This document shows, piece by piece, positions 1 to 60,727 of a DNA stretch of 60,727 nt (positions are counted from its first letter, which is position 1; every line of letters starts with the position of its first letter). This DNA comes from Candidatus Iainarchaeum sp. GTDB lineage: Archaea > Iainarchaeota > Iainarchaeia > Iainarchaeales > Iainarchaeaceae. The notes beneath the pieces are model-generated. The model searched no databases, was not told the DNA's origin, and saw only the letters and a program-made list of their open reading frames with translations. The translations under genes and the position numbers were made by a program. The DNA is taken from positions 1 through 60,727 of the forward strand of contig JACQPB010000025.1 in assembly GCA_016202305.1 (NCBI GenBank), read 5' to 3'.

Positions 1-1574
1 ATATTTTCTGGATTTTCTAAAATTACTTTACTCGCAGTTAGTTTTTTCTTAACGCTTTCATTTATTTTTTCTTTAAACTCTTCCGGGAGTTCTTCTTCTT
101 GAATTTCTAAAAATGCTTCTAATTGCTCTTTTTTCAAATGCAATTCTTCAAGCCTTGGTTGGTAAACGATTTTAACCGTAAAACCGTCTCGTATTGAATC
201 CGTAATGAAGTATTTGTCAAAGTATTTTTCCTGCGGCGGATAACTGAAAGCTTCATAAGTGTCTTTTCCACCTTTAGCGATTGGTGTTCCGGTAAAGGCA
301 AAGAAAAAAGCTTTCCTCAAAATGTTTCTCATTTGCGCGGCCATTGTTCCATATTGGGTTCTGTGACCCTCGTCAACGAATGCCAGTACATTTTTCCTGT
401 TGAGTATTGTGCTGTTTGTTTTTGAGGCCGCTTCCAGTTCTTTTTGCAGCGCGTCCAGTTCTTCGGCCCTGAACTTGTGGATTAGTGTTATCATTATTCC
501 GCGTTTTCCTTTTCCCTCGTCGTGCTTCAATGTTTTTCTTAGCGCTTCAATCGAATCAATGACTTCCACTCTTGGAATGTCCAATGCGTTGAATTCCTGC
601 TCTAGTTGTATCTGTAAATCCTGCCGGTCCACGACAAAGAAGATTGTTGGGTTCTCCAGTATTTCGTTTCGGTAGAGTTTGTTTACTGCAAAAATCATTG
701 TCAGGGTTTTTCCAGAACCCTGCCAGTGCCAAATCAGGCCCTTGTTTTTGTCTTCAGTTCCGTTAAAGTTATCCAAGACTCTTTTAACTATTTTTTCCGA
801 TGCACGGTACTGCATGTATCTTGTGATTACTTTGGTCGAGCTTCCGAATTCAATCCTGAAAAACAAGTAATTTCTCAAAATGTCAAGCAGCCTGTTTGGG
901 GCCAGCATTTCAATCGTGGAGTCGACGGGATCGTTTTGTTCTTGTTCTTTCCACTCGTAAATCCGGGTTTCTTCTTCCCAAGGAACGATTGCAAAGTATT
1001 TGACTATTTGCTCGGCCGCCACTCCAATCTGGACGTATTTATAGAGTTCTGGAATTTTTTGCTCATATTCTTTTATTTGTTTGTAGGCATCAAACCACGA
1101 TTCGGAAAAGCTGGCGGGGTTTTTGCATTCAATGTCAACCAGCGGGATACCGTTTACGTATAGCATGATGTCTGTTCTGATTTCGCCTCTGCCACTGTTG
1201 TACACCACTTGCCTGCTGGCAATAAAGTCGTTTTGTTCCGGGTTTTCATAATCAAACAGTTTAACGTATTTTACCAAGCGGTCTTTTTCAAATTTGATTG
1301 GCACGCCCTGCTTGAACAAATTAAGAACGCCCTTTATTCCCTCAACAGTCGAACTTTTCAGTTTTAACTCGTTCAGCACTTTCTTTATTTCCTCGTCAGT
1401 GATGTCAAGTTTGGCGTTTAATTTCTTTAGTGACCGAATTAAATTTGGAATAAGCAATGGCTCTTCAAAGCTCTCGCGTTCCAATTCGTCCGCCGGAACA
1501 AAACGCCAGCCCTTGGCCTTAAGCTTTTCAATGAAGTAATCTTCTGCAACAGACTTCTCGCTAAAGTGCGGCAT
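1..1574 (-). CDS. hsdR: Type I restriction enzyme R subunit (HsdR), N-terminal ~524 aa; gene continues beyond window start
   Basis: Not in the ORF track because there is no stop in the window. My reverse-strand translation from ATG 1574-1572 gives MPHFSEKSVAEDYFIEKLKAKGW..., with helicase motif I 'HWQGSGKTLTM' and motif II 'AFVDEGHRTQYG'. It is the last gene of the hsdM/hsdS operon. Confidence 0.9.
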   Translation of the reverse strand, partial: MPHFSEKSVAEDYFIEKLKAKGWRFVPADELERESFEEPLLIPNLIRSLKKLNAKLDITDEEIKKVLNELKLKSSTVEGIKGVLNLFKQGVPIKFEKDRLVKYVKLFDYENPEQNDFIASRQVVYNSGRGEIRTDIMLYVNGIPLVDIECKNPASFSESWFDAYKQIKEYEQKIPELYKYVQIGVAAEQIVKYFAIVPWEEETRIYEWKEQEQNDPVDSTIEMLAPNRLLDILRNYLFFRIEFGSSTKVITRYMQYRASEKIVKRVLDNFNGTEDKNKGLIWHWQGSGKTLTMIFAVNKLYRNEILENPTIFFVVDRQDLQIQLEQEFNALDIPRVEVIDSIEALRKTLKHDEGKGKRGIMITLIHKFRAEELDALQKELEAASKTNSTILNRKNVLAFVDEGHRTQYGTMAAQMRNILRKAFFFAFTGTPIAKGGKDTYEAFSYPPQEKYFDKYFITDSIRDGFTVKIVYQPRLEELHLKKEQLEAFLEIQEEELPEEFKEKINESVKKKLTASKVILENPEN

Positions 1575-2379
1575 TTTGATCACTTCTTGCTGGTTTTGAT
1601 TTTTCTAGATATTGTTTAAAACTAGCCGAATCCAAAATTTCTTTTATGATGTCAATAGACCACACCTTGGCCAGTCCAGTATTTTCTTCAAAAATAATTC
1701 TCGGTCGCCTTGTTTGTACGCTAACCGCAATGTCTTGATAAGGAATGTATTCACTACAAATTCCAATAAATCTTCCTAAATGAGTGGCTCCAAATTGTAT
1801 TCCTTTTTCCTTAATTGCAATAGGCGATGGTTTCAACAATACTGGGCTTCCACTATTTCCAGGAAAAACGCTGGCATCTATATAAAAAGTCCTGTCTTCT
1901 TCAATTCGCGAAATTATTCCGTTCCGTACAATAGGCTTGATTTTTGCAGTGGATAAACCAGGCTGGAAACCCAAAAGGAATATATCATCCGCCACATTCA
2001 ACTCCTTTATATCTAAAAAAGAAGCGGATTCTATTGTTTTGACGTCATCATTTTCAACATCTAAACCAAATCCAATAACAGCAATATCAACATCTTTATT
2101 AGCATGGAAATGCCATTCAGCACTGAAACCACGTTTAATATCATCTATTTTTCTTTCGATAACTGTTCCACTCTTTGAATTAAAAGCTGCAAACAAGTTT
2201 TCCCTAAATTTTCCATTCTCATCGATAATCACATGTTTGCAAGTAATTAAACAAAACACGCCCGAAACCTGCAAAAGAGCCCCCGTACCAATCTGAATTT
2301 TTTTCGCCCCCTCTTGGTCTTTTATTTCTTGACCAAGATAAACGACTGTTTTTTGCCAATCAGGAATTAACCAACTCAT
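1561..2379 (-). CDS. Cytoplasmic trypsin-like (chymotrypsin-fold) serine protease
   Basis: 272 aa with a catalytic triad in canonical order: His 'ITCKHVI', Asp 'KDVDIAVIGF', Ser 'FPGNSGSPVL'. No signal peptide. ATGA overlap with the upstream hsdS half and a 14-nt overlap with the hsdR start. Confidence 0.7.
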   Translation of the reverse strand: MSWLIPDWQKTVVYLGQEIKDQEGAKKIQIGTGALLQVSGVFCLITCKHVIIDENGKFRENLFAAFNSKSGTVIERKIDDIKRGFSAEWHFHANKDVDIAVIGFGLDVENDDVKTIESASFLDIKELNVADDIFLLGFQPGLSTAKIKPIVRNGIISRIEEDRTFYIDASVFPGNSGSPVLLKPSPIAIKEKGIQFGATHLGRFIGICSEYIPYQDIAVSVQTRRPRIIFEENTGLAKVWSIDIIKEILDSASFKQYLEKSKPARSDQNAAL

Positions 2380-3002
2380 GAGTTCACCCTCTTCTTTCCA
2401 GTCAACAAATCATTCATCAAACCCCGCTTGATTCGCTCAAGCTTGTGTTTTTGAGTAGTTTGAAGTGATAGTTTTTTGTCAAGTGTGGAAAACACTTCAA
2501 CAATTTTTCTTTGTTCCTCAATTGTTTTGGGAACAAAAATTTCGGTTTTTCCAACCAAAGTTGTGTTCAAATTCCCCTGTGTTCCAGATTGCTTCTTTCT
2601 TAAAAAATCAGTCTCAATTGATTGAAGAGCATAGAACAAATATTCTCTATCATACTTAGTGTCATCAATATTTCCAAACAGGACAAACCCATCGTGGATA
2701 CAAGCGGGGATATTAACAATTATTGGTTTCCCTATCGTCGCACAAATACTCATTATCAAGTCGCCTTTATTGACTGAAACACTTTTTGACGCGCCCAAGT
2801 CGGATAAATATTGACTTGTCTTGTTTAGATATTTGTAAGAGGAGGTTACATCCTCAATCCTTATCCAGCCTCTCCCAGAATCCGAAAAATATGCTTTGTT
2901 TAGTATTGGTCTTGGAGACGCACCCCTCCTTATTGTCGCTATTTCAGAGAGTTTTACTTTGCGTAAACCATTTCCGTCGAACAGTTTTTTCATGACGCCC
3001 AC
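2376..3002 (-). CDS. hsdS: Type I R-M specificity subunit, C-terminal half (TRD2 + distal conserved helix)
   Basis: 208 aa. TRD-like body 'IRRGASPRP...', then the HsdS conserved helix 'EEQRKIVEVFSTLDKKLSLQTTQKHKLERIKRGLMNDLLTGK'. It begins at a GTG only because the upstream frame is broken at the GA repeat. Confidence 0.75.
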   Translation of the reverse strand: MGVMKKLFDGNGLRKVKLSEIATIRRGASPRPILNKAYFSDSGRGWIRIEDVTSSYKYLNKTSQYLSDLGASKSVSVNKGDLIMSICATIGKPIIVNIPACIHDGFVLFGNIDDTKYDREYLFYALQSIETDFLRKKQSGTQGNLNTTLVGKTEIFVPKTIEEQRKIVEVFSTLDKKLSLQTTQKHKLERIKRGLMNDLLTGKKRVNS

Positions 3003-3577
3003 CTTGAGCCGTTCGACTGCTCGTCTCTCTCTCTCTCTACGAGGCTAATCGCATCATCGACGGAAGAAAGAATATCTGAGATGGATTGTTGTTCTGTCAG
3101 TGATGGAAGAAGAATTTTAAGTTTTGCCAAATCGGTTCGTAGAACGCCTTTTATCGTGCTTCCTTGTGCAAGTGATTTAATTTTTTGCTGGTCTTTGGCT
3201 AGTTGCCAGTAAACAAATTCGGGCAATGCTTTAGATTTATCCAAAATAAGCCCAGTTAAATCTTGGCTAATTGCAACATCAATTTTGTTGATAGCCACCT
3301 TTCCAATTCCAACCCTTGTAGCTACAAGTACGTTATCTTTAGGGACAAGGTTGCTGGCACTTTTTTCCAAACCCTTTTTTGTAATATATTTCTGGCCCGC
3401 AACTATTTTTCTGCCATTGATATGGGCGCTTGTCATCCAAGGTATTTCACCGCCCCAATAATCTTTATGTGCAGTTGAGGGGGTGCCACCACCAATCATA
3501 TCAGAACATAGTAAGCCAAGTTCTGTTGTTTGCCAAGCTTTTGGCAGTTGCTCATTTTGAATTGTTTTGCTGGTCAT
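2990..3577 (-). CDS. hsdS: Type I R-M specificity subunit, N-terminal half (TRD1 + start of central conserved region), ends out of frame
   Basis: 195 aa with 'GGGTPSTAHKDYWGGEIPW' and 'LPSLTEQQSISDILSSVDDAISL', typical of HsdS. The tail 'VERERDEQSNGSRWAS*' follows the GA repeat and looks frameshifted. Confidence 0.75.
   Translation of the reverse strand: MTSKTIQNEQLPKAWQTTELGLLCSDMIGGGTPSTAHKDYWGGEIPWMTSAHINGRKIVAGQKYITKKGLEKSASNLVPKDNVLVATRVGIGKVAINKIDVAISQDLTGLILDKSKALPEFVYWQLAKDQQKIKSLAQGSTIKGVLRTDLAKLKILLPSLTEQQSISDILSSVDDAISLVERERDEQSNGSRWAS
3024..3038. repeat. (TC)7T simple-sequence repeat ((GA)n on the coding strand) at the junction of the two hsdS halves
   Basis: Direct read of tcgTCTCTCTCTCTCTCTacg. 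Coding strand reads GTA GAG AGA GAG AGA GAC. Confidence 0.95.
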
Positions 3578-4173
3578 TTTTCAACCCTCGTCAAATTAAA
3601 TGTCCCGCTCGTTAGGGGTTTTCTGTTGGTGAAATAATTTCCTTGCAAGGCATTCTGATTTTTCATGTAGACTTCGACAGTTCCAATGTGTTCTTGGATA
3701 CCTTTCGCTGTCGCTTCCGGCTTATTGGTGTATGAGTAAACCAGTTTCTTTCTGGATTGATTAAACCCATGAATCATGGCGCTGAAGCTTTCGGAATAAG
3801 AATGGTAAAATTGTGAATCCACCATGATTTTTGAAAATGTCTGATTTATGGTAATCTTAACAGTGAATTTTTGTGGCTGAGATCTATTATATGTTGAGTT
3901 TCCTTCTCCTTTCCAGACCCCGTTAAAATCCGGAACGTTCAGGAGTTGGCTAAATGGCTTAATACGCCACAGAAAGTTATCGAATGCATAGAAAATTATC
4001 GCAAATATTACGAACGGTGATGTTGAAATGAAATACCCTACAAAGACATTGGATTGATTAAGCGAATCAATCATTGGTGAAATAATCAAGGCAAGATATG
4101 CACTAATGACCGCAATGAACACTATACTTTCAAGTCTTTTCTGCGAGTTCAGTGAATATTCGTGCATGTTCAT
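3574..4173 (-). CDS. 2-TM protein with beta-strand-rich C-terminal domain; candidate Cap15 / SMODS-associated 2TM-beta effector
   Basis: 199 aa. Two N-terminal hydrophobic helices ('IVFIAVISAYLALIISPMI', 'VFVGYFISTSPFVIFAIIFYAF'), then a ~130-aa polar, beta-prone domain. ATGA overlaps with both neighbours, and it lies directly downstream of the CD-NTase-like gene. Confidence 0.5.
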   Translation of the reverse strand: MNMHEYSLNSQKRLESIVFIAVISAYLALIISPMIDSLNQSNVFVGYFISTSPFVIFAIIFYAFDNFLWRIKPFSQLLNVPDFNGVWKGEGNSTYNRSQPQKFTVKITINQTFSKIMVDSQFYHSYSESFSAMIHGFNQSRKKLVYSYTNKPEATAKGIQEHIGTVEVYMKNQNALQGNYFTNRKPLTSGTFNLTRVEK

Positions 4174-5051
4174 TCACCGTTCCATAACTGTATACACGCG
4201 CCAATAAATGCTTTGCAGTCAGTGGCATTCCATTGTGTTTCTTCTTGTCCGAAAAGCCTCGTTATTCCGTTTTGGCAGTTGAAACTGTTTAAATTTTCAG
4301 TATTTTCGTTTAGCCATTTGAGACAATTGAAAACGCTGGTTTGCAAGCTTGTAGTGTAGCAACTATTTGGAGCATTGTATAGCAGACACTCGACAAAATA
4401 GGATGGGGCAACACGGTTGTTCAGTTTTCCTTCGTCTACAAGTTTATTTCGAGCGTTTTTGAAGATGCGGACTACTTTTTTGTAAAGGTCGCCTGTAGAT
4501 TGGTGTTTTTTCACACCATTGTCAATATGTTGTTTTGGAAAATTATAGATTAGTGATCCATCCGGTTTCTTTATAGATACGCCCTCAGTGTAATGAGCTT
4601 GATTAGCTTCTGAAAATGAATGATAAACCCTATGTGACAGGCAAGGAATCACATCCGCATTCAAATATCCGTTTCCCAAATTCAGTTTTATGCTCTTGTT
4701 CCCCGATCCAGTAACTCTGTTTCCAAATAAATTTGTTAAATCATTTCGGAGTTCGCTATGGCTATATGCAGAGGTTGAAGTTTTTGTACTGTATGTGGTT
4801 TTTTCAGGCTCCGTCAGCTTAGTTTTGTCTGAAGTCCAGACACTTTTAAGCATTACGACAATGTCGACATCACTGTTAGCCCTAACATGCGTAGTATTTG
4901 CATAAGAGCCCTGCAAAAAAATGCTGAGTTCGTTTTTCTTCGCATATGCTGAATTGTTTATTATATTTTTTACTGTGTCGTATGTTCTGGCAGAACCACT
5001 ATCCGCTCCAGTGTGGCCCCATGTTTCGAGTTGCTGCTCACTTAGTGTCAA
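4170..5051 (-). CDS. CD-NTase / SMODS-type nucleotidyltransferase (CBASS-like cyclase candidate)
   Basis: 293 aa. Pol-beta NTase motifs 'FLQGSYANTT' (GS), 'SDVDIVVM' (DxD) and third acidic 'LNADVIPC', plus a 'PSYFVECLLYN' helix. TTG start abuts the hsdM stop. Confidence 0.65.
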   Translation of the reverse strand: MTLSEQQLETWGHTGADSGSARTYDTVKNIINNSAYAKKNELSIFLQGSYANTTHVRANSDVDIVVMLKSVWTSDKTKLTEPEKTTYSTKTSTSAYSHSELRNDLTNLFGNRVTGSGNKSIKLNLGNGYLNADVIPCLSHRVYHSFSEANQAHYTEGVSIKKPDGSLIYNFPKQHIDNGVKKHQSTGDLYKKVVRIFKNARNKLVDEGKLNNRVAPSYFVECLLYNAPNSCYTTSLQTSVFNCLKWLNENTENLNSFNCQNGITRLFGQEETQWNATDCKAFIGACIQLWNGE

Positions 5052-6854
5052 TTACTTCAACCCCTTCAAATAGCCCTCAATTTTCTTGTCCACTTCCTCG
5101 TCTTCTTTTTTGAGCTCATGGTATTCTTTCCATTCCTTGTCAACATCAATGTCTTCCTGTTTTTCTTCCGGATAAACGTAAAGCGAAACGTTGAGGTTGT
5201 AATCGTTCTGCCGGATTTCGGACGCGTTAACCACACGGCAAAAGCCGGGCGAATCTTTGAATTCTTGGAATGCTTTGACGATTTCGGCAATGTTTTTTTC
5301 GCCCAGGCGGTTAAGCTTTCGCACTTCTGGGTGTTTTTCAAACTTTTCCGAGGCATTGATAATCAAAATCTTGTCCTTTCTGGCGGGGGCTTTTTTCTTG
5401 TTCAGGAAAATGATGGCTCCTGGCGCGCCGGTGTTGTAAAAGAGCTTTTCAGGTAACAAGAGCACGGCTTCAATCAAATCACCTTGCAGGTTACTGTCTC
5501 CGTCAATGATTTTGGTTCTGATTGCCCGTTCCTTCCCGCCCCGAAACAGAGCCCCATTGTCTATTACAATGCCAACTTTTCCGTTTTTGTCATTTGAAGA
5601 TGCGAGCATGTGCTGTATCCAAGCCCAGTCAGCGGATTGCTTTGGAACAAATCCAAAAGGAAAGCGCTGTTTCCAGAATTCGCCTTTTTTGAGCACGCTT
5701 TCATCGTAGCCGTCCTGGTTCCAGGGCGGATTGGCAATTACAATGTCGAATTCTTTGATTGTTTCCTTTTCCTTGAACTTCGGATGCAATAAAGTATCGC
5801 CAAAGGCGAGGTTTGCATTGCGGATGTCGTGCACGTACGTGTTCATTTTGGCGAGCGCAATTGTTTTTTGGTTGACTTCCTGGCCAAACAAGAACAATTT
5901 ATCGGCTTCCTTCTTGCCCTTATTGTGCTCCACGTGCTTGTATGCTTCAATCAGCATGCCGCCGGAGCCCGCGGAGCAGTCATAAATGCTTTGGCCGGGC
6001 TGCGGGTCCAAAACTTCTATGAGTTGCTTGATTACTTCGCGGGGCGTGTAGATTTCGCCTTCTTTTGCCTTGCTTGGAGCAAAGTATTTGAGAATCCATT
6101 CATACGCGTCTCCCAAAATATCGGCGGAGACGTGGCTGAGTTTTTTTTCGCTGAAAAGCTCGATAAGCTGGCGCAGTATTTCGGAATTCTCGCGGCTGGT
6201 TGTGAACTGGATAAAATCCGCGTTGTCAAGAATGTCTTTGAGTTCCGGGTTTCTCTCGGCCAAGGTCTTTAGGGCTTTGGAGAATTTTTCGGGTTGTTTT
6301 TCCACATCCTTGCGGATGTTGTCCCACAAGAATTCGCGGGGCATGTCAAAGTCGTGGAAGGTCGCGCTCTCCGCTTCTTTTTCCGCTTCCTTTTCGTTCA
6401 AGCCGTCTTCAATAGCGTCTTTCTTCGCTTTTTGGAATTCGTATTCCCATTTGTCGCTGATTCGCTTGTAGAATAAAAGTATGAGTATGAATTTGTAATC
6501 AACGCGCGTGCGAATCAAGTCAGCAGCTTTTTTGAGGATACTGTCAATGTCGGTTCGGGTTAGGCCGTTTTGCTTGATGAAAAGGTGTTCGCCGATTATT
6601 GCACTTTTGCTTTTGAGTTTGTAAACCCGCTTACGGGCATCAACAGGGTCAAGTTCGGTTGTGAGCCAACCAGCTTTTCGCAGTTCGGAAATGAAAACAG
6701 GAACCTCTTTATCAGCGTCCTTGTTCTTTTCAACCAGAATTTTTGTCGCCGTTTCCAAGCCGAAAGGAGAATCCTTGAATTCCGCCCAAAGCAAGTCATA
6801 GCGGACTTCAAGCCACTTAGGCAACTGTGCCTCTATCTCTACCATAAAGAACAA
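5052..6854 (-). CDS. hsdM: Type I R-M N6-adenine DNA methyltransferase subunit
   Basis: 600 aa. SAM motif 'YDCSAGSGGMLI', catalytic 'IANPPWNQ', and an HsdM N-domain 'LFYKRISDKWEYEF'. The likelier start is ATG 6845 (MVEIEAQ...), downstream of a TATA box. Confidence 0.9.
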   Translation of the reverse strand: MFFMVEIEAQLPKWLEVRYDLLWAEFKDSPFGLETATKILVEKNKDADKEVPVFISELRKAGWLTTELDPVDARKRVYKLKSKSAIIGEHLFIKQNGLTRTDIDSILKKAADLIRTRVDYKFILILLFYKRISDKWEYEFQKAKKDAIEDGLNEKEAEKEAESATFHDFDMPREFLWDNIRKDVEKQPEKFSKALKTLAERNPELKDILDNADFIQFTTSRENSEILRQLIELFSEKKLSHVSADILGDAYEWILKYFAPSKAKEGEIYTPREVIKQLIEVLDPQPGQSIYDCSAGSGGMLIEAYKHVEHNKGKKEADKLFLFGQEVNQKTIALAKMNTYVHDIRNANLAFGDTLLHPKFKEKETIKEFDIVIANPPWNQDGYDESVLKKGEFWKQRFPFGFVPKQSADWAWIQHMLASSNDKNGKVGIVIDNGALFRGGKERAIRTKIIDGDSNLQGDLIEAVLLLPEKLFYNTGAPGAIIFLNKKKAPARKDKILIINASEKFEKHPEVRKLNRLGEKNIAEIVKAFQEFKDSPGFCRVVNASEIRQNDYNLNVSLYVYPEEKQEDIDVDKEWKEYHELKKEDEEVDKKIEGYLKGLK

Positions 6855-6869
6855 TTTCCCAGCAAAAAG

Positions 6870-6878
6870 TATTTAAAG
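6870..6878 (-). promoter_or_regulatory. TATA-like box (CTTTAAATA on minus strand) ~24 nt upstream of hsdM ATG 6845
   Basis: Direct read. The spacing fits an archaeal leaderless promoter. Confidence 0.35.
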
Positions 6879-7098
6879 CGATGGCTTATTTCATAAGTAA
6901 AATTCATTTTAGCTTATATATTGGTAGTAATCTAAGCATCTTGCAAGTTTACTTGACGGCTGTTTATAAGGCCAATTCAACCCTTCATCTCCGAGGGCCA
7001 TTGACTGAAAGCGCTTTGCCTGGCTTCAGTCCGTGGTGCCATAGGTCCGGTGTAGGGCCTCGCCTCTTCACTGGGGGTAACGCACCCTCACTGGCCGT

Positions 7099-7809
7099 TC
7101 AGAGCCTGAATGGCGAGAAGTCCGTGTCGTAGTCGTAGTAATCCATTTTCTCCTCTTTCTTGAGGAAGCCCGTGATGGCGTACGTTGCCGGCGTGAAAAG
7201 GACTTCGACTCCGACCTTGAAAGCGTAGTTTGAAACCACGAGCGCTATCAGCGTTTCCGTGGGCAGGACTCCTATGAACGCTATTGCCGCGAACACTGTT
7301 GTGTCAACCGCCTGCCCGGCTATTGTCGAGCCTATCGTCCTCTGCCAGAGGTTCCTGCCCCTGCTCATTACCTTCATTTTCGCGAGCACGAAGCTGTTCG
7401 TGAATTCGCCAGCGAAGTACGCTATCAGGGATGCCAGCACGAGCCGCGGGACAAAGCCGAGTATAGTGTCATAAGCGGCCTGGTCAGGCCAGCCGCCAGC
7501 CGCAGGAAGCGCTCCCACCACAAGGAAAACCGCCGACATTAGTGCAGCGGACGCGAACCCCGTCCATATGACTTTCCTCGCGCGCTTGTAACCATACACT
7601 TCGGTGAGTATGTCCCCGAAGATGTATGCGAGCGGGAAGAGTATGGTGCCGCCGTCGAACACCAGCGGGCCGAGCTCCACTATTTTCACGGACGCTATGT
7701 TGGAGATGAGCAGCACAGCCACGAAGAGGCCCACGATTATGGGATAGAACCTTAGCTCGCCGGGCCGCCTTTGCTCATTCCGTTCTGCCTGTTCCATAAA
7801 GTTTCTCAT
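7099..7809 (-). CDS. yhhQ: Queuosine-precursor transporter family protein (YhhQ/DUF165, VUT family)
   Basis: 236 aa polytopic membrane protein with 'FDGGTILFPLAYIFGDILTEVYGYKRARKVIWTGF'. The real start may be the second ATG (MEQAERN...). Confidence 0.8.
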   Translation of the reverse strand: MRNFMEQAERNEQRRPGELRFYPIIVGLFVAVLLISNIASVKIVELGPLVFDGGTILFPLAYIFGDILTEVYGYKRARKVIWTGFASAALMSAVFLVVGALPAAGGWPDQAAYDTILGFVPRLVLASLIAYFAGEFTNSFVLAKMKVMSRGRNLWQRTIGSTIAGQAVDTTVFAAIAFIGVLPTETLIALVVSNYAFKVGVEVLFTPATYAITGFLKKEEKMDYYDYDTDFSPFRL

Positions 7810-7960
7810 AGTAATCCTTCGTTATATGGCCTATCTCGGCCCAGGCCGGGATAGCCGCCTTGTATCTTCAGGTACGGGGCCCAGTGCCCGATGGGCATCG
7901 GGTCGCTACCAACAAATATTGCGCCCTTCCGAGGCGCACTCTCGGACGAAACGGTTGTTT
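7810..7960. repeat. Repeat family A, copy 1 (~151 nt non-coding element with outward TATA box)
   Basis: About 93% identical by manual alignment to 39613-39763. Contains hairpins GGCCTATCTCGGCC/GCCGGGATAGCC, GTATCT/AGGTAC, CCCGATG/CATCGGG and GCGCC/GGCGC. Confidence 0.85.
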
Positions 7961-7975
7961 CTCACTTTCCCTTAA

Positions 7976-8824
7976 TCAAATTTCTTTTGACCCTGACTTT
8001 TCCCTTATCCTTTTTGCACCCTCGGCCTTTTCAAGGTAATTGCCGCCTGAAACAACGCTCTTTCCAAGCTTCTTTTCTATGTTCCTCCTTGCCTCCCCGG
8101 CAACGCTTCCGCCGTCATTCGCGTCTGTTTTGAGGCGATGGAATTCCCGCGAGTCCTTCTCCCTTGTTATCCTCGTGGTCGTGGCCTCACCAAGCATTGT
8201 CAGGATAAGCTCTAAGTCATCCATGTGGTCGCGCAGGTTCTGTGTTGAGAGGCCCTTGTGTTTTTTATATTCGCTTGGGGTCATGCCGAATGCGGCTTTG
8301 GATATTTCCGCGGTCAGGATTGAGTAGGCCGCATCCGTTTTCGCGCCCCTTCTCTTCCATTCGCCGGTAAGCTCGTCCCTTACGGCTATTCCGCGGACCC
8401 TTTTCTCAATCCACTCGTCCGAATAACCCTTTTCGTGGTAGAGCTCCTTCATGCGCTTCTGGGCGAGCTCCGGGTCATCTATTTCCTGCACCCGCTCATA
8501 ACCGACCTTTGCTAGCCATAGCTTGAACGGCTCGGCTTTCGGGGAGGGGATTGACTGTATTATCCTAAAAGTCCCTTCAGTGCTGGCACAGTTCATGTTT
8601 TGGCGCCCGCCTTGGGTGGTGACAGAAAGGGTATGTACAAATTGTACCCACCCTTTGGAAAGCTCTTCATCCCTTTGCCTCATCTTATTGATATACTGCT
8701 TCGGGTCTGTAGAATCAGTAAGGGCTGTCACTATATCCTCAATTGCAAACCACCACTCCTCATTGTGCCACGCCCTGCGGATTTTCCTTCCCTGAAAAAC
8801 AGCCAATGCATTTTCCGCAGTCAT
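7976..8824 (-). CDS. Bro-N / DinD-like (DNA-damage-inducible protein D family) protein
   Basis: 282 aa. N-terminus 'FQGRKIRRAWHNEEWWFAIEDIVTALTDS' resembles a Bro-N domain. The C-terminal 'RDHMDDLELI' region resembles DinD/RhuM-type proteins. Confidence 0.55.
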   Translation of the reverse strand: MTAENALAVFQGRKIRRAWHNEEWWFAIEDIVTALTDSTDPKQYINKMRQRDEELSKGWVQFVHTLSVTTQGGRQNMNCASTEGTFRIIQSIPSPKAEPFKLWLAKVGYERVQEIDDPELAQKRMKELYHEKGYSDEWIEKRVRGIAVRDELTGEWKRRGAKTDAAYSILTAEISKAAFGMTPSEYKKHKGLSTQNLRDHMDDLELILTMLGEATTTRITREKDSREFHRLKTDANDGGSVAGEARRNIEKKLGKSVVSGGNYLEKAEGAKRIREKSGSKEI

Positions 8825-9035
8825 GCCTATTCGTCACTTCCTATTGCAATGTAGAATCTTTTGGAACTTTTGTGAACTATCGGTCAGGGAAGCGCTATGG
8901 TTTCTTGCTTTATCAAACTGCCGTGTCCAGTAAGGTCAGCAGGCTTCCTGCCCACGAACTTTATTGCTCCACTGCTTTATATACCCAAGCAGACACCTCG
9001 TTGCCGGTGCGGCAAATCCGCCGGAAGCTTTGAAG

Positions 9036-9180
9036 CGGGCCCGGGGGGATTTGAACCCCCGACCCCCTGCTAGCCTCCCCTTTTATTCTTTTTCTTTTCC
9101 ATTAACGCTTTTCTTTTTCTTCCCAAGAAAAAGGAAAGGGTTAGAAGGCAGGTGCTCTATCCAAGCTGAGCTACGGGTCC
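9036..9180 (-). tRNA. tRNA-Arg(TCT) with ~70-nt intron in the anticodon loop (about 9071-9140)
   Basis: Minus-strand read: GGACCCG-TA-GCTCAGCTTGGATAGAGC-A-CCTGC-CTTCTAA-[intron]-GCAGG-GGGTC-GGGGG-TTCAAAT-CCCCC-CGGGCCC-G. One A3:C70 mismatch, no encoded CCA. Confidence 0.8.
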
Positions 9181-9272
9181 ATGCTTTTCAGCGGGAACAT
9201 GCTGTCGTGTTCCGGCAATAAATAGGGCTTCAATGCATTAAAAGGCTTTCTTGCCGGTTCCGCCTTTTCACG

Positions 9273-10427
9273 TCATTTTCCGGCCTTTTCCAGCACGCAT
9301 AGCATCTCCATGTGGCCGGTGTGGGGAAACTGGTCGAAGGCGCGCAGGTATGTAACCTCGAAGCCCTCTATCTGCTTGATGTTCTGCGCGAGCATTGCCG
9401 GGTTGCAGGAAACATATATTATCCTGTCCGGGCCGAGCCTCAGCATGCGCCTTATCGTCTTCGCGTTCAGGCCAGAGCGCGGCGGGTCCGCAATCACCGT
9501 GCCGAACTCATGCGGCAGGGTCTTCAGCACCTCATCCACGTTGCCTGCAATGAACTCCGCATTCCTTATGCCGTTCATGGCCGCATTCTCTTTTGCTCCC
9601 GCGACGCTTTCCCCGGATATTTCCACGCCGAGCACTTTGCCGCACTTTTCGGCCACAGCCATGCTTATGGTGCCCACCCCACAGTAGAGGTCGAGTACGC
9701 TTGCCCCGCTCGGCACGAATCCCCTCACGATTCCGAAAATCCTCTCCGCGCTTGCCGCATTGGTCTGGAAGAACGTGTTGGCCCTTATTGCGAATTCTTT
9801 CCCGAGAATCTCCTCGCGGATTGCCTCTTTCCCGAAAATATTCACGGTTTCGCCGTGCGCGTCGTCGCTCCATGTCCTGTTCAGCAGCAGGTTCACGCTC
9901 TGCACTCCGGAAGACAAAAGCTCCGCGCATATTCCGGCTGCGCTTTCGTCTATCTCTCCGAAGAAAGTGAAGTTGAGCATCTGCTCCCCCGCGCGGCTCT
10001 CCCTTATTGTCACGTACCCGAGGCCTTTCCTTCTCTTCATTACGTCGGCGCTCGCGATGCCTGCTTTTTGCAGCAGTCGCGCTGTCAGCCTTGCTGTGGC
10101 GTTCGCCTTTTCGCTGAGGAGCCAGCACTTTCCGAGCGCGAAGTTTTCCGAGTGGTCGTCCCTTCTCCTGTACCCTAAAGTGCCGTCCATGTATGAGAGG
10201 TCTGCCTTGTTCCTGTAGGCGAATTGCGCAGGCGCCGCCTCCATTTCCACCTCTTTCCCGAACAGTGCCCCGAGGTATTCCTTTTTTGCCGCGAGCTGGC
10301 CTTCGTATGAAAGCCCCATGAGCGGGCACCCGTTGCATTCCTGCTTCTGGTGCGCGCATTCCGGCTCGTGGCCGTGCAGTTGCGCCAATCCGGCGGCAAT
10401 GCGCTTCAGCTCGTCTTTCTGCTTCAT
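9273..10427 (-). CDS. RNA (uracil-5-)-methyltransferase, TrmA/RumA family
   Basis: 384 aa. N-terminal Cys cluster 'ECAHQKQECNGCPLM', SAM motif 'VLDLYCGVGT', and 'DPPRSG' plus 'YVSCNP' motifs. Confidence 0.8.
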   Translation of the reverse strand: MKQKDELKRIAAGLAQLHGHEPECAHQKQECNGCPLMGLSYEGQLAAKKEYLGALFGKEVEMEAAPAQFAYRNKADLSYMDGTLGYRRRDDHSENFALGKCWLLSEKANATARLTARLLQKAGIASADVMKRRKGLGYVTIRESRAGEQMLNFTFFGEIDESAAGICAELLSSGVQSVNLLLNRTWSDDAHGETVNIFGKEAIREEILGKEFAIRANTFFQTNAASAERIFGIVRGFVPSGASVLDLYCGVGTISMAVAEKCGKVLGVEISGESVAGAKENAAMNGIRNAEFIAGNVDEVLKTLPHEFGTVIADPPRSGLNAKTIRRMLRLGPDRIIYVSCNPAMLAQNIKQIEGFEVTYLRAFDQFPHTGHMEMLCVLEKAGK

Positions 10428-10507
10428 CGAAAATGATTTCCGGCGGGAAAGGTTGAAAAACAGGCCGTGGTCATGGCGGGTTATACCGCGTCTTTATGGC
10501 AGGGGTT

Positions 10508-11500
10508 TCACCCATACAGCATTCCATAATACATCTGCTCGAGCAGGGCCTTGTTCTTCTGCGGCTGCTCTTCCGAGACGAGGCTCTCTATGGGCACGGC
10601 GTAGTATGCCGCCCTTTCCCCCACCTGGCTCGCCACTATGAACGGCAGGTTCCTCCCGAAGTTGTATGTCTTCCCGCTCTCGAGCCATGGCTGGCCCGTG
10701 CTTTTCCCGAGGAAGTCAGTGCCGTAGTCGAGCGTCGCAATTAGCCTCACGTTGTCCGATTTCCTGAACTCCACCACTGCGAAATCGCCGGTGAACGGTA
10801 TGGCCGGGCTCAGGCCGTAAGTGAGCTTGTGGCTTGTGTTGGTTACCTCTATGGTGCCTGCAACCTGCCCCTGCGCGCATTTGCTGAATTCGCAGTAATT
10901 GCCCTTGTACTCGACTCCGAGGAGTTCGTCGAAGGAGAGCTGGCTCTTGCCGTCTTTCCTCGCCCATGGCCCTATCGGCGTTGATGTTCCCCCTTGGTTC
11001 CTTTCCTTGTCGAGGAGCAGGGTGTCGGATGCCGGGTAGCGTCCCGCGGCGTCGGCGGTGCAGAGGCCCGTGCCGGCGTCGCCTGTCCACACGAGCCTTC
11101 CGCCGGAGTTCACGAAGTACTGGAACACCTTCAGCTTGTCGGAGCATATCGTTTTCGCGTGCGTCACTATGATGAGGTCGTAGTCTCGCACGTTTCCGTA
11201 GCTGAGCCTGTCCACGTGCATTTCGCGGACCTGCGCCCTCAGGATGTCAGGGTTGCTGAATACCGTGCCGAGCTTTTGGTTGTCCCCGAGGCCCGAGTCG
11301 CCGTAAGCTATGAGGACCTGCGGCTGGCCCGCGCGTGCGCCGTCCTTGATTTTGTAGTAGATTTCGCATCCTCCCGGGACGACGTTGCAGCTCACTATGC
11401 CGGTGTATACGAGCACGCCGGCCAGGGCGAGCAGCAGCACGAACAGTATCACGAGGTGCACGACATTCTTCCTCATGTTTTCGTCCATGCTAACACTCAA
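10508..11500 (-). CDS. Membrane-anchored hypothetical protein
   Basis: 330 aa. One N-terminal TM ('VVHLVILFVLLLALAGVLVY'), then a soluble domain. No family recognised. Confidence 0.5.
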   Translation of the reverse strand: MSVSMDENMRKNVVHLVILFVLLLALAGVLVYTGIVSCNVVPGGCEIYYKIKDGARAGQPQVLIAYGDSGLGDNQKLGTVFSNPDILRAQVREMHVDRLSYGNVRDYDLIIVTHAKTICSDKLKVFQYFVNSGGRLVWTGDAGTGLCTADAAGRYPASDTLLLDKERNQGGTSTPIGPWARKDGKSQLSFDELLGVEYKGNYCEFSKCAQGQVAGTIEVTNTSHKLTYGLSPAIPFTGDFAVVEFRKSDNVRLIATLDYGTDFLGKSTGQPWLESGKTYNFGRNLPFIVASQVGERAAYYAVPIESLVSEEQPQKNKALLEQMYYGMLYG

Positions 11501-11599
11501 TGTTTTTGCATTATAAATTACTTTCTTTGCGCCCGCCGTGGCCTGCGCGGTATGTATTCGCTGCTGCCGTGCAATCTGTGCGGAACCTGAAAAGCCCTT

Positions 11600-12346
11600 T
11601 TACTTCCCTTTCATGGATAGCTCGCCTATGAGCATTGCGATGAAGATGTTGGACACTATGTGTATGAAAGAGAACGGCCAGACTATTATGAGCTGGTCCG
11701 GCAGGTTTACCGCGGCCTCGAATATCACTGTCCCTATCACACTGTAGTAAATCAGCGTTTCCCTGTTAGCTTTCCCGGCATAGCCCGCTATCCCTCCCGC
11801 GAGCCCTCCCCCTATTCCCTGCAGGACGCTGAACAGGCCGAATGCACCGCCTTCGAGGAAAATGTTGGAAAGCGGGTATGCGAGCAGGCCCACGAGGATT
11901 CCGGCGTCAGTGCCGTACGTGAGCGCGGCGAAAACCGCCAGCGGTATGATAGGCTCTATAGAAACGAGTGCCGGGAACTGCTTGATTATCACCCTGCCAA
12001 ACACAGCGAGGAGCAGAACGGTTATTATGTCGAGTTCGCCGATGAGCTTCTTCCTGGGTTTCGGAGGGGCAGCATGCTCGTCCTTGTGCTCCGCACGCGC
12101 GTTGTCATCATGGCCCTCCTTGTGGCCGCCGTGCCCATCCTTGCTGTCATGGTCATCGTGGTCGTCTTCATGCCCGCCATGCTCCTCGTGGCCTTCGTCG
12201 TGGTCATCATCCCCTCCCTCGTCCCCGTGGCCGTGCTCGCCTCCGTGCTCTTTCTTGTGCTCTCCGTGGCCTTTCTTTTTCTTGCCCTTGTCCCAGCCCA
12301 AAATTGCCGGGTCAACCCTCGGCCAGTTGGCCCTGTAAAACCCCAT
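11600..12346 (-). CDS. Polytopic membrane protein with His/Asp/Glu/Gly-rich N-terminal tail
   Basis: 248 aa. The first ~90 aa read 'HGEHKKEHGGEHGHGDEGGDDDHDEGHEEHGGHEDDHDDHD...', followed by 4-5 hydrophobic helices. Confidence 0.55.
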   Translation of the reverse strand: MGFYRANWPRVDPAILGWDKGKKKKGHGEHKKEHGGEHGHGDEGGDDDHDEGHEEHGGHEDDHDDHDSKDGHGGHKEGHDDNARAEHKDEHAAPPKPRKKLIGELDIITVLLLAVFGRVIIKQFPALVSIEPIIPLAVFAALTYGTDAGILVGLLAYPLSNIFLEGGAFGLFSVLQGIGGGLAGGIAGYAGKANRETLIYYSVIGTVIFEAAVNLPDQLIIVWPFSFIHIVSNIFIAMLIGELSMKGK

Positions 12347-12533
12347 ATATCAGCGCCCCGTGTTTGTTATAAGCATGACCAAATTGCACCCTAAATACGT
12401 TTAAAGTGTTTGTGGGTCTGAGCATCTAATCGAGTTTTGGGCAGGTGAAGAATTTGGCTTTTGCCCTTCAAGAACCACGCCCATGCAGAGGGAGCAAATC
12501 TTAAAAGGTGATTTGAATCCTCTTTCCCTATAT

Positions 12534-12617
12534 GCGGGGGTCCCATAGCGGTCGATTGGACAAGCTTGAGGGGCTTGCGCCTTAGTGGCTTCGCAAGTTC
12601 GAATCTTGCCCCCCGCA
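12534..12617 (+). tRNA. tRNA-Leu(GAG), class II (long variable arm)
   Basis: GCGGGGG-TC-CCATAGCGGTCGATTGG-A-CAAGC-TTGAGGG-GCTTG-CGCCTTAGTGGCTTC-GCAAG-TTCGAAT-CTTGC-CCCCCGC-A. Confidence 0.85.
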
Positions 12618-12653
12618 TTCATTTGCCAAAGAGGAATTGCAGATTGTGTCGTC

Positions 12654-12950
12654 ATGCTCAAGGATATACTCAAAAAACAGCTTGATGCCTACAGTGGCGG
12701 GCCATGGCTTGTTTATCTTCATGGCTTCGGTGCAGGCCTTTGCGCATTATTCGTCGGGATTATAAAAACGGATTTGCTGTTTTTGGCCACTGGCCTGTTC
12801 CTGATTATCCTCGGCCCGCTGTATTGCAGACTGAGAAAACTGCAAGTTGACTTTAACGACGAAAAATTCAGGATAGTCTTGCTGAACCAGATTATACTGG
12901 CAGTAATCTTCTATGTTGCTGTACTGCTTTTTGAATTGAGCAGGCTCTAA
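12654..12950 (+). CDS. Small membrane protein (hypothetical)
   Basis: Track ORF 12585-12950 overlaps the tRNA. The internal ATG at 12654 (MLKDILKK...) gives 98 aa with three hydrophobic helices. Confidence 0.4.
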   Translation: MLKDILKKQLDAYSGGPWLVYLHGFGAGLCALFVGIIKTDLLFLATGLFLIILGPLYCRLRKLQVDFNDEKFRIVLLNQIILAVIFYVAVLLFELSRL

Positions 12951-12961
12951 ACTTACAAGGC

Positions 12962-13387
12962 TCACAGGTGCCCTATTATCTGCTTTTCCCATTCCTTCAG
13001 TTCCTCTTCCTCGGCTTTCCTCGAACCCATAGCCATCTTGAGGCCGTCATCCTTGAAGCGCGGTATCACATGGAAGTGGAGGTGGTGTATCACCTGTCCC
13101 GCGGCCTCGCGGTTGTTCTGCACTACGTTGAAGCCGTCGGCTTTCGTGGCCTTCATCGCTGCCGCGCCGATGCGCTGCACGGCCCTTATGACTTCCTTGA
13201 GCTCCATTTCGGGTATGTCGAGGAGCGTTGCATAGTGGTTCTTCGGCATCACGAGGCTGTGTCCTTTCGCGGAGGGATAGATGTCGAGGAAGCTGAGGGT
13301 GTATTCGTCCTCGTGGAGTTTCCTCGCGGGTATTTTGCCGTCCGCGATTTTGCAGAAGAGGCAGTCGTCGTTGCGTGACGTGTGCAT
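12962..13387 (-). CDS. HIT (histidine triad) family nucleotide hydrolase
   Basis: 141 aa with the 'HHLHFHVIPR' histidine triad and 'CLFCKI' near the N-terminus. Confidence 0.85.
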   Translation of the reverse strand: MHTSRNDDCLFCKIADGKIPARKLHEDEYTLSFLDIYPSAKGHSLVMPKNHYATLLDIPEMELKEVIRAVQRIGAAAMKATKADGFNVVQNNREAAGQVIHHLHFHVIPRFKDDGLKMAMGSRKAEEEELKEWEKQIIGHL

Positions 13388-13450
13388 ATCGTATTGTCTG
13401 CCCGGAAGTGGTTTTAATGTTTTTGGATGCGGAAAATTTGCGGAGAAGCG

Positions 13451-14041
13451 TCATGCTTCCTTCTTTATGTCCACTATCTTTATCCAGAACTTGAGGGTTT
13501 TCCCGGCCAGCGGGTGCATCATGGAGATGGTGGCCATGCCGCCGTTTATTTCCGTGACCGTGCCGACTTTTGTTCCCTCGGAGTAGATGTCCGAGCCTAT
13601 TGAAATGTTGCCGTCTCCCTGTATCTGCTCCAGCGGGACCTGCGCTTTCCTCGCGGTGTCCGCTGTCCCGTACGCCTTTTCAGGCGGTATTGTCACTGTC
13701 TTTTCCTCGTTGAGCTTCATGCCTATCACTGCCTCGTCAAAGCCCTGTATCATCTGGCCTGCTCCGGCCACGAATTCGAGCGGGCCGCGGCCTTCGCTCT
13801 TGTCGAATACCGTGCCGTCCGTGTGGCTGCCGACGTACTCGGCCTTTACTGCGTCGCCTTTTTCAACTGCCAATCCATCCACTCCGCCAGGGGCCACGCC
13901 GCTCTGTGCACTGCCCTGCTGCGTGCCTCCCTGTGCCTGGCCCTGCGGCTGCCCGCATCCTGCCAGCAACAATGATATTGCGAGAAGCAGTACTACAGGG
14001 GTTGCTTTCATCATGACCGATTTATCTATTTTGCAAAACAA
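13451..14041 (-). CDS. FKBP-type peptidyl-prolyl isomerase (SlyD-like, with insert-in-flap), lipobox-type signal
   Basis: 196 aa. 'LLLAGCGQ' signal, then 'GTVFDKSEGRGPLEFVAGAGQMIQGFDEAVIGM' and 'HPLAGKTLKFWIKIVDI'. Confidence 0.8.
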   Translation of the reverse strand: MFCKIDKSVMMKATPVVLLLAISLLLAGCGQPQGQAQGGTQQGSAQSGVAPGGVDGLAVEKGDAVKAEYVGSHTDGTVFDKSEGRGPLEFVAGAGQMIQGFDEAVIGMKLNEEKTVTIPPEKAYGTADTARKAQVPLEQIQGDGNISIGSDIYSEGTKVGTVTEINGGMATISMMHPLAGKTLKFWIKIVDIKKEA

Positions 14042-14090
14042 TTATAAAGCTGGCCTTGAGGGCATTTCTCGTCACTAACTAACCGTTTTT

Positions 14091-14699
14091 TTAATCGAGT
14101 CCCAATGCGCCAAGCAGGGAATGGATTGCCGTTTCTCGTTCTTCAGTTGTCAGCCTTCCCAATCCACTTTTCTGGTTTTTTTTCTTCGTCTTCAACGCGA
14201 GCCTGAGTTCCCTTGCTTTATTCACTATGTGCCTTAGTTTTTTTATTTCCGCTTTTGGCAGTCCTGCAAAATATTGCCGGTATAACCCTCTATTTGAAAC
14301 CATCATTTCTCCAAGATTCTTCCCCAAATATCCATCCCACATCCTTCCATATTCTCTGGAATGATAGGCGCGCCAGTATCCACTGCCCGGCCCCCCCGGC
14401 AAGGCTCCTCGCTTGGCATTCTCTGCATCTAATTCATCTTCTTCCCGCCTGCCGCTTTCCTGTATGGCCGCAACGCGGGCCTTTTCTTCTTCTGCGGGGG
14501 TTTTCAGCCTTTCATTAATTTTCACTTCCGCCATTTCACGCCTGACATATTTTCGCTGCGAATGGGAAAGCTGGGGGCGGCCTATAATGCCAAGTGTTTT
14601 CACTAACTCAAGACGCCTATCCCGCCTTTGTGAAAAAGCCCTTTTTATTGAAAATGGCATATTAGAATGTGGGTATTCTGCTATATTAATTTTCACCAT
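14091..14699 (-). CDS. Hypothetical basic protein
   Basis: 202-aa ORF, Arg/Lys/Glu-rich, no recognised motif. Confidence 0.35.
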   Translation of the reverse strand: MVKINIAEYPHSNMPFSIKRAFSQRRDRRLELVKTLGIIGRPQLSHSQRKYVRREMAEVKINERLKTPAEEEKARVAAIQESGRREEDELDAENAKRGALPGGPGSGYWRAYHSREYGRMWDGYLGKNLGEMMVSNRGLYRQYFAGLPKAEIKKLRHIVNKARELRLALKTKKKNQKSGLGRLTTEERETAIHSLLGALGLD

Positions 14700-15035
14700 A
14701 TTTATGAAGCCAGATTGCCGGCGCCTTCTGGCCGTTTTGCCCTATGGCCATTTATGCGAATTCCTGCTCGCTCCCTTTTTATATTTATCTGCATTAAAAT
14801 GAATCGGGAAATCCTGTTTTTTCGACAGGAAATGAAGTTTTGGCGTGTTCAGGGGGGCCATGGCAATCAATTTTGAGTCGGGGCAGGCCTTCATTCCCGC
14901 TGAAAGTTTCTCCTGTTTTGGAGCGGCGGCTTGGAAAGGCCAATGGGGCTCGTGCAGTTCCGGCCTCTCTTTTGGGGCGAAATCAGGGGCGAAGCGGTTG
15001 TTTTTCGGCAGGAAATGGTGTTGCAGGTTTTTTTT

Positions 15036-17078
15036 ATGTTCGAAATAGCTTTTGTGCTGCTTTCAGGGCTTTTCTCGCTCGTCGTGGCAGGTTCGCTGGC
15101 TTATTCAGTGTGGAAGGGCGATGGCGGGAATGATAAGATAGCGGAGGTCGCCGGCTTCATCCGCGAGGGGGCGTATGGCTTCATGAGGCGCCAGTACTCG
15201 ACCATCCTCGGCATGGTGGCCGTCATGGCTGTCGCGCTTTTCGCGCTTTTCACGTTTCTCGGTTCGGGCAATGCGGCCGTCGCCTCGGTGTCCTTTGTCG
15301 TGGGCGCCATTTTTTCTGCGGCCGCGGGCATCATCAGCATGCTGATTGCAGTGCACTCTAACAGCCGGACCGCGGCGGCTGCGGAGCGCGGCCTCCCGCG
15401 TGCGCTCATCACTGCTTTCAGGGGCGGCTCATCCGCCGGCCTCATTCTCGTTTCGCTCGCCCTGCTCGGCGTCACTTTCATGTACCTTGTTTTCGGGCAG
15501 GACCCGAATAACACGCCATTCATAATAGTGGGTTACGCTTTCGGCGCCTCTTTCGTCGCGCTGTTCGCGCAGCTCGGCGGCGGCATGTACACCAAGGCCG
15601 CGGATGTCGGCGCGGATTTGGTCGGCAAGATAGAGGCCAACATCCCTGAGGACGACCCGCGCAACCCCGCGGTCGTTGCCGACCTCGTCGGGGACAATGT
15701 CGGCGATTGTGCGGGAAGGGGAGCTGACCTTTTCGAGAGCACCGCGGCCGAAAACATAGGGGCGATGATTCTCGGCGTCGCGCTTTTCCCTGTGTTCGGG
15801 GCGCAGGGCGTGCTTTTCCCGCTCGTCGCAGGCTCGCTCGGCCTCATCGCTTCCCTTGCAGGCATTTTCTCGGTGCGGGTTTCCGGCCCTGAAAACCCCA
15901 TGGAATCGCTGAACAGGGGCTTCTGGGTGGTGTCCGTACTCTCGGCAGTGTTCCTTTACTTCGCGACTTCGTGGCTGCTCGGCGGGAACGTGTGGCTGTT
16001 CGCCGCCGGCCTGGTGGGCATAGCGACTGCCATAGCTTTCGTGTATATCACGGAGCACTACACGGAGCACAGGTTCAGGCCCGTGCGCAGAATCGTCGAG
16101 GGCTCAAGGACCGGGGCTGCCACGAATTTCCTTTCCGGATTTGCGCTCGCCCTCGAATCGACAGGGCCGACTCTTCTGGTGATTTCGGTTTCATTGCTGG
16201 CGGCTTACCGTCTGGGCGTCATGTCCGGGGTGCCGAGCGGCGGCCTTTTCGGCACGGCGATGGCCACTATGGGCATGCTGATGTCCGCGGCTTACGTGCT
16301 CGCGATGGACATGTTCGGGCCGATAACTGACAACGCGGCCGGCATCGCGCAGTTCTCCGGCGCGAAGAAGTCCACGAGGGACGTGCTCGACAGGCTTGAC
16401 TCTGTCGGCAATACCACGAAAGCGCTCACGAAGGGCTATGCGATAGGCAGCGCCTCTCTCGCCGCGTTCCTGCTTTTCTCCGCCTACATGAGCGAGGTTT
16501 CGAGGCTCACGGGAAAGGCCTTCACCGTCGTCAACATCGCCGACATAGACGTTTTCGTCGGCGCGGCCCTCGGTGCGCTGCTGGTGATGCTGTTCACTTC
16601 ACGCGCCATACGCGGCGTGAGCAAGACCGCGGAATTCATCATTGCCGAGGTGCGGGACCAGTTCAGGGACAAGGGCATAATGTCCGGGAAAAAGAAGCCG
16701 GATTACGCGAAATGCGTCGACATCACCACCCAGGGCGCGCTGAGGAACATGGTGATTCCCGGCCTCCTTGTGCTCATATTCCCGATAATTGTCGGCGTGC
16801 TCCTGAAGGCGGAAGCCGTCGCCGCGATGCTCATGGTTGGCACCATCGTCGGCATACTGTTCGCCACTTTCCTCAACAATGCCGGCGGCGCGTGGGACAA
16901 CGCCAAGAAGTACATCGAGGAAGGCTACGAGGGCGGCAAGGGGAGCGAAACCCACAAGGCGGCAGTGATTGGCGACACAATCGGCGACCCTTTCAAGGAC
17001 ACGGCCGGGCCGAGCATCCACGTGCTGATAAAGCTGCTTGCGACAATCACGCTGGTGCTGGCGCCGCTGTTTTTGTGA
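15036..17078 (+). CDS. hppA: Membrane-bound H+/Na+-translocating pyrophosphatase
   Basis: Motifs 'GGGMYTKAADVGADLVGKIEANIPEDDPRNPAVVADLVGDNVGDCAGRGADLFES' and 'GGAWDNAKKYIE'. Start placed at ATG 15036 (MFEIAFVLL...); the track ORF begins upstream at 14931. Confidence 0.92.
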   Translation: MFEIAFVLLSGLFSLVVAGSLAYSVWKGDGGNDKIAEVAGFIREGAYGFMRRQYSTILGMVAVMAVALFALFTFLGSGNAAVASVSFVVGAIFSAAAGIISMLIAVHSNSRTAAAAERGLPRALITAFRGGSSAGLILVSLALLGVTFMYLVFGQDPNNTPFIIVGYAFGASFVALFAQLGGGMYTKAADVGADLVGKIEANIPEDDPRNPAVVADLVGDNVGDCAGRGADLFESTAAENIGAMILGVALFPVFGAQGVLFPLVAGSLGLIASLAGIFSVRVSGPENPMESLNRGFWVVSVLSAVFLYFATSWLLGGNVWLFAAGLVGIATAIAFVYITEHYTEHRFRPVRRIVEGSRTGAATNFLSGFALALESTGPTLLVISVSLLAAYRLGVMSGVPSGGLFGTAMATMGMLMSAAYVLAMDMFGPITDNAAGIAQFSGAKKSTRDVLDRLDSVGNTTKALTKGYAIGSASLAAFLLFSAYMSEVSRLTGKAFTVVNIADIDVFVGAALGALLVMLFTSRAIRGVSKTAEFIIAEVRDQFRDKGIMSGKKKPDYAKCVDITTQGALRNMVIPGLLVLIFPIIVGVLLKAEAVAAMLMVGTIVGILFATFLNNAGGAWDNAKKYIEEGYEGGKGSETHKAAVIGDTIGDPFKDTAGPSIHVLIKLLATITLVLAPLFL

Positions 17079-17138
17079 ATTCTCCAAACATCATTTTCGG
17101 AGTTAAAGCATGAAAATTTAACAGGTTCGCTGAGGGCA

Positions 17139-18152
17139 TCAATCCAGCGCAGCGTTGTAGGAGCAGAGCTTTTTCTTTTCAGGGTCCTTTATTTTCTCGC
17201 ATGCTTCCGATGCCCTTTTCTGCGAGCCGTATTGTGAATAGCAATCATCTGCATTGCCTATTTTGGCGCATATTGCACTGTCCGCCTTTGCAATCGCAAC
17301 CTGCGTGTAACAGCCATTCTTTACACCCTCGACTATTATGTTGCCACATATTTCCTCGTTTTTTGTATTGAGCGCTATCTCAGAGAAACATCTGCTTTGG
17401 GTGATTGCAGAGTCATTCCTGATTTTGCCGCACAATTGCTGGTTATTCGTTTCTATTGCGATTTTTTCGTAGCAACTATCATGGTAGTATTCCATGTTTT
17501 CGCACAGACTCGGGTCCTGGTTTAGGGCTGCAATTGACGCATAACACTGTTCCTTGTTATACTGTTTTTCTAGTGGGATTGATCCCTTCAGTTCGGTGTT
17601 GCCGAGCATGTCGCAGACCTTCATATCTTTTGTAAGCTTTGCTATGTCGTTATAGCAGTTCTTGATGTCATTGTAAGAGCCGGACCATTCTTGCGGTATC
17701 TTTGCGCACAAGGTCGCATCTTTTCCAGCTACTGCCACCTTTGCGAAGCATTCGCCTTTCCTGCCATAATCATTGCTTATTTTTTCGCACCCTTCAGGGA
17801 AGCCGGTTGATTCGGCTATGGCAAGGAGGCAGCTATTTTTGTACCCCCTGTAAAAATCCGTGCTTTCTTTTATTTTTTCGCACAATTCCGGTTTTTTCAT
17901 GGCTTGGGCAACTTGTGTATAGCAGCTATCCGGAGAAATTGATGTGTTACATATATCCGGGTCGTTGCTTTCTATTGCAAATTTCACGTAACATCCATCC
18001 TTTTCATACAGCCCTTTCTCTACACAAGGGTCATTTTTTGTTTGAACGCCTTGCTGGATATTTTCCCCCAATCCAGGCTTGTCAGTTATGCATCCGGAAA
18101 AAGCCAGTATAGTCATTGCCAGAAGAGCAAAAAGATACTTCACTTCTTCCAT
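17139..18152 (-). CDS. Secreted/lipobox Cys-rich tandem-repeat protein (hypothetical)
   Basis: 337 aa. 'LAFSGC' signal and about 9 degenerate repeats of C[YF]xx[IV]A...D..[IL]C. Confidence 0.5.
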   Translation of the reverse strand: MEEVKYLFALLAMTILAFSGCITDKPGLGENIQQGVQTKNDPCVEKGLYEKDGCYVKFAIESNDPDICNTSISPDSCYTQVAQAMKKPELCEKIKESTDFYRGYKNSCLLAIAESTGFPEGCEKISNDYGRKGECFAKVAVAGKDATLCAKIPQEWSGSYNDIKNCYNDIAKLTKDMKVCDMLGNTELKGSIPLEKQYNKEQCYASIAALNQDPSLCENMEYYHDSCYEKIAIETNNQQLCGKIRNDSAITQSRCFSEIALNTKNEEICGNIIVEGVKNGCYTQVAIAKADSAICAKIGNADDCYSQYGSQKRASEACEKIKDPEKKKLCSYNAALD

Positions 18153-18322
18153 TCAAAAGTTATGTGTTGTTATTGTTATTAAATCTGCTTCTCTGTCCAC
18201 CCGACGAAAACAAGCGTCGGTTTTCACATATAGTGGCTCTAGGTGTCGCCCGTTTTGTCTGCACTTCAGTCCATCGCTGATTTGGGAATAGGAATATATT
18301 ATGGCAAAGCATACATTTTTCC

Positions 18323-18853
18323 ATGGTAAAAATACCGGGGGCAAAGCAATCAAACTCTAAAAGAGAAAGGCAAGGTTCGCTAGAGGCAGCTGCCTTCGGT
18401 GCCGGCTGCTTCTGGGGCGTCGAGGAGGCCTTCAGGCAGGTTCCCGGCGTGGAGGAAACCGCCGTCGGCTACATGGGCGGCGTGAAGGAAAAACCGACTT
18501 ACGAGGATGTCTGCGCCGATGAAACCGGCCATGCCGAGGTGGTGCAGGTGAGGTTCAATCCGGCGGAAGTTTCCTACGAAGAGCTGCTCGGCATTTTCTG
18601 GGCGAACCATAACCCCACGACGCCGAACAGGCAGGGGCCGGACGTCGGTTCGCAGTACCGCTCCGTGATTTTCTTCTATACCCCTGAGCAGGGGCGGCTC
18701 GCCAGTGAATCTAAGGAAAAGGCCGGCAGCTCAGGCAGGTGGGCCGGCAGGGCCATAGTCACGGAAATAGTTCCGGCAAAGCCTTTCTGGCGCGCGGAGG
18801 AGTACCACCAGAAGTACCTGATGAAGCGCGGGCTGGAGAGCTGTCATCTCTGA
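18323..18853 (+). CDS. msrA: Peptide-methionine (S)-S-oxide reductase
   Basis: 'GAGCFWGVEEAF', 'GHAEVVQVRF' and 'GPDVGSQYRSVIFF' motifs. Confidence 0.9.
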   Translation: MVKIPGAKQSNSKRERQGSLEAAAFGAGCFWGVEEAFRQVPGVEETAVGYMGGVKEKPTYEDVCADETGHAEVVQVRFNPAEVSYEELLGIFWANHNPTTPNRQGPDVGSQYRSVIFFYTPEQGRLASESKEKAGSSGRWAGRAIVTEIVPAKPFWRAEEYHQKYLMKRGLESCHL

Positions 18854-18922
18854 ACAGTTGTTTTATTTATCAATGGCCGGCACCGACATATGTTTTAATA
18901 CTCTTGAATCATTATTTTTCTT

Positions 18923-19486
18923 ATGGGTAATTCAGCCAGATTTTCAGCATGGATGTTTGGCCGAGGTTCTCCTGGCCACATCACAAATCTAAACAAAGTT
19001 CAAAAAGGCCCAGATTTCCAGTCCGCGGTTGAAAGAACACGCGCTGCCCTAAAGGACAGAATCGATTCAGATCTCAATTCAGGAAACAATGTCATTAACA
19101 GTCACAGGTATTCTGGCCTTTCTGGTTATAGTAGAAGATTGATTATCAATCTTGCACAGGCAAGGAGGCAGGAAAAGGGAATAACTGAACGTGTGCCGCG
19201 GGGCGGCCCAAGATTTAGTTTCCCTGATATATTGAGGCAAATAGCTCGCAAGCATATAAAAAAATCAAGAAAATCAGGTAACAATTCAGTCAGTGTGAAA
19301 GAAATTGTAAGCGAATTTGCGGCATCCTCAGGACTTGTAGTTCTTCCAACCTCTTTGTATTACGTTATAAAAAGCATTGATCCGGAAATCGCTGTAAGTC
19401 TCGCGGGTTGCAAACAGCTGGTGAAATCCCTAATTGCAACTAAAGGATACAAAGAATACAGGGTTTTCAAACCGAGAAAAAAATAG
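18923..19486 (+). CDS. Hypothetical protein
   Basis: 187-aa ORF in an AT-richer block, no recognised motif. Confidence 0.35.
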   Translation: MGNSARFSAWMFGRGSPGHITNLNKVQKGPDFQSAVERTRAALKDRIDSDLNSGNNVINSHRYSGLSGYSRRLIINLAQARRQEKGITERVPRGGPRFSFPDILRQIARKHIKKSRKSGNNSVSVKEIVSEFAASSGLVVLPTSLYYVIKSIDPEIAVSLAGCKQLVKSLIATKGYKEYRVFKPRKK

Positions 19487-19565
19487 TTTTGCGGTTCGGT
19501 TTTTTCCTCGTTAGCGGGCTCTGCGTCTTTGGGTCAATATGCCGATAGCTGGGTTTCTAGGAATG

Positions 19566-19850
19566 TCATCTCTGAATCTGTTTTTTCCTTGGCCCGGTTT
19601 TTGTTTTCCAGTCCAGCAGTTTGCCAGGGTCCATGCCGAAATCCACTTCACTCGGCCTTATTCCGAATGCCTCTATCCTGTTTTTGACTGTCGAAAGGAC
19701 TTCGTAGTATGCGAGCGCCCTTCCGCCTTGGAACAACTTGTCCTTCCCGCCCTTGGCGAGGCCATATTCGGTTTTTGCTTTCTTCCCGTCCTCGATTAAC
19801 GCTCCGACAATATACGCCAAAAGCCCTTTGTAAGTTTCGTCTTTGCCCAT
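19566..19850 (-). CDS. Hypothetical protein
   Basis: 94-aa ORF, no recognised motif. Confidence 0.3.
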   Translation of the reverse strand: MGKDETYKGLLAYIVGALIEDGKKAKTEYGLAKGGKDKLFQGGRALAYYEVLSTVKNRIEAFGIRPSEVDFGMDPGKLLDWKTKTGPRKKQIQR

Positions 19851-19965
19851 AAACGGTTTTTTGCCGGATTGTTCTTATAAACCCAGTTTCTTTTCATCCT
19901 CCACGTTTAAATACACTCGTGGTCTACTATTGTAAAAGCATTTAACTGAAAGGAGGTTGATTTCA

Positions 19966-20118
19966 ATGGCAAAACCGGCATTCGGAGGTTACAGCATATG
20001 CTTCAAGGGCTGCAGTGACTCTCTCGAGAGCGTCTTCGGCTCAGGCAAGATAGCGCCTTCCGAAATGACAAAGAAGCTCTGGGCATACGTCAAGGGCAAG
20101 AACCTTTCAAGCAAGTGA
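19966..20118 (+). CDS. 50-aa SWIB/MDM2-like mini-protein
   Basis: Below the track cutoff. AGGAGG sits 8 nt upstream of the ATG. MAKPAFGGYSICFKGCSDSLESVFGSGKIAPSEMTKKLWAYVKGKNLSSK; the 'SEMTKKLWAYVKGKNL' stretch resembles the SWIB core helix. Confidence 0.4.
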   Translation: MAKPAFGGYSICFKGCSDSLESVFGSGKIAPSEMTKKLWAYVKGKNLSSK

Positions 20119-20229
20119 ATAATTCTAATTCTCCCCGCCGCTGGCGGGGCAACTATTTTTTTTGGCCGGAAATGCATGCGTGCTTGTGCCGCACCGGGCA
20201 ACCGCGCCTATTGCCGGCATTTGACGATT

Positions 20230-20913
20230 TTACAATTGCGATAATTTTTCAATATTTTTCCTCGCCTTCCCAAGGGTTTTTTCATATTGCTCCGGTGGCA
20301 GCTTTCCGTGCACGCCCTGGAGTGCGTTGAGAAAAACCCGTGAGCCTATTTTGGAGAGGATTTTTTCGGCGTCGATTTTCGCGTTGATTCGCTTTGCCAT
20401 TTTCCGTATTTTTCCGATATCCAGTTTTATTGCAGACAGCATGAAAAGGTCGCGTATGTCAGTGCTCCTTGCAGGGCAGGCCTTCATGAGAAAGAGCAGT
20501 TCGGGGTCAACGACGCGGCATTTTATTTGAATCGGCGAGCCCTTGCCGAATATCGCCTTTTTTGACGAATTCTCAAAAATCATTTTGGCAGGGAAAATGG
20601 TGCCGCTCAGCCTGTCCTCAACGGCTTGTGAAAGTATGTCGAATGTTGCGGGAGGCTCGTTTGAAGCCATAGCGGCAAATTCCCCGCCATATGGCAGTTT
20701 TCCGCCTGCGCGCTCTGAAAAGCCCCCGTTTTCAAGGAGTTTTTGGATTTTTTTGGCGTTTTTACTGTTTTGCACCACGATGTCGCAGTCGATAGAAAAG
20801 CGCGGGAGAACATAGGCATTGATTGCATACCCGCCGATGACCACAAAATCCGCTTTTTCGGAAATATGCTTCAGGGTAGAAAAAAGGAATTTTTCTCTCT
20901 CGGCAAAATTCAT
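20230..20913 (-). CDS. Nucleotidyltransferase, AbiEii-like toxin candidate
   Basis: 227 aa with 'FVVIGGYAINAYVLPRFSIDCDIVV' (GG...R.S.D.D NTase signature). 4-nt overlap with the upstream regulator-like ORF. Confidence 0.5.
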   Translation of the reverse strand: MNFAEREKFLFSTLKHISEKADFVVIGGYAINAYVLPRFSIDCDIVVQNSKNAKKIQKLLENGGFSERAGGKLPYGGEFAAMASNEPPATFDILSQAVEDRLSGTIFPAKMIFENSSKKAIFGKGSPIQIKCRVVDPELLFLMKACPARSTDIRDLFMLSAIKLDIGKIRKMAKRINAKIDAEKILSKIGSRVFLNALQGVHGKLPPEQYEKTLGKARKNIEKLSQL

Positions 20914-21554
20914 ATCGCCTCACCTGCCTTTATCACGAATTCTTCGGAAGCCGTGGTCTTTATTCCATGCCTGTTCTGGAAATACGCCAAAACATATTCA
21001 AATGCGTCCTTGTTCGATTCGCAGAATTTGACTGTCTCATCCAATGGTTCCACTGGCAAGCCATTGTGCTCGTCCACAACCATAGATTTTACTGCCTTTA
21101 AGATTACGAACTCCCCCAAGACATTTGCAGGTTCCTTTTCAAAATAATTGATTTCCAGCTTGGCCAAAAATGTGCGCCACTTCCTCAAATCCTTTCTGAA
21201 AACCTTTATGAAAAAAGGCGAGTATTCCCATGACCTTTGCATGTATGTCTGGTCGCTCCAAATCTCGGCGGCGCTAGAGCCTGTAAAGCAATAGCTCAAG
21301 TCGGATTCTTTCAAGGCATTTTCGGCCTTCGCCTCAAAAAAACCGGCAATGGCGTCCTGGGGGGTTTCACAAGTATATTTGCCCCTGCCTTTGGTCTTCA
21401 ACCATCCAGCCCCGACCAACCCGAAAATCAACTTCTTCAACATGGGCCGTGAGAAGTACCAGCGCACGCTCTCATTTGTGAACTCCTTTGTGCCGAACTT
21501 CAAGTGCAACAAGGAATACAATGAAAACTCCAACTTGGTCAAGGCGCGTGCCAT
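20910..21554 (-). CDS. wHTH regulator, AbiEi-like antitoxin candidate
   Basis: Start moved to ATG 21554 (MARALTKLEF...), which lies ~24 nt downstream of a TTTTTATA box. N-terminal wHTH-like region 'LVGAGWLKTKGRGKYT'. Paired with the NTase gene. Confidence 0.45.
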   Translation of the reverse strand: MARALTKLEFSLYSLLHLKFGTKEFTNESVRWYFSRPMLKKLIFGLVGAGWLKTKGRGKYTCETPQDAIAGFFEAKAENALKESDLSYCFTGSSAAEIWSDQTYMQRSWEYSPFFIKVFRKDLRKWRTFLAKLEINYFEKEPANVLGEFVILKAVKSMVVDEHNGLPVEPLDETVKFCESNKDAFEYVLAYFQNRHGIKTTASEEFVIKAGEAI

Positions 21555-21637
21555 GCTAATATAGCAGCGCAGGAGGTATAAAAAGGTTACCATTAGGGTA
21601 ACCAGATTTGGAGGGAGATTTTCGCCATGCAGCAAGG

Positions 21638-21707
21638 CGCGGAGGTGAGCGCAAACCCAAAATTTCAAACCAATAGTAGTAGCCTTTGTTTGAGTTGTTT
21701 ACTATTG
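21638..21707. repeat. Repeat family B, copy 1 (decayed tRNA-Ser 3'-end-like segment + conserved stem-loop)
   Basis: About 77% identical to 30939-31008 by manual alignment. On the minus strand it ends ...TGGGTTTGCGCTCACCTCCGCG, resembling the T-arm and acceptor of the tRNA-Ser(CGA) gene 440 nt away. Confidence 0.7.
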
Positions 21708-21719
21708 CGTGTATTTTGG

Positions 21720-21941
21720 CTAATATTGGTTTCGCCTGAGTTTATAGGAATGTAAAGTATAAGGTTCCGTAACTTCTCCCGGTCTTCTAAAAGTGGCAAT
21801 AACTGGTTTTCCAGATGGGTGGCCAGCTAATTTTACATTGACAAAGATGTTTTGCGCTCTAGGATAAACCTCACCAACTCTATTCATTACAGGTCTGCGT
21901 CGTTTAGTATCAAACCTTCCCGCCATTTCTTTAGCTCGCAA
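21720..21941 (-). CDS. Basic hypothetical ORF; frame stays open to 22051 without a canonical start (possible gene fragment)
   Basis: Track ORF of 73 aa starts at TTG. My extension gives GKPIGKSRLARRVKVPLWDPKLVRDPDIYSRHPIFKILRAKEM... with no ATG/GTG/TTG upstream. Confidence 0.25.
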   Translation of the reverse strand: MRAKEMAGRFDTKRRRPVMNRVGEVYPRAQNIFVNVKLAGHPSGKPVIATFRRPGEVTEPYTLHSYKLRRNQY

Positions 21942-22147
21942 AATTTTGAAAATTGGGTGTCTTGAATAAATATCCGGATCTCGAACAAGTTTTGGGTCCC
22001 ATAGAGGAACTTTAACTCTCCGTGCTAATCTACTTTTCCCAATGGGCTTCCTTACTGGGCTCTGCCTCTTCCTGGGGTCATACTTAGAGAACAGATTAAG
22101 TCAAATATATACTTTTCCTTATGGTGCGATTGGAACCAACGGGAATA

Positions 22148-22233
22148 CGCGGAGAGTGGGATTCGAACCCACGCTCCCTTTCGGGATCTCGCTCTCGAGG
22201 CGAGTGCCTTTGACCAGGCTCAGCCATCTCCGC
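22148..22233 (-). tRNA. tRNA-Ser(CGA), class II, no intron
   Basis: GCGGAGA-TG-GCTGAGCCTGGTCAAAGGC-A-CTCGC-CTCGAGA-GCGAG-ATCCCGAAAGGGAGC-GTGGG-TTCGAAT-CCCAC-TCTCCGC-G. Confidence 0.85.
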
Positions 22234-22284
22234 ACTAAACCGAAGCATTGAAGGAAAAGTGTCGGGAACGGTTTAAAATGGTTG

Positions 22285-22938
22285 TTAGGGGGCTTCCTGC
22301 AACTCCTTCACCGCGGCCTTTACTCCCTTCGGGTGCCTGAAGAGGAACGTGCCCGCGACGAGGATGTTGGCTCCGGCCTGTACGCATTTCTTTGCCGTGC
22401 CGGCGTTGATTCCGCCGTCCACCTCTATTTCGCACAGCGCGCCGTCGGCATCTATTTTTTTGCGGATTGCGGAAATCTTTTCGAGCGCCTTCGGGTTGAA
22501 TTCCTGGCCCCCGAGGCCAGCTTCCACGCTCATTACAAGCGCTAGGTCGGCGTGGCCGAGGTAGGGGAGTATTTCCTTTGCCGGGTTTTTATTGTTGATT
22601 GCGATGCCGGCCTTCATGCCGTGGTCCACTATGGTTTCGATGAGCCTGAGCGGCGCCTTAGTGGTTTCGACGTGGAAAATGAGGAGCGTGTTGCCTATTT
22701 CCGCGAATTCCCTGACATATGCTTCCGGATTCCTGACCATGAGGTGCGACTCGAAAAGGAGTTTCGTCTCTGGGCGCAGAGTGCGTATGTGCTTTTTGTC
22801 CACGCCTGCATTATGGACGTACTTCCCATCCATGATGTCGAATTGTATCCTGTCCACTTTGGCGCTTTCAAGTTCCGGCAGCCACTGCTTCCATTTGGAG
22901 AAATCCGCGTTCAGCACCGAGGCCGCGATTTTGGGCAT
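22285..22938 (-). CDS. rpe: Ribulose-phosphate 3-epimerase
   Basis: 217 aa with 'FDIMDGKYV', 'ESHLMV', 'VMSVEAGLGGQEF' and 'IEVDGGIN'. Confidence 0.88.
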   Translation of the reverse strand: MPKIAASVLNADFSKWKQWLPELESAKVDRIQFDIMDGKYVHNAGVDKKHIRTLRPETKLLFESHLMVRNPEAYVREFAEIGNTLLIFHVETTKAPLRLIETIVDHGMKAGIAINNKNPAKEILPYLGHADLALVMSVEAGLGGQEFNPKALEKISAIRKKIDADGALCEIEVDGGINAGTAKKCVQAGANILVAGTFLFRHPKGVKAAVKELQEAP

Positions 22939-22978
22939 AAACTAGTATCGTCTCCTTGGATTATAAAATAATGCCGGC

Positions 22979-23710
22979 TTATCCTATTATTTTCCCGCCG
23001 TCAATTTCGAGGCCGTCATTGGGGATGGAGCAGTACGCAATCCACTTTCCGCGCTTTTCCGAAAGGCATTTCGACTTCACTTCCCCGACTTCAAAATCGC
23101 CGCGCGTCGCTCTCATCGGCTCGGAGACGAAGGCCATGCGCACGAGCCTTTTCGGCGGCCTGCCGCGCCGTGTCACCTTCACTGCTATTTCCTGGCCGAG
23201 GAAGCAGCCTTTCGTGAAAGAGACAGCGTCCTGCCAGTCGGTGTTCATTATCATTTCGCTGTCGAATTCGACTCCTTGCAGGGAGAGGCCGTTCTCGATG
23301 CGCCATTCCAGGAATTCGGGCTCGCCCATCCTTTCCATGTCGTGCGGGGGAAATTCCGAAAGCGAGATGCCGCAGTTCTTTTCCGGGATGCTTATGCATG
23401 TGCCTTCCTGCGGCCCTTTTCCCGCCACGAGGAATGCGTGCAGGTTAGTTTTATCGAGGCTCGCCTTTCCGATGGCGAGGTATTTTTTCAGGTGTACGTC
23501 AAGCCTTGCGGTGAATTGCTCCGGCAGGGCGATAAGAAGGCCGTCTTCTGTTCGGACCTGGAAAAACGCCGCTACTGTCCTGCCATAGACGTCAAGGAAG
23601 GCGTTGCGCGGCGATTGGGGCGTATTAGAACTCAGGCCATTCATGAGCTTTTCCCACCTGCCGCAGAGCTTGAGGACAGTGAACGGCATTTCGAAATATT
23701 TTCCTTCCAT
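22979..23710 (-). CDS. Folate-binding YgfZ/GcvT-family protein
   Basis: 243 aa with the signature 'FTKGCFLGQEIAVKVTRRGRPPKRL'. Confidence 0.7.
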   Translation of the reverse strand: MEGKYFEMPFTVLKLCGRWEKLMNGLSSNTPQSPRNAFLDVYGRTVAAFFQVRTEDGLLIALPEQFTARLDVHLKKYLAIGKASLDKTNLHAFLVAGKGPQEGTCISIPEKNCGISLSEFPPHDMERMGEPEFLEWRIENGLSLQGVEFDSEMIMNTDWQDAVSFTKGCFLGQEIAVKVTRRGRPPKRLVRMAFVSEPMRATRGDFEVGEVKSKCLSEKRGKWIAYCSIPNDGLEIDGGKIIG

Positions 23711-23769
23711 TACGCCCTTGTGCTGCGAATCGTTAAAAAGGGGATTTGGCGTGGCTTTCGTAAAACGCC

Positions 23770-24174
23770 TTGTTTTGGCAAAAGCTATGTTTAAATATCC
23801 TGCACAGGACTGTCCAATATAATGGTGGTTTCTTGCCTAAGTCAAAGTCTCGAGTTTCGAAATCCGGAAATAAGAAGGCTGCTTCACGCTCTAAATCAAT
23901 CGCGGCCAAAGCTGCAAAAGCGGCCAAGGATGAATGCTCCTGTGGTTCCGAGGGGTGCGAATGTGGCTGTGATTGCTGCAAAGGCACATGCGACTGCAAG
24001 GAAGGCCATGAATGCGAATGCTGCTCCGGGGACAAGGGCGGCGCGAAAGAGTGCTGCTCCGATACGGAGCATACTGAAGGGTGCGGCTGCGAAAGTGTAG
24101 AGGGGAAGCAGGGGAAGGGTACGGAAGGAAAGCATGGTCACAAGCACGATAGCGATTGCGGCTGCTGTGGCTAG
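23770..24174 (+). CDS. Metallothionein-like Cys-rich protein with Lys-rich N-terminus (start uncertain; TTG 23833 possible)
   Basis: 19 Cys in the last ~80 aa ('DECSCGSEGCECGCDCCKGTCDCKEGHECECCSG...DCGCCG'). Strong RNY codon periodicity in this frame. The competing frame 23822-24100 gives Ala-rich low complexity. Confidence 0.55.
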   Translation: MFWQKLCLNILHRTVQYNGGFLPKSKSRVSKSGNKKAASRSKSIAAKAAKAAKDECSCGSEGCECGCDCCKGTCDCKEGHECECCSGDKGGAKECCSDTEHTEGCGCESVEGKQGKGTEGKHGHKHDSDCGCCG

Positions 24175-24200
24175 AATTTTCTTCGTGATGGGGTGGTATA

Positions 24201-24371
24201 ATGGTTTTTGTCAATCTTGATAAGAAACCCAAGAAGCAGGGTCAGGCCTCTGCTTCGCAGTATGGCAAGGTATTCAAGTGCATGAATTGCGGCAGCGTGA
24301 TTGAGCAGCCCGTCGGCATTTACGGCAGGCGCTTTTGCAGCACGAAATGCCAGGAAGAGTACCTCGGATGA
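24201..24371 (+). CDS. 56-aa TRASH/FCS-type zinc-ribbon mini-protein
   Basis: Below the track cutoff. MVFVNLDKKPKKQGQASASQYGKVFKCMNCGSVIEQPVGIYGRRFCSTKCQEEYLG, with a C-x2-C-x15-C-x3-C pattern. Confidence 0.5.
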   Translation: MVFVNLDKKPKKQGQASASQYGKVFKCMNCGSVIEQPVGIYGRRFCSTKCQEEYLG

Positions 24372-24439
24372 TGCCCTGCTTTTTTCGGCGATTAACGTAT
24401 ACAGTATCTTAATATAGGTGTTTGCCTAATTTAGACACG

Positions 24440-26770
24440 ATGAAATTCAAGAGCGTTGCTGTTTTATTCGTAATCCAGTTCTTATTCGTGAGTTTCGCCT
24501 ATTCCGTGGAGGAGCCGCAAGGTCGCATTCCCGTGAATTCCGGCCAGCAGGTCCAGGTGGGCCAGCAGCCGCGGGGCAATTTCGGGCCTCAGCAGGCTGC
24601 TGGGAATGGCATCGGCAGGCAGCAGGGTTCCGGCGGTTTCGACAATGGGTTTGATTTCGGACTGCCCGAATCGAGTTTTGCCGACCCGGAATATGTTGGC
24701 CAGGAGAAAATGGTCGAGAACCTGACTGCCGCTTATGACAAGATGTTCGAATGGGTTTCAGGAGACACTGCGCGCTTTTCCGAGTCGTGCAAAAACGACA
24801 GGCCTGCTCTCGTGACCGAGCTTGTCGGCGCCATACAGGCCGCACAGGAAACTTCAGCTGTATGCGAGCGCCTCGAGGCGGAGGCTTCCTCTTGCAACGC
24901 AGAAACTTTTTGCTCCGGGTTCAGCTCCGGAAAAATCCCTTTTCCGCCTGATATGAGGATTGCGATGAAGGATGCAGGATTCGACCCTGACAAGATGACG
25001 CTCGCGGATTTCACGCAGGACACTGTCGTAAGGATTTGCCTCGCGCAGGCGCTCCCTGAGATAAAAAAATTCCAGGAAAAGAAGGAGAAGGCGAAGGCGA
25101 GCATTCGGGCCCAGCTTTCCGGCTTCAGGGCGCAGTGCGAAAAGCTGAAGGAGTTCCAGGAAAGCGGCGAGGAGTTCGGCTTCAGGCTGCCTGAAATTCA
25201 CGTGCCGGATGCGAGGGAGTTCGAGCAGCGCGGCCCGCCGCAGCAGGGACAGGGGCCGCAGGGAGGTCAGCCTTACAGGGATGAATGCTCTTCACCACCG
25301 CCTCAATGCCAGGGAGGCGCGCCTTCCTCGTGCGTGACCGGGAGATGGGAATGCGGCAGGGCCATTCCGCCGGAAGCTTACAACAGGCCGCCTGAGGGCT
25401 CAGGCCAGCCGGGGCAGGGGCGCATAGATTCACCGCAGGATAAGCCGTTTGGAGAGCCGAAGCCCGGAGAGCAGAGGCCACCTGAGCAGCAAGGAACTCC
25501 TGGCACTTCAACGCCTGACTCGGCTCCTCCGCCAACCACGCAGCCTGAGCAGCCAGCCGCTCCGCCAGCCACTGCGCCTCCGCAAGAGGCACCTCCTGCA
25601 TCAGCGCCGCCGGCAGGGGATTCGGGGACAACTGTGCAGACCGCCGCGGACTGGGGCGATAGCAGAAGCGTACTTTACTTTGAAGAGCCTCAGGCTCCGC
25701 CGCCAGCCAATCCTGGAAGCGCCCCGCCTGTAGGCCAGGTAGCTCCTCAAGAAAGGCAGCCTTACCAGCAGCCGCAGGGTTATCAGGGAGGAGGCCCGGG
25801 ATTCGGGTTCGGGCAGCCACAAGGGCCGCCTCCGCAACAAGGGGGGTATGGCCCCCCGCAAACAGGCTTCGGTATAGACCCTTCACAATATTACGGGGGC
25901 GGGCCGCAGCAGGGAGGCATTCCCGGAAATTATGGGCCTTCTGGGCAGGGTGTAGTTGTTCAAAATAATTATGGTCAGGGTCAGCCAGGCTTTGGTCCTC
26001 AAGGCCAGGGCAATTATGGGCAGGGCCAGGGAGGCCAGCCCGGCTTCGGAGGCCCGGCAGGTCCAGGCGGTCCAGGGGGCTATGGCCCCGGCGGTCCCGG
26101 TGGGCCAGGAGGTCCCGGTGGCCCGGGTTTGTCCCCTGAAAGGCTGTGCGAACTTTCCGATGACGAGATAATCGAGAATTACACGGAGCAGTTCAACTAT
26201 GGCGGCCCGAGCGAAGAGCAGATGCAGCAGATGTGCAAGAGCGAATCCTCGAAGATTCTCGGGCAGTTGGGCAAGTACAGGTTTGAGATATCAAAATGCA
26301 AGGTAGAGGTCGCCCTCAAGTGCGCGGGGGAGCAGGAAGCGGTGAAGAACTGCAGGTCGCTGCAGGAGAACCCGCAGAAAATCGCGGAGCAGCTGGTCAA
26401 CAACGCGTGCAGGCGCTTCGCACCACAGAAGGCATCCGGCCTGAACAGCAAGCTCTACGAGGTCGCGGACAAGTTCTACGATGTTGACCCTGCGTTTGCG
26501 TACCAGCTCGGTGACATAGGCGACAAGACGAAGGAGGACAAGGAAGGTCTGAGCATCGTGTCATATGTGTTCGGCGACGGCGATTACGGCGCGAAGCTCT
26601 CGGAGCGTGCGGCCAAGCTCCGCGAGGTGAAGGACAGGCTTGTCGCAAGCGGAGTGAATGATGCGGAAACAATCTCGGCGCTTGAAACGCAGATAAAGCA
26701 GTTCGAGGACGAAGGCGGCAGGTTCAGCAACTTATTCGACATATCGCGGATTGGCGGGCTGTTCGGCTAG
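24440..26770 (+). CDS. Secreted protein with long Pro/Gly/Gln low-complexity core
   Basis: Signal 'MKFKSVAVLFVIQFLFVSFAYS'. The central ~300 aa are PQG-rich ('GPGGPGGYGPGGPGGPGGPGGPG'), flanked by structured Cys-containing domains. Confidence 0.6.
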   Translation: MKFKSVAVLFVIQFLFVSFAYSVEEPQGRIPVNSGQQVQVGQQPRGNFGPQQAAGNGIGRQQGSGGFDNGFDFGLPESSFADPEYVGQEKMVENLTAAYDKMFEWVSGDTARFSESCKNDRPALVTELVGAIQAAQETSAVCERLEAEASSCNAETFCSGFSSGKIPFPPDMRIAMKDAGFDPDKMTLADFTQDTVVRICLAQALPEIKKFQEKKEKAKASIRAQLSGFRAQCEKLKEFQESGEEFGFRLPEIHVPDAREFEQRGPPQQGQGPQGGQPYRDECSSPPPQCQGGAPSSCVTGRWECGRAIPPEAYNRPPEGSGQPGQGRIDSPQDKPFGEPKPGEQRPPEQQGTPGTSTPDSAPPPTTQPEQPAAPPATAPPQEAPPASAPPAGDSGTTVQTAADWGDSRSVLYFEEPQAPPPANPGSAPPVGQVAPQERQPYQQPQGYQGGGPGFGFGQPQGPPPQQGGYGPPQTGFGIDPSQYYGGGPQQGGIPGNYGPSGQGVVVQNNYGQGQPGFGPQGQGNYGQGQGGQPGFGGPAGPGGPGGYGPGGPGGPGGPGGPGLSPERLCELSDDEIIENYTEQFNYGGPSEEQMQQMCKSESSKILGQLGKYRFEISKCKVEVALKCAGEQEAVKNCRSLQENPQKIAEQLVNNACRRFAPQKASGLNSKLYEVADKFYDVDPAFAYQLGDIGDKTKEDKEGLSIVSYVFGDGDYGAKLSERAAKLREVKDRLVASGVNDAETISALETQIKQFEDEGGRFSNLFDISRIGGLFG

Positions 26771-26830
26771 CTTTGGCCGACAGATTATGAGGTCACGAGG
26801 GATTTAGCCAGCACCGCCGCGCGGTCTTCT

Positions 26831-27487
26831 TCACGCCCTGAAGTCCAGCAGGGCGAGAGCCTTCTGCGCGTCCTTCCCGTCTATGAGGAATATGGTGTCC
26901 GTCCATGAGCTTGCGCACTCGTATATGTTGATGCCGCTCTCGGACAGCATGGACGTGAGGAAGCTCAGAAAGCCCGGCGTTTCCTCTATTTTTTCCGAAG
27001 TCTTGTGGGTTATCTGGAGCAGGCCTTTGCGCGCGCGCACTATGTGGCCCGCAAAGCTCTGCTCTATTTCATCGGCGAAGTCGTCATCGAGCACCACAGT
27101 TATGGTTTTCGTGCCCTGTATGAGGTGGAAGTTGTCGCTCTCGGTCTTGGCCTTCTTCGCGATGCTGAGCAGCCTGTCGAGCATGGCCGTGTCATCTGAA
27201 AGGATGAACGCGGAAACGCGGTTGCGCATCTCGAACTTCCCGCTCTTCACGAGCCTCACGATTTTCGAGTCTGTTTCAGGTGCGGGTTTCGATTTTTCCG
27301 AAAAGCGCCGGCACGCCACCATTATCGCGTCCGATGCGGAACCGCTGAGCCTCAGCTCGGAGGCTATCTTTCTCGCTAGAGCCGAATAGTTAATCAGGCC
27401 CGCCTTCAGGCACTGTTTTATGCTTGGCCTGTTCTCAAGGTATTCGAACACGAGCTTTGCAGTATTCATTGCAGTATTGTGCTCCAA
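26831..27487 (-). CDS. ACT-domain regulator-like protein (N-terminal HTH-like + C-terminal ACT)
   Basis: 218 aa. C-terminal 'PGFLSFLTSMLSESGINIYECASSWTDTIFLIDGKDAQKA' looks like an ACT fold. Divergent from the arg operon. Confidence 0.45.
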   Translation of the reverse strand: MEHNTAMNTAKLVFEYLENRPSIKQCLKAGLINYSALARKIASELRLSGSASDAIMVACRRFSEKSKPAPETDSKIVRLVKSGKFEMRNRVSAFILSDDTAMLDRLLSIAKKAKTESDNFHLIQGTKTITVVLDDDFADEIEQSFAGHIVRARKGLLQITHKTSEKIEETPGFLSFLTSMLSESGINIYECASSWTDTIFLIDGKDAQKALALLDFRA

Positions 27488-27591
27488 AAAGGTTAAAAAT
27501 GTTTAATTTTGGACATTATTTGTCAAATTGGCCTTTTTTGGGACGCCGGTTATAAGTAGGCCGGGCGCGGCATTATGATAAAGGTGTTCTT

Positions 27592-28812
27592 TTGGGGGAA
27601 AAAGTCGTTCTTGCGTACAGCGGCGGCCTTGACACTTCGGTGATTCTCAAGTGGCTGTGCAGCAGCGGCCATGATGTCACTGCTTACATCGCCGACGTTG
27701 GCCAGGCGCAGGACTTTTCCGCGGCGCGGGAAAAGGCTCTCGCAATAGGCGCATCGAGCGTCTTTGTAGACGACCTGAAAGAGGAGTTCGTGGGCAATTA
27801 CGTTTTCAAGGCGCTCAAGGCCAACTGCATGTATGAGGGCAGCTACCTTCTCGGAACCTCGCTCGCGAGGCCCGTGATAGCCAAGGGCCAGGTGGAGTTC
27901 GCCAGGAAGGAGGGCGCAAATGTGCTCGCACATGGCGCAACGGGGAAAGGCAATGACCAGGTGAGGTTCGAGCTGGCCTATCTCTCCCTCATGCCTGGCG
28001 CGGAAATCATCAGCCCATGGAAGGATGCAAAGTTCCTCGAGGCGTTCAATGGGAGAAGTGACATGATAAAGTATGCCGAAAAGCACGGCATCCCGGTGCA
28101 GGCCACTGTGCAGAAGCCATACAGCACGGATGAGAACCTGATGCACACGAGTTACGAGTCCGGCATTCTTGAGGATGCGGGCGCGGCCCCTGGCAATGAC
28201 ATGTTCGTGAAGACCGCGAGCCCGCAGAAGGCGCCCGACAAGGAGGAAAAAATATCAGTGGAGTTCAAGACCGGCATCCCTGTCAAGGCCGCGAACCTTG
28301 GCAGCGGTTCGCTGGCGCAGGGCGGGGTGCAGATAATGGAATTCCTCAACAGCCTCGGCGGCGCGTGCGGAATAGGCCGCGTAGACATGGTCGAGAACAG
28401 GTTCGTCGGGATAAAATCCAGGGGTGTATACGAGTCCCCCGGCGCGGCAATACTGTGGAAGGCCCACCGCGACATCGAGGGCCTCACGCTCGACCGCGAG
28501 GTTTCGCACTTGAAAGACACGCTCATGCCGAAAATCTCGGAGCTCATTTACAACGGCTTCTGGTTCTCGCCTGAAATGGATTTCCTGATGTCGGCAGTGG
28601 AGCAGAGCCAGAAACACGTTACCGGAGAAGTTTTCATGACGCTGTACAAGGGCAACGCAATCGTCACCGGCAGGAAGTCGAAGGAGGCGCTTTACAGCCC
28701 CCTGCTTTCATCCATGGACTCTCACGGCGGGTTCAACCAGCAGGATTCGAAGGGATTCATAAGGGTGAACGCCGTTCGCCTCCAGGCATCTGCGAAGAGG
28801 GACTTGCAATGA
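27592..28812 (+). CDS. argG: Argininosuccinate synthase
   Basis: '[12 protein letters not shown]', '[15 protein letters not shown]' and '[12 protein letters not shown]' motifs. TTG start. Confidence 0.93.
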
Positions 28813-29726
28813 ACCACCTGCTTTCGCTCGAGGGTTTCACTCCGGGCAAAATCAGCAGCCTCATTCGCCTTGGCAAGGCCATGAAGAAGGCTCCGCTGGG
28901 TCACTCCTCGAAACTGCGGGGCAAAACCCTGCTGTCGATATTCGAGAAGCCGTCTTTCCGCACGAGGATTTCCTTCGAGCTCGCAATGCTCCAGCTCGGC
29001 GGCCATGCAATCACGATAGACTCGCAGGCGACGCCCATGTGCGGGAAGGAGTCGATAGAGGACACCGCAAAGGTCGCGGGAAGGTACGTGGATGTGATCA
29101 TGGCGCGGCTCTACAGCCACGAAAAGCTCACAAAACTCGCCCAAAATTCCCAAGTTCCCGTTATAAACGGCCTCACTGACAAGTACCATCCGTGCCAGGT
29201 GCTCTCGGATTTGCTGACAATAACCGAGAAAAAGGGGAAGCTGAAGGGCCTCAAGCTCGCTTACTTCGGGGACGCTGACAACAACGTCACCCACTGCCTC
29301 ATTCTAGGCTGCGCCCTCATGGGGATTGACATTTCAGTGGCGTGCCCGGCAGGGCACGAGCCGCAGCCCGGAGTTATGGAAATGGCAAAGGACGCTTCAG
29401 CCGGCTCAAAAACGGAGGTAATGCGCGATGCCGCCGCGGCCGCGAAAGGCGCCGACATCATTTACACGGACAGCTGGATGAGCTACCACGTATCCGAAAG
29501 CGAGAAAGAGGCAAGGATAAAAGCGTTTGCCCCTTACCGGGTTACTGCAGGGGTTCTCGGCCTCGCCAAGAAGGACGCGATATTCATGAACTGCCTTCCC
29601 GCACAAAGAGGCATGGAGCAGACGGCGGAAGTCATTGACGGGCCGCAAAGCGTCGTCTTTGACCAGGCGGAGAACAGATTGCACATGCAGAAGGCGATAT
29701 TATTGTACGCGATGGGGTTGGCATGA
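28809..29726 (+). CDS. argF: Ornithine carbamoyltransferase
   Basis: '[13 protein letters not shown]' (SxRTR) and 'HPCQVLSDL'. 4-nt overlap with argG. Confidence 0.85.
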
Positions 29727-30919
29727 AGAATAAGCTGTTGTGGCGAACGACCGCTGCAGGCGGCGCCCCGGACAGCGATGTCGCGGAATTCACCGTGGGA
29801 AACGATTATCTCTGCGACAGTCGCCTCGTGCAGTATGACTGCAGGGCATCCATTGCGCACGCAAAGCTGCTCCTCAAAATGGGAATAATCACCAAGAAGG
29901 AGCACGCAAAGCTGGTTTCGGCACTGAAGAAAATAATCCTGCTCCACAAGCAAGGGAAATTTGCAGTGAAGCGGGGCGATGAGGACGTGCACACGAAGAT
30001 AGAGAATTTCCTCGTGAAAGGCCTAGGCAAAACAGGGAGGAAAATCCACACTTTCCGCTCGCGCAACGACCAGGTGCTTGTCGCGCTCAGGCTCTACTGC
30101 AGGGCCAATCTCATTGAAGCGAAAGCCAGCATTGCGGGGCTTTCTTCCGCCCTTTCATCGCTCGCGAAAAAGACGAAAGGCGTGAAGATGCCGGGCTATA
30201 CGCACATGCAGCGCGCCATGCCATCGAGCGTTCAGCTATGGGCCGGCTCATTCATGGAATCCCTTTCACAGGACCTGCTGGCCATAGACTTCGCTCTCCG
30301 GGTGAACGACGAGAACCCGCTGGGAAGCGCCGCAGGATACGGGCTGCCGTTCAGGATAGACAAGGGCGTTACGACCAAGGAGCTCGGGTTCTCGCGGCAC
30401 TTCAAAAATCCGCTCTATGTGCAGAACACGCGCGCAAAAACCGAGCTTGTTTCCGTGTTCGCGCTGCTGCAGGCCATGATGACGCTCAACAAGCTCGCGA
30501 GCGACCTCATGCTCTTCACCACGAAGGAATTCGGGTTCTTCTCGCTTCCCGAAAGCATGTGCACCGGAAGCAGCATAATGCCGCAGAAGAAGAACTATGA
30601 CGTGCTTGAGATAATGCGCGGCAACCTCGGCACGGTTTCCGGGAACTTCGCGTCAATCCTCACGAACTCCGCGAACCTGCCATCCGGCTACAACCGCGAT
30701 GCCCAGCTGAACAAGGCGAAGCTGATGGAAAGCTTCGACGTCACGCTGTCCTCCCTGAAAATGGCCTCCAAAGTCGTGAAGAACCTCAAGGTGAACAAGG
30801 AAAACCTCGAAAGCGCCGCATCCGCGGAACTCTACGCGGCCGAAGAGGCCATGAAAATGGCCATGAAAGGCACGCCATTCAGGGAAGCTTACATGAAGGT
30901 TTCCGGGAAATTCAGGTAA
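29723..30919 (+). CDS. argH: Argininosuccinate lyase (short, 398 aa)
   Basis: 'HTFRSRNDQVLVALRLY' and 'GSSIMPQKKNYDVLE' fumarate-lyase signatures. 4-nt overlap with argF. Confidence 0.88.
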   Translation: MKNKLLWRTTAAGGAPDSDVAEFTVGNDYLCDSRLVQYDCRASIAHAKLLLKMGIITKKEHAKLVSALKKIILLHKQGKFAVKRGDEDVHTKIENFLVKGLGKTGRKIHTFRSRNDQVLVALRLYCRANLIEAKASIAGLSSALSSLAKKTKGVKMPGYTHMQRAMPSSVQLWAGSFMESLSQDLLAIDFALRVNDENPLGSAAGYGLPFRIDKGVTTKELGFSRHFKNPLYVQNTRAKTELVSVFALLQAMMTLNKLASDLMLFTTKEFGFFSLPESMCTGSSIMPQKKNYDVLEIMRGNLGTVSGNFASILTNSANLPSGYNRDAQLNKAKLMESFDVTLSSLKMASKVVKNLKVNKENLESAASAELYAAEEAMKMAMKGTPFREAYMKVSGKFR

Positions 30920-30938
30920 GGGCAGGAAAACAAGAATA

Positions 30939-31008
30939 CGCGGGGAATGAGCGCAAACCCAAAGGTGCAAATCAGTAGTTGTCGTCTTGGTTTGAGATGT
31001 CAACTATT
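30939..31008. repeat. Repeat family B, copy 2 (decayed tRNA-Ser 3'-end-like segment + conserved stem-loop)
   Basis: Starts with cgcggggaatg, identical to the 3' end of tRNA-Ser(GGA) at 34818-34828. The preceding gaatac equals the 3' trailer of tRNA-Ser(CGA). Confidence 0.7.
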
Positions 31009-31326
31009 ATGCACTAACTTATTAATAATTTTATCGCGGCATCGTTGCCGATGCGGAATTTGAAAATAGTGTTGCATGAAATTAAAAGTAGTGCCGGAAA
31101 ATTTGTAAGCGGTTCACTTATTTGTGGCTCTTACTTCGAGCACTTCTTGTTCTAGTTGCCGGATTCGTGTTTGTAGCTGGTCTATTCTTTCGTCAAGGTA
31201 TGCGTAACTCTTCACTGGGCTGTTGGTGTTTATGCTTTTTTCTCCGAGGGCTCTCATTGCTTGTCAGCTCCTATTAGGCCCTGAAGCTCTTCGAACATGA
31301 ATACGAGTGTTTTCCCGTGTTTTTTC

Positions 31327-31581
31327 TCAAAGCTTTTCAGGCTGTTTTCTTGTAAGACCGTTTTCGGTTATTTTTTCCGGAACCCCGTAATTTTCCACCA
31401 ATGGAAATGTGAGGCATAAAATCTGCCCGGCATAGCTTGGGTCGGTAAAACTTTCGTTATACCATACCATCCATGTGTTAAATACTACTTCCCCTGAAGT
31501 GGAATGTGGGTAGCCAAAGGAAATCCCTTCGAAAACGCTTCCGTCCTCAAGAACCAGCCTTGCTTTCAGTTCGGATGCCAA
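31327..31581 (-). pseudogene. carA: carA relic: N-terminal 84 codons of the carbamoyl-phosphate synthase small subunit
   Basis: 'ARLVLEDGSVFEGISFG...SGEVVFNTWMVWYNESFTDPSYAGQILCLTFPLVENYGV' aligns to the CarA N-domain (E. coli 'ALLVLEDGTQFHGRAIG...[37 protein letters not shown]'). It stops after 84 aa, against ~380 aa in E. coli. Confidence 0.75.
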
Positions 31582-31883
31582 AACAAAACCCCCAATCTAG
31601 AGAAATGGGCAAAATTAATAAAGAAATAGGAACCATTTTCTTGCAAAGAAAAAAACTTGTCATCTAAAAAAAATTTATGTGCAAGAAAGTTTATAAGGTT
31701 TCGCAGCGGGCGGCGCCTTTTATTTCCGGAAACCCTTTTTCACGAAAGTGAAAAAACCGGCTTGCGGCCCTTGAGTTCATAGCAGTTTTCAGAATTGAGG
31801 TTTTTTCAAATTAATAAGTATTACACTGTGTTGGCTAGCACTTGCAGTACCAGCACAGAACCGTGCAGCGGAAGGGGCAGGCC

Positions 31884-33209
31884 TTATTCAAACTGCTTTT
31901 TGTAGGTTTCCATTGCCTCTTTGGCCTTTTTTTGCACCAAATCAAATTGCTCTGTCATTTGCCTGATGGCCTTTGCGGCCGCCTTCATCTGGGCAAGGTC
32001 TTTGCTTATAATGTAATGGTACGGGTTGGCGGTCGGGGGAAGGGTTGTGCGGGATACATGCTTCCCCCTAAAATCTGCACCTGCAATTTCTGGATCATAT
32101 TCGTCGACGGTTATTGAAACCAGCATGTTTGATGTTGTTTGTGAAATGCTCTCATCGCTAAGTATTTGGTGAAAAAATTCATCGTCCGGGAACCGGGGGG
32201 CATTTTCGTTTTCCGCCTGTTTGGCAATCCTGTCAGGCTTTTCGAAATTATATTCGAATTCGACCTGTCGTGACGATTCTATTGGAATACTGCCTGGGCC
32301 GAGGAAGTCAGTATCCGAAAATGTTATTTTCTTGAAATACACAATTATAATGTTTATTATCTCCTCCTTTGACGGGTTAACCTTGAACGCATCCCATTCC
32401 AGATTTGTGCGGTTTTGTTTGGTGAGATGGAAATAATCTACCGTTCCGCCGGCTTCACGCTCTTCGTGCCTTTGTGCAAATGTAAGAAGGGAATAGGCAG
32501 TATTGTATTTTGGCCAAAAGCTAAATTTGAAGCTGAGGAAAAAGTTTCCCATGATTTCCAATCCCAGTTCTTCTTGCTGCTCGTTTTCCATTCTTATGGA
32601 GTCGTCCGTTGCCCTGTCTATATTGCCTCCGTAATAATCATATCTTTTTTTCCTTTGTTTTAGGATAACATCTTCTGTGGACGGCCGTGTTTTATCATAT
32701 TCAGCGGCAATTTGGTTGAGGAGCCGTATTCTTTTCTGCGCACGTTTCATCTGGTCGCAGATGGCCTCGATATTGGACTTTATTTCCCATGCAAGGGACT
32801 TTTTGCTCGTGTAATTGTGTGAGCTTGTATATATCGTTGCATTTTTCTTTGTGTCATTAACAACTTCGGGGTATCTTTCAATGACCTCCTTGCTAAACCT
32901 TCCCGGGCCCAGTATCACATCTCCCTGAGCTATCTTTCCGTATGAATCAGCAAATTCACTCGGGTCCGGAACACCGGAAGGCAAATCAAGTTCCTTCATC
33001 TTTTTTTCAAGTGCCCCGACATCGCAATACGCGATAGCCTCAAGGTTATTGAATGTTCTGTACTCCCCATCTGAAGGGCCCGGGCTTTGGGAGGGGGAAT
33101 TTACAGGTATTTTTACCTGCCCCGAAGGGGTGTCAACCACTAAAAAATCCGCGGATGCGAATTGTGCAAAAATCAAGGGTATTACAAGCAAAAGCACGTG
33201 TATTATCAT
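31884..33209 (-). CDS. Secreted hypothetical protein
   Basis: 441 aa. Signal 'MIIHVLLLVIPLIFAQFASA'. AT-rich block. 4-nt overlap with the upstream lipoprotein gene. Confidence 0.5.
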   Translation of the reverse strand: MIIHVLLLVIPLIFAQFASADFLVVDTPSGQVKIPVNSPSQSPGPSDGEYRTFNNLEAIAYCDVGALEKKMKELDLPSGVPDPSEFADSYGKIAQGDVILGPGRFSKEVIERYPEVVNDTKKNATIYTSSHNYTSKKSLAWEIKSNIEAICDQMKRAQKRIRLLNQIAAEYDKTRPSTEDVILKQRKKRYDYYGGNIDRATDDSIRMENEQQEELGLEIMGNFFLSFKFSFWPKYNTAYSLLTFAQRHEEREAGGTVDYFHLTKQNRTNLEWDAFKVNPSKEEIINIIIVYFKKITFSDTDFLGPGSIPIESSRQVEFEYNFEKPDRIAKQAENENAPRFPDDEFFHQILSDESISQTTSNMLVSITVDEYDPEIAGADFRGKHVSRTTLPPTANPYHYIISKDLAQMKAAAKAIRQMTEQFDLVQKKAKEAMETYKKQFE

Positions 33210-33637
33210 ATGAAATCATTATCCTCTCTTTGGCCCTCACCGGTTACATATCCTGTTTCTGGAACAATTTTCGATTCGGAAGGCTCAACGCTTTCAATCC
33301 CTGGGCATTTTTCTTCGTCAAGAAGAGTGTTTATGAGACCGGTAGTTGTCGCGCCGGCAATGGAGTCTAGACAAGATTGGGAAATGCCCTCAGTACCCTG
33401 TGTGATGCCTTTGGAAGCGGAGGATCTTGTAATCCTTTGCGCAGTTTCTTCTTGGGCAGAAATATCAGCACCAATATTTGCTTCGGCCTGTTGACAGTCT
33501 TCAGAAGAGTTCTGTTCGGTTTCTCCGCTGGCCATGTCGCAGGTGCCATCCCTTGGCTGCCACTTTGGCTGCAGAGTTGCGCAACCGCTTAGCACCAGAA
33601 TAAGCACAAGAAAGAGGCTTAGGAATTTAAAGCTCAT
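33206..33637 (-). CDS. Small lipobox protein (hypothetical)
   Basis: 143 aa. 'LVLSGCATLQ' signal, acidic and Cys-containing. Confidence 0.45.
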   Translation of the reverse strand: MSFKFLSLFLVLILVLSGCATLQPKWQPRDGTCDMASGETEQNSSEDCQQAEANIGADISAQEETAQRITRSSASKGITQGTEGISQSCLDSIAGATTTGLINTLLDEEKCPGIESVEPSESKIVPETGYVTGEGQREDNDFI

Positions 33638-33731
33638 GCCAATAATACCAAAATTGAGGTATAAATACGTTTCTGTACGTGTTTAGCTCCGTAGGCAATG
33701 GAGTAGTTCTGTTTTTGGCCTGAGGTATGTT

Positions 33732-34187
33732 TCACTGAACCGGCTTTTTGCCTTTTGCTATTGTTTCTTTGACTCGCTCGATGAAGTTTGAGACTTCTTC
33801 GAAGATTTCGTTCAAATCTTCTTCAAGTTCGGACTGTTCGAGGGAGTATTGGATGTCGTTTCTTTTCGAGCGCAGCGAATCAAGAATAACGGATTGTTGC
33901 AGTGTTATGAGTTCCTGTAATTGGTATTTTTCCTCGATGTATTTGCAGACGCAGTAGTGGCTTCTTTCCTTCACTCCGTCCCTGAAAAGAAGCGCCCTCG
34001 CGGCGTGGAATGAGGCGTTGTAGAGGGCTATGAATGCCATGTCCTTCATGCTCGTTTTCAAAATCTCTTCAGCTTCGTCAAGAAAGTGCTCGGCCTGCTT
34101 TACGCTCTGCTCGGCATAATTCAAATTCGACTTTATCTTCTTGAGCAGGCCCTGCTCGAAGCACTCCTCAACCTTACTTTTGGTCAA
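33732..34187 (-). CDS. HEPN-domain protein (toxin half of an MNT/HEPN pair)
   Basis: 151 aa all-helical, with 'YNASFHAARALLFRDGVKERSH'. 4-nt overlap with the upstream MNT gene. Confidence 0.6.
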   Translation of the reverse strand: MTKSKVEECFEQGLLKKIKSNLNYAEQSVKQAEHFLDEAEEILKTSMKDMAFIALYNASFHAARALLFRDGVKERSHYCVCKYIEEKYQLQELITLQQSVILDSLRSKRNDIQYSLEQSELEEDLNEIFEEVSNFIERVKETIAKGKKPVQ

Positions 34188-34759
34188 AAGCCCTCACCGT
34201 GCAGTATTTTTGACTTGTTCTCAAGCTCGTTGTAGAAAATCCTGTCCTTTTGCTTGAGGTTTTGGATGTCTTGTGGTGTAAAAAACTTCAGGCTAACTTC
34301 TCTGCCTATTTCTTTGGAGAATTCCTGCCTCAATTTCCCGGCCTCAACGATGCGTTTTTTGCTGTCGGAAACAATCCACAGGTCAATGTCGCTTTGCTTG
34401 TCAACCGTGCCATCAACTGCACTCCCATAAAGCCCGATGGAGTCGGAGGCTTTCTTCAGGGACAAAAAGGCTCTGGAGCCGAGAATCTTATTAGTGTAGA
34501 TTAGGGTAATTATTTCCTTTACCAGCGGGTTTGACTTGTTCAATGCTATGATTTTGCGGTTGTCGTTCTTTTCAACCGTAATAAGCTTGTTTTTAGAGTA
34601 AATGTCTACAAACTGGGTGATTTTTGCAGGGGAGCACATGGTCTTTTTCGCCAGCCCGCGTACGGAGGCATTCTCAGTAATAAGCAGTTCGAAAATCTGC
34701 AGGTTGAATGGCCCCAGAAGCCTTGAAAGTTCTGCCATACAAAACAATTGCATGTTCAC
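34184..34759 (-). CDS. Minimal nucleotidyltransferase (MNT) with N-terminal wHTH
   Basis: 191 aa with 'IGLYGSAVDGTVDKQSDIDLWIVSD' (GS...DxD). Confidence 0.7.
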   Translation of the reverse strand: MNMQLFCMAELSRLLGPFNLQIFELLITENASVRGLAKKTMCSPAKITQFVDIYSKNKLITVEKNDNRKIIALNKSNPLVKEIITLIYTNKILGSRAFLSLKKASDSIGLYGSAVDGTVDKQSDIDLWIVSDSKKRIVEAGKLRQEFSKEIGREVSLKFFTPQDIQNLKQKDRIFYNELENKSKILHGEGF

Positions 34760-34817
34760 AATTTATAAACATAGTGTTCACAAAAAATGAACAAAATGTT
34801 CACTAAAAGTAAACATT

Positions 34818-35034
34818 CGCGGGGAATGGGATTTGAACCCATGCTCCTGTGAAGGAACACGCTGGCTGCAACCTTTTTTCTTTTCTTTGCGAAGAAAAGA
34901 AAAAACGTTGACGAAAAAAGAAAAGAAAGCCTTGCCAGCTTATCTTTCTTTTCCGCTAACGCTTTTCTTTCTCTCGCAAGAGAAAGAAAAGGGTTATTCC
35001 AGGCGTGCGCATTAGACCGCTCTGCCATCCCCGC
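34818..35034 (-). tRNA. tRNA-Ser(GGA), class II, with 133-nt intron (34864-34996)
   Basis: GCGGGGA-TG-GCAGAGCGGTCTAATGC-G-CACGC-CTGGAA-[intron]-A-GCGTG-TTCCTTCACAGGAGC-ATGGG-TTCAAAT-CCCAT-TCCCCGC-G. Confidence 0.8.
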
Positions 35035-35040
35035 TCTCAC

Positions 35041-35073
35041 CTTTTTCTTTTTCTTGCGAAGAAAAAGAAAAAG
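35041..35073. repeat. Perfect 15-bp polypyrimidine/polypurine hairpin just 5' of tRNA-Ser(GGA)
   Basis: CTTTTTCTTTTTCTT-GCG-AAGAAAAAGAAAAAG. Same family as the hairpins inside the two tRNA introns. Confidence 0.9.
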
Positions 35074-35410
35074 CTGAACCAAAAAGAAAAAGAAAGGCTG
35101 TAACTTAACAATTTTCCCTTGGTAAAGGTTATAAAAGCTTGGCTGCCGCCAAAAGAATCAGTAAATGAAAGAAGGTAAGCCAGGGATCTGCTCCCCGAAG
35201 CGTTTCATCGGAGCCGGCTTTCGCCGGAATGCAGTATGGCTTACCCCCTTAACTCCCAATACGCAGTACCAATTGTCCCCTCTACTCTTTAAATATCTTA
35301 TTGGCCCTCCAAAAAAATTTTGGAAAAATGGGTTTCGATTTTCCCGGGCATCTGTTTTTATTGGTTTGTTCCCGGTCTGGGCCTCCGGCGGTTATTTGTC
35401 CGGCGTCACG

Positions 35411-36103
35411 TCATTTTTTCGCGGTTATGAAATACGAGTGGTGGCTGTGCCTTTCTTTCCTGTTGTACCCTGAGCCATGGTCGGGGTCGGTGTATGATGC
35501 CGAATCAACCATGAGGATTTCGAATTTTTCCAGCAGCTTTTCTACCTGGGGCATTGTGTAGAACCGCAGGTAGAACCCCTTTTGCAGGAATTCGTTTTCC
35601 CCTATCTTCTCCCCTTCCCCGCAGTGCGGGTCCTTTGTGGAAGTGAATTCCGCCAGCAAAAGGCCGCCTTTTTTGAGCAGCCTGTGGAATTCGCCCATTA
35701 TCGCCTGCGGGTTCTCCATGTGCGCAGTCACGAAATCGCAGATGATGATATCAAAAGAATTGTCCGGGAAAGCCATCTTTTCCAGGTTTTGCTTTTCAAG
35801 CTTCACGTCCAGCCCTTTGCAGTTCTGCCTGCATTTGTCCAGCGCCGATTGCGACATGTCCACGCCGGTTACCTCAAACCCCGCCCTTGCGAACTCCATG
35901 AGGTTTCTCCCGTCCCCACAGCCGGCGTCAAGAACCGATTTGAGACCCAGGCGCTTTAGGTATTCTGTCTTGGCTGAAAAGAAAGGCGAGGCGTTCTCTC
36001 TCCACACGGAAAGCCTGCCGCCCCTGAAGCCGTCGTACACGCCGTCCCATTGCTTTGCCAGCCCAGTTTCCCTCTTGCCCATGCAATTCACTTGCCGCAT
36101 CAT
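35411..36103 (-). CDS. Class I SAM-dependent methyltransferase
   Basis: 230 aa with 'VLDAGCGDGRN' motif I and 'FDIIICDFV' motif II. Confidence 0.75.
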   Translation of the reverse strand: MMRQVNCMGKRETGLAKQWDGVYDGFRGGRLSVWRENASPFFSAKTEYLKRLGLKSVLDAGCGDGRNLMEFARAGFEVTGVDMSQSALDKCRQNCKGLDVKLEKQNLEKMAFPDNSFDIIICDFVTAHMENPQAIMGEFHRLLKKGGLLLAEFTSTKDPHCGEGEKIGENEFLQKGFYLRFYTMPQVEKLLEKFEILMVDSASYTDPDHGSGYNRKERHSHHSYFITAKK

Positions 36104-36115
36104 CCAATGATAATT

Positions 36116-37129
36116 TCACTTCCCGCCCTTCTGCATGTATTCGAGCGCGGCCGTGTTCAGGCCGTTCCTTGCGGCGTCTATGTCCGTGTATTTCCTGCAG
36201 TCGAACCTTGCCGTTATGGTGAATGCGTCCTTCGTGACTTTATCCGCCGTGACCTGGAACCCTTCCAGTATGGCCCCTTCCTTGGCCATTTCGCCGAGTT
36301 TTCTTGCCGTGGCGGAAATCGCGTCCCCGGCCTTCACGCTTACCGGGAACTCTATGGGCACGGAACCTGCGTATCCCCCGCGCCTGCGCGAAAGGTTTAT
36401 CGCCCTCTGCTTCGCGAACTCGCTGTTGGACATCACCACTATGTTGCCTTCGGTGTCCTCCAGCTTCGTGCTGCGGACGCCTATTTTCTTCAGTATCATG
36501 ACTTCGCCTGAAACTAGCCGGATGTATTCGTTGTATACGCATGGCCTGTCTATCTGGAGCGCGAGGCCGGCGAAGACGTTGGCGAGCGTTTCCTGTGACG
36601 CAAGGCCGACTATTATTCCGACGATGCTCGTTATGGCGAGTATGCCGGTTATGTCAATGCCGAGCGCTGCCAGCGCTATCGTGGCTCCGAACATGAGTAT
36701 GAGGAGCTTCGAGAGTTTCCTCGCGAACGGTATGAGGGTTGCGTCTATTGCCTTGGACTTGTGGCTGATGTAGGCCCACTTGAGCAGCGCTCCCGCGATT
36801 TCGGAGAGCAGGTAGGCGGCGAGCATTACGAGTATGGAGTACAGGTATGCCCCGATTGCCCTGTTGATGAACGAGAGGTTTTCCACGAGGCCGGAGGCCG
36901 TGTACAATATGAAAATTATGAGTATGAGCTCCATGGGCCTTTCAATGTACTCGAAAATCAGGTCATCGAGCTGCGTGGCCGTGTTTTTCGCCAGTGCGTT
37001 GAATGCCCTCGTGAAAACTGCATGGAGCGCCTTTCCGGCGAAGTACCCTGCCGCGAGTATGGCAACAAGCTCTGCCGCCGCAATCGCGAATTGCAGCAGG
37101 TCGAGTTCTGGTATGGCCATGTGAGTCAC
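36116..37129 (-). CDS. Small-conductance mechanosensitive channel (MscS family)
   Basis: 337 aa with 'GLASQETLANVFAGLALQIDRP' and 'GVRSTKLEDTEGNIVVMSNSEF'. Confidence 0.82.
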   Translation of the reverse strand: MTHMAIPELDLLQFAIAAAELVAILAAGYFAGKALHAVFTRAFNALAKNTATQLDDLIFEYIERPMELILIIFILYTASGLVENLSFINRAIGAYLYSILVMLAAYLLSEIAGALLKWAYISHKSKAIDATLIPFARKLSKLLILMFGATIALAALGIDITGILAITSIVGIIVGLASQETLANVFAGLALQIDRPCVYNEYIRLVSGEVMILKKIGVRSTKLEDTEGNIVVMSNSEFAKQRAINLSRRRGGYAGSVPIEFPVSVKAGDAISATARKLGEMAKEGAILEGFQVTADKVTKDAFTITARFDCRKYTDIDAARNGLNTAALEYMQKGGK

Positions 37130-37227
37130 TTTTCCGAGGTATGCTAATGTCCGTGCTCATTTTTTTTGTTATAATGCCTTGATGGATTGCTTTTTGGTGC
37201 GGGCGTTTTTTTGTGCTGCTGGCCTCC

Positions 37228-38481
37228 TCAGGGCACCCGCTCTCCGGCGCGTGCATGCGCCGCTTTTTTGCCGAGGTAATTTTTCCCTATGAACTCCTCT
37301 ATCTTGTCGAATGCCTCGCCGAGGGTCTGCTCCGGCGGCAGGAACACGACGCGGAAGTGGTGCGTGCCTTTCTTCTGGCCGAAGCCTTCGCCGTAAACCA
37401 CGAGGACACCGGTTTCCTTGAGCAGCCCTATCACGAATTCCTTGTCAGAATCGTTCGGGAGCGGGAAGTTTATGCGCGGGTATGCATAGAACGCTCCCTT
37501 GGGCTTGACGCAGCTCAGGCCCTCTATCTCGTTGAGCCTCTTGTATGTGAGGTCGCGCCTCCTCTGGAGCTTCGGCACCAGTTCCTTGAGGTGCCCCTGC
37601 GGGCCGTTGAGGGCGGCTTCCATGGCGAACTGCACCGGCGCCACAGTCGAGAGGCGCAGGCGCGAGAACTTCTTTATCGCCTCGAAGTAATCGGTCATGG
37701 CGCCCTCCGGGTCGTGCCTGTACAGCCAGCCGCCCCTGAAGCCCGGCGCGAGGTAGTTCTTTGATATGCTGCCGAATGAAATGACCGGCACGTCCTTGGC
37801 TAGGGACGCCATCGAGGTGAATTTTTCGCCGTCGAACATGAGCTGGTCATAAGTTTCGTCCGCGAATATAGGAATATTGTTGGCCCCCGCCACGTCAATC
37901 ACTTTTTTGAGCGCGCTTTTAGGGTACGCGCCGCCAGTGGGGTTGTTGGGGCTTATGACGACTATCGCCCTTGTCTTGGCATTGACCTGCTTCTCCATCT
38001 GTCCGACATCAGGCTCCCATTCTTTTTCCTCGTCAAGGTCGTACCTGTTGGCCTTGCACTCGAGGAATGCGAGCTCGCCAGTGTATATGGAATACCCTGG
38101 GTTAGGGAGCATGCAGTTCTCTCCGGGGTTCATCAATGCCTGCATGGAAAGCGTTATGGCCTCGCTGCCGCCGACGAATGTGAGCACGTCCTCGGCGCTG
38201 ACTTCCGGCGCGCCCATCCTCATGGCATAATCCGCGACGGCCTTCCTCGCGCCGAGCGTTCCGAGCGAATCAGTGTAGCCCTCGGCCTTTTCCTTGTTGT
38301 CGAGCATCGCCTGCCACATGTGCTCCGGCGTCCTGTAGTCGTACACCATGGGGTCGCCGATGTTGAGGTAGAGCACTTTTTTGCCGCTCTTTTCAACCTG
38401 CTGCGCTATCGGCACCACATCCCTTATCGCGTGCCTTATTTCTGCCGTCCTCTTCGCGGGCTGTATGGGTTTCAAGCTCAA
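37228..38481 (-). CDS. PLP-dependent aminotransferase, class I/II (Asp/Ala aminotransferase-like)
   Basis: 417 aa with 'NPNNPTGG' and 'SFGSISKNYLAPGFRGGW' (PLP lysine). Confidence 0.82.
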   Translation of the reverse strand: MSLKPIQPAKRTAEIRHAIRDVVPIAQQVEKSGKKVLYLNIGDPMVYDYRTPEHMWQAMLDNKEKAEGYTDSLGTLGARKAVADYAMRMGAPEVSAEDVLTFVGGSEAITLSMQALMNPGENCMLPNPGYSIYTGELAFLECKANRYDLDEEKEWEPDVGQMEKQVNAKTRAIVVISPNNPTGGAYPKSALKKVIDVAGANNIPIFADETYDQLMFDGEKFTSMASLAKDVPVISFGSISKNYLAPGFRGGWLYRHDPEGAMTDYFEAIKKFSRLRLSTVAPVQFAMEAALNGPQGHLKELVPKLQRRRDLTYKRLNEIEGLSCVKPKGAFYAYPRINFPLPNDSDKEFVIGLLKETGVLVVYGEGFGQKKGTHHFRVVFLPPEQTLGEAFDKIEEFIGKNYLGKKAAHARAGERVP

Positions 38482-38604
38482 TACCGGACTAAATTAGCCT
38501 GAAAAGGTTTTAATTTGCATGTGCTTGGACCAATTGGCCATATATATTATCGGCGTGGCCGCACACATGGCAGAGCCTTGCCAGCCTTTATTGCGGTATC
38601 GGTA

Positions 38605-38880
38605 TCAGCACATCTTTGCGATGATGTAGCCTGCCACTGTGCCTATGGCAAACCATAGCAGGAGCCCTATCAAGAAGCCTATTGGCTCGAAAGGCTTCAC
38701 AGCGAACTGTATAGTGCTGTGGGTCATTGGTAGCCAGCTATCTTCAGGGCCATGTCCGGAGCCGTGTACAGGATTATCCCGCACAGGGCAGAGAGCCCCG
38801 CGAAAAGCGCCCCGAGCCTTAATCCGAATCCTTTTGCGTCCTGCATTTTCTTCCCTCCATTTTTCTGTTCGATTGGCCAT
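38605..38880 (-). CDS. Small membrane protein (start uncertain)
   Basis: 91-aa track ORF. Only the C-terminal 'PIGFLIGLLLWFAIGTVAGYIIAKMC' looks protein-like; the real start may be MTHSTIQF. Confidence 0.3.
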   Translation of the reverse strand: MANRTEKWREENAGRKRIRIKARGAFRGALCPVRDNPVHGSGHGPEDSWLPMTHSTIQFAVKPFEPIGFLIGLLLWFAIGTVAGYIIAKMC

Positions 38881-38883
38881 TGC

Positions 38884-39150
38884 TTATTTTGCGGCCCAAT
38901 TGTAGGAGACCGCTATCAGGTAGCCCAGCACTGCGCCGAATACTGCGCCTATTATTATGTTGCCTATCCATCCTGTGGCCGAGAATGCGCCCATGTTGAA
39001 TTGCACACTGTTGTACATCATCATGTTATATGCTCCCCTCATCATGTTTGGCGCTCCAAGGTATGCAAGCCCGAAGAGTGCGTGCAGTACGCCTGATGCC
39101 ACCGCGCCTGAAACTATCGCGCCCTTTACACCCAGTTTTTCCATTGTCAT
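38884..39150 (-). CDS. Small Gly/Ala/Met-rich membrane protein
   Basis: 88 aa with two hydrophobic segments. Same strand as the redox genes. Confidence 0.4.
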   Translation of the reverse strand: MTMEKLGVKGAIVSGAVASGVLHALFGLAYLGAPNMMRGAYNMMMYNSVQFNMGAFSATGWIGNIIIGAVFGAVLGYLIAVSYNWAAK

Positions 39151-39184
39151 GCCTCCTCCGTGAATCCTTATTTGTTTTATTTGC

Positions 39185-39439
39185 TTACCTTATTTTTTCC
39201 TTGTTTATTAACTTTTCCATGAGTTCTTTTTCGCTTGGCACTCCTGAAAACTCCAGTTTGCCATCAATTACTATGCCAGGCATTGCAGTGAACCTGTACT
39301 TTTCCAGCAAATCAGGCCTCCCCATAACGTTTATTTCATGTATTTCGAGCGGCACCTTCAGGGCTATGTGCTGGAGGATTTTCTTTGCCTGCGCGCATGG
39401 TGCGCATCCGGGCGTCGAGAGTACTAATACCTCTTTCAT
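39185..39439 (-). CDS. Thioredoxin/glutaredoxin-like small protein
   Basis: 84 aa with a 'STPGCAPCAQAK' CxxC motif. Confidence 0.75.
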   Translation of the reverse strand: MKEVLVLSTPGCAPCAQAKKILQHIALKVPLEIHEINVMGRPDLLEKYRFTAMPGIVIDGKLEFSGVPSEKELMEKLINKEKIR

Positions 39440-39445
39440 GTCAAC

Positions 39446-39586
39446 TCACTTTTTCACGAATTTTTTCGGGTCCCTGTCGAACACGCCTTTGCAGCCCGTG
39501 CAGCAGAAGTAATATGTTTCCCCATTGTACTGGCTCTTTGCCGAGCTCTCGCTTACATTCATCCCGCACACCATGTCCCTTGCCAT
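39446..39586 (-). CDS. YHS/TRASH-type metal-binding mini-protein (46 aa; alternative start 39625)
   Basis: Below the track cutoff. GGAGGTG sits 8 nt upstream of the ATG. MARDMVCGMNVSESSAKSQYNGETYYFCCTGCKGVFDRDPKKFVKK. Confidence 0.6.
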   Translation of the reverse strand: MARDMVCGMNVSESSAKSQYNGETYYFCCTGCKGVFDRDPKKFVKK

Positions 39587-39612
39587 TATCCATGCACCTC
39601 CGCTTTTTTTGC

Positions 39613-39763
39613 AGTAATCCATCATTATATGGCCTATCTCGGCCCAAGCCGGGATAGCCGCCTTGTACCTTCAGGTACGAGGCCCAGTGCCCGATGGGCG
39701 CCGGGTCGCTCCCAACAAATCTTGGCCCTTCCGAGGCGCACTCTTGGACGAAACGGTTGTTTT
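39613..39763. repeat. Repeat family A, copy 2
   Basis: About 93% identical to 7810-7960, same orientation. Its TATA end abuts the YHS gene. Confidence 0.85.
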
Positions 39764-39770
39764 TCGTAAT

Positions 39771-39929
39771 TTACTTTATGAATGCGAACAGCAGCCCTGC
39801 CACTAGCACTCCTATCAGGAGCAGTGCGGCCATTGGCAGCCAGCTAGGGCCTGAGTTATCGTGGCCGTTATTGTTGCCATTTTGCCCATCCCCACCATGA
39901 TTGTGCTCTCCGCCTCCGCAGCAATTCAC
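39771..39929 (-). CDS. 52-aa Cys/His/Asn/Gly-rich, C-terminally anchored mini-protein
   Basis: Below the track cutoff. Its GTG overlaps the ccdA-like stop (GTGA). (M)NCCGGGEHNHGGDGQNGNNNGHDNSGPSWLPMAALLLIGVLVAGLLFAFIK. Confidence 0.4.
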   Translation of the reverse strand: MNCCGGGEHNHGGDGQNGNNNGHDNSGPSWLPMAALLLIGVLVAGLLFAFIK

Positions 39930-40789
39930 TTTTCCACCTCCTTTTTTGCAGTGACTTTCCTATACAAGTATAATGTCCCTATGATTAGCAGGGCAAAGAA
40001 TACCCAATCCGGGATTATTTTTGCCGCCTGCAGCGCTTTTCCCTGGAGGCTTTGGAGCCACATCGCAAATGCTATTTGTTCGCTTGTGGCCGCAGTGATT
40101 TTGTTTGTGAATGCCGCTATGAGGGTGAATGCGCCGATTATTGTCAGGATTGCGCCTGATAGTATGCTTGTCGAGTGCAGTTCAATGTTTTTCCCTAAAA
40201 GCCGCAGGCTGAAGTTTTTCCCCTTGACAAGGGGATTTTCCGAGAGGTTATATTTGTCCCACAGCAGCGCAAGCGCCACGAGCGGTATCACCATTCCGAG
40301 CACGTAAGCCCACCCGAGGAAAAATGCCTGCACGAAAGAGGCGCTTATGAGCGAGAGCGTGAGCACCCCTGCGAGCACGGGCAGGCAGCATGAGCTTGCA
40401 AAGCCCGAGAATAGGCCGAGCTGGTAGACGGTGATTGCGTCCATTTTTTCCATGCTCGGCGCTTTAGGCTTGAATGGCATTGAAAGTGTCCTTCCTACGA
40501 GGGTGAAGATGCCAAGCAGCAGCATGAAGAGGCCGCCAGCAATGAATATTTCCTTGTGGAATTGTGTTGCCAGTTGCCCGAGGCCTGCAAGGCCAATCCC
40601 TATTGGGATTAGTATTGTTGCAAGGCCGAGCGTGAAGATGAGCGTCATTTTGAGTATCTGTTTTTTTTCCTTGAGTGCGAAAGCGAAGTATGCGGGGAGG
40701 AGGAATGTTATGCAGCAGGGCGCGAAGAAAGCCACCGCGCCGCTCAGGAAAGCGGCGAGTATTGACGCCGCGAAGAACTCCAATATCAT
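39926..40789 (-). CDS. CcdA/DsbD-family thiol-disulfide transporter membrane protein
   Basis: 287 aa polytopic protein with paired-Cys TM motifs 'FFAPCCITFLLPAYF' and 'FASSCCLPVLAGV'. Confidence 0.6.
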   Translation of the reverse strand: MILEFFAASILAAFLSGAVAFFAPCCITFLLPAYFAFALKEKKQILKMTLIFTLGLATILIPIGIGLAGLGQLATQFHKEIFIAGGLFMLLLGIFTLVGRTLSMPFKPKAPSMEKMDAITVYQLGLFSGFASSCCLPVLAGVLTLSLISASFVQAFFLGWAYVLGMVIPLVALALLWDKYNLSENPLVKGKNFSLRLLGKNIELHSTSILSGAILTIIGAFTLIAAFTNKITAATSEQIAFAMWLQSLQGKALQAAKIIPDWVFFALLIIGTLYLYRKVTAKKEVEK

Positions 40790-41424
40790 TGCCCTGCACC
40801 CGTTCCCATGAGGCCAGTTTTTACGCTGCTTAGGATATTGTCAACCGGCACGTACATTGTTCCGGTTCCGCCTGAGTGGTGGTCGCCGTTCTTTGGCGGC
40901 TGGTATGCGCTGAACCTCCACATTATTGTGCCGCTCTTGTCAATGAGCACGAAGACGTGGCCAGGCCTTTCTCCGGGGTGCATGCTGTCCTGCAGTACAT
41001 CATACTTTGCCGATGCAGTGAGGCTGTTGTCGTAGAGGAGCGTGTTTCTGATTCCGTATTGCGCTTTTGCCTGTGCGAGCGCTCCGGGAGAGTCTACTGT
41101 AATCATGACCACCTGCGTGTCGAGGGCGTCAAATTCCGCCTGCCTTTTTTCAATGTCCACCTGCTGGTACCAGCAGGCGGGGCACATTATGCCTTCCTGG
41201 AAGTATAATAGGACATTTTTCTTTCCCCGGAGTTCCGAGAGCATGAATTGCCCGCCGCCCACCATTGGCAATGTGAAATCCGGTGCCATGTCGCCTTCAT
41301 TGAACTCTGCGCCATTGTTGTTATTTGCTCCTAACAGCCCCCAGCCTATGAGCCCTGCGATTAGTATTATTCCTGCGAATGGCAGTATTTTTCCGAGTAT
41401 TCCTTCAGCGCCCATTTTTTCCAT
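40786..41424 (-). CDS. Membrane-anchored redoxin (AhpC/TSA-TlpA-like thiol-disulfide oxidoreductase)
   Basis: 212 aa. N-terminal TM, then 'APDFTLPMVGGGQFMLSELRGKKNVLLYFQEGIMCPACWYQ'. Confidence 0.7.
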   Translation of the reverse strand: MEKMGAEGILGKILPFAGIILIAGLIGWGLLGANNNNGAEFNEGDMAPDFTLPMVGGGQFMLSELRGKKNVLLYFQEGIMCPACWYQQVDIEKRQAEFDALDTQVVMITVDSPGALAQAKAQYGIRNTLLYDNSLTASAKYDVLQDSMHPGERPGHVFVLIDKSGTIMWRFSAYQPPKNGDHHSGGTGTMYVPVDNILSSVKTGLMGTGAGQ

Positions 41425-41430
41425 CTCCCA

Positions 41431-41556
41431 TCAGTAACCGAATATCGTCCAGCCCGGATGCATTGCCTTCTGCATCAACACAAAGGCAATTGCGAGGGCA
41501 AATATCCAGAACCCGTTCTTGAGCCATGGCTTGTACTTTTCCCATTCTAGTGGCAT
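41431..41556 (-). CDS. 41-aa membrane mini-protein
   Basis: Internal ATG of the track ORF: MPLEWEKYKPWLKNGFWIFALAIAFVLMQKAMHPGWTIFGY. Confidence 0.3.
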   Translation of the reverse strand: MPLEWEKYKPWLKNGFWIFALAIAFVLMQKAMHPGWTIFGY

Positions 41557-41753
41557 GCCTTGCCCTCCTTTGGGCCAAAAAAAGTCATTGCTATGTGAGA
41601 GCCGACGCATGCAAACAGCGCAAGGCCGTATACCCACCAGCCCGTAAAGCCGAGCAGCTGGAGTGCTATTATGAGGATTACAGGCAGCATGCAGCACACC
41701 GCCATTTGGGCAAAATGGTTTGACCTTATTTCGTTCAAGATTTTTCCGAGCAT
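41547..41753 (-). CDS. 68-aa two-TM protein with CC and C-terminal Cys/His motifs
   Basis: MLGKILNEIRSNHFAQMAVCCMLPV...ACVGSHIAMTFFGPKEGKACH. Confidence 0.35.
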   Translation of the reverse strand: MLGKILNEIRSNHFAQMAVCCMLPVILIIALQLLGFTGWWVYGLALFACVGSHIAMTFFGPKEGKACH

Positions 41754-41772
41754 CGGGTGTTTCCTCCTTTGT

Positions 41773-42645
41773 TCACTGTTGCCGTAGTGTTTCGACAACC
41801 TCATTTTTGTTCAGGTCAAGGTACTTTATTCCGCCGATGGCCCCCAGTTCCCTGAAGACAAAGCTATTGTCCGGCTCGACGCTTCCAATCTCTTTCCACG
41901 ATTCCGGAAAGCCACTGTAGGCGTTGAGGTCTCCGGAAATGATGAAGGTCGGCAGTTTTTCCAGCCCATACTTCGACACCAGTTCTTTTCCCCGAGGGGA
42001 ATCATACCTTAGCGTTTCCTGGCTGATTGGCCTTATGCCAAAGGCGTTTTGCAGTATTTGCGTGAACACTTCATTGGCATCAAACACTCCATTCTTGTCA
42101 GGCACCGAGATAAACGCCGCATTTATTTCTCCGCGCAGCTTTCCAGTGCTTGTTTCGAGGTAAACCGGCGGGATGTTCCTGAGCACCATTGTGCCGTCGC
42201 TTTCAACGGAGCCGATTTTTGGCCAGTTCTGGGATAACGTAGCCGCCTTTTTTGTCTCGCCTTCCAAAAGCATGGCCGGGATTCTTTCAATACTGTATTT
42301 TTCGATTAATTGCTTTGCCTCGCCCGAATCTTTTTCAAGGGTTTTTTCGCCAATTACCTTAATGTCTGGCAATTGTTTTAGTTGGAGTAGAAGTGATAAA
42401 AGTGAGGCAATGTTTTTATGTGGAGAAGACACTATGAGTGTCAGGGTTATTTCTGCCGGTTCGGGAGTTGGCTGGCTCTTGACGGGGTTTGTGTCGCCCT
42501 TTGCGCCCATGCTTGAGACAACGAGGTCCCTTGCCTCTATTTTTGCTTCCGCGGCTTGGATTGAGATTGTTCCGTAAAGCAGGGCAATTATTGTGATTGC
42601 CGCTGCAGCCCCTATTACCGTGAAAACTTTTTGTTCGTCTGGCAT
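41773..42645 (-). CDS. Membrane-anchored protein with two thioredoxin-fold-like repeats lacking CxxC (hypothetical)
   Basis: 290 aa. Internal repeat 'AKQLIEKYSIERIPAMLLEGE' / 'GKELVSKYGLEKLPTFIISGD'. Confidence 0.4.
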   Translation of the reverse strand: MPDEQKVFTVIGAAAAITIIALLYGTISIQAAEAKIEARDLVVSSMGAKGDTNPVKSQPTPEPAEITLTLIVSSPHKNIASLLSLLLQLKQLPDIKVIGEKTLEKDSGEAKQLIEKYSIERIPAMLLEGETKKAATLSQNWPKIGSVESDGTMVLRNIPPVYLETSTGKLRGEINAAFISVPDKNGVFDANEVFTQILQNAFGIRPISQETLRYDSPRGKELVSKYGLEKLPTFIISGDLNAYSGFPESWKEIGSVEPDNSFVFRELGAIGGIKYLDLNKNEVVETLRQQ

Positions 42646-42663
42646 TTCATATCCTCCTTTTTG

Positions 42664-42909
42664 TCATTTCAGGCATTGGGCGTACCTGTCGGGGTGGTGG
42701 CCGAGGTGTTCTTCCCATTTCACCGGGTCTTCTCCGGGCGGAACGGCACAAATATCGTTCGGGTCTTCCTTGGCTGAGAACTGCCCAAAGTTCTGGCTGT
42801 TGTTTTCCAGTTTTTTTACAGGGGTTTCCGAGAGCGAGAAGTACAGGAGCGCAACCCCTGCTATTATTGCCACTGCGAGTATTCCCGTCACGATTTTTTC
42901 GTTGTCCAC
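42664..42909 (-). CDS. Small membrane-anchored protein, first gene of the redox operon
   Basis: 81 aa. GTG start, one TM, C-terminal 'HLGHHPDRYAQC'. Confidence 0.4.
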   Translation of the reverse strand: MDNEKIVTGILAVAIIAGVALLYFSLSETPVKKLENNSQNFGQFSAKEDPNDICAVPPGEDPVKWEEHLGHHPDRYAQCLK

Positions 42910-42928
42910 GATTTTCAGCTCATTTAAA

Positions 42929-42949
42929 GCTTTACATTAGATGTAAAGC
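42929..42949. promoter_or_regulatory. Operator-like dyad GCTTTACA-N5-TGTAAAGC (copy 1)
   Basis: GCTTTACAttagaTGTAAAGC lies between two TTTAAAT-type boxes, 20 nt upstream of the 42909 start. Confidence 0.6.
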
Positions 42950-43099
42950 ATTGTTTATTTAAACCTATGCGCCTGGCCACCAAATGGGTTTGGTCAAAAA
43001 CCAGCGTTTAAAACCACCCTCATCGAATTTTAGGTCAAAATCGTTAGCAGTTACGCTAAACACGTACATTAAAAACAACCTCACTATATAGAAATAATA

Positions 43100-43660
43100 A
43101 TGGGACTAAAAGATTTACCGACTTGGGCTAAATTTTCTTTGATTATACTTTTACTTATCTTGGTTTCAACCCTTGTCTTATTTTTGCTTTCCAAACAGAT
43201 AGAAAATGAGACTCCGCTTAGTCTTTCTGGTTCTGTTTATCTTAATACAGGCGCTAAAACTGGGGCTGTTGTTTTTTATGACAGCAAAGGACAACAAGTA
43301 TGGGATTGGGTGCAAGGCTCTCTTGCAAAAGATGCAGGGGGCAATAAAACATTTGTGAGTATTATTCTTGAATATACCCGCCCTCCATCTGAGACTGGTT
43401 ACTATATACCCGACGGCACGATTTATACTGCAAATATATACAATGGCACTTGTAAGGAAAAAGGCGACATCAAGTTTTTCCTGCCGAAGGTAAAAAGATA
43501 CACTCCAGGAAAAGGTTCTGTAACCTCTGTTAATGCCGACCTTTTTGAATTAGATGGCCCCATGTCAATTAAATTGTATAACTCATCAAACTTTGTAGAT
43601 GATGTTCTGGTGAGATATGCAAATGGCTTCGTAACGCCTATTGCTTGTGCTGATTTATAA
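43100..43660 (+). CDS. Membrane-anchored hypothetical protein
   Basis: 186 aa in an AT-rich block, with an N-terminal TM. Confidence 0.45.
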   Translation: MGLKDLPTWAKFSLIILLLILVSTLVLFLLSKQIENETPLSLSGSVYLNTGAKTGAVVFYDSKGQQVWDWVQGSLAKDAGGNKTFVSIILEYTRPPSETGYYIPDGTIYTANIYNGTCKEKGDIKFFLPKVKRYTPGKGSVTSVNADLFELDGPMSIKLYNSSNFVDDVLVRYANGFVTPIACADL

Positions 43661-43921
43661 CCGTGTAATCTACCTTGAGCAGTCAAGTATACTTTTTGCT
43701 AAAGTTTTGCAGTTTTTTGTCGCCCAAAAATTCGAGTTTTGCGTTTATTGGCTGATTTAAGGGCTTTAAAGCCATTTAACCAAAATTCCAAACCCCCTCA
43801 AAAACAGAACGATTTTTACAGGAAACCGCAAAAGTTCAGTTTTTGAACAAAAGCCCATGTTCAGAACTTTTTAAACAAGCCCCCATGGGCCGCATACTTT
43901 ATTAAATCATTATATTCTAAT

Positions 43922-44248
43922 GTGGTTATGAAAGAAATTTATAGGCTTCATGCCGAAATGTGCAAGGCTTTTTCCAGCCCGGCAAGGATTGAAATATTGG
44001 ATTGCATAGGCCTAGGAGGGCTTACTGTCATGGGGATAGTGAAAAGGACTGGTCTTGGGCAGGCCAACGTTTCGCAGCATTTGGCAATCATGAAGTATAA
44101 TGGCGTTGTCAAATCCAAAAGGAAGGGCAGGAACGTGATTTATAGCGTGGCGAGCCCGAAGATAACAAAGGCATTCAGTATCATACGCCAGGCCCTGAAG
44201 GAAAAGCTGAGGAAAAACAGGTCGCTGGAAGCGGCAATGGAGGCGTGA
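43922..44248 (+). CDS. ArsR/SmtB-family metalloregulator
   Basis: 'FSSPARIEILDCI' and 'GQANVSQHLAIMKYNGVV' wHTH. ATG at 43928 is also possible. Confidence 0.8.
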   Translation: MVMKEIYRLHAEMCKAFSSPARIEILDCIGLGGLTVMGIVKRTGLGQANVSQHLAIMKYNGVVKSKRKGRNVIYSVASPKITKAFSIIRQALKEKLRKNRSLEAAMEA

Positions 44249-44742
44249 AGATGAGGAAAATACTGTTAATCGCAATAACCTTGATTATAGCCAGCTTGGT
44301 TTTAGCCGATGAAGGCATTGATAATGGCAGGGCCCTTGTAGGCTCAAAAGTCAGTTGCGATAAACTAACCGATGTGCAACTCGAAGATATAGGGGATTAT
44401 TACATGGAGCAGATGCACCCTGGGCAAGCGCATGAGCTGATGGATGGGATGATGGGCGGGGAAGGTTCTGAAACGCTAAAGCAGGTCCATATCAATATGG
44501 CAAAAAGGCTTTACTGCAACCAGGACATCTATGTCGGTTATGGGATGATGCAAGGCAGCATGATGGGCGGCAACATGATGAATTGGCAGGGAAAACAGTA
44601 CTGGCAGGGGATGATGGGCAACTACCCGCTTCTTGGGGCGCCACTCCTCGATGCCCTTGCAGCCATATTGCTGATAGGGCTCATTATTCTTGTTTACCTT
44701 AGAATCTGGGGAAAAGTGAAGCAAGGGGGCGGGGCAAAATGA
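44245..44742 (+). CDS. Met-rich secreted / C-terminally anchored protein
   Basis: 165 aa with 'MDGMMGGEGS' and 'GYGMMQGSMMGGNMMNWQGKQYWQGMMGN', and a C-terminal TM. Confidence 0.5.
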   Translation: MKMRKILLIAITLIIASLVLADEGIDNGRALVGSKVSCDKLTDVQLEDIGDYYMEQMHPGQAHELMDGMMGGEGSETLKQVHINMAKRLYCNQDIYVGYGMMQGSMMGGNMMNWQGKQYWQGMMGNYPLLGAPLLDALAAILLIGLIILVYLRIWGKVKQGGGAK

Positions 44743-45134
44743 ACGCAGCGGATTTCATGCATGTTGCACAAACCACCAAAGCATTTGATGATGCGGTTGT
44801 TTCAGTGCTGAAGGCAGTGGAGAAAAAAGGGTGGGCTTTATTCGGGGTATATGACGTGAAAGAGCGCTTGGCGGCAAAAGGCTTTGCCCAGCAGCCGCTC
44901 AAAATAATCGAAATCTGCTCCGCAAGGCATGCGAACGGCTTCCTTGGCAAAAACCGGCTTTCCTCTCTTTGCATGCCATGCAGAATAAACGTGCTGCAGG
45001 AAAACCATGCAGTAAAAATCGTTGCAATGAGGCCCGCAATGGTTTCAGCCTTTTTCCCCGAAATAGGGGAAAGCGGGTCCGCGGAAGCTGAAAAAGACAT
45101 AAAGGAAATAATTACCGGGGTGGCAAAGTCATGA
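44739..45134 (+). CDS. DUF302-family protein
   Basis: 131 aa with 'KIIEICSARHANGFL' and 'LCMPCRINVLQENHAVKIVAMRP'. Confidence 0.65.
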   Translation: MNAADFMHVAQTTKAFDDAVVSVLKAVEKKGWALFGVYDVKERLAAKGFAQQPLKIIEICSARHANGFLGKNRLSSLCMPCRINVLQENHAVKIVAMRPAMVSAFFPEIGESGSAEAEKDIKEIITGVAKS

Positions 45135-45454
45135 AACTTGCAATCATACTCAACACAAATGAAGCAGAATCCGTGTGGAATGCCTTCAGGCTGGGAGTCA
45201 CGGCGCTGGGAAAAAAGAACTCCGTAAAAATATTTCTTCTAGGCAAGGGCGTGGAATGCCAAAACACTCAGGGTAAAGCCTTTGACGTGAAGAAAATGAT
45301 GGGTGCATTCGCCAAAATGGGTGGCACAATATTAGCCTGCGGAACGTGCCTCAAAACAAGAGGACAAAAAACCCCTGCCGCGTGCAGCGTGTCCACAATG
45401 GAAGAACTGCTACAAGCAATCGAATGGGCGGATAAAATAATAACTCTAGGGTAA
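45131..45454 (+). CDS. DsrE/DsrF-like sulfur-relay family protein
   Basis: 107 aa with 'MKLAIILNTNEAESVWNAFRLG' and 'GGTILACGTCLKTRG'. Confidence 0.55.
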   Translation: MKLAIILNTNEAESVWNAFRLGVTALGKKNSVKIFLLGKGVECQNTQGKAFDVKKMMGAFAKMGGTILACGTCLKTRGQKTPAACSVSTMEELLQAIEWADKIITLG

Positions 45455-45532
45455 AGCTGCCCGAGCATCGTGGCCTGAAGGCCACGGGGTTTCACAAGCT
45501 GCCGTCAACGGAAAAAGGCCACACTCATTAAC

Positions 45533-45561
45533 CTCGCCATTCATGGCGAGGGGTCATTTTT
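45533..45561 (+). terminator. Hairpin + T-run downstream of the arsR operon
   Basis: CCTCGCCAT-tc-ATGGCGAGG followed by ggtcATTTTT. A second hairpin, CGTGGCC-tgaa-GGCCACG, lies at 45469-45486. Confidence 0.35.
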
Positions 45562-45581
45562 GGGTTGCTGAAAGCCAAGGG

Positions 45582-45728
45582 TCAGTCTTTGAGTGCGTGC
45601 CTGATTATTTCCAGGTTGCATGAATTGTTCTTGGTGCACCATGCCTGGCATTTTTCCGCAATCGCTTTATTCGGATACTTCAGGCCGCAGGCTTCGCACT
45701 GAAAATTCTTGCCAATCCGTTTGACCAT
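45582..45728 (-). CDS. 48-aa zinc-ribbon-like mini-protein
   Basis: Below the track cutoff. MVKRIGKNFQCEACGLKYPNKAIAEKCQAWCTKNNSCNLEIIRHALKD. Lies directly downstream of the M56 peptidase gene. Confidence 0.35.
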   Translation of the reverse strand: MVKRIGKNFQCEACGLKYPNKAIAEKCQAWCTKNNSCNLEIIRHALKD

Positions 45729-45738
45729 AAAAAACAAC

Positions 45739-46449
45739 CTAGAGCTTGCTTCTTATTTTCTTTATGTCAAGGCCCTCTCTCATCAGCTCGTTGTCGAGGC
45801 GCATTTCCTCGATGGTGTCCAGCTCTTCCAACTGCACCGGCAACAGGCCGAAAAAGCCGGCCCTTATGGAGTGGAGGAACCTTTTCGCGCTGAAAAAGCC
45901 GCTCTTGAGGTGGAGCAGCTCATGCATAAGGACAATCCGGATTTCATCGTTGCCGAAGTTTTCAATCATGCCGGTTGAAATGAAAATTGTTTTCCTAAGC
46001 GCTGAAACGACGAATGCTGATTTGTTTGCGTCCTCGAAAAGATAGAGTCCGGGGGCTTTTATTCCAAGCTTTGCGGCTTCTTCTGAGAGCATTCTCTCGA
46101 TTTTTTTGTCAACGTGCCTGCGCAGACCTATTTGCGCTATGAATGGGGTGAATATGTATGATGTGGCGAAAAATACGAGTATGAGGAATAGGATGATTGT
46201 GTGGGCCGCATTGAACACCCCTCCATCATGGCCCCCTGAGGAAATGTAAAGTGTTATGAGGAAGGAGAAAATGCTTGTGAGCAGGACCGCTTTGAGGAGC
46301 AGGTTCCATTTCATCGATATTTTCCTGTGGAAGAAAATGAGTGCTATCGCGCTCAGGGCAATGGCAGCAATGAGGGCGTAGTTTAAGTATGCTATCGGGG
46401 TTCCCTGCGCTATGACGCAATTGTTGATGCACGCCATTTCGGAAACCAA
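45739..46449 (-). CDS. BlaR1-like M56 family membrane metalloprotease without sensor domain
   Basis: 236 aa. 3-4 N-terminal TMs and a 'RIVLMHELLHLKSGFF' HExxH motif. Adjacent to the BlaI-like gene. Confidence 0.7.
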   Translation of the reverse strand: MVSEMACINNCVIAQGTPIAYLNYALIAAIALSAIALIFFHRKISMKWNLLLKAVLLTSIFSFLITLYISSGGHDGGVFNAAHTIILFLILVFFATSYIFTPFIAQIGLRRHVDKKIERMLSEEAAKLGIKAPGLYLFEDANKSAFVVSALRKTIFISTGMIENFGNDEIRIVLMHELLHLKSGFFSAKRFLHSIRAGFFGLLPVQLEELDTIEEMRLDNELMREGLDIKKIRSKL

Positions 46450-46462
46450 TCACAAGACCCCG

Positions 46463-46825
46463 TTACAGGTTTTTCCTCAGGTAAGCAATTGAAGGCTCGC
46501 CGAAGGTGCCTTTGAGGAAATCGAGGAACTTCTTTGAAATCCTGTTGGCGAGCTCGTCTCTCGTGATTTTTGCGCCATACCTGTACTTGAGTCCGCCTTT
46601 CCCCTTTTCTATGTCCCTTTCCACGAGGCCGCGGGAGTACATCCTGTCCAGAGTGACAGAGATTGTAGTATATGCAACCTTGTTCTTTTTCTTTACAAAA
46701 TCGTACACGTGCCTGCATGTCTTCTTTTCTTTCCCGTTCCACATGCACTCCAGTATGTCGGCTTCTAGCCCGCCCACTATGGAGTTGAGGCCCTTCTTGT
46801 CGAAGTTTATTTTTGATAGCTCCAT
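46463..46825 (-). CDS. BlaI/MecI/CopY-family transcriptional repressor
   Basis: 120 aa with 'LEADILECMW...VAYTTISVTLDRMYSRGLVERDIEKGKGGLKYRY'. Confidence 0.8.
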   Translation of the reverse strand: MELSKINFDKKGLNSIVGGLEADILECMWNGKEKKTCRHVYDFVKKKNKVAYTTISVTLDRMYSRGLVERDIEKGKGGLKYRYGAKITRDELANRISKKFLDFLKGTFGEPSIAYLRKNL

Positions 46826-46926
46826 GAAACCACTTGCCGCCCTCTATTACTACATTACTGCACTTCTATGATTATCCCTCTTGTGAGGATAAATAGAACT
46901 CGCCACAATACATTTAAAAATGTAAT

Positions 46927-46947
46927 GCTTTACACTAATTGTAAAGC
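46927..46947. promoter_or_regulatory. Operator-like dyad GCTTTACA-N5-TGTAAAGC (copy 2)
   Basis: GCTTTACActaatTGTAAAGC lies just downstream of a TTTAAAAA box, between the divergent blaI-like gene and the 46972 ORF. Confidence 0.6.
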
Positions 46948-46971
46948 TTTAGGTTTTTTTGAAGGGACTGT

Positions 46972-47859
46972 ATGGCAATCAGACAAAAACACGATGCGGG
47001 AGAGGATACGCCTAAGGGCATTCCGGAGCCAAGCTGGCAAAATACCGCCCAAAAAGAAAGCTCCCCGAAAATAATGCTGGCACTGGTATCTCTTCTTGCG
47101 CTTACTGTGCTGGTCCAGGCATTCAACTTCACGGAGCAGGGCCAAATCAACTCGCAACTGGAAAGGCAATGGGGGCTCTTTTCCCCGAACGGTGGAGGGG
47201 GCGTCACAGGTGCAATTGACATGTCGGGCTGGACAGAGAATGATAAAATGAATTATGAAATGCACGGGGTAATCCCGGCGCAGGCTGCGGGAAGCACGGT
47301 CAATCCTGGCGCCAACGCTTCTTCGGCGGTGGCTGGCTTTATAGATGTCTCCCCGAAAGGAATCCCGAGGATTTATGGCGCTGAGCTTGGCGTGAGCTTT
47401 GATGACGTTTCTCCAAGCGACCCGCGGAAGGCTGATGAAACGATAGCGCTCCTGAGCCAGTTTGACAAGGAAAACAGCGGGAAATTCATAGAATTGGAGG
47501 GTGAAAAACTCCAGCGTTACATAAAAATATCCTCGCAGATTTCATGCGAGTATTGCTGCGGTGCGGAAAGCATAATCTTCCCGAATGGCCAGGCCGCGTG
47601 TGGGTGCGCGCACAGCTATTCAATGAGGGGGCTCGCAAAATACCTGCTTGACAGGCATGCTGGCGAGTTCACGGACGACCAGATTCTTGAGGAAATGGGG
47701 AAATGGAAAACGCTGTATTTCCCCGGAGCGCTCTCGCAAAAGGCACAGGTGCTCAAGGGCAAGGGAATAGAGCTAAATTACATTAACCTTGCCTCGAACA
47801 AGTACAGGGGGATAGAAAAAGGCGCGGTAGGCGGTGGTGCGATGGTTGGAGGCTGTTGA
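46972..47859 (+). CDS. Membrane-anchored Cys-motif protein ending in MVGGC
   Basis: 295 aa. One TM, 'SCEYCCGAESIIFPNGQAACGCAHSYSMRGLA', and C-terminus 'GAVGGGAMVGGC*'. Confidence 0.55.
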   Translation: MAIRQKHDAGEDTPKGIPEPSWQNTAQKESSPKIMLALVSLLALTVLVQAFNFTEQGQINSQLERQWGLFSPNGGGGVTGAIDMSGWTENDKMNYEMHGVIPAQAAGSTVNPGANASSAVAGFIDVSPKGIPRIYGAELGVSFDDVSPSDPRKADETIALLSQFDKENSGKFIELEGEKLQRYIKISSQISCEYCCGAESIIFPNGQAACGCAHSYSMRGLAKYLLDRHAGEFTDDQILEEMGKWKTLYFPGALSQKAQVLKGKGIELNYINLASNKYRGIEKGAVGGGAMVGGC

Positions 47860-47909
47860 AGTGAACAAAAAAGGTTTTCGCGTATGGTAGACCAAAAGGA
47901 GGTCGGAAC

Positions 47910-48155
47910 TTGACGTCAACAATTGAGTATCTAGCGTTAGGGGCTGTGGCAGTGGTTCTTCTCGTTTCCATTGTCCAGTCAGTGCAGCTTTCGGGGCTGA
48001 ACGAGAAGGTGGGCCAGCAGAACACCCTCATGGTTTCGCTCGTATCCAGCGGAAGCACGGGGGGCATTGCCTCACAGGCAGGTGCGCCAGCGCAGAACCC
48101 TGTGCCAACACAGACAAACCAGGCGCCCAGCCAGCAAATGGTTGGTGGGTGCTGA
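47910..48155 (+). CDS. Small membrane-anchored protein ending in MVGGC
   Basis: 81 aa. One TM and C-terminus 'NQAPSQQMVGGC*'. Confidence 0.5.
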   Translation: MTSTIEYLALGAVAVVLLVSIVQSVQLSGLNEKVGQQNTLMVSLVSSGSTGGIASQAGAPAQNPVPTQTNQAPSQQMVGGC

Positions 48156-48176
48156 CTAAAATGGGCCGGGGTCACG

Positions 48177-49145
48177 ATGGCGGCCAAGTTAATCCTCGGA
48201 TTGTTTTTGGCGGCCATGGTGGCTTTAGGGGGGTGCCTTGGGCAGGCAGAGAAGAAAGCCGGGCAATGCACTCTAGAAGGGTGCACAATGGACGTGAATG
48301 ACGAAAATTCCGTTCAGGGCGCCAACAATGCCATCGCTGCGAAAGGGCAAGAGCGCAATATTGTGGCGGAAAAAAGCCACGATGAGCTGCTGCAGGAAAA
48401 AGTGGCTCCAAGCAAAGGAGTTGTATTGCCTGTAAAGTGGGGCGATGTCCTTGTAAAAGCCGTGGAAGCGGGGGCAATAGACCTTAACACATACAATGCA
48501 TTGCTTGCACGCAACAGAACAAAGTTCACTCCAGAGCACGAGAAGCTTCTTTTGGAGGGGAGCGATGAGAATATTTCCTTTACTCCTGAAAATGCCTACT
48601 TTAACCTCACAATGCTCTGGGCTTTGGGCCTGGTGAACGATAACCCGATTCTCACCAAAGGAAAAATATCCGAATACGGCGAGCAGAAAGCCTATTTCGC
48701 CTCTACTGGGGGATGGGGCCTTGGCAGGAGAACAGGCGGAGAGCTGCTCGCAAGCGCAAAAATAATCATTTTCACTCCAGAACAGCAAAAAATTGTCGAG
48801 GAAGTAGCGGCCAACACTTACAGGCCGTGCTGCAGCAACCCGACAGGCTTCCCTGATTGCAACCATGGCATGGCGGCCCTCGCGCTTGCCGAGCTCATGG
48901 CCTCGCAGGGAGCCACAATGGAACAGATTTATGAGGCATTGCTTGTCGCCAATTCTTACTGGTTCACCCAGAACTACGTGAGCATCGCGCAGTACCTTGA
49001 GGAGAACGGAAAGGATTTCAGCAGCATTGATTCAAAAGAACTTTTGGGTTATGATTACTCCAGCCAGAATGGGTTTGGCAGGATTGGCAATTCATTAAAG
49101 AACATTCCAAAGGTAAATGTGAAGGGAAGCACATGCGCAAACTGA
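48177..49145 (+). CDS. Lipobox protein with CC...C.H motif
   Basis: 322 aa. 'MVALGGCLGQ' signal and 'YRPCCSNPTGFPDCNHGMAALALAEL', related to the motif in the 46972 ORF. Confidence 0.55.
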   Translation: MAAKLILGLFLAAMVALGGCLGQAEKKAGQCTLEGCTMDVNDENSVQGANNAIAAKGQERNIVAEKSHDELLQEKVAPSKGVVLPVKWGDVLVKAVEAGAIDLNTYNALLARNRTKFTPEHEKLLLEGSDENISFTPENAYFNLTMLWALGLVNDNPILTKGKISEYGEQKAYFASTGGWGLGRRTGGELLASAKIIIFTPEQQKIVEEVAANTYRPCCSNPTGFPDCNHGMAALALAELMASQGATMEQIYEALLVANSYWFTQNYVSIAQYLEENGKDFSSIDSKELLGYDYSSQNGFGRIGNSLKNIPKVNVKGSTCAN

Positions 49146-49465
49146 AACAACCGAAAACTATGCCGAATTTTAATGAGCCTGCAGGAAGCAAAAACACGGC
49201 AAACAAAATCGCGGTTATCTCCCTCACGCTCCTCCTGGCCTCGGTGGTAATATTCCTGGCCACCAGCCTCAGCCTGACTCACAGCATAATGCAATACCAG
49301 CAGAAGGCATACCCGCCGTACATGGAAGCACTTGTAAATTACCATGTTGCGTTCATGATTATTCTGGTGGTTGCCGCAATAATATTCGGGGGAACCGCTT
49401 ACCATGTTTTGAAGGAGAATGCCGGCCAGTGTGATGATGAAAAGCTTGTTGAGAACAATGTATGA
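49133..49465 (+). CDS. Two-TM hypothetical protein
   Basis: 110 aa, overlaps the upstream gene by 13 nt. Confidence 0.4.
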   Translation: MRKLKQPKTMPNFNEPAGSKNTANKIAVISLTLLLASVVIFLATSLSLTHSIMQYQQKAYPPYMEALVNYHVAFMIILVVAAIIFGGTAYHVLKENAGQCDDEKLVENNV

Positions 49466-49480
49466 ACAGACGGTAATCAC

Positions 49481-50044
49481 ATGAATAAGCCGTTTTTGTA
49501 TGGCCTGACCGCCTCAACAGTCATGTTTGTCTTCTATTTCGGGGTGCTTTCGCTTGCGAATTCGCCGAGGCATGCTCTTGAGCAGCTGCAGTGGTACTGG
49601 TACATGATTTTTCCGCTCATGATTCTTATAGGGGCGCAGGTTGGATTGTACAAGCATATCACGGACAGCATTTCAGCGGAAAACTTTTCCGCCGCAAAAG
49701 GTAGCGTGGCCGCAAGCGGGGGCATATCAAGCGGGGCGATGGTCGCGTGCTGCGTGCACCACATTGCGGACATCTTTCCGCTCCTCGGCCTCACCGTCGC
49801 AGCGGCTTTTTTCTCCCAGTACCAGAGCGCTTTCATGGTGCTTGGAATTGCTTCAGGAGTAGTAGGGGTGCTTTACATGCTCGAGGCAATGAAGAAAAAC
49901 AACGCGGCTTTCGGGCCAGCCAGACCATTGATTGGCCTTGACTTCATAATGCTCAGGAAAACGGCCATGATTATAGGCGTAATAGTGGTTGGATTCGCGT
50001 TCCTTTCAAGTCAAAGTTTGCCGGTGCTGTTAGTGGCAGGATGA
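49481..50044 (+). CDS. Polytopic membrane protein with 'ACCVHH' motif
   Basis: 187 aa, 5-6 TMs, with 'SGAMVACCVHHIADIFPLLG'. Confidence 0.5.
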   Translation: MNKPFLYGLTASTVMFVFYFGVLSLANSPRHALEQLQWYWYMIFPLMILIGAQVGLYKHITDSISAENFSAAKGSVAASGGISSGAMVACCVHHIADIFPLLGLTVAAAFFSQYQSAFMVLGIASGVVGVLYMLEAMKKNNAAFGPARPLIGLDFIMLRKTAMIIGVIVVGFAFLSSQSLPVLLVAG

Positions 50045-50197
50045 ACTCTTCCTGTTGCCCTCTTTGTCGTGGCCTGAATGGTCGCCAGTTTCTTTCTCTT
50101 CCTTTTCATAAATGGCTAAGCAGTGAATGCCTTGGCCGATTCGCCCTTTGCCTGCAACTTGCGGTTCGTGTTTTTTCCGCTTTCCCGGAGTTGATGC

Positions 50198-53100
50198 TCA
50201 GTAGCCTTTCTTGCCCCTTGCTTTCCATTTGGACCCTGTGACATGCTTCGCGGCCTTGTCCTGTTTCGCTGCGCTTTCGGCTGCCGGCTGTTGGCCCATG
50301 CCTTTCGCCTGTGCCGCGGCTTGGGTCCTGTTTTCCTGTGTGACGGCCTGTGCGGCCTTTCCAGCTTCATGCGCGGGGCTCGTTTCGCCGCCGCTTTTCG
50401 GGTGCGCGTTGTCGTCGCCGTTGGCCGACCTGTATGCCGAGTATGCTATGAGGCCTATCACGATTACTATGAGGATGCCGAGTATTGCCGTGGATGCGTT
50501 CGCCAAATTGAAGAGGCCGGTGCCTATGCTGACCGCGCTTTCCGCCTTCGTTTCACCGGCCTTGGCTCCGTAGCTGAACGTGATGCTCCTGGTGTAAGTT
50601 CCCTGGTCCGTGGCGAAGGAGAGCGGGACAGTGGCCATTCCTGCGTTGGCGTCAGCGGGCATGTCTATGAGGGCCCTCCCTTTCACCGTGCCATGCGGCT
50701 CCACAGTCATTTTTTCGAGCTGGACGGTTCCATTGTAGTCAAGGATGCTGGCGCTGAAAATGTCAAGCGTCTTGTTGCTGTCGTTGTAGAGCGAGAACTG
50801 CACCGATGCGTCGTAGCTCGTGCCCGCTGCCCCTGTCGCGTTGATGTCAGCCACGCGTATGTCGGTTTTTTCCCTGCTGTATGACTGCTCGTTGCCTTTC
50901 ACCACGAGCTTGAGCTGCGCAACAGCCCTGAATCCGCGGTCCGTGGTGGCGGTGAATCCTATGAGCGTGGTCGAGGGCAGGTCGAAGGGCGGCGAGACGA
51001 AGTAGTCTATGTCGCGCTTTTCCCCCGGCGCAAGCTTCACTTTTCCGCCGACTATTGTGACGTATGGCTTGTCCGCCGTGACCGTTATTTCCTGTGCCGC
51101 GGCCCCGGAGTTGCGTATGGTAAGCGCCTGCTTTTTGCCCTGGCACGTGGCCGCGTCGAGCTCCGGCTCAGGCAGTATTATGTCCGTGCCGTAGCAGCTC
51201 GATGCCGAGAGGTAGTTTATGGCTTTTTCCTGCGAGATGCCCTGGCTCGGGGTTTCAGCCGTTACCGAGTATTTTCTGGCCGCGTTGTCTGGCGCTGTTG
51301 CCGTGAGTTGTACAGTCTTCTCCTCGCCCGCGTTCACTGAGACGCTTGTGGGGCCGCTGACCCATGCCGGTGCGTACTTGAGCGTGTACTGCTGCTGTTT
51401 CGCGCCGAGGTTCGCTATCCTCAGTGTGTCGGTTTTAGGCACTCCGGGGCACATGTTGAGTTCTGGCGCGGACATTGCCGTGTTGTAGCAGTCGAGGACG
51501 CTGACTGTGTAGTCTTTTTCGTACGAGAAGTGCTCTGATTCTACTTTGAGTGTGAATGTCCTCGCGCCGGCCTTTCCTGGCAGTATGTCCAGCTCCCTAG
51601 ATATTTCCCTCAGGACGCCTGAAAGCGCGTCAGCGTCTTTCGCGTCGAAGTACTTTCCGCCTGTCCTGTTCGCTATTTCCTGCAGCTCTTTCCTGCCCTG
51701 CAGGTCTATGTCGAACCCCACCGAGTAGGCCTTTATTCCTGCCTGCTGGAGCTCCTTCGCGGCCTGTGCCGTGTCGCCGCCGCAGGTTTCCTTGCCGTCG
51801 CTCACGAGTATTATGGCCTTTGCCTTGCCCTGCGCCGCATTGAAGTCGGCCTTGCCGGCCGCCGAAAGCGCCTCTGCCATGGGTGTTTTTCCGCTCGGCC
51901 TGAAGTCTAGCACCCTTGCGGTTATCGCGGGTATGTCGAGCCTCGCCACGGGGCTGAGCTGCCTCGAGGCTTCGCATTCGCTTCCCTGGCCGAATACCCT
52001 CATGCCGAAGTCCACGCTGCTTATGCTGTTCACGAGATTCACCGCGGCTTTCTTCGCTATGTCCATTTTCTGCTGGCCGCCTATTTTTTCCTCCATCGAG
52101 CCTGACGTGTCAATGAGGAGCTCCACCGCGAGCTCGCTCTGCGTGGCCTTCGCCTCTTTCGCGAGGCCCTTGACATCAAGAGTTGCAGTCACGCTCTTCC
52201 TTTCGCCGGGCTCTATCCTGAGTTTTGCGTTGTCGAGCGACGCGCCTATGCCGGTTATGCTGGCCGTAGCGTCGATTGCCTTTGTCTGGTCATTGTAAAC
52301 GGAAAACGTGTACGCCTGCTTTTCCTCCGTACAGAGAGATTCTTCGCCCTGTGTCTTGTCTACCCGCAGGTTGTAGCAGTCGCCGAGCTTCACGGCGAAT
52401 TCCCTTTCAACCGAGTAGTCGAACACCGTGCTCGTGGCCTTGAGCTTGAACTTGTAGGCCCCGGCCTTTTCCGATGTCGGCGCGAACTTCACTTTCACCA
52501 TTGCTTGCTTTCCCGCGTCGAGCGAGAGCCTGTCAGTGCCGAGGGACACGAATCCCGGGCCTTCAATCTTCAGCAGGAAGTTGTCCGAGAGCTTGCCCCT
52601 GTTCGAGAGCGCAATCGTTGCCTCGCCGGGGGTTTCGAGGCATGCTGCGTAAGCGCCTTCATGCATTTCGCCCTGCGGCGTGAAGGCCGTGTCCTGGCCC
52701 TGGCCTATGGTGTAGCGGCCGTTTTCCTCGTAGAAGAACGCCGGGTTGGGGAGCGAGGCCCTGACCTTGAAATCGTAAGAGCCGAATCCCGCGTCGCACG
52801 GCGCCCTCACCTTGAGCTTCACGTTGACCGGCTGGCCCTTCTGCACGACCAGCTGCCTCTGCTCGATGCTGTACCACGATTCCGGCAGGCCCGTGACTGC
52901 GAGGTCTATGCGCTCGGAGTTCTGGTTCGGCACTATCGTGCTGTTAGTGAGGAGGATGTCGTATGTTTTCTCTTCACATTGTGTCGCTTCCTGGCTTTTC
53001 CTCGGCATGATGACATTGACGAAGTGGCCCTGCGTGAGGTTGAGGCTGCATAGGCTCGTGGTGGTCTCTCCCTGGCTGCCCTTGAGCACGAGCTGCGCCG

Positions 53101-53395
53101 TGTATTGGCCGGGGTCGGCATAGCAGTTCGCGACTGCATACGCCCTCAGGCTTGTGCATTGGCCGGCTTCGAGGGAGAATGAATCAGGCACTGTGTTGAA
53201 CCATTCCGCGCGGTCAGAGTTGAAGTAGGTGCTGTACGACTGGCTGGCCTGCGTGTCATTGCATGCCGTGTATTCCGCCATCGAGAGCTGGCACTGCGTG
53301 GACGTGATGCTGCAATTGCCCGTCAGTTGCGACGCGTGCGAGAACTGCAGAAGTGCCAATAAGAGCACGCCAATGGCTGCAAGCTTCAGGTCCAT
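50198..53395 (-). CDS. Large cell-surface protein with vWA (MIDAS) domain and beta-sandwich repeats, C-terminal TM anchor
   Basis: 1065 aa. Signal 'LLLALLQFSHA', vWA 'LLIDTSGSMEEKIGGQQKMDIAKKAA...ILVSDGKETCGGD', C-terminal 'ILGILIVIVIGLIAYSAY' plus an ~80-aa tail. Confidence 0.7.
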   Translation of the reverse strand: MDLKLAAIGVLLLALLQFSHASQLTGNCSITSTQCQLSMAEYTACNDTQASQSYSTYFNSDRAEWFNTVPDSFSLEAGQCTSLRAYAVANCYADPGQYTAQLVLKGSQGETTTSLCSLNLTQGHFVNVIMPRKSQEATQCEEKTYDILLTNSTIVPNQNSERIDLAVTGLPESWYSIEQRQLVVQKGQPVNVKLKVRAPCDAGFGSYDFKVRASLPNPAFFYEENGRYTIGQGQDTAFTPQGEMHEGAYAACLETPGEATIALSNRGKLSDNFLLKIEGPGFVSLGTDRLSLDAGKQAMVKVKFAPTSEKAGAYKFKLKATSTVFDYSVEREFAVKLGDCYNLRVDKTQGEESLCTEEKQAYTFSVYNDQTKAIDATASITGIGASLDNAKLRIEPGERKSVTATLDVKGLAKEAKATQSELAVELLIDTSGSMEEKIGGQQKMDIAKKAAVNLVNSISSVDFGMRVFGQGSECEASRQLSPVARLDIPAITARVLDFRPSGKTPMAEALSAAGKADFNAAQGKAKAIILVSDGKETCGGDTAQAAKELQQAGIKAYSVGFDIDLQGRKELQEIANRTGGKYFDAKDADALSGVLREISRELDILPGKAGARTFTLKVESEHFSYEKDYTVSVLDCYNTAMSAPELNMCPGVPKTDTLRIANLGAKQQQYTLKYAPAWVSGPTSVSVNAGEEKTVQLTATAPDNAARKYSVTAETPSQGISQEKAINYLSASSCYGTDIILPEPELDAATCQGKKQALTIRNSGAAAQEITVTADKPYVTIVGGKVKLAPGEKRDIDYFVSPPFDLPSTTLIGFTATTDRGFRAVAQLKLVVKGNEQSYSREKTDIRVADINATGAAGTSYDASVQFSLYNDSNKTLDIFSASILDYNGTVQLEKMTVEPHGTVKGRALIDMPADANAGMATVPLSFATDQGTYTRSITFSYGAKAGETKAESAVSIGTGLFNLANASTAILGILIVIVIGLIAYSAYRSANGDDNAHPKSGGETSPAHEAGKAAQAVTQENRTQAAAQAKGMGQQPAAESAAKQDKAAKHVTGSKWKARGKKGY

Positions 53396-53450
53396 AACTT
53401 ATGTTTCCCCCTTCTTGATGCCCCTGCCTTGCCATGCCCGGAATGGGGAT

Positions 53451-55643
53451 TCACGGCAAAACACTGCTTGATTTATTACTGTTAAGCAGTGACACCAATA
53501 TTATTAGTGCCACTAGAACTATTATAAGGATAACTCCGAGCATTGCGGGGCCTCCACTCGAGAGGATGCCGAATGCGGTTCCGAGCATGCCATTGCCGTT
53601 TTCCCCTGTTCCGGCCCGTTCCTGCACTGCCTGGGCCTCGCTGCCTATCCTTACGGTTATGGGCTTCGTAGCTATATGGCCGTCCGCCTTCACTTCCAGG
53701 GTAGCGCTGTAGACCTTGTCCGTGATGCCCGGCGCGGCCTCTATTTCCCTCTTTATTTCCCTCGTTTCGAGGGGCGCGAGGCTCCCTATGGCCAGCGGGA
53801 AGAAGTATGCGTCGCTGCCCGTGCCATAGAGGCTTACCTTCACGTTCTCAATCCTCGCATTGGAGGTGTTCTTCACCGTGAATATGAGCAGCTTTTTCTC
53901 GCCCGGCAGGAGGCTTATCTCGCGCGGGTATCCCGTGACCTGCAGCATGCCTTCCCGCGCAACGCCTGCCTGCGCGCCGGCTTCCACTACCTTGAAATTC
54001 AGCTCCTGCGTCGCGTAGGAGATGCCTGCCGCGTTGAGGCGTATAGTGTAATTGCCTGTTGCGGCATCTATGCCGGGGTTGATGAATACATAGAGCTTTT
54101 TCTCGCTGCCAGCATTTATCTGGAGGGCCGTGTCGGAAAGCCTGGCCTCTACGCTCCGCGGCACTCCTGAAAGCGAGAATGCCAGCGTCTGGCTCCTCGT
54201 GGAGTTGTTTTTCACCATTACTTCGAAGACCTGGCCTTTCTGCGCGGAGCATGCGCGCGCGCCAAAGCTGTTGTTCGCGACAATCATTTCTATGTCGCGC
54301 TGCGCGTACACGATGGCCTGCGCTGTCGCCTGCGCCGTGGCGTCCGCGTTCCATGCGCTTACATTGAGCGTATGGGTGGCGCTCTTCGCGTCGGAAGGCG
54401 GCGACGCCGTGAGGGTTATCCTCTGCGTCGAGCGGGCCGTGAGGAGCAAATAATTTGCCGAAAGCCTCGTGGTTATGTTAGCGTCCGAGCTGAGCATCAC
54501 GTACGTGTCCTTGTCGGAATCGCTCTTGAGGTAAATGGTGTAAGTGGCTTCGCTGCCGGCGTTTATCTGCCTGGTGCGCGGCGCCACTTCTAGCGTGAAC
54601 GCTTCCCTGCACTTGTCCAGCCTTACCGCGACTGCGCTCTCGGATTTCCGGCCCTGGCTCTCGGCGAGAAAGCTCAGCGTGTACTCTCCGGGCTGGGTGC
54701 TCTCGTTCACGTGGAGCTTTACATTCATTTCAATGGCCTGGCCCGGGTAAAGTGTCGGGTTCGGGAATTCGACTTCAGGCAGGAGCGTGTCGTTGTATGC
54801 CGTGAGTCTTATTGCCTGTATCGCTCCTGAATTGTTTTCCAGCATGATGCGGATGTCCTGCCCATAAGGCTCGTTGCACACGAGGTAGGGGCTGGCCCTT
54901 GTGACTTTCAGCGGGAGCGCGGAGTCGGAAACCGTGGCCATTATCGGCTGGCGCAGCGTGCCGCTTCCATAATCGAGCGCGAGCTCCATGCCGTAGCGGC
55001 CCGCGAGCGCGTCCTTCTTCGCGCCTATCGTGAGCGAAAATTTGGTGCTCTGGCCTGCCGCGAGGCAGAAGCCCGATGGAGGCAGAATTGCCGTGAGCTC
55101 TTTCATTGCCTGGCTCCCCATGTTGGCTGAAGCCGTGAAGCATTCATTGCCTTTGCTGTTGTTGGCGACGCTGGCCTGCACGTTCACTGCCTGCCCTCTC
55201 TGCATTGTGACGCTGTCCGTGTCTACCGTCAGCCTTATTTGGCCGGGCTGCGGCGTGGCCTGCATTGAGGTTACATTGAACGAGCTTTCGGAATGCATGC
55301 CGGTAGGGCTGGTGGCGCGTATTGTCAGCGTGCTTGTGCCGTATTGGCCGGCCTGCATGCTGCAGCTGACGAAATAATTGCTTTCGAGGTAGCAGTCTGC
55401 TGTCCTGTTGTTGGACTGGGAAATTATAGCGAATGCGAACTGGCGGCCATTGTATGGGGCGTCGCTCGCGTAGCTGCTGAGGTCTATGAACCTGGCGTGC
55501 GTGCCTGAATCCTGGGGGAATGTAAAGTCAGGCATTCCCGAAAAATTAGGGGCGTAGGCAGCGTGCACGGCTCCGCCTGAGAAAATCATGAAGGCCACTG
55601 CCGCTATTGCCGTGAAGATTATGTTCTTGTGCATTGGGTTCAT
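53451..55643 (-). CDS. Cell-surface protein with cadherin/Ig-like repeats, C-terminal TM anchor
   Basis: 730 aa. Signal 'AVAFMIFSGGAVHA', N-terminal 'FSGMPDFTFPQDSG...IDLSSYASD', C-terminal 'MLGVILIIVLVALIILVSLL'. Confidence 0.6.
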   Translation of the reverse strand: MNPMHKNIIFTAIAAVAFMIFSGGAVHAAYAPNFSGMPDFTFPQDSGTHARFIDLSSYASDAPYNGRQFAFAIISQSNNRTADCYLESNYFVSCSMQAGQYGTSTLTIRATSPTGMHSESSFNVTSMQATPQPGQIRLTVDTDSVTMQRGQAVNVQASVANNSKGNECFTASANMGSQAMKELTAILPPSGFCLAAGQSTKFSLTIGAKKDALAGRYGMELALDYGSGTLRQPIMATVSDSALPLKVTRASPYLVCNEPYGQDIRIMLENNSGAIQAIRLTAYNDTLLPEVEFPNPTLYPGQAIEMNVKLHVNESTQPGEYTLSFLAESQGRKSESAVAVRLDKCREAFTLEVAPRTRQINAGSEATYTIYLKSDSDKDTYVMLSSDANITTRLSANYLLLTARSTQRITLTASPPSDAKSATHTLNVSAWNADATAQATAQAIVYAQRDIEMIVANNSFGARACSAQKGQVFEVMVKNNSTRSQTLAFSLSGVPRSVEARLSDTALQINAGSEKKLYVFINPGIDAATGNYTIRLNAAGISYATQELNFKVVEAGAQAGVAREGMLQVTGYPREISLLPGEKKLLIFTVKNTSNARIENVKVSLYGTGSDAYFFPLAIGSLAPLETREIKREIEAAPGITDKVYSATLEVKADGHIATKPITVRIGSEAQAVQERAGTGENGNGMLGTAFGILSSGGPAMLGVILIIVLVALIILVSLLNSNKSSSVLP

Positions 55644-55647
55644 CGCA

Positions 55648-56463
55648 TCACTCCTTTTTTCCGCTGTTCAGGAACCTGACGAGCCTCGCTATGAATGCTA
55701 TGAGGAGTATTGAAGCCGTGATTGCGAGCAGGGCGTCGAACACCATTTCCGCGTCGCCTTGCCTCGTGCCTGAGATGCCTCCGAGGCTGAGAAGCGCCGC
55801 GAGGTCAGTGCCGCCTGCTTTGTAGTCCATTCCGACTTTGCTGGTTATAGTGCTGCCATGGCAGCTGAATTCCAGCTCTGCGTCGCCCTTGAAGGCCACG
55901 TTGCCCTCAATCCTTGCCTTGAACTCCCTTTTCTCGAAAGGGCCGAGCGAGTATTCGCCTTTTTCCGCGAGCCTGATGCCTTCCGGCGCGCCTTTAACGC
56001 CAGTGAGGCTGATTGTCTTTTGCCTGTAGGATGTGTTTTCGAGCATGAGCGTGATGTCGCCGCCGCTTGCGGAAACCTGCCTTTCAATCGTGCAGGAGTC
56101 TTCCCTGTTGTAGAGTATTGCGAAGCTTTTTTCCGCGGTGCTGCCGCCGAGTTTCAGGGTTGCGCGGCCCGCGTATGTGGTGCCTTCGAAGCCTTTTTCA
56201 GGGTAAATCCTTGCGGTTATTTCCGCTTCGGAGTTCGCGTTCACGTAATCCGGCTTCTCCACGAATTCGAAATGAGTTGGCGCAGTGAAGTCTATGCTGA
56301 GGGGCTGTTTTACCGCGGTTTCGTTCTTTATCGTGAAAGTGAAGTCGTACGGCTTTTCGGCTATTGATATGGTGCCTTCGAAGCCCGTGACTGTGAATGC
56401 GCTGGCCGTGCTTGCCAGAAGCGCAAGTGCGATTGCGAAAAACCCAAGCCTCATTGTGTTCAC
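55648..56463 (-). CDS. Smaller surface protein, signal peptide + C-terminal TM anchor
   Basis: 271 aa. 'FFAIALALLASTASA' and 'LLAITASILLIAFIARLV'. 4-nt gap to the downstream gene. Confidence 0.55.
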   Translation of the reverse strand: MNTMRLGFFAIALALLASTASAFTVTGFEGTISIAEKPYDFTFTIKNETAVKQPLSIDFTAPTHFEFVEKPDYVNANSEAEITARIYPEKGFEGTTYAGRATLKLGGSTAEKSFAILYNREDSCTIERQVSASGGDITLMLENTSYRQKTISLTGVKGAPEGIRLAEKGEYSLGPFEKREFKARIEGNVAFKGDAELEFSCHGSTITSKVGMDYKAGGTDLAALLSLGGISGTRQGDAEMVFDALLAITASILLIAFIARLVRFLNSGKKE

Positions 56464-56538
56464 TTGTTAACTTGAAGTTGTTATCTTACATATTTGGTGC
56501 TATCTAGTATATAAATGTTACTTTGGCCGGTTAAATAG

Positions 56539-59262
56539 TTATTTCTTGCGTACTATTGAAATGATGCCGAGTATTGCCAATATTATGAGGATTATGAAGC
56601 CTACTGCCGTGCCAGCTGTAGTGGCGAGGCCCGCGAGGCCCTGTGCCGGTATTTCCACGCCTTGCGTTTCCTTGTCTGCGGCTGCCGTGAACTCTATGGG
56701 CAATGTCCTGGTGCCCTGTTTAGAGGATATCACTATGCTTGCCGTCACTTTTCCGTCATATGCCCCTGTCCTTGCCTCGAGCTCGAGGTCTTCGCCCTGC
56801 TTCCAGTATGACTTGCTCACTGACGCAACAGTGACGCCGTTAGGCAGCCCTGAAGCGTTGACAGTGACGTCGTCGAGGCCCTGCCCTATGTTGCCGAGCG
56901 TTATAGTGGCTCTGCCCGTGGCTTTAGCGGGCACGTTGCGGGCTATTACGCTCATGCCCTCTTCCTTCGCGGCGGGCTTAACCTCTATGGAGATGAACTT
57001 GGACTTGGAGGTGTCGTTTGCCGCTGCCTTGAACTCCATGCTGCCGCTGCCCTCGTTCCTCGCGGTTATTTCGATGGGCGCGTCCTTGCTCTCGCCGGCT
57101 CCTATGCAGAGCTGGCCGCTCGTGCTGCCCATGAATACGCCGCTTGTCGAGGCGCTCAGGCTGAAGCAGCCGTACTGGCCGTTGTTCCTTATCGTTGCCG
57201 TGACGTTCCTCTTGGCCCCTTTCTCAAGTGTAACGAAGCTGTCGGAAAGCGTGATGTCGAGGCTGCCTGCATTGCCTGTTCCTTGCTGTGCCGTGGTGTA
57301 GACGTACGCCGCTCCGCCGCTGCCGGAAATGCCTGCATTGAACGCTTTGCTAATCGAGCTTCCGGAGCAGCTGGCGCCGTTCGTGAAGTTTCCGTAGACG
57401 TAGACCGTCACAGGCCCGCTCGGGTTGATGCTGGGCGAGTACTGCGCGTCTATAATGACAGATGCAGCGGCGCTTCCGTATGCCGGTATCGTGGCCGGCT
57501 TGCTCTCTATACGCGCGTTGAAATAGGCGTTGCTTTCGTTCACCGACATCGAGGAGACATTGAACGGGATGCCACTGTTGTTAGTGAGCGTTATGGGCAG
57601 GCTTGTCCTGGCGTTCGGCTGCACCATGACGTCCTGCGCCGAAACGCTGATGCTGCCGCATGTCGTGTAATAGTAATTGTCGTAGCTGGGCGCGTTGTAG
57701 GCGGTGTACCCGGTGCCGTAGTATGTGTCGTCTATCCGTATGGTGAAGTCGGCCTGCCTCGTGTCATAATATCCGCATCCAGTGCCGCCGGTGAAATGCC
57801 CGCGCACCCTTACCGTGCCGTTCGCGTTGACGCTGTAAGGCACGCTGAAGCTCTGCACCCTGGCCCGTATGGCGGCCGATTGTCCGGGCCTCGCGACAGA
57901 GTCGGTGCCTTCGGAATAGAGAGTCACGAAAGTGCTGTTGTCCGAGAGGTCCACGCCGTCAATTATGAAGTCGCTGTAGCTGTCGTTGCGCACGTAGAAA
58001 GTCGCGCTCCTGCTCTCGTTCTCGCCCATGTACACCGAGCTCGCGGAAACGCTTATGCCCGAGCAGTACCCTGTGCCCTGCTGGAGCACATCCACGTCGA
58101 AGGATGTCGTGTCCGTGGCCCCTGCCCTGTCCCTGACCTGCACGGTTATCGTGTTGGTGCCGTAGTAGCCGTAATTAGGCGGCTCGCACTGCAGCATGCT
58201 GCCGTTGATGCCGCAGCGTATAGGCTGCGTATCGGACTGGCGCAGTATCGTGAAGCCGAGGTCGTAAATGCTGTCATCAGGGTCAGTGGCGAAGTTCAGG
58301 AGGTCTATCGCTGCAGGGGCATAGCCCTGGTTCTGCCTTGCCGTGATGTCCGGAATGCCAGAGAGCACAGGCGGCCGGTTGTATTGGTAAGGGTAATAGT
58401 TCGGGTAATACTCCGGATAATAGTCATTGAAGCGGGCCACGGGGTACGGAGTGGCCGGATAATAGGGGGTGAAGCTAGCGGGCGGAGCCAGCACCACGAG
58501 GCCGATGCCTGCAGTGCCGATGGCGCCTGAAGTGTCCCTTGCCTGCACCGTGAGCGTGTAAGTGTTCGTATAGTTGTGGCCCGAAGGCGCGTCGCAGGAG
58601 ATGTAGCGGCCGTTGTCAATGAAGCAGTACGGTCCCGTGACGACAGAAAGCGCCAGTTGTGCGTCGCTGTCCTGAATGTCGCTCACGTAGCTCCAGAGGT
58701 CAACGAGGTTCGTGCTCCTGCCCGAGTTCGCGGAAATGTAAATCGCGCCTATTGGGGTGAACGAAGGCGCGGTGTTGCCTGGCTGGGGCAAAGTGCCCTG
58801 CGAGGTTGTCTGCAATGGCACGTTTCCCGGGACGACATTGATTGTGACATAGCCGAGGTCGTAAGTGCCCGATGGCGTCTGCACATTGAGGGTGATTTGC
58901 TCCGTGCCGACTTTCTGAGGGTCGTCGCACACTATGATGTTGCCATGCGGCACGCCGCTGGATGGCTCGACAAAGAAGCGGCAGCTGATTACGCCGTTGC
59001 CTGTCTGGCCCATGCTGAACCTGAGCTGTGATTTGCTGCCGCTGTAAGTGACCGTGTCATCAAGCACTATGATGTGCGCATAGGCCGGGTGGCCGCCGGA
59101 TTTAGCGTTGACGCTCATTGTGACATTCTGGAGGTTCGTGAATATAGGTGTCGTGCTCTTGGTAAAACTTTCCAGGGCCGCCGTGGCCAAAGCAGGCAGC
59201 ATGAGCAGTGCGAAGGCCACAAATACAATGCCCAAGGTTTTCTGTTCCATCATCCCCACCAA
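56539..59262 (-). CDS. Large cell-surface protein with cadherin-like repeats and a Tyr-rich linker, C-terminal TM anchor
   Basis: 907 aa. Signal 'FALLMLPALATA', 'NRPPVLSGIPDITARQNQGYAPAAIDLLNFATDPDD', 'YYPEYYPNYYPYQYN', C-terminal 'VGFIILIILAILGIISIVRKK'. Confidence 0.6.
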   Translation of the reverse strand: MVGMMEQKTLGIVFVAFALLMLPALATAALESFTKSTTPIFTNLQNVTMSVNAKSGGHPAYAHIIVLDDTVTYSGSKSQLRFSMGQTGNGVISCRFFVEPSSGVPHGNIIVCDDPQKVGTEQITLNVQTPSGTYDLGYVTINVVPGNVPLQTTSQGTLPQPGNTAPSFTPIGAIYISANSGRSTNLVDLWSYVSDIQDSDAQLALSVVTGPYCFIDNGRYISCDAPSGHNYTNTYTLTVQARDTSGAIGTAGIGLVVLAPPASFTPYYPATPYPVARFNDYYPEYYPNYYPYQYNRPPVLSGIPDITARQNQGYAPAAIDLLNFATDPDDSIYDLGFTILRQSDTQPIRCGINGSMLQCEPPNYGYYGTNTITVQVRDRAGATDTTSFDVDVLQQGTGYCSGISVSASSVYMGENESRSATFYVRNDSYSDFIIDGVDLSDNSTFVTLYSEGTDSVARPGQSAAIRARVQSFSVPYSVNANGTVRVRGHFTGGTGCGYYDTRQADFTIRIDDTYYGTGYTAYNAPSYDNYYYTTCGSISVSAQDVMVQPNARTSLPITLTNNSGIPFNVSSMSVNESNAYFNARIESKPATIPAYGSAAASVIIDAQYSPSINPSGPVTVYVYGNFTNGASCSGSSISKAFNAGISGSGGAAYVYTTAQQGTGNAGSLDITLSDSFVTLEKGAKRNVTATIRNNGQYGCFSLSASTSGVFMGSTSGQLCIGAGESKDAPIEITARNEGSGSMEFKAAANDTSKSKFISIEVKPAAKEEGMSVIARNVPAKATGRATITLGNIGQGLDDVTVNASGLPNGVTVASVSKSYWKQGEDLELEARTGAYDGKVTASIVISSKQGTRTLPIEFTAAADKETQGVEIPAQGLAGLATTAGTAVGFIILIILAILGIISIVRKK

Positions 59263-59402
59263 AATTAATTTGTTACTATTAAGTAGTGACTACTTAGGTA
59301 TTTAAATGTTTGTTTTGGTTAGGAAAACTGTATTAAGGGGTTTAGGTGCATATAGTATAGCGAACAGAAATCACTGGGGCGGTTGTTTTGGTTGATGAAA
59401 CT

Positions 59403-60197
59403 ATGAGAATGGGTTTGGGTGCTTCCGAGTCAAAAATCCTCTCGGACTTGGCAGCCGAAGGAAAGACCGTTTTCTTGATTGAAGAACTTGCCGAAAAAAC
59501 AAGTTCAAAGGCGATGGCGAGAAAAATAGCCAGCACCCTTGCAAAAAAGAAGTGGATAGAGCGCCTGACCAAAGGGATTTACATGATACTGGAGCTTGCG
59601 GCCGGGAGCAGCCCGAAATGGTCTGAAGATTCGTTCTACATTGCCTCGAAACTGGCAAAGCCATATTACATTGGCTACCTCTCAATGCTCAACTATTATG
59701 GATGGACAGAGCAGCTGCCCGTTACCGTCATGGTGGCGACAACAAAGGCTACGAGAAACAAGAAAATCCTCGGCGTGAACTACGAGTTTGTCGTGCTCTC
59801 CAAAAAAAAGTTTTTCGGGTACAAGGAACTGAACATAAGAGGCCACACAATCATGGTTTCGGACCCTGAAAAAACTATTGTTGACGCGCTCGACAATCCC
59901 AAGTATTGCGGTGGCATTGACGAGTTAGCAAAGGCTGTAGCCAATGCTAAAATAGACTGGCGCAAAGCAATAGAATACGCTGGCAAAATCGGGAATGGCG
60001 CAGTGTTCAAGAGGATGGGCTTCTTAATAGAAAAAATGGGCGTTCCGGTGCCAGAGGAAACCGTTGAAGCAATCAGGGAAAAAATAACGAAAGGCTATGC
60101 CCCGCTCTACCCCGGTGCAGGACCAGAAGGTAAGTATGACACGAGATGGAACATAATAGTAAACTCCAGATTCTCCAAAGAAAGGGTGATTGCATGA
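59403..60197 (+). CDS. AbiEi-family antitoxin / transcriptional regulator
   Basis: wHTH 'SESKILSDLAAEGKTVFLIEELAEKT' and 'LTKGIYMI', plus a C-terminal AbiEi-like domain 'PYYIGYLSMLNYYGWTEQ'. Track start is TTG 59388. Confidence 0.65.
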   Translation: MRMGLGASESKILSDLAAEGKTVFLIEELAEKTSSKAMARKIASTLAKKKWIERLTKGIYMILELAAGSSPKWSEDSFYIASKLAKPYYIGYLSMLNYYGWTEQLPVTVMVATTKATRNKKILGVNYEFVVLSKKKFFGYKELNIRGHTIMVSDPEKTIVDALDNPKYCGGIDELAKAVANAKIDWRKAIEYAGKIGNGAVFKRMGFLIEKMGVPVPEETVEAIREKITKGYAPLYPGAGPEGKYDTRWNIIVNSRFSKERVIA

Positions 60198-60607
60198 TTA
60201 GCGGGCAGGAGCTCCGTAAGGTGGCCGCGGCAAGGGCTGTCAAAGATGTGGCTTTCATGGAAAAAGATTATGCAATTACTTGGGCGCTCAAGGCGATATA
60301 CTCCAACAAAGACCTTTCAAACATGCTCATATTCAAAGGCGGCACGTGTCTGAGTAAAATATACGGCGAGAATTATAGGCTCTCGGAAGACCTTGATTTT
60401 TCCACGCCTGTAAACCGGCAGCCAACGCCTGAATGGTTTGAGCAACATCTTTCAACAGCCTTTGAACAAGCAAAAATGGAAGGCGGGCCTGACCTGAGGG
60501 TAAAGACGGGCGATACTCATGCAACCCCTGGGCACATTATTTTTCAAATCCAATATAATGCAACACTTGGGCACGCCGGAAGGCTGAAACTTGACGTGTC
60601 ATTATAG
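60194..60607 (+). CDS. AbiEii/AbiGii-family nucleotidyltransferase toxin, apparently truncated (137 aa)
   Basis: 'LIFKGGTCLSKIYGENYRLSEDLDFS' NTase signature. ATGA overlap with abiEi. It looks short for the family, which I recall as roughly 250-300 aa. Confidence 0.65.
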   Translation: MISGQELRKVAAARAVKDVAFMEKDYAITWALKAIYSNKDLSNMLIFKGGTCLSKIYGENYRLSEDLDFSTPVNRQPTPEWFEQHLSTAFEQAKMEGGPDLRVKTGDTHATPGHIIFQIQYNATLGHAGRLKLDVSL

Positions 60608-60727
60608 CAATCGGCGAAAGTCTTTCGGGTGTTTTCAGGCCAATGCGTATATTGGCTTGAGGGTGCAAACACTCTGGATTATACTTTTTGGCGTATTTCG
60701 GGTGAAATTGTTTATCCTCCTCATTAG

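Follow-up and report, generated by a model that had tools for sequence, protein, structure and literature searches.

An hsdS gene split at a (GA)7 repeat in a CBASS-bearing type I restriction-modification operon of a probable archaeon

When a type I specificity gene is found as two open reading frames that part at a dinucleotide repeat, is it a switch, a pair of stable half-genes or a gene recently broken? The question is raised by hsdS in the window analysed here, a 60,727-nt stretch of DNA assigned to Candidatus Iainarchaeum sp. As argued below, the two frames are probably one hsdS with two target-recognition domains (TRDs), split by the gain of a single GA unit in a short run that encodes part of the central helix.

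The N-terminal ORF (2990..3577, minus strand, 195 aa) and the C-terminal ORF (2376..2993, minus strand, 205 aa from the ATG at 2993, or 208 aa from a GTG at 3002 in the mechanical ORF) each give one Pfam Methylase_S (PF01420) match (E = 7e-28 and 2e-19, respectively), so that the two TRDs expected of an HsdS are present. The N-terminal ORF comprises TRD1 and central-helix residues 1-25 of 39, after which it runs out of frame for 11 aa (DEQSNGSRWAS); the C-terminal ORF comprises the last four central-helix residues, TRD2 and the entire distal helix. A central and a distal helix in one polypeptide, the other hallmark of an HsdS, are thus found in the read-through and not in the actual sequence. 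At the junction (2990..3005, minus strand), an SD-like AAGGTGGG (3005-2998) and a 5-nt spacer precede the ATG of the C-terminal ORF (2993-2991), which shares the letters ATGA with the TGA that stops the N-terminal ORF (2992-2990). In the fused frame the junction letters code for L-K-V-G-V-M, and they are kept in the in-frame relatives. In NCBI nr the C-terminal half stands as a separate 205-aa protein and each half forms a singleton 90% cluster; annotators should be warned that a single gene underlies both of these 'restriction endonuclease subunit S' entries, each being one half of it.

The surroundings are those of a type I R-M system, with hsdM, a CBASS cyclase, Cap15, hsdS, a peptidase and hsdR following one another on the minus strand as genes that overlap or abut. 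hsdM (5052..6854, a 600-aa ORF with a likely start at ATG 6845; Pfam N6_Mtase, E = 9e-106, and HsdM_N) is intact and shows 66-67% full-length identity to HsdM of the related loci L002 and L021, while hsdR (1..1574) is represented by its first 524 codons, stop-free and open to the window edge, with 64% identity to HsdR of the same two loci. Neither hsdM, the two TRDs nor the visible part of hsdR bears any other lesion. An SD-like motif precedes the start of each operon gene (GGTGA or GAGGGT in the others), comparable to the one at the hsdS junction. When the read-through was compared by tblastn with all of the window, only the locus itself was recovered and no second hsdS copy, and we therefore rejected hsdS variation of the shufflon or inverton type within the window, the DNA past hsdR lying outside it.

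The repeat that separates the frames is a (GA)7 tract on the coding (minus) strand at 3024..3038, or (TC)7T on the plus strand (TCTCTCTCTCTCTCT), and codes for E-R-E-R in the central helix. It counts 7.5 copies in TRF and is both the longest dinucleotide run and the sole period-2 tandem array of the 60.7-kb window; its 14-mer occurs once in the window and in none of 100 dinucleotide-preserving shuffles. Removing one GA unit or adding two yields a single open ORF of 399 (or 401) aa, with the restored frame reading ...SLVERERRAVERLKVGVMKKLFDG..., whereas one additional unit leaves the frame broken. The +2-nt frameshift falls after residue 184; by the AF2 model the tract codes for residues 181-184 of a helix spanning 160-198, between the end of TRD1 (~157) and the start of TRD2 (~205), and the shift removes ten helix residues, RAVERLKVGV, including the nearly invariant K191 and G193. 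A preliminary description of this DNA had placed the split at the repeat and predicted that the loss of 2 nt or the gain of 4 would give an uninterrupted HsdS; the frames and the repeat analysis bear out both points, including the restored sequence. The product is indeed one two-TRD polypeptide, although of 399 aa instead of the ~390 first proposed. With one GA unit removed, the read-through models as a canonical two-TRD S subunit (pLDDT 94, pTM 0.83; helices 160-198 and 352-391, TRD2 205-348), and its best relative of solved structure is the M. jannaschii HsdS (1YF2, E = 4e-58).

Comparison with relatives indicates which state came first. The read-through retrieves 1972 homologues, of which the best 120 are nearly all 380-460 aa long with Methylase_S (three outliers have 265, 312 and 562 aa). 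All relatives sharing the central region either form one ORF of 384-418 aa or read through the tract in frame, the central regions of the closest homologues reading DIVERESQRVERLKVGLMKELFDG against SLVERERRAVERLKVGVMKKLFDG in the -2 frame of the window. Where the window has (GA)7, their DNA has a shorter or interrupted run over the same codons (GAG AGA GAG AGT, for ERES), in the form GT(AG)6T, G(GA)5GT or the interrupted GTAGAGAGGGAGAGC, each then continuing ...GTCGAACGGCTCAAGGTGGGC. The interval from GTA to GTCGAACGG measures 21 nt in the relatives and 23 nt in the window, an excess of exactly 2 nt. Fused in-frame orthologues include loci with a matching hsdM-CBASS-hsdS-hsdR layout, such as L021 with hsdM, cdn, cap15, an intact 397-aa hsdS and hsdR. 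Scans for the conserved central DNA agree: the metagenome scan gave 35 matches, five of them hsdS and all five in frame, and the genome scan gave three, one of them an hsdS in frame; the viral scan gave no match. Because every orthologue recovered is fused in frame and the window carries exactly 2 nt more, the split appears derived and not a stable half-gene pair. Judged from these alignments, hsdS is apparently ancestrally fused and its split a derived slippage frameshift.

Stable half-hsdS genes, which the preliminary description would have recognised by related genomes carrying the same split, were looked for and are rejected, since all relatives sharing the central region are fused. The search with the C-terminal half did return many entries of 190-220 aa beginning at the same conserved Met. 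Of the two that we inspected on long contigs, L053 is a gene called too short within a full-length frame that is open, and L051 is a decayed gene; half-size entries are therefore uninformative on natural splits. The read-through protein search gave nothing above 65% identity, and hence no fused copy of the window allele itself. ERER is absent at the centre of all of the best 120 of the 1972 homologues, and the GA run seems confined to a small clade with nearly identical central-region DNA.

We hypothesize that the extra GA unit arose by slipped-strand mispairing in a recent event, that the lesion is now the consensus state in this population, and that it could be reversed by the loss of one unit or the gain of two. 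Judging from the helix boundaries alone, the N-terminal product, with TRD1, 25 of 39 dimerisation-helix residues and 11 unrelated ones, would probably be crippled, and the C-terminal product would be a complete half-S with TRD2 and the whole distal helix. This C-terminal half would start at the conserved Met195, behind the SD-like AGGTGG and with its ATG overlapping the upstream stop. The system would then be either OFF or run by a homodimer of the C-terminal half, with TRD2 defining a palindromic site. Half-subunits, engineered or accidental, are not unprecedented: the EcoDXXI Tn5 truncation and the EcoR124I deletion mutants, which retain one TRD and one conserved helix, can homodimerise and direct the recognition of palindromic sites. 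In those enzymes the half is the N-terminal one of a type IC subunit, with its central region complete, unlike the window, where the candidate functional half would be the C-terminal one. A split at a short repeat would be a known kind of slippage lesion; that the tract works as a regular cellular switch is not demonstrated by the sequences at hand. Two observations nevertheless argue against a mere lesion: the tract exceeds the minimum length published for phase-variable hsdS genes and lies between the TRDs as in known switches (PMC7383803), and the undamaged ORFs and the rest of the operon also fit a maintained, functional split state.

Could the tract then be a contingency locus, whose length toggles the population between a fused HsdS that reads a bipartite site and an HsdS, split or half, that is palindromic or OFF? 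We regard this as unlikely. Phase variation through simple-sequence repeats between hsdS TRDs is well established (PMC7383803; NgoAV, PMC9577141). The SSR type is defined by Atack et al. (2020, PMC7383803) by at least five dinucleotide units, a unit that is not a multiple of three, and a position in the ORF between the TRDs, and (GA)7, with its seven units, has the unit, the length and the position of this in-silico definition. Among the hsdS genes of REBASE, 7.8% fall under this definition (FASEB J, PMC7383803), and archaea go without mention in the main text of the paper. That survey counted full-length annotated genes, whereas the window hsdS is caught in the split state; likewise its criterion, by which the window tract qualifies, predicts mutability without demonstrating switching.

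Drawn by analogy, the closest precedent is NgoAV of Neisseria gonorrhoeae FA1090, described as hsdM, hsdS1, hsdS2 and hsdR with a poly-G tract (PMC9577141, citing Adamczyk-Poplawska 2011), in which specificity alternates between fused and truncated forms. As in that account, the window hsdS is divided into two ORFs where a frameshift falls in a simple repeat that separates the TRDs, the removal of one repeat unit gives a canonical two-TRD subunit of ~400 aa, and the rest of the operon is intact. The two also differ: the repeat is a dinucleotide and not a homopolymer, and the break falls within the central helix, so that the N-terminal half lacks about a third of its dimerisation helix and the C-terminal half is complete. 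A truncated N-terminal product of the NgoAV type would be expected to have a complete dimerisation helix, where the window product has 25 of 39 residues followed by 11 out-of-frame ones. In NgoAV, as summarised in PMC9577141, the N-terminal half is active and hsdS2 inactive; the candidate active half of the window would be the C-terminal one, a mirror image. The host differs as well, being an uncultured groundwater organism, probably an archaeon, and not a host-adapted pathogen.

Other features of the locus are consistent with toggling. hsdM, both TRDs and the visible hsdR are intact, and the shifted frame stops exactly at the conserved internal ATG, behind an SD-like motif. Pure GA codons are improbable under the codon usage of the operon (P ~0.007), yet they are common to several alleles. 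On the other side, a single tract length was seen. Logan contigs of three other samples span the tract without a gap relative to the window (X1 over 2312-4696, X2 over 2101-3343 and X3 over 3014-3186), and seven units is the only length in the four data sets (the window, X1, X2 and X3), all of them assembler contigs at 3-15x, which drop rare variants. 'Fixed' at seven units therefore means 'the consensus', because contigs at 3-15x cannot reveal minority lengths. Two runs from another study, X6 and X7, contain fragments of the operon, none of them over the tract. Among the other alleles, those with a readable frame are all in frame with a shorter run, community allele B aside. Of the other community alleles, C is in frame, and D (depth ~123 in X2) lacks 2 nt beside the tract relative to the window. 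Allele B is possibly a second frameshifted allele, with a -1 shift in this GA run, which would point to a recurrent hotspot. A Woesearchaeota allele has its GA run interrupted by a synonymous AGA>AGG, which argues against selection for tract purity, and the shared codons can be explained by near-identical central DNA, that is by common descent or recombination. Finally, a third of the helix is missing from the N-terminal half, which sets it apart from NgoAV HsdS1.

The preliminary description had offered the alternatives of a switch or a fresh inactivating frameshift. The fused ancestry and the excess of exactly 2 nt in the GA run relative to in-frame relatives fit what it proposed, while no length heterogeneity was seen in contigs at 3-15x. 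The boldest version of a switch would be the first archaeal type I R-M system to phase-vary through an SSR, in a host probably of DPANN type and from an aquifer, with GA slippage toggling a fused HsdS against a C-half homodimer and so diversifying antiviral specificity, perhaps where mismatch repair is absent; this we find quite doubtful. A contingency locus would let either antiviral restriction specificity or the methylome vary. If the tract does switch, SSR-driven specificity variation, so far mainly a matter of host-adapted bacterial pathogens, would extend to an uncultured groundwater archaeon and gain a variant with an active C-terminal half-subunit; if the split is only a fresh frameshift, it would amount to routine decay within a defence island gained by horizontal transfer.

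It is more improbable still that the split is neutral, the halves reassembling non-covalently through the remaining coiled coil and HsdM with bipartite specificity kept. EcoR124I HsdS does tolerate expression as two halves and EcoAI HsdS circular permutation, and in the window 25 of 39 central-helix residues and the whole distal helix remain, with translation of the C-terminal half made plausible by the ATGA overlap and the SD-like motif. Such an assembly would nevertheless have to dispense with RAVERLKVGV, K191 and G193 included, and to accommodate 11 unrelated residues instead. No relative recovered has adopted the arrangement, and the two public half-size HsdS entries from the same Met that we inspected proved to be a short call (L053) and a decayed gene (L051).

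Two further explanations are very improbable. A sequencing or assembly artefact, in which the real genome would have six units and an intact hsdS, was raised in the preliminary description and might be suspected of a low-depth metagenome-assembled genome, dinucleotide runs being prone to miscalls; we reject it, since independent Logan assemblies of three samples carry seven units gap-free, and the window differs from all three by a SNP at 3771, so that window and Logan contigs are not simply one assembly. Translational recoding, whereby a ribosome slipping on the GA run (+2 or -4 keeps codon-anticodon pairing, as the 2-nt periodicity permits) would make full-length HsdS, is just as hard to credit: +2 frameshifts are very uncommon, none of the known stimulatory elements is apparent, and the relatives encode the same peptide in frame, which means that there is no conserved recoding signal.

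Other defence genes are embedded in the operon. Between hsdM and hsdS lie a CBASS CD-NTase, or oligonucleotide cyclase (4170..5051, minus strand; PADLOC Cyclase, E = 2e-103, with a weak Pfam SMODS match), 56% identical to its positional counterpart in L021 and L015, and a Cap15-type 2TM CBASS effector (3574..4173, minus strand; Pfam Cap15_CD_rec, E = 5e-27; PADLOC 2TM effector, E = 1e-47), whose gene overlaps each neighbour by 4 nt. With a CD-NTase and one effector but neither Cap2 nor Cap3 genes, this CBASS is type I. Between hsdS and hsdR lies a trypsin-like peptidase, the PADLOC candidate PDC-S45 (1561..2379, minus strand; Pfam Trypsin_2, E = 1e-10; PDC-S45, E = 4e-19), whose start overlaps the stop of the hsdS C-terminal ORF as ATGA. 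The suggested bearing of the frameshift on the CBASS and protease genes is weak, because the CBASS genes lie upstream of hsdS, and downstream of it the peptidase and hsdR still overlap the gene before them by 4 nt and 14 nt, respectively.

Defence genes embedded in a type I R-M operon are known from TgvAB of V. cholerae VPI-2 (PMC11411939), and the principle has been termed 'guilt by embedding' (Payne et al., 2024, as cited in PMC11411939 and PMC12988326). The window resembles TgvAB in that unrelated defence genes sit inside an hsd operon, here the CBASS cyclase with Cap15 and the PDC-S45 peptidase; it differs in that its cargo is CBASS, which keeps its place across several related loci (L021, L015 and L030). 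Between hsdS and hsdR, the second cargo differs among loci. Surveys of defence systems may gain more from this type I R-M scaffold, in which an embedded CBASS is conserved and a second slot holds changing cargo, than from the frameshift. The GC content of the type I R-M operon is 41% against 56% in the rest of the window, and this low-GC operon was probably acquired horizontally. The host is probably an archaeon, and a probable archaeal host together with an operon-embedded CBASS adds some interest to the hsdS split. Taken by itself, argG is ambiguous as to the host, its named matches being a mixture of DPANN archaea and bacteria; the case for an archaeon is made chiefly by an intron-bearing tRNA and by the Woesearchaeota relatives of the hsd operon.

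The hsdS gene of the window is broken at a GA dinucleotide repeat. On the coding (-) strand the junction reads GAT GCG ATT AGC CTC GTA GAG AGA GAG AGA GAC GAG CAG TCG AAC GGC TCA AGG TGG GCG TCA TGA, and the run appears on the + strand as TCTCTCTCTCTCTCT at 3024-3038. It is the sole period-2 array of the window (Tandem Repeats Finder) and its longest dinucleotide run, the runner-up GA/TC runs having 4 units; its 14-mer was present in 0 of 100 dinucleotide-preserving shuffles of the window. Two (-) strand ORFs result, each with a Pfam Methylase_S match: hsdS-N (3577..2990, 195 aa) and hsdS-C (2993..2376, 205 aa from its ATG or 208 aa from the GTG at 3002). One GA unit less produces a single open frame of 399 aa and two more produce 401 aa; with one extra unit the frame stays broken. 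The preliminary description of the run, the ORFs and the restored frame was accurate, and the full-length HsdS with two target-recognition domains (TRDs) that it expected upon unit loss is also recovered: an AlphaFold2 model of the read-through protein (56 homologues; pLDDT 94, pTM 0.83) contains two TRDs and two helices, central (160-198) and distal (352-391).

That this hsdS was ancestrally one fused gene is well supported. The read-through protein matches 1972 homologues at E ≤ 1e-10, and the best 120 of these 1972 all carry Methylase_S, with lengths of 380-460 aa in nearly every case (outliers of 265, 312 and 562 aa); the best relative of solved structure is the M. jannaschii S subunit (1YF2, E = 4e-58). 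Among the matches listed, those most similar over the central region (P0006, P0007, P0022 and P0027, a Woesearchaeota MAG protein) have DIVERESQRVERLKVGLMKELFDG there, and the window counterpart, SLVERER RAVERLKVGVMKKLFDG, appears only in the frame obtained by deleting 2 nt; the distal helix of the window protein repeats the central pattern (HKLERIKRGLMNDLLTG). A fused copy of the window allele itself was not found, since no match of the read-through search exceeds 65% identity. In a set of 15 billion proteins each split half is a singleton cluster, and the two have separate entries in NCBI nr.

Related loci locate the lesion. Their central-region DNA is strikingly conserved, all sharing ...GTCGAACGGCTCAAGGTGGGC(C/G)TCATGAA downstream of the run. 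The stretch between GTA and GTCGAACGG is 21 nt in L008, L009 and L030 (GTAGAGAGAGAGAGTCAGCGA) and in L015 and L021, which have the same run and a slightly different tail (GTAGAGAGAGAGAGTCAAAGA, then ATCGAACGG); L020 has a (GA)5 version, and the Woesearchaeota locus (L002-L007, L010-L012, L041, L048) an interrupted run, GTAGAGAGGGAGAGCCAGCGA. The window has 23 nt (GTAGAGAGAGAGAGAGACGAGCA). All these relatives keep frame through the run (tblastn HSPs cross it, and the L021 ORF is 397 aa long), and the comparison of orthologous loci that had been proposed places the lesion inside the run, at exactly +2 nt in the window.

The same aquifer holds at least four further hsdS alleles (groundwater runs X2, X3 and X4), which have only a central stretch of ~40 nt (window 2976-3015) in common with the window and diverge on both sides of it, TRD1 and TRD2 differing as TRD shuffling predicts. 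Allele C keeps the frame (INIAERERQSVERLK), and allele D, very abundant in X2 (depth about 123), has 2 nt fewer than the window beside the run. Of at least eight alleles, that of the window carries the longest uninterrupted run, and it alone is clearly out of frame. Allele B, seen only in X3 and X4 on contigs of read length, may be a second frameshifted allele, 1 nt short (-1) at the same GA run: its upstream 12 nt agree with allele C at 11/12 positions, fixing the frame, and its GCA-to-GAACGG distance is 23 nt instead of 24, as read from the 30 nt visible.

The simplest account of the additional 2 nt is the gain of one GA unit in a slipped-strand event, and this slippage origin, although inferred, is well supported. 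The preliminary description had offered either a slipped-strand switch or a fresh inactivating frameshift; this interpretation is supported in part, for slippage and ancestral fusion, and active phase variation is a possibility. The run may be maintained as a phase-variation switch: it exceeds the published criterion for phase-variable hsdS genes of at least 5 dinucleotide units and lies between the TRDs, where simple-sequence repeats (SSRs) in hsdS are reportedly always found (PMC7383803), its codons GAG AGA GAG AGA are improbable by operon usage (Glu GAG 23%, Arg AGA 36%; P about 0.007), and the remaining operon genes are undamaged. However, the DNA around the shared run codons is itself nearly identical, so that inheritance from a common ancestor, or recombination of the central conserved region, accounts for these codons, and one lineage interrupts the run by a synonymous AGA>AGG. 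Moreover, a single tract length is observed, no 6- or 8-unit version of the window allele occurring in assembler contigs at 3-15x, which drop rare variants; the 7-unit state is the consensus wherever visible, and fixed only in that sense. Stable split genes are refuted by the relatives, in frame across the run. A sequencing or assembly artefact is likewise refuted, as Logan contigs of three different samples (X1, X2, X3) span the run with zero indels, and a SNP at position 3771 sets all four runs (X1-X4) apart from the window, which is therefore not a mere copy of one of their assemblies.

What would a slippage-derived split do to the protein? The frame shifts after residue 184, within the central helix, which is 39 residues long. 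The predicted N-terminal product comprises TRD1, 25 helix residues and 11 unrelated residues; residues 185-194 (RAVERLKVGV), with the nearly invariant K191 and G193, are absent from both products. The stop TGA of the shifted frame (2992-2990) overlaps an ATG (2993-2991) encoding Met195, nearly invariant in the HsdS family, and preceded at 5 nt by AAGGTGGG; comparable motifs (GGTGA or GAGGGT) and 4-nt overlaps of this sort are found at the other genes of the operon. The junction letters double as L-K-V-G-V-M codons conserved in relatives, making the coupling signal a by-product of coding sequence, and a +2 shift in the run, wherever in the clade it arose, would terminate identically. The C-terminal product, TRD2 plus the entire distal helix, is a predicted complete half-S. 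Because the N-terminal helix is truncated and altered and the C-terminal product complete, we expect the split state either to lack R-M activity or to form a C-half homodimer recognising a palindrome. Public data contain many half-size HsdS entries whose first residue is the conserved central Met, a general annotation pitfall of the family: in L053 (2190-3630) a short gene was called within an open full-length frame, and in L051 (2437-3660) the gene is decayed in TRD1. Both inspected cases being misleading, a half-size ORF alone proves nothing.

The window gene is an SSR-bearing hsdS of a known kind, that of the Neisseria gonorrhoeae NgoAV system. In NgoAV (PMC9577141), the N-terminal HsdS1 has 208 aa and recognises GCAN8TGC, the fused HsdS recognises GCAN7STCA, and hsdS2 is inactive. 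Thus the N-terminal half is the active one there, whereas in the window the C-terminal half is the predicted candidate. Two features of the window gene are unusual: a break that falls inside a helix, with the C-terminal half left complete, and a probable archaeal host.

The operon (- strand) runs from hsdM (6854..5052) through a CD-NTase (5051..4170), the 2TM effector Cap15 (4173..3574), hsdS-N, hsdS-C and a trypsin-like peptidase (PDC-S45, 2379..1561) to hsdR (1574 to the window edge). The order hsdM-cdn-cap15-hsdS-hsdR recurs in L021, L015 and L030, with identities of 67% (HsdM), 56% (cyclase), 41-43% (Cap15) and 64% (HsdR). A two-gene CBASS (CD-NTase and Cap15) between hsdM and hsdS is seen in the window (3574-5051) and at least three other metagenomic loci (L021 5048-6509; L015 10059-11514; L030 944-1643), and looks like a conserved type I R-M module with embedded CBASS; defence genes embedded in type I operons (PMC11411939) and CBASS in archaea (PMC12988326) have been described. 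The suggestion that the frameshift matters for the CBASS and protease genes finds little support, since CBASS lies upstream of hsdS and the downstream genes retain their overlaps. Cargo between hsdS and hsdR varies by locus: the peptidase in the window (1561-2379), MNT + HEPN and two small ORFs in L002 (7383-9052), and an unknown 165-aa ORF in L021 (3368-3865); in L008 a PDC-S02 protein (2076-3092) follows hsdS on a contig that stops short of any hsdR. Taken together, the other cargo of L008 and the Woesearchaeota locus comprises an unknown 280-aa protein, MNT + HEPN and PDC-S02.

The operon (window 1-6900) has 35-48% GC, 41% in coding sequence, versus about 56% in the rest (7000-60727), marking it as a horizontally acquired island; in codon use it favours AGA and GAA, against AGG elsewhere in the window. 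The contig begins within hsdR, placing the far island boundary outside view. An archaeal host, possibly of DPANN type, is probable: a tRNA at 9036-9180 (-), detected by Rfam and missed by ARAGORN in bacterial mode, carries a 72-nt insertion in the anticodon loop after the anticodon, as archaeal introns do, the hsd operons nearest to that of the window come from a Woesearchaeota MAG, and named argG matches are mixed, DPANN and bacterial. The tRNA exons also occur in other organisms' contigs from the same samples, with different letters between them. Between island and tRNA sits a Bro-N domain protein (7976-8824, -), matching the PADLOC candidate PDC-S13 over its full length (E = 6e-111). At 20230-21668 (-), a weakly matching AbiEii-like nucleotidyltransferase and an overlapping upstream 252-aa ORF, for which no family match was found, may form an AbiE-type toxin-antitoxin pair. 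Finally, a three-copy array of a 22-nt AT-rich unit (ATGTTCACAAAAAATAAACATA; 34752-34816, 74% matches) adjoins the start of a nucleotidyltransferase ORF (34184-34759), overlapping it by 8 nt.

What the first reader, a model, noticed from the sequence alone, without database searches (positions are those of the whole stretch)
3574..5051. CBASS-like CD-NTase + 2TM effector pair nested between hsdM and hsdS of one translationally coupled type I R-M operon
Seen: seven minus-strand ORFs (6854 to 1) have no intergenic space. There is a TAA|TTG abutment at 5052/5051, ATGA overlaps at 4173/4170, 3577/3574 and 2379/2376, and a 14-nt overlap at 1574/1561.

ORF 4170-5051 has the CD-NTase/Pol-beta catalytic layout (GS in 'FLQGSYANTT', 'SDVDIVV', third acidic 'LNADVIPC') and a 'PSYFVECLLYN' helix as in SMODS enzymes. 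ORF 3574-4173 has two N-terminal TM helices and a ~130-aa beta-prone domain, which is the architecture of SMODS-associated 2TM-beta/Cap15 effectors.

Established: a CD-NTase plus a membrane effector makes a minimal (type I) CBASS abortive-infection module. An abortive module wired into a type I R-M locus is known for PrrC in the E. coli prr locus.

Inference: restriction and a cyclic-nucleotide suicide module are co-transcribed and may be functionally coupled, for example as a back-up that fires when R-M is neutralised. I am not aware of this nested gene order being described, least of all in an archaeon.
Basis: partly seen in the sequence, partly recalled or inferred. Interest (0 to 1): 0.82.

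Follow-up and report, generated by a model that had tools for sequence, protein, structure and literature searches.

The report
CBASS pair nested in R-M operon
A two-gene cyclic-nucleotide suicide defence (CdnE cyclase plus Cap15 membrane effector) really does sit inside an archaeal type I restriction-modification operon, and the same layout recurs in its few relatives, but it is a new example of the already described habit of defence genes nesting inside other defence operons.

Summary
On the minus strand, hsdM, a CD-NTase, a Cap15-like effector, hsdS, a trypsin-like protease and the 5' part of hsdR follow one another with no intergenic space.

- **Gene identity:** The CD-NTase is a clade-E enzyme (PADLOC cyclase 2e-103; Foldseek TM 0.85 to RmCdnE). 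The effector is Cap15 (Pfam Cap15_CD_rec 5e-27; PDB 7n34 1e-9). Together they form a minimal type I CBASS.
- **Conserved nesting:** All four relatives with 54-61% identical cyclases and enough context have the pair between hsdM and hsdS. Other defence cargo around it varies (Shedu, PDC-S02, WYL). These cyclases form one clade (NJ 30/30).
- **Wider family:** None of about 156 loci with 33-42% identical cyclases is nested.
- **Host:** An archaeon, shown by a tRNA intron and TATA boxes. The operon is a low-GC island.
- **Not shown:** Co-transcription is likely but not proven. No evidence supports PrrC-like functional coupling.
- **Novelty:** Embedding of defence genes in type I R-M operons is published (Payne et al. 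2024; PrrC, DarTG2, TgvAB), so this is a new member of a known kind.
- **Side finding:** hsdS is split by an (AG)7 tract, against an in-frame (AG)6 in all relatives.

The parts
6870..6877 (-). Candidate archaeal TATA box (TTTAAATA), 24 nt upstream of the hsdM ATG at 6845. It is the likely single promoter of the operon and would give a leaderless or near-leaderless mRNA.
   Evidence: TTTAWATA occurs 9 times in the window against 2.8 expected, and no shuffle out of 100 reached 9. Within the operon there is only this site and one inside the protease ORF (1879-1886). Its function is inferred.
5052..6854 (-). hsdM, the type I R-M methyltransferase. The ORF runs from TTG 6854, but the probable start is ATG 6845. 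The roughly 95 N-terminal residues before HsdM_N match no family.
   Evidence: Pfam N6_Mtase 8.6e-106 and HsdM_N 5e-14. PADLOC MTase_I 8.8e-98. A 597-aa gene is called in the identical contig L001. Residues 1-94 have no Pfam hit.
4170..5051 (-). Clade-E CD-NTase (CdnE), 293 aa, TTG start abutting the hsdM stop. Catalytic residues G48-S49, D61, D63 and D133 are intact. Lid residue Asn170 aligns with RmCdnE N166.
   Evidence: PADLOC Cyclase PDLC00788 2.4e-103, covering 1-291 of the protein and 1-295/297 of the model. PDB 6e0k 4.8e-53 for the single sequence and 1.5e-110 for the profile. AF2 pLDDT 86.6 and Foldseek TM 0.85.
3574..4173 (-). Cap15-type effector, 199 aa. Two N-terminal TM helices (about 12-38 and 42-64) plus a C-terminal cyclic-dinucleotide receptor domain (79-196).
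   Evidence: Pfam Cap15_CD_rec 4.7e-27, covering 2-122 of 122 profile positions. PADLOC 2TM effector 9.6e-48. PDB 7n34 Cap15 1.4e-9. Hydropathy. The AF2 model is too poor to use (pLDDT 45).
2990..3577 (-). hsdS N-terminal half (TRD1), 195 aa, ended prematurely by the frameshift.
   Evidence: Pfam Methylase_S 7.2e-28. The same 195-aa product is called in the independent contig L173.
3025..3038 (-). (AG)7 dinucleotide tract in the central conserved region of hsdS. It has one unit more than the in-frame (AG)6 found in all four relatives.
   Evidence: Removing one AG gives a 399-aa HsdS that aligns end to end with the relatives' HsdS proteins of 380-422 aa. The same (AG)7 is present in L173.
2376..3002 (-). 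hsdS C-terminal half (TRD2). The ORF runs from GTG 3002. The likely restart is ATG 2993, which overlaps the upstream TGA (ATGA) and is preceded by AAGGTGGG.
   Evidence: Pfam Methylase_S 1.7e-19. A 205-aa gene is called from this ATG in L173. Sequence context.
1561..2379 (-). Trypsin-like serine protease, 272 aa. It is separate embedded cargo in the hsdS-hsdR slot and matches the candidate defence family PDC-S45.
   Evidence: Pfam Trypsin_2 1.1e-10. PADLOC PDC-S45 4.3e-19. The four relatives carry other genes in this slot instead.
1..1574 (-). hsdR, 5' part (524 codons). It is cut by the end of the contig.
   Evidence: Pfam HSDR_N 9.4e-39 and SWI2_SNF2 1.4e-62. PADLOC REase_I 1.9e-72.

Best explanation
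**What it is.** A complete minimal (type I) CBASS, made of a clade-E CD-NTase and a Cap15 membrane effector. It is carried as embedded cargo in the hsdM-hsdS slot of a horizontally acquired type I R-M operon in an archaeon.

**Expression (inferred).** The whole string is transcribed from one TATA-box promoter in front of hsdM. It is translated by stop/start coupling, so the CBASS genes are expressed whenever the R-M genes are.

**Mechanism (inferred from characterised homologues).** On infection, CdnE makes a cyclic dinucleotide. The lid residues suggest it contains uracil plus a purine, like the cUMP-AMP of RmCdnE. The Cap15 beta-barrel binds it and oligomerises, and the two TM helices breach the membrane. 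The infected cell dies before virus is released.

**Relation to the R-M system.** Restriction is the first layer and CBASS is an independent second layer. The link between them is genetic: shared promoter, shared transfer and shared retention. It is not a physical guard mechanism.

**The operon as a scaffold.** The operon has two cargo slots, M-S and S-R, that exchange defence genes by recombination.
For: - **Identity of the two genes:**
- **No accessory genes:** no Cap2/3 or HORMA/TRIP13 genes lie next to the pair; its neighbours are hsdM and hsdS.
- **Lid residues:** Asn170 aligns with RmCdnE N166, C259 with C252, and T272-Q-W with E265-Q-W. This is not the R/Q-x-W motif of di-pyrimidine synthases (read against PMC10442399).
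- **Packing and promoter:** there is no intergenic space. A single consensus TATA box lies 24 nt upstream of the hsdM ATG.
- **Conserved order:** hsdM-[0-2 genes]-CdnE-Cap15-hsdS-[1-3 genes]-hsdR-YgjP-like occurs in all four related operons, with abutting or overlapping junctions.
- **One clade:** the nested cyclases are monophyletic (30/30 NJ replicates).
- **Free-standing relatives:** cyclases of 33-42% identity, mostly paired with Cap15, occur outside R-M operons in about 156 other loci. The module is therefore autonomous elsewhere.
- **Variable cargo around the pair:** Shedu SduA, PDC-S02 and WYL in relatives, and PDC-S45 here.
- **Mosaic backbone:** between L008 and L011, hsdM is 94.5% and hsdR 90% identical at the nucleotide level, but the 5' part of cdnE, the hsdS TRDs and the S-R cargo are replaced.
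- **Horizontal acquisition:** the operon is 41% GC against 52% for the rest of the window.
- **Literature on embedding:**
Against: - No transcript data exist. Internal promoters inside coding sequence cannot be excluded. A T7 tract at 4915-4921 and three T6 tracts on the sense strand could attenuate archaeal transcription.
- The activating signal of this CdnE is unknown.
- The product is predicted from three residues only.
- The Cap15 fold could not be modelled (pLDDT 45).
- hsdS is frameshift-split and hsdR is incomplete in the window, so it is not known whether the R-M layer is active.
- The pair keeps its position immediately upstream of hsdS across operons whose HsdM proteins are only 66-76% identical. 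This fits simple linkage, but it would also be expected if the two systems were functionally coupled.
Confidence: 0.7

Rival explanations
1. PrrC-like guard. CdnE (or Cap15) is held inactive by contact with the HsdM/HsdS/HsdR complex, or it senses its state. It fires when a viral anti-restriction protein neutralises restriction. The nesting would then be functionally required.
For: - The pair keeps the same position directly upstream of hsdS in five diverged operons while the other cargo varies.
- The nested cyclases form a distinct clade.
- There is a precedent in PrrC/EcoprrI, as summarised by Payne et al..
Against: - Close homologues of both genes work as free-standing two-gene systems in about 156 loci.
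- CdnE-Cap15 systems are autonomous in Staphylococcus and are triggered by viral RNA (PMC10686824).
- The 5' part of cdnE has been replaced on a nearly identical R-M backbone (L008 against L011). That is hard to reconcile with a co-adapted protein interface.
- Conserved position is equally explained by common descent.
Confidence: 0.1
2. Neutral 'genomic sink' adjacency. The CBASS pair landed in a permissive spot, has its own internal promoter(s), and shares no regulation with the R-M genes.
For: - Defence islands accumulate insertions (Makarova 2011, as cited).
- In 10-14 of the 80 genome loci a type I R-M system lies merely next to a free-standing CdnE-Cap15 pair.
Against: - There is no non-coding space at any junction here, and junctions are equally tight in the relatives.
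- No consensus TATA box precedes cdnE, cap15 or hsdS.
- hsdS and hsdR lie downstream, so transcription from the hsdM promoter must pass through the pair unless hsdS has a promoter inside cap15.
Confidence: 0.12
3. Decaying island. The operon is a recent low-GC import whose R-M part is already broken by the frameshifted hsdS, and the CBASS genes are leftovers that no longer function.
For: - The GC contrast is 41% against 52%.
- hsdS is frameshifted.
- The operon sits at a contig end.
Against: - All other ORFs are intact, and the catalytic residues are conserved.
- The frameshift lies in a conserved repeat tract and leaves both halves translatable with an ATGA restart.
- The same allele is present in an independently assembled contig that differs by one SNP, so it persists in the population.
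Confidence: 0.06

Closest known systems
Type I CBASS with CdnE + Cap15 (for example Staphylococcus schleiferi Ssc-CBASS with CdnE03-Cap15, and the EfCdnE, ClCdnE and LpCdnE operons)
   Same: The two-gene architecture is the same: a clade-E cyclase followed by a 2TM + beta-barrel Cap15, with no accessory genes.
   Different: Those systems are free-standing bacterial operons. This one is inside an R-M operon in an archaeon. Sequence identity to the solved CdnEs is only 27-34%. The lysines of CdnE03 that bind the activating RNA (K9, K13) have no counterpart in the N-terminal helix here, so the trigger is unknown.
Rhodothermus marinus CdnE, a cUMP-AMP synthase (PDB 6E0K/6E0L)
   Same: It is the best match by sequence and by fold: 4.8e-53, TM 0.85, 33-34% identity. 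The GS/DxD/D catalytic residues are the same. The lid Asn (N166, here N170), Cys252 (here C259) and a non-R/Q residue before xW are shared.
   Different: The product of this enzyme has not been measured. T272 stands in place of E265.
PrrC anticodon nuclease in the E. coli prr (EcoprrI) locus
   Same: It is an abortive-infection gene embedded, in the same orientation, inside a type I R-M operon.
   Different: The proteins are unrelated: an ABC-ATPase/anticodon nuclease against a cyclase plus a pore-former. PrrC sits between hsdS and hsdR, not between hsdM and hsdS. Its physical control by the R-M complex is demonstrated, whereas here it is untested.
Embedded defence systems of Payne et al. 2024 ('guilt-by-embedding'), DarTG2 in the EPEC type I RMS, and TgvAB in the V. 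cholerae VPI-2 type I RM
   Same: One defence system lies between the genes of another, on the same strand and in one operon. The protease here matches PDC-S45, and a relative's cargo matches PDC-S02. Both of those families were defined from such embedded genes.
   Different: The cargo is a CBASS. I did not find CBASS named as type I R-M cargo in the texts or supplements searched. The host lineage is archaeal. The same cargo position is retained in five diverged operons.

Membership tests
CD-NTase (cGAS/DncV-like nucleotidyltransferase), clade E | Pol-beta-type catalytic residues: GS, DxD and a third Asp | tested here: met
   G48-S49, D61, D63 and D133 are invariant in 26 homologues.
CD-NTase (cGAS/DncV-like nucleotidyltransferase), clade E | Full-length sequence or profile match to known CD-NTases | tested here: met
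   PADLOC Cyclase 2.4e-103 over 1-291. PDB CdnE chains at 4.8e-53 for the single sequence and 1.5e-110 for the profile. The precomputed Pfam family is CD_NTase_C, PF26305. Pfam SMODS alone is below its cut-off, 19.3 against 26.5 bits.
CD-NTase (cGAS/DncV-like nucleotidyltransferase), clade E | CD-NTase fold, closest to clade E structures | tested here: met
   AF2 pLDDT 86.6. The top 12 Foldseek hits are all CdnE, with TM 0.75-0.86. CdnD, CdnC, cGAS and DncV score lower. No formal clade phylogeny with reference sets was made.
CD-NTase (cGAS/DncV-like nucleotidyltransferase), clade E | Synthesis of a cyclic oligonucleotide | not testable with these tools
   The product is only predicted from lid residues.
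Cap15 effector | C-terminal cyclic-dinucleotide receptor beta-barrel domain | tested here: met
   Pfam Cap15_CD_rec 4.7e-27, covering 2-122 of 122 profile positions. PDB 7n34 Cap15 1.4e-9, with residues 70-198 aligned to 2-129 of 131. This is a sequence-level test only. The AF2 model is unusable (pLDDT 45).
Cap15 effector | Two N-terminal transmembrane helices | tested here: met
   Kyte-Doolittle segments at 12-38 and 42-64. PADLOC 2TM effector models match the full length at 9.6e-48. Pfam Cap15_TM is only weak (0.0077, below its cut-off).
Type I CBASS (minimal, two genes) | Cyclase and effector adjacent, without Cap2/Cap3, HORMA/TRIP13 or other signature accessory genes | tested here: met
   The flanking genes are hsdM and hsdS. 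In relatives the extra neighbours are SduA, PDC-S02 and unknowns, none of them a Cap accessory.
Type I CBASS (minimal, two genes) | Protection against virus by abortive infection | not testable with these tools
   This needs expression and virus challenge.
Type I restriction-modification system | hsdM, hsdS and hsdR present in one locus | tested here: met
   N6_Mtase 8.6e-106; Methylase_S twice; HSDR_N 9.4e-39 and SWI2_SNF2 1.4e-62.
Type I restriction-modification system | Intact single HsdS with two target-recognition domains, and a full-length HsdR | tested here: not met
   hsdS is split into 195-aa and 205/208-aa ORFs by the (AG)7 frameshift. hsdR is cut by the contig end at codon 524. Activity of split HsdS halves is possible but was not tested.
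Embedded defence system (in the sense of Payne et al. 2024) | Genes lying between the genes of a multi-gene defence system, on the same strand | tested here: met
   The same holds in relatives.
PrrC-type guard of a type I R-M system | Homology to PrrC (ABC-ATPase N-domain plus anticodon nuclease) | tested here: not met
   No such match was found. The genes are CdnE and Cap15.
PrrC-type guard of a type I R-M system | Latent toxin held by the R-M complex and released by an anti-restriction factor | not testable with these tools
   This needs biochemistry or genetics.

The most novel reading that the evidence does not exclude
The nesting is functional. In this archaeal operon lineage the CdnE-Cap15 pair acts as a guard of the type I R-M complex, analogous to PrrC but using cyclic-nucleotide signalling. 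It fires when a viral anti-restriction factor disables restriction, or when the phase-variable hsdS changes state. That would explain why the pair stays immediately upstream of hsdS while all other cargo turns over.
Probability: 0.1. Interest if true: 0.75.

Novelty: new member of a known kind. Interest (0 to 1): 0.35.

Why it matters
It adds CBASS to the list of systems carried inside type I R-M operons. It also shows that a small lineage of archaeal R-M operons works as a two-slot carrier that moves several defence systems together between genomes of very different GC content. The locus is compact (about 7-10 kb), so it offers a tractable test of whether embedded systems are merely co-expressed or truly coupled. 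That question was left open by the 'guilt-by-embedding' work. It does not change what is known about how CBASS or type I R-M work.

Tried and rejected
- **Pfam SMODS/NTP_transf_2 on the cyclase:** only sub-threshold hits.
- **Structure of Cap15:** the word-indexed homologue search gave only 3 relatives. The 4-sequence AF2 model had pLDDT 45, so I ran no fold search on it.
- **Genome scan (GTDB representatives):** no close relative was returned, only cyclases of 34-42% identity.
- **Metagenome scan:** only four close loci. Three duplicate loci already held, and one is too short to be useful.
- **Viral contigs:** nothing.
- **Naming the organism:** cluster look-up gave no names. Named ArgG neighbours are a mix of DPANN archaea and bacteria at 62-64% identity. 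Further Pfam and NCBIfam scans of window proteins were uninformative. The host is therefore called an archaeon only on the tRNA intron, the TATA boxes and a relative's RNase P p30.
- **Search for an att site or repeat at the island border (6800-9300):** only short chance-level repeats.
- **Sigma-70 promoter and intrinsic-terminator scan:** promoter-like sites were at shuffle level. 12 of the 14 terminator-like sites lie on the non-coding strand. The scan does not apply to an archaeon in any case.
- **KNTase/MNT antitoxin reading of the cyclase:** rejected.
- **The protease as a CBASS accessory:** rejected. It is absent from all relatives and matches the single-gene candidate PDC-S45.
- **Literature:** no text naming CBASS as cargo of a type I R-M operon was found in five searches or in Payne et al.'s supplements. 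Figures are not searchable.
Full report
**1. The observation**

- TAA|TTG at 5052/5051.
- ATGA overlaps at 4173/4170, 3577/3574 and 2379/2376.
- A 14-nt overlap at 1574/1561.

The quoted motifs are all present. Three points need correcting.
- There are six genes, not seven. ORFs 2990-3577 and 2376-3002 are halves of one hsdS, split by a frameshift.
- hsdM probably starts at ATG 6845 rather than TTG 6854. An identical metagenome contig has a 597-aa gene call.
- hsdR runs off the contig end.

The block from 1 to about 6900 has 41% GC. The rest of the window has 52%. The operon is therefore a horizontally acquired island.

**2. What the two genes are**

*ORF 4170-5051.*
- It matches a PADLOC CBASS cyclase model end to end at 2.4e-103.
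- Pfam SMODS, Polbeta and NTP_transf_2 hit only below their cut-offs. Homologues carry the precomputed family CD_NTase_C.
- G48-S49, D61, D63 and D133 are invariant in 26 homologues.
- Against solved structures the best match is Rhodothermus marinus CdnE, at 4.8e-53 for the single sequence and 1.5e-110 for the family profile.
- An AF2 model (pLDDT 86.6) superposes on RmCdnE at TM 0.85. The top twelve Foldseek hits are all clade-E enzymes.
- The alignment puts Asn170 on RmCdnE N166, the uracil-selecting lid residue. It puts C259 on C252, and T272-Q-W on E265-Q-W. This is not the R/Q-x-W motif of di-pyrimidine synthases (PMC10442399).
- By inference, the product is a uracil-plus-purine cyclic dinucleotide.

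*ORF 3574-4173.*
- It matches Pfam Cap15_CD_rec over the whole profile at 4.7e-27.
- It matches PADLOC 2TM effectors at 9.6e-48.
- It matches the crystallised Cap15 domain 7n34 at 1.4e-9.
- It has two hydrophobic segments at 12-38 and 42-64.
- Its AF2 model failed for lack of alignment depth.

No Cap2/3 or HORMA-type genes are present. The pair is therefore a type I CBASS.

**3. The surrounding operon**

- hsdM, two Methylase_S halves and the N-terminal 524 residues of HsdR are unambiguous.
- Between hsdS and hsdR lies a trypsin-like protease. It matches PDC-S45 (4.3e-19), a candidate family defined from genes embedded in R-M, BREX and DISARM loci.
- A consensus archaeal TATA box (TTTAAATA, 6870-6877) lies 24 nt upstream of the hsdM ATG. 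The motif is enriched in the window, 9 hits against 2.8 expected. No copy precedes cdnE, cap15 or hsdS.
- One promoter, a leaderless mRNA and translational coupling are therefore the simplest reading. This is inferred, not shown. A T7 tract and three T6 tracts on the sense strand could attenuate transcription.

**4. Host**

- A tRNA at 9036-9180 has a 72-nt insertion right after the anticodon, the usual site of archaeal tRNA introns.
- Together with the TATA boxes, this indicates an archaeon.
- A related locus encodes the RNase P subunit p30.
- Named ArgG neighbours include Woesearchaeota, Nanoarchaeota and Aenigmarchaeota, but also bacteria, at 62-64% identity. The lineage is unresolved.

**5. 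Relatives**

*Close relatives.*
- The exact cyclase occurs only in two short metagenome contigs with the same gene order.
- Nine clusters share 54-61% identity.
- All four with usable context (P0002, P0005, P0006, P0007) have hsdM-[0-2 genes]-CdnE-Cap15-hsdS-[1-3 genes]-hsdR-YgjP-like, with abutting or overlapping junctions.
- The extra genes in these operons include Shedu SduA, PDC-S02 (DUF1016), a WYL protein, DUF4145 and unknowns.
- Identity to the window is 65-67% for HsdM, 64-69% for HsdR, 55-61% for CdnE and 41-49% for Cap15.
- The ten nested-type cyclases are monophyletic against 54 others in 30 of 30 NJ replicates.

*Wider family.*
- 80 genome loci and 76 further metagenome loci carry cyclases of 33-42% identity. 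In most of them a Cap15 gene follows, so the pair stands free.
- About 10-14 of the genome loci have a type I R-M system nearby. None is nested.
- No relative is on viral contigs.

*Mosaicism and transfer.*
- L008 and L011 share hsdM at 94.5% and hsdR at 90% nucleotide identity.
- They differ in an inserted SduA gene, the first ~370 nt of cdnE, the hsdS TRDs and all S-R cargo.
- Operon GC is 29-36% in the relatives. It sits in flanks of 31% GC in L004 and 47-54% in L003.
- The composite operon therefore moves as a unit, and its two slots recombine.

**6. Mechanism and rivals**

*Best explanation (0.7).* This is an autonomous CdnE-Cap15 abortive-infection module, co-expressed with the type I R-M system as an independent second layer. 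The link between the two is genetic.

*PrrC-like guard model (0.1).* The stable position of the pair allows it. Three things weigh against it:
- the many free-standing homologues;
- the known autonomy of CdnE-Cap15 systems;
- the replacement of part of cdnE on an almost identical R-M backbone.

*Neutral adjacency with separate promoters (0.12).* The absence of any intergenic space makes this unlikely.

*Decaying island (0.06).* The intact ORFs argue against it, as does the persistence of the same allele in an independent contig.

**7. Comparison with what is known**

- Embedding of defence genes in type I R-M, BREX, DISARM and Hma operons is described by Payne et al. (10.1101/2024.01.29.577857). 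They report 96.7% of embedded genes in the same orientation.
- PrrC, DarTG2 between hsdS and hsdR in EPEC (PMC12255303) and TgvAB in V. cholerae (PMC11411939) are worked cases.
- CBASS occurs in archaea (PMC12988326).
- I found no text naming CBASS as type I R-M cargo. Figures could not be searched.
- The finding is therefore a new member of a known kind.

**8. Side finding: the hsdS frameshift**

- The hsdS frameshift lies in an (AG)7 tract at 3025-3038. All four relatives have (AG)6 in frame at the same codons, which encode ERE plus Arg or Ser.
- Removing one unit restores a 399-aa HsdS that aligns end to end with the relatives.
- After a +AG slip, in the window and in every relative, the reading frame ends at a TGA. 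That TGA overlaps the ATG of the conserved Met in G-(I/V/L)-M-(K/R).
- This ATG is preceded by AAGGTGGG, AAGGAGGG or AAAGAGGG.
- The 45-nt window starting at the tract is the most conserved of 393 windows across five operon genes: 0.89 mean pairwise identity, against at most 0.86 at catalytic motifs. hsdS as a whole is the least conserved gene, at 0.50.
- An independently assembled contig from another run, differing by one SNP, carries the same (AG)7 and the same 195 + 205 aa split.
- This looks like slipped-strand phase variation with a built-in translational restart. Population heterogeneity and methylation were not tested.

Noticed in passing
window 2990-3040 (tract at 3025-3038); relatives L003, L004, L008, L011; L173: hsdS is split by an (AG)7 tract, where all four related operons have an in-frame (AG)6. 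After a +AG slip, every locus would stop at a TGA overlapping the conserved Met ATG, which is preceded by a GGAGG/GGTGG-like motif. The region is the most conserved 45-nt window of the operon. An independent contig has the same (AG)7. This may be a conserved slipped-strand phase switch between a full-length HsdS and two half-HsdS proteins in an archaeon.
   Followed up: partly
window 1561-2379 (-): A trypsin-like serine protease is embedded between hsdS and hsdR. It matches the candidate single-gene defence family PDC-S45 (4.3e-19) and more weakly the protease domains of RT-protease (DRT XI) and LmuA models. Its function is unknown, and it is absent from the related operons.
   Followed up: partly
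L003, L004, L008, L011 (operons related to window 1-6854): The related operons carry different cargo in the same two slots. SduA (Shedu) or PDC-S02/DUF1016 plus an unknown gene lie upstream of CdnE. WYL, DUF4145 and several proteins with no family match lie between hsdS and hsdR. The unknowns are candidate new defence genes. A YgjP-like metallopeptidase always follows hsdR.
   Followed up: partly
L008 against L011: These two loci have nearly identical R-M backbones (hsdM 94.5% and hsdR 90% nucleotide identity). The first ~370 nt of cdnE are diverged or replaced, while the rest of cdnE and cap15 are 88% identical. A recombination breakpoint therefore lies inside the cyclase gene.
   Followed up: partly
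window 6572-6854 (-): The roughly 95 N-terminal residues of HsdM, upstream of the HsdM_N domain, match no Pfam family. They are retained in the relatives' HsdM proteins (564-593 aa). This may be an extra DNA-binding or regulatory domain.
   Followed up: no
window 9036-9180 (-): This tRNA gene has a 72-nt insertion right after the anticodon, the usual site of archaeal tRNA introns. Rfam found it but ARAGORN missed it. Arms 9103-9121 and 9125-9143 form a 19-nt inverted repeat inside the intron.
   Followed up: partly
window 7976-8824 (-): A gene with a BRO-N domain (Pfam 7.5e-14), a domain typical of viral or mobile-element proteins, lies between the intron-bearing tRNA and the defence island. 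No integrase or att repeat was found nearby.
   Followed up: partly
window 59388-60197 (+): This ORF has a weak match to the AbiEi antitoxin (NCBIfam 5.6e-7, below its cut-off). It may be another defence or toxin-antitoxin gene at the other end of the contig.
   Followed up: no
window, whole: The archaeal TATA consensus TTTAWATA occurs 9 times against 2.8 expected. Several copies lie roughly 25-45 nt upstream of ORF starts (for example 6870-6877, 56508-56515 and 59299-59306), which suggests short or absent 5' leaders in this organism.
   Followed up: partly
L003 5197-7063: In one relative, a divergently oriented RloB + AAA_21/AAA_15 ATPase pair (OLD/RloB-type) sits just upstream of the nested operon, and a RadC gene sits downstream. 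The operon therefore lies within a larger defence island there.
   Followed up: no
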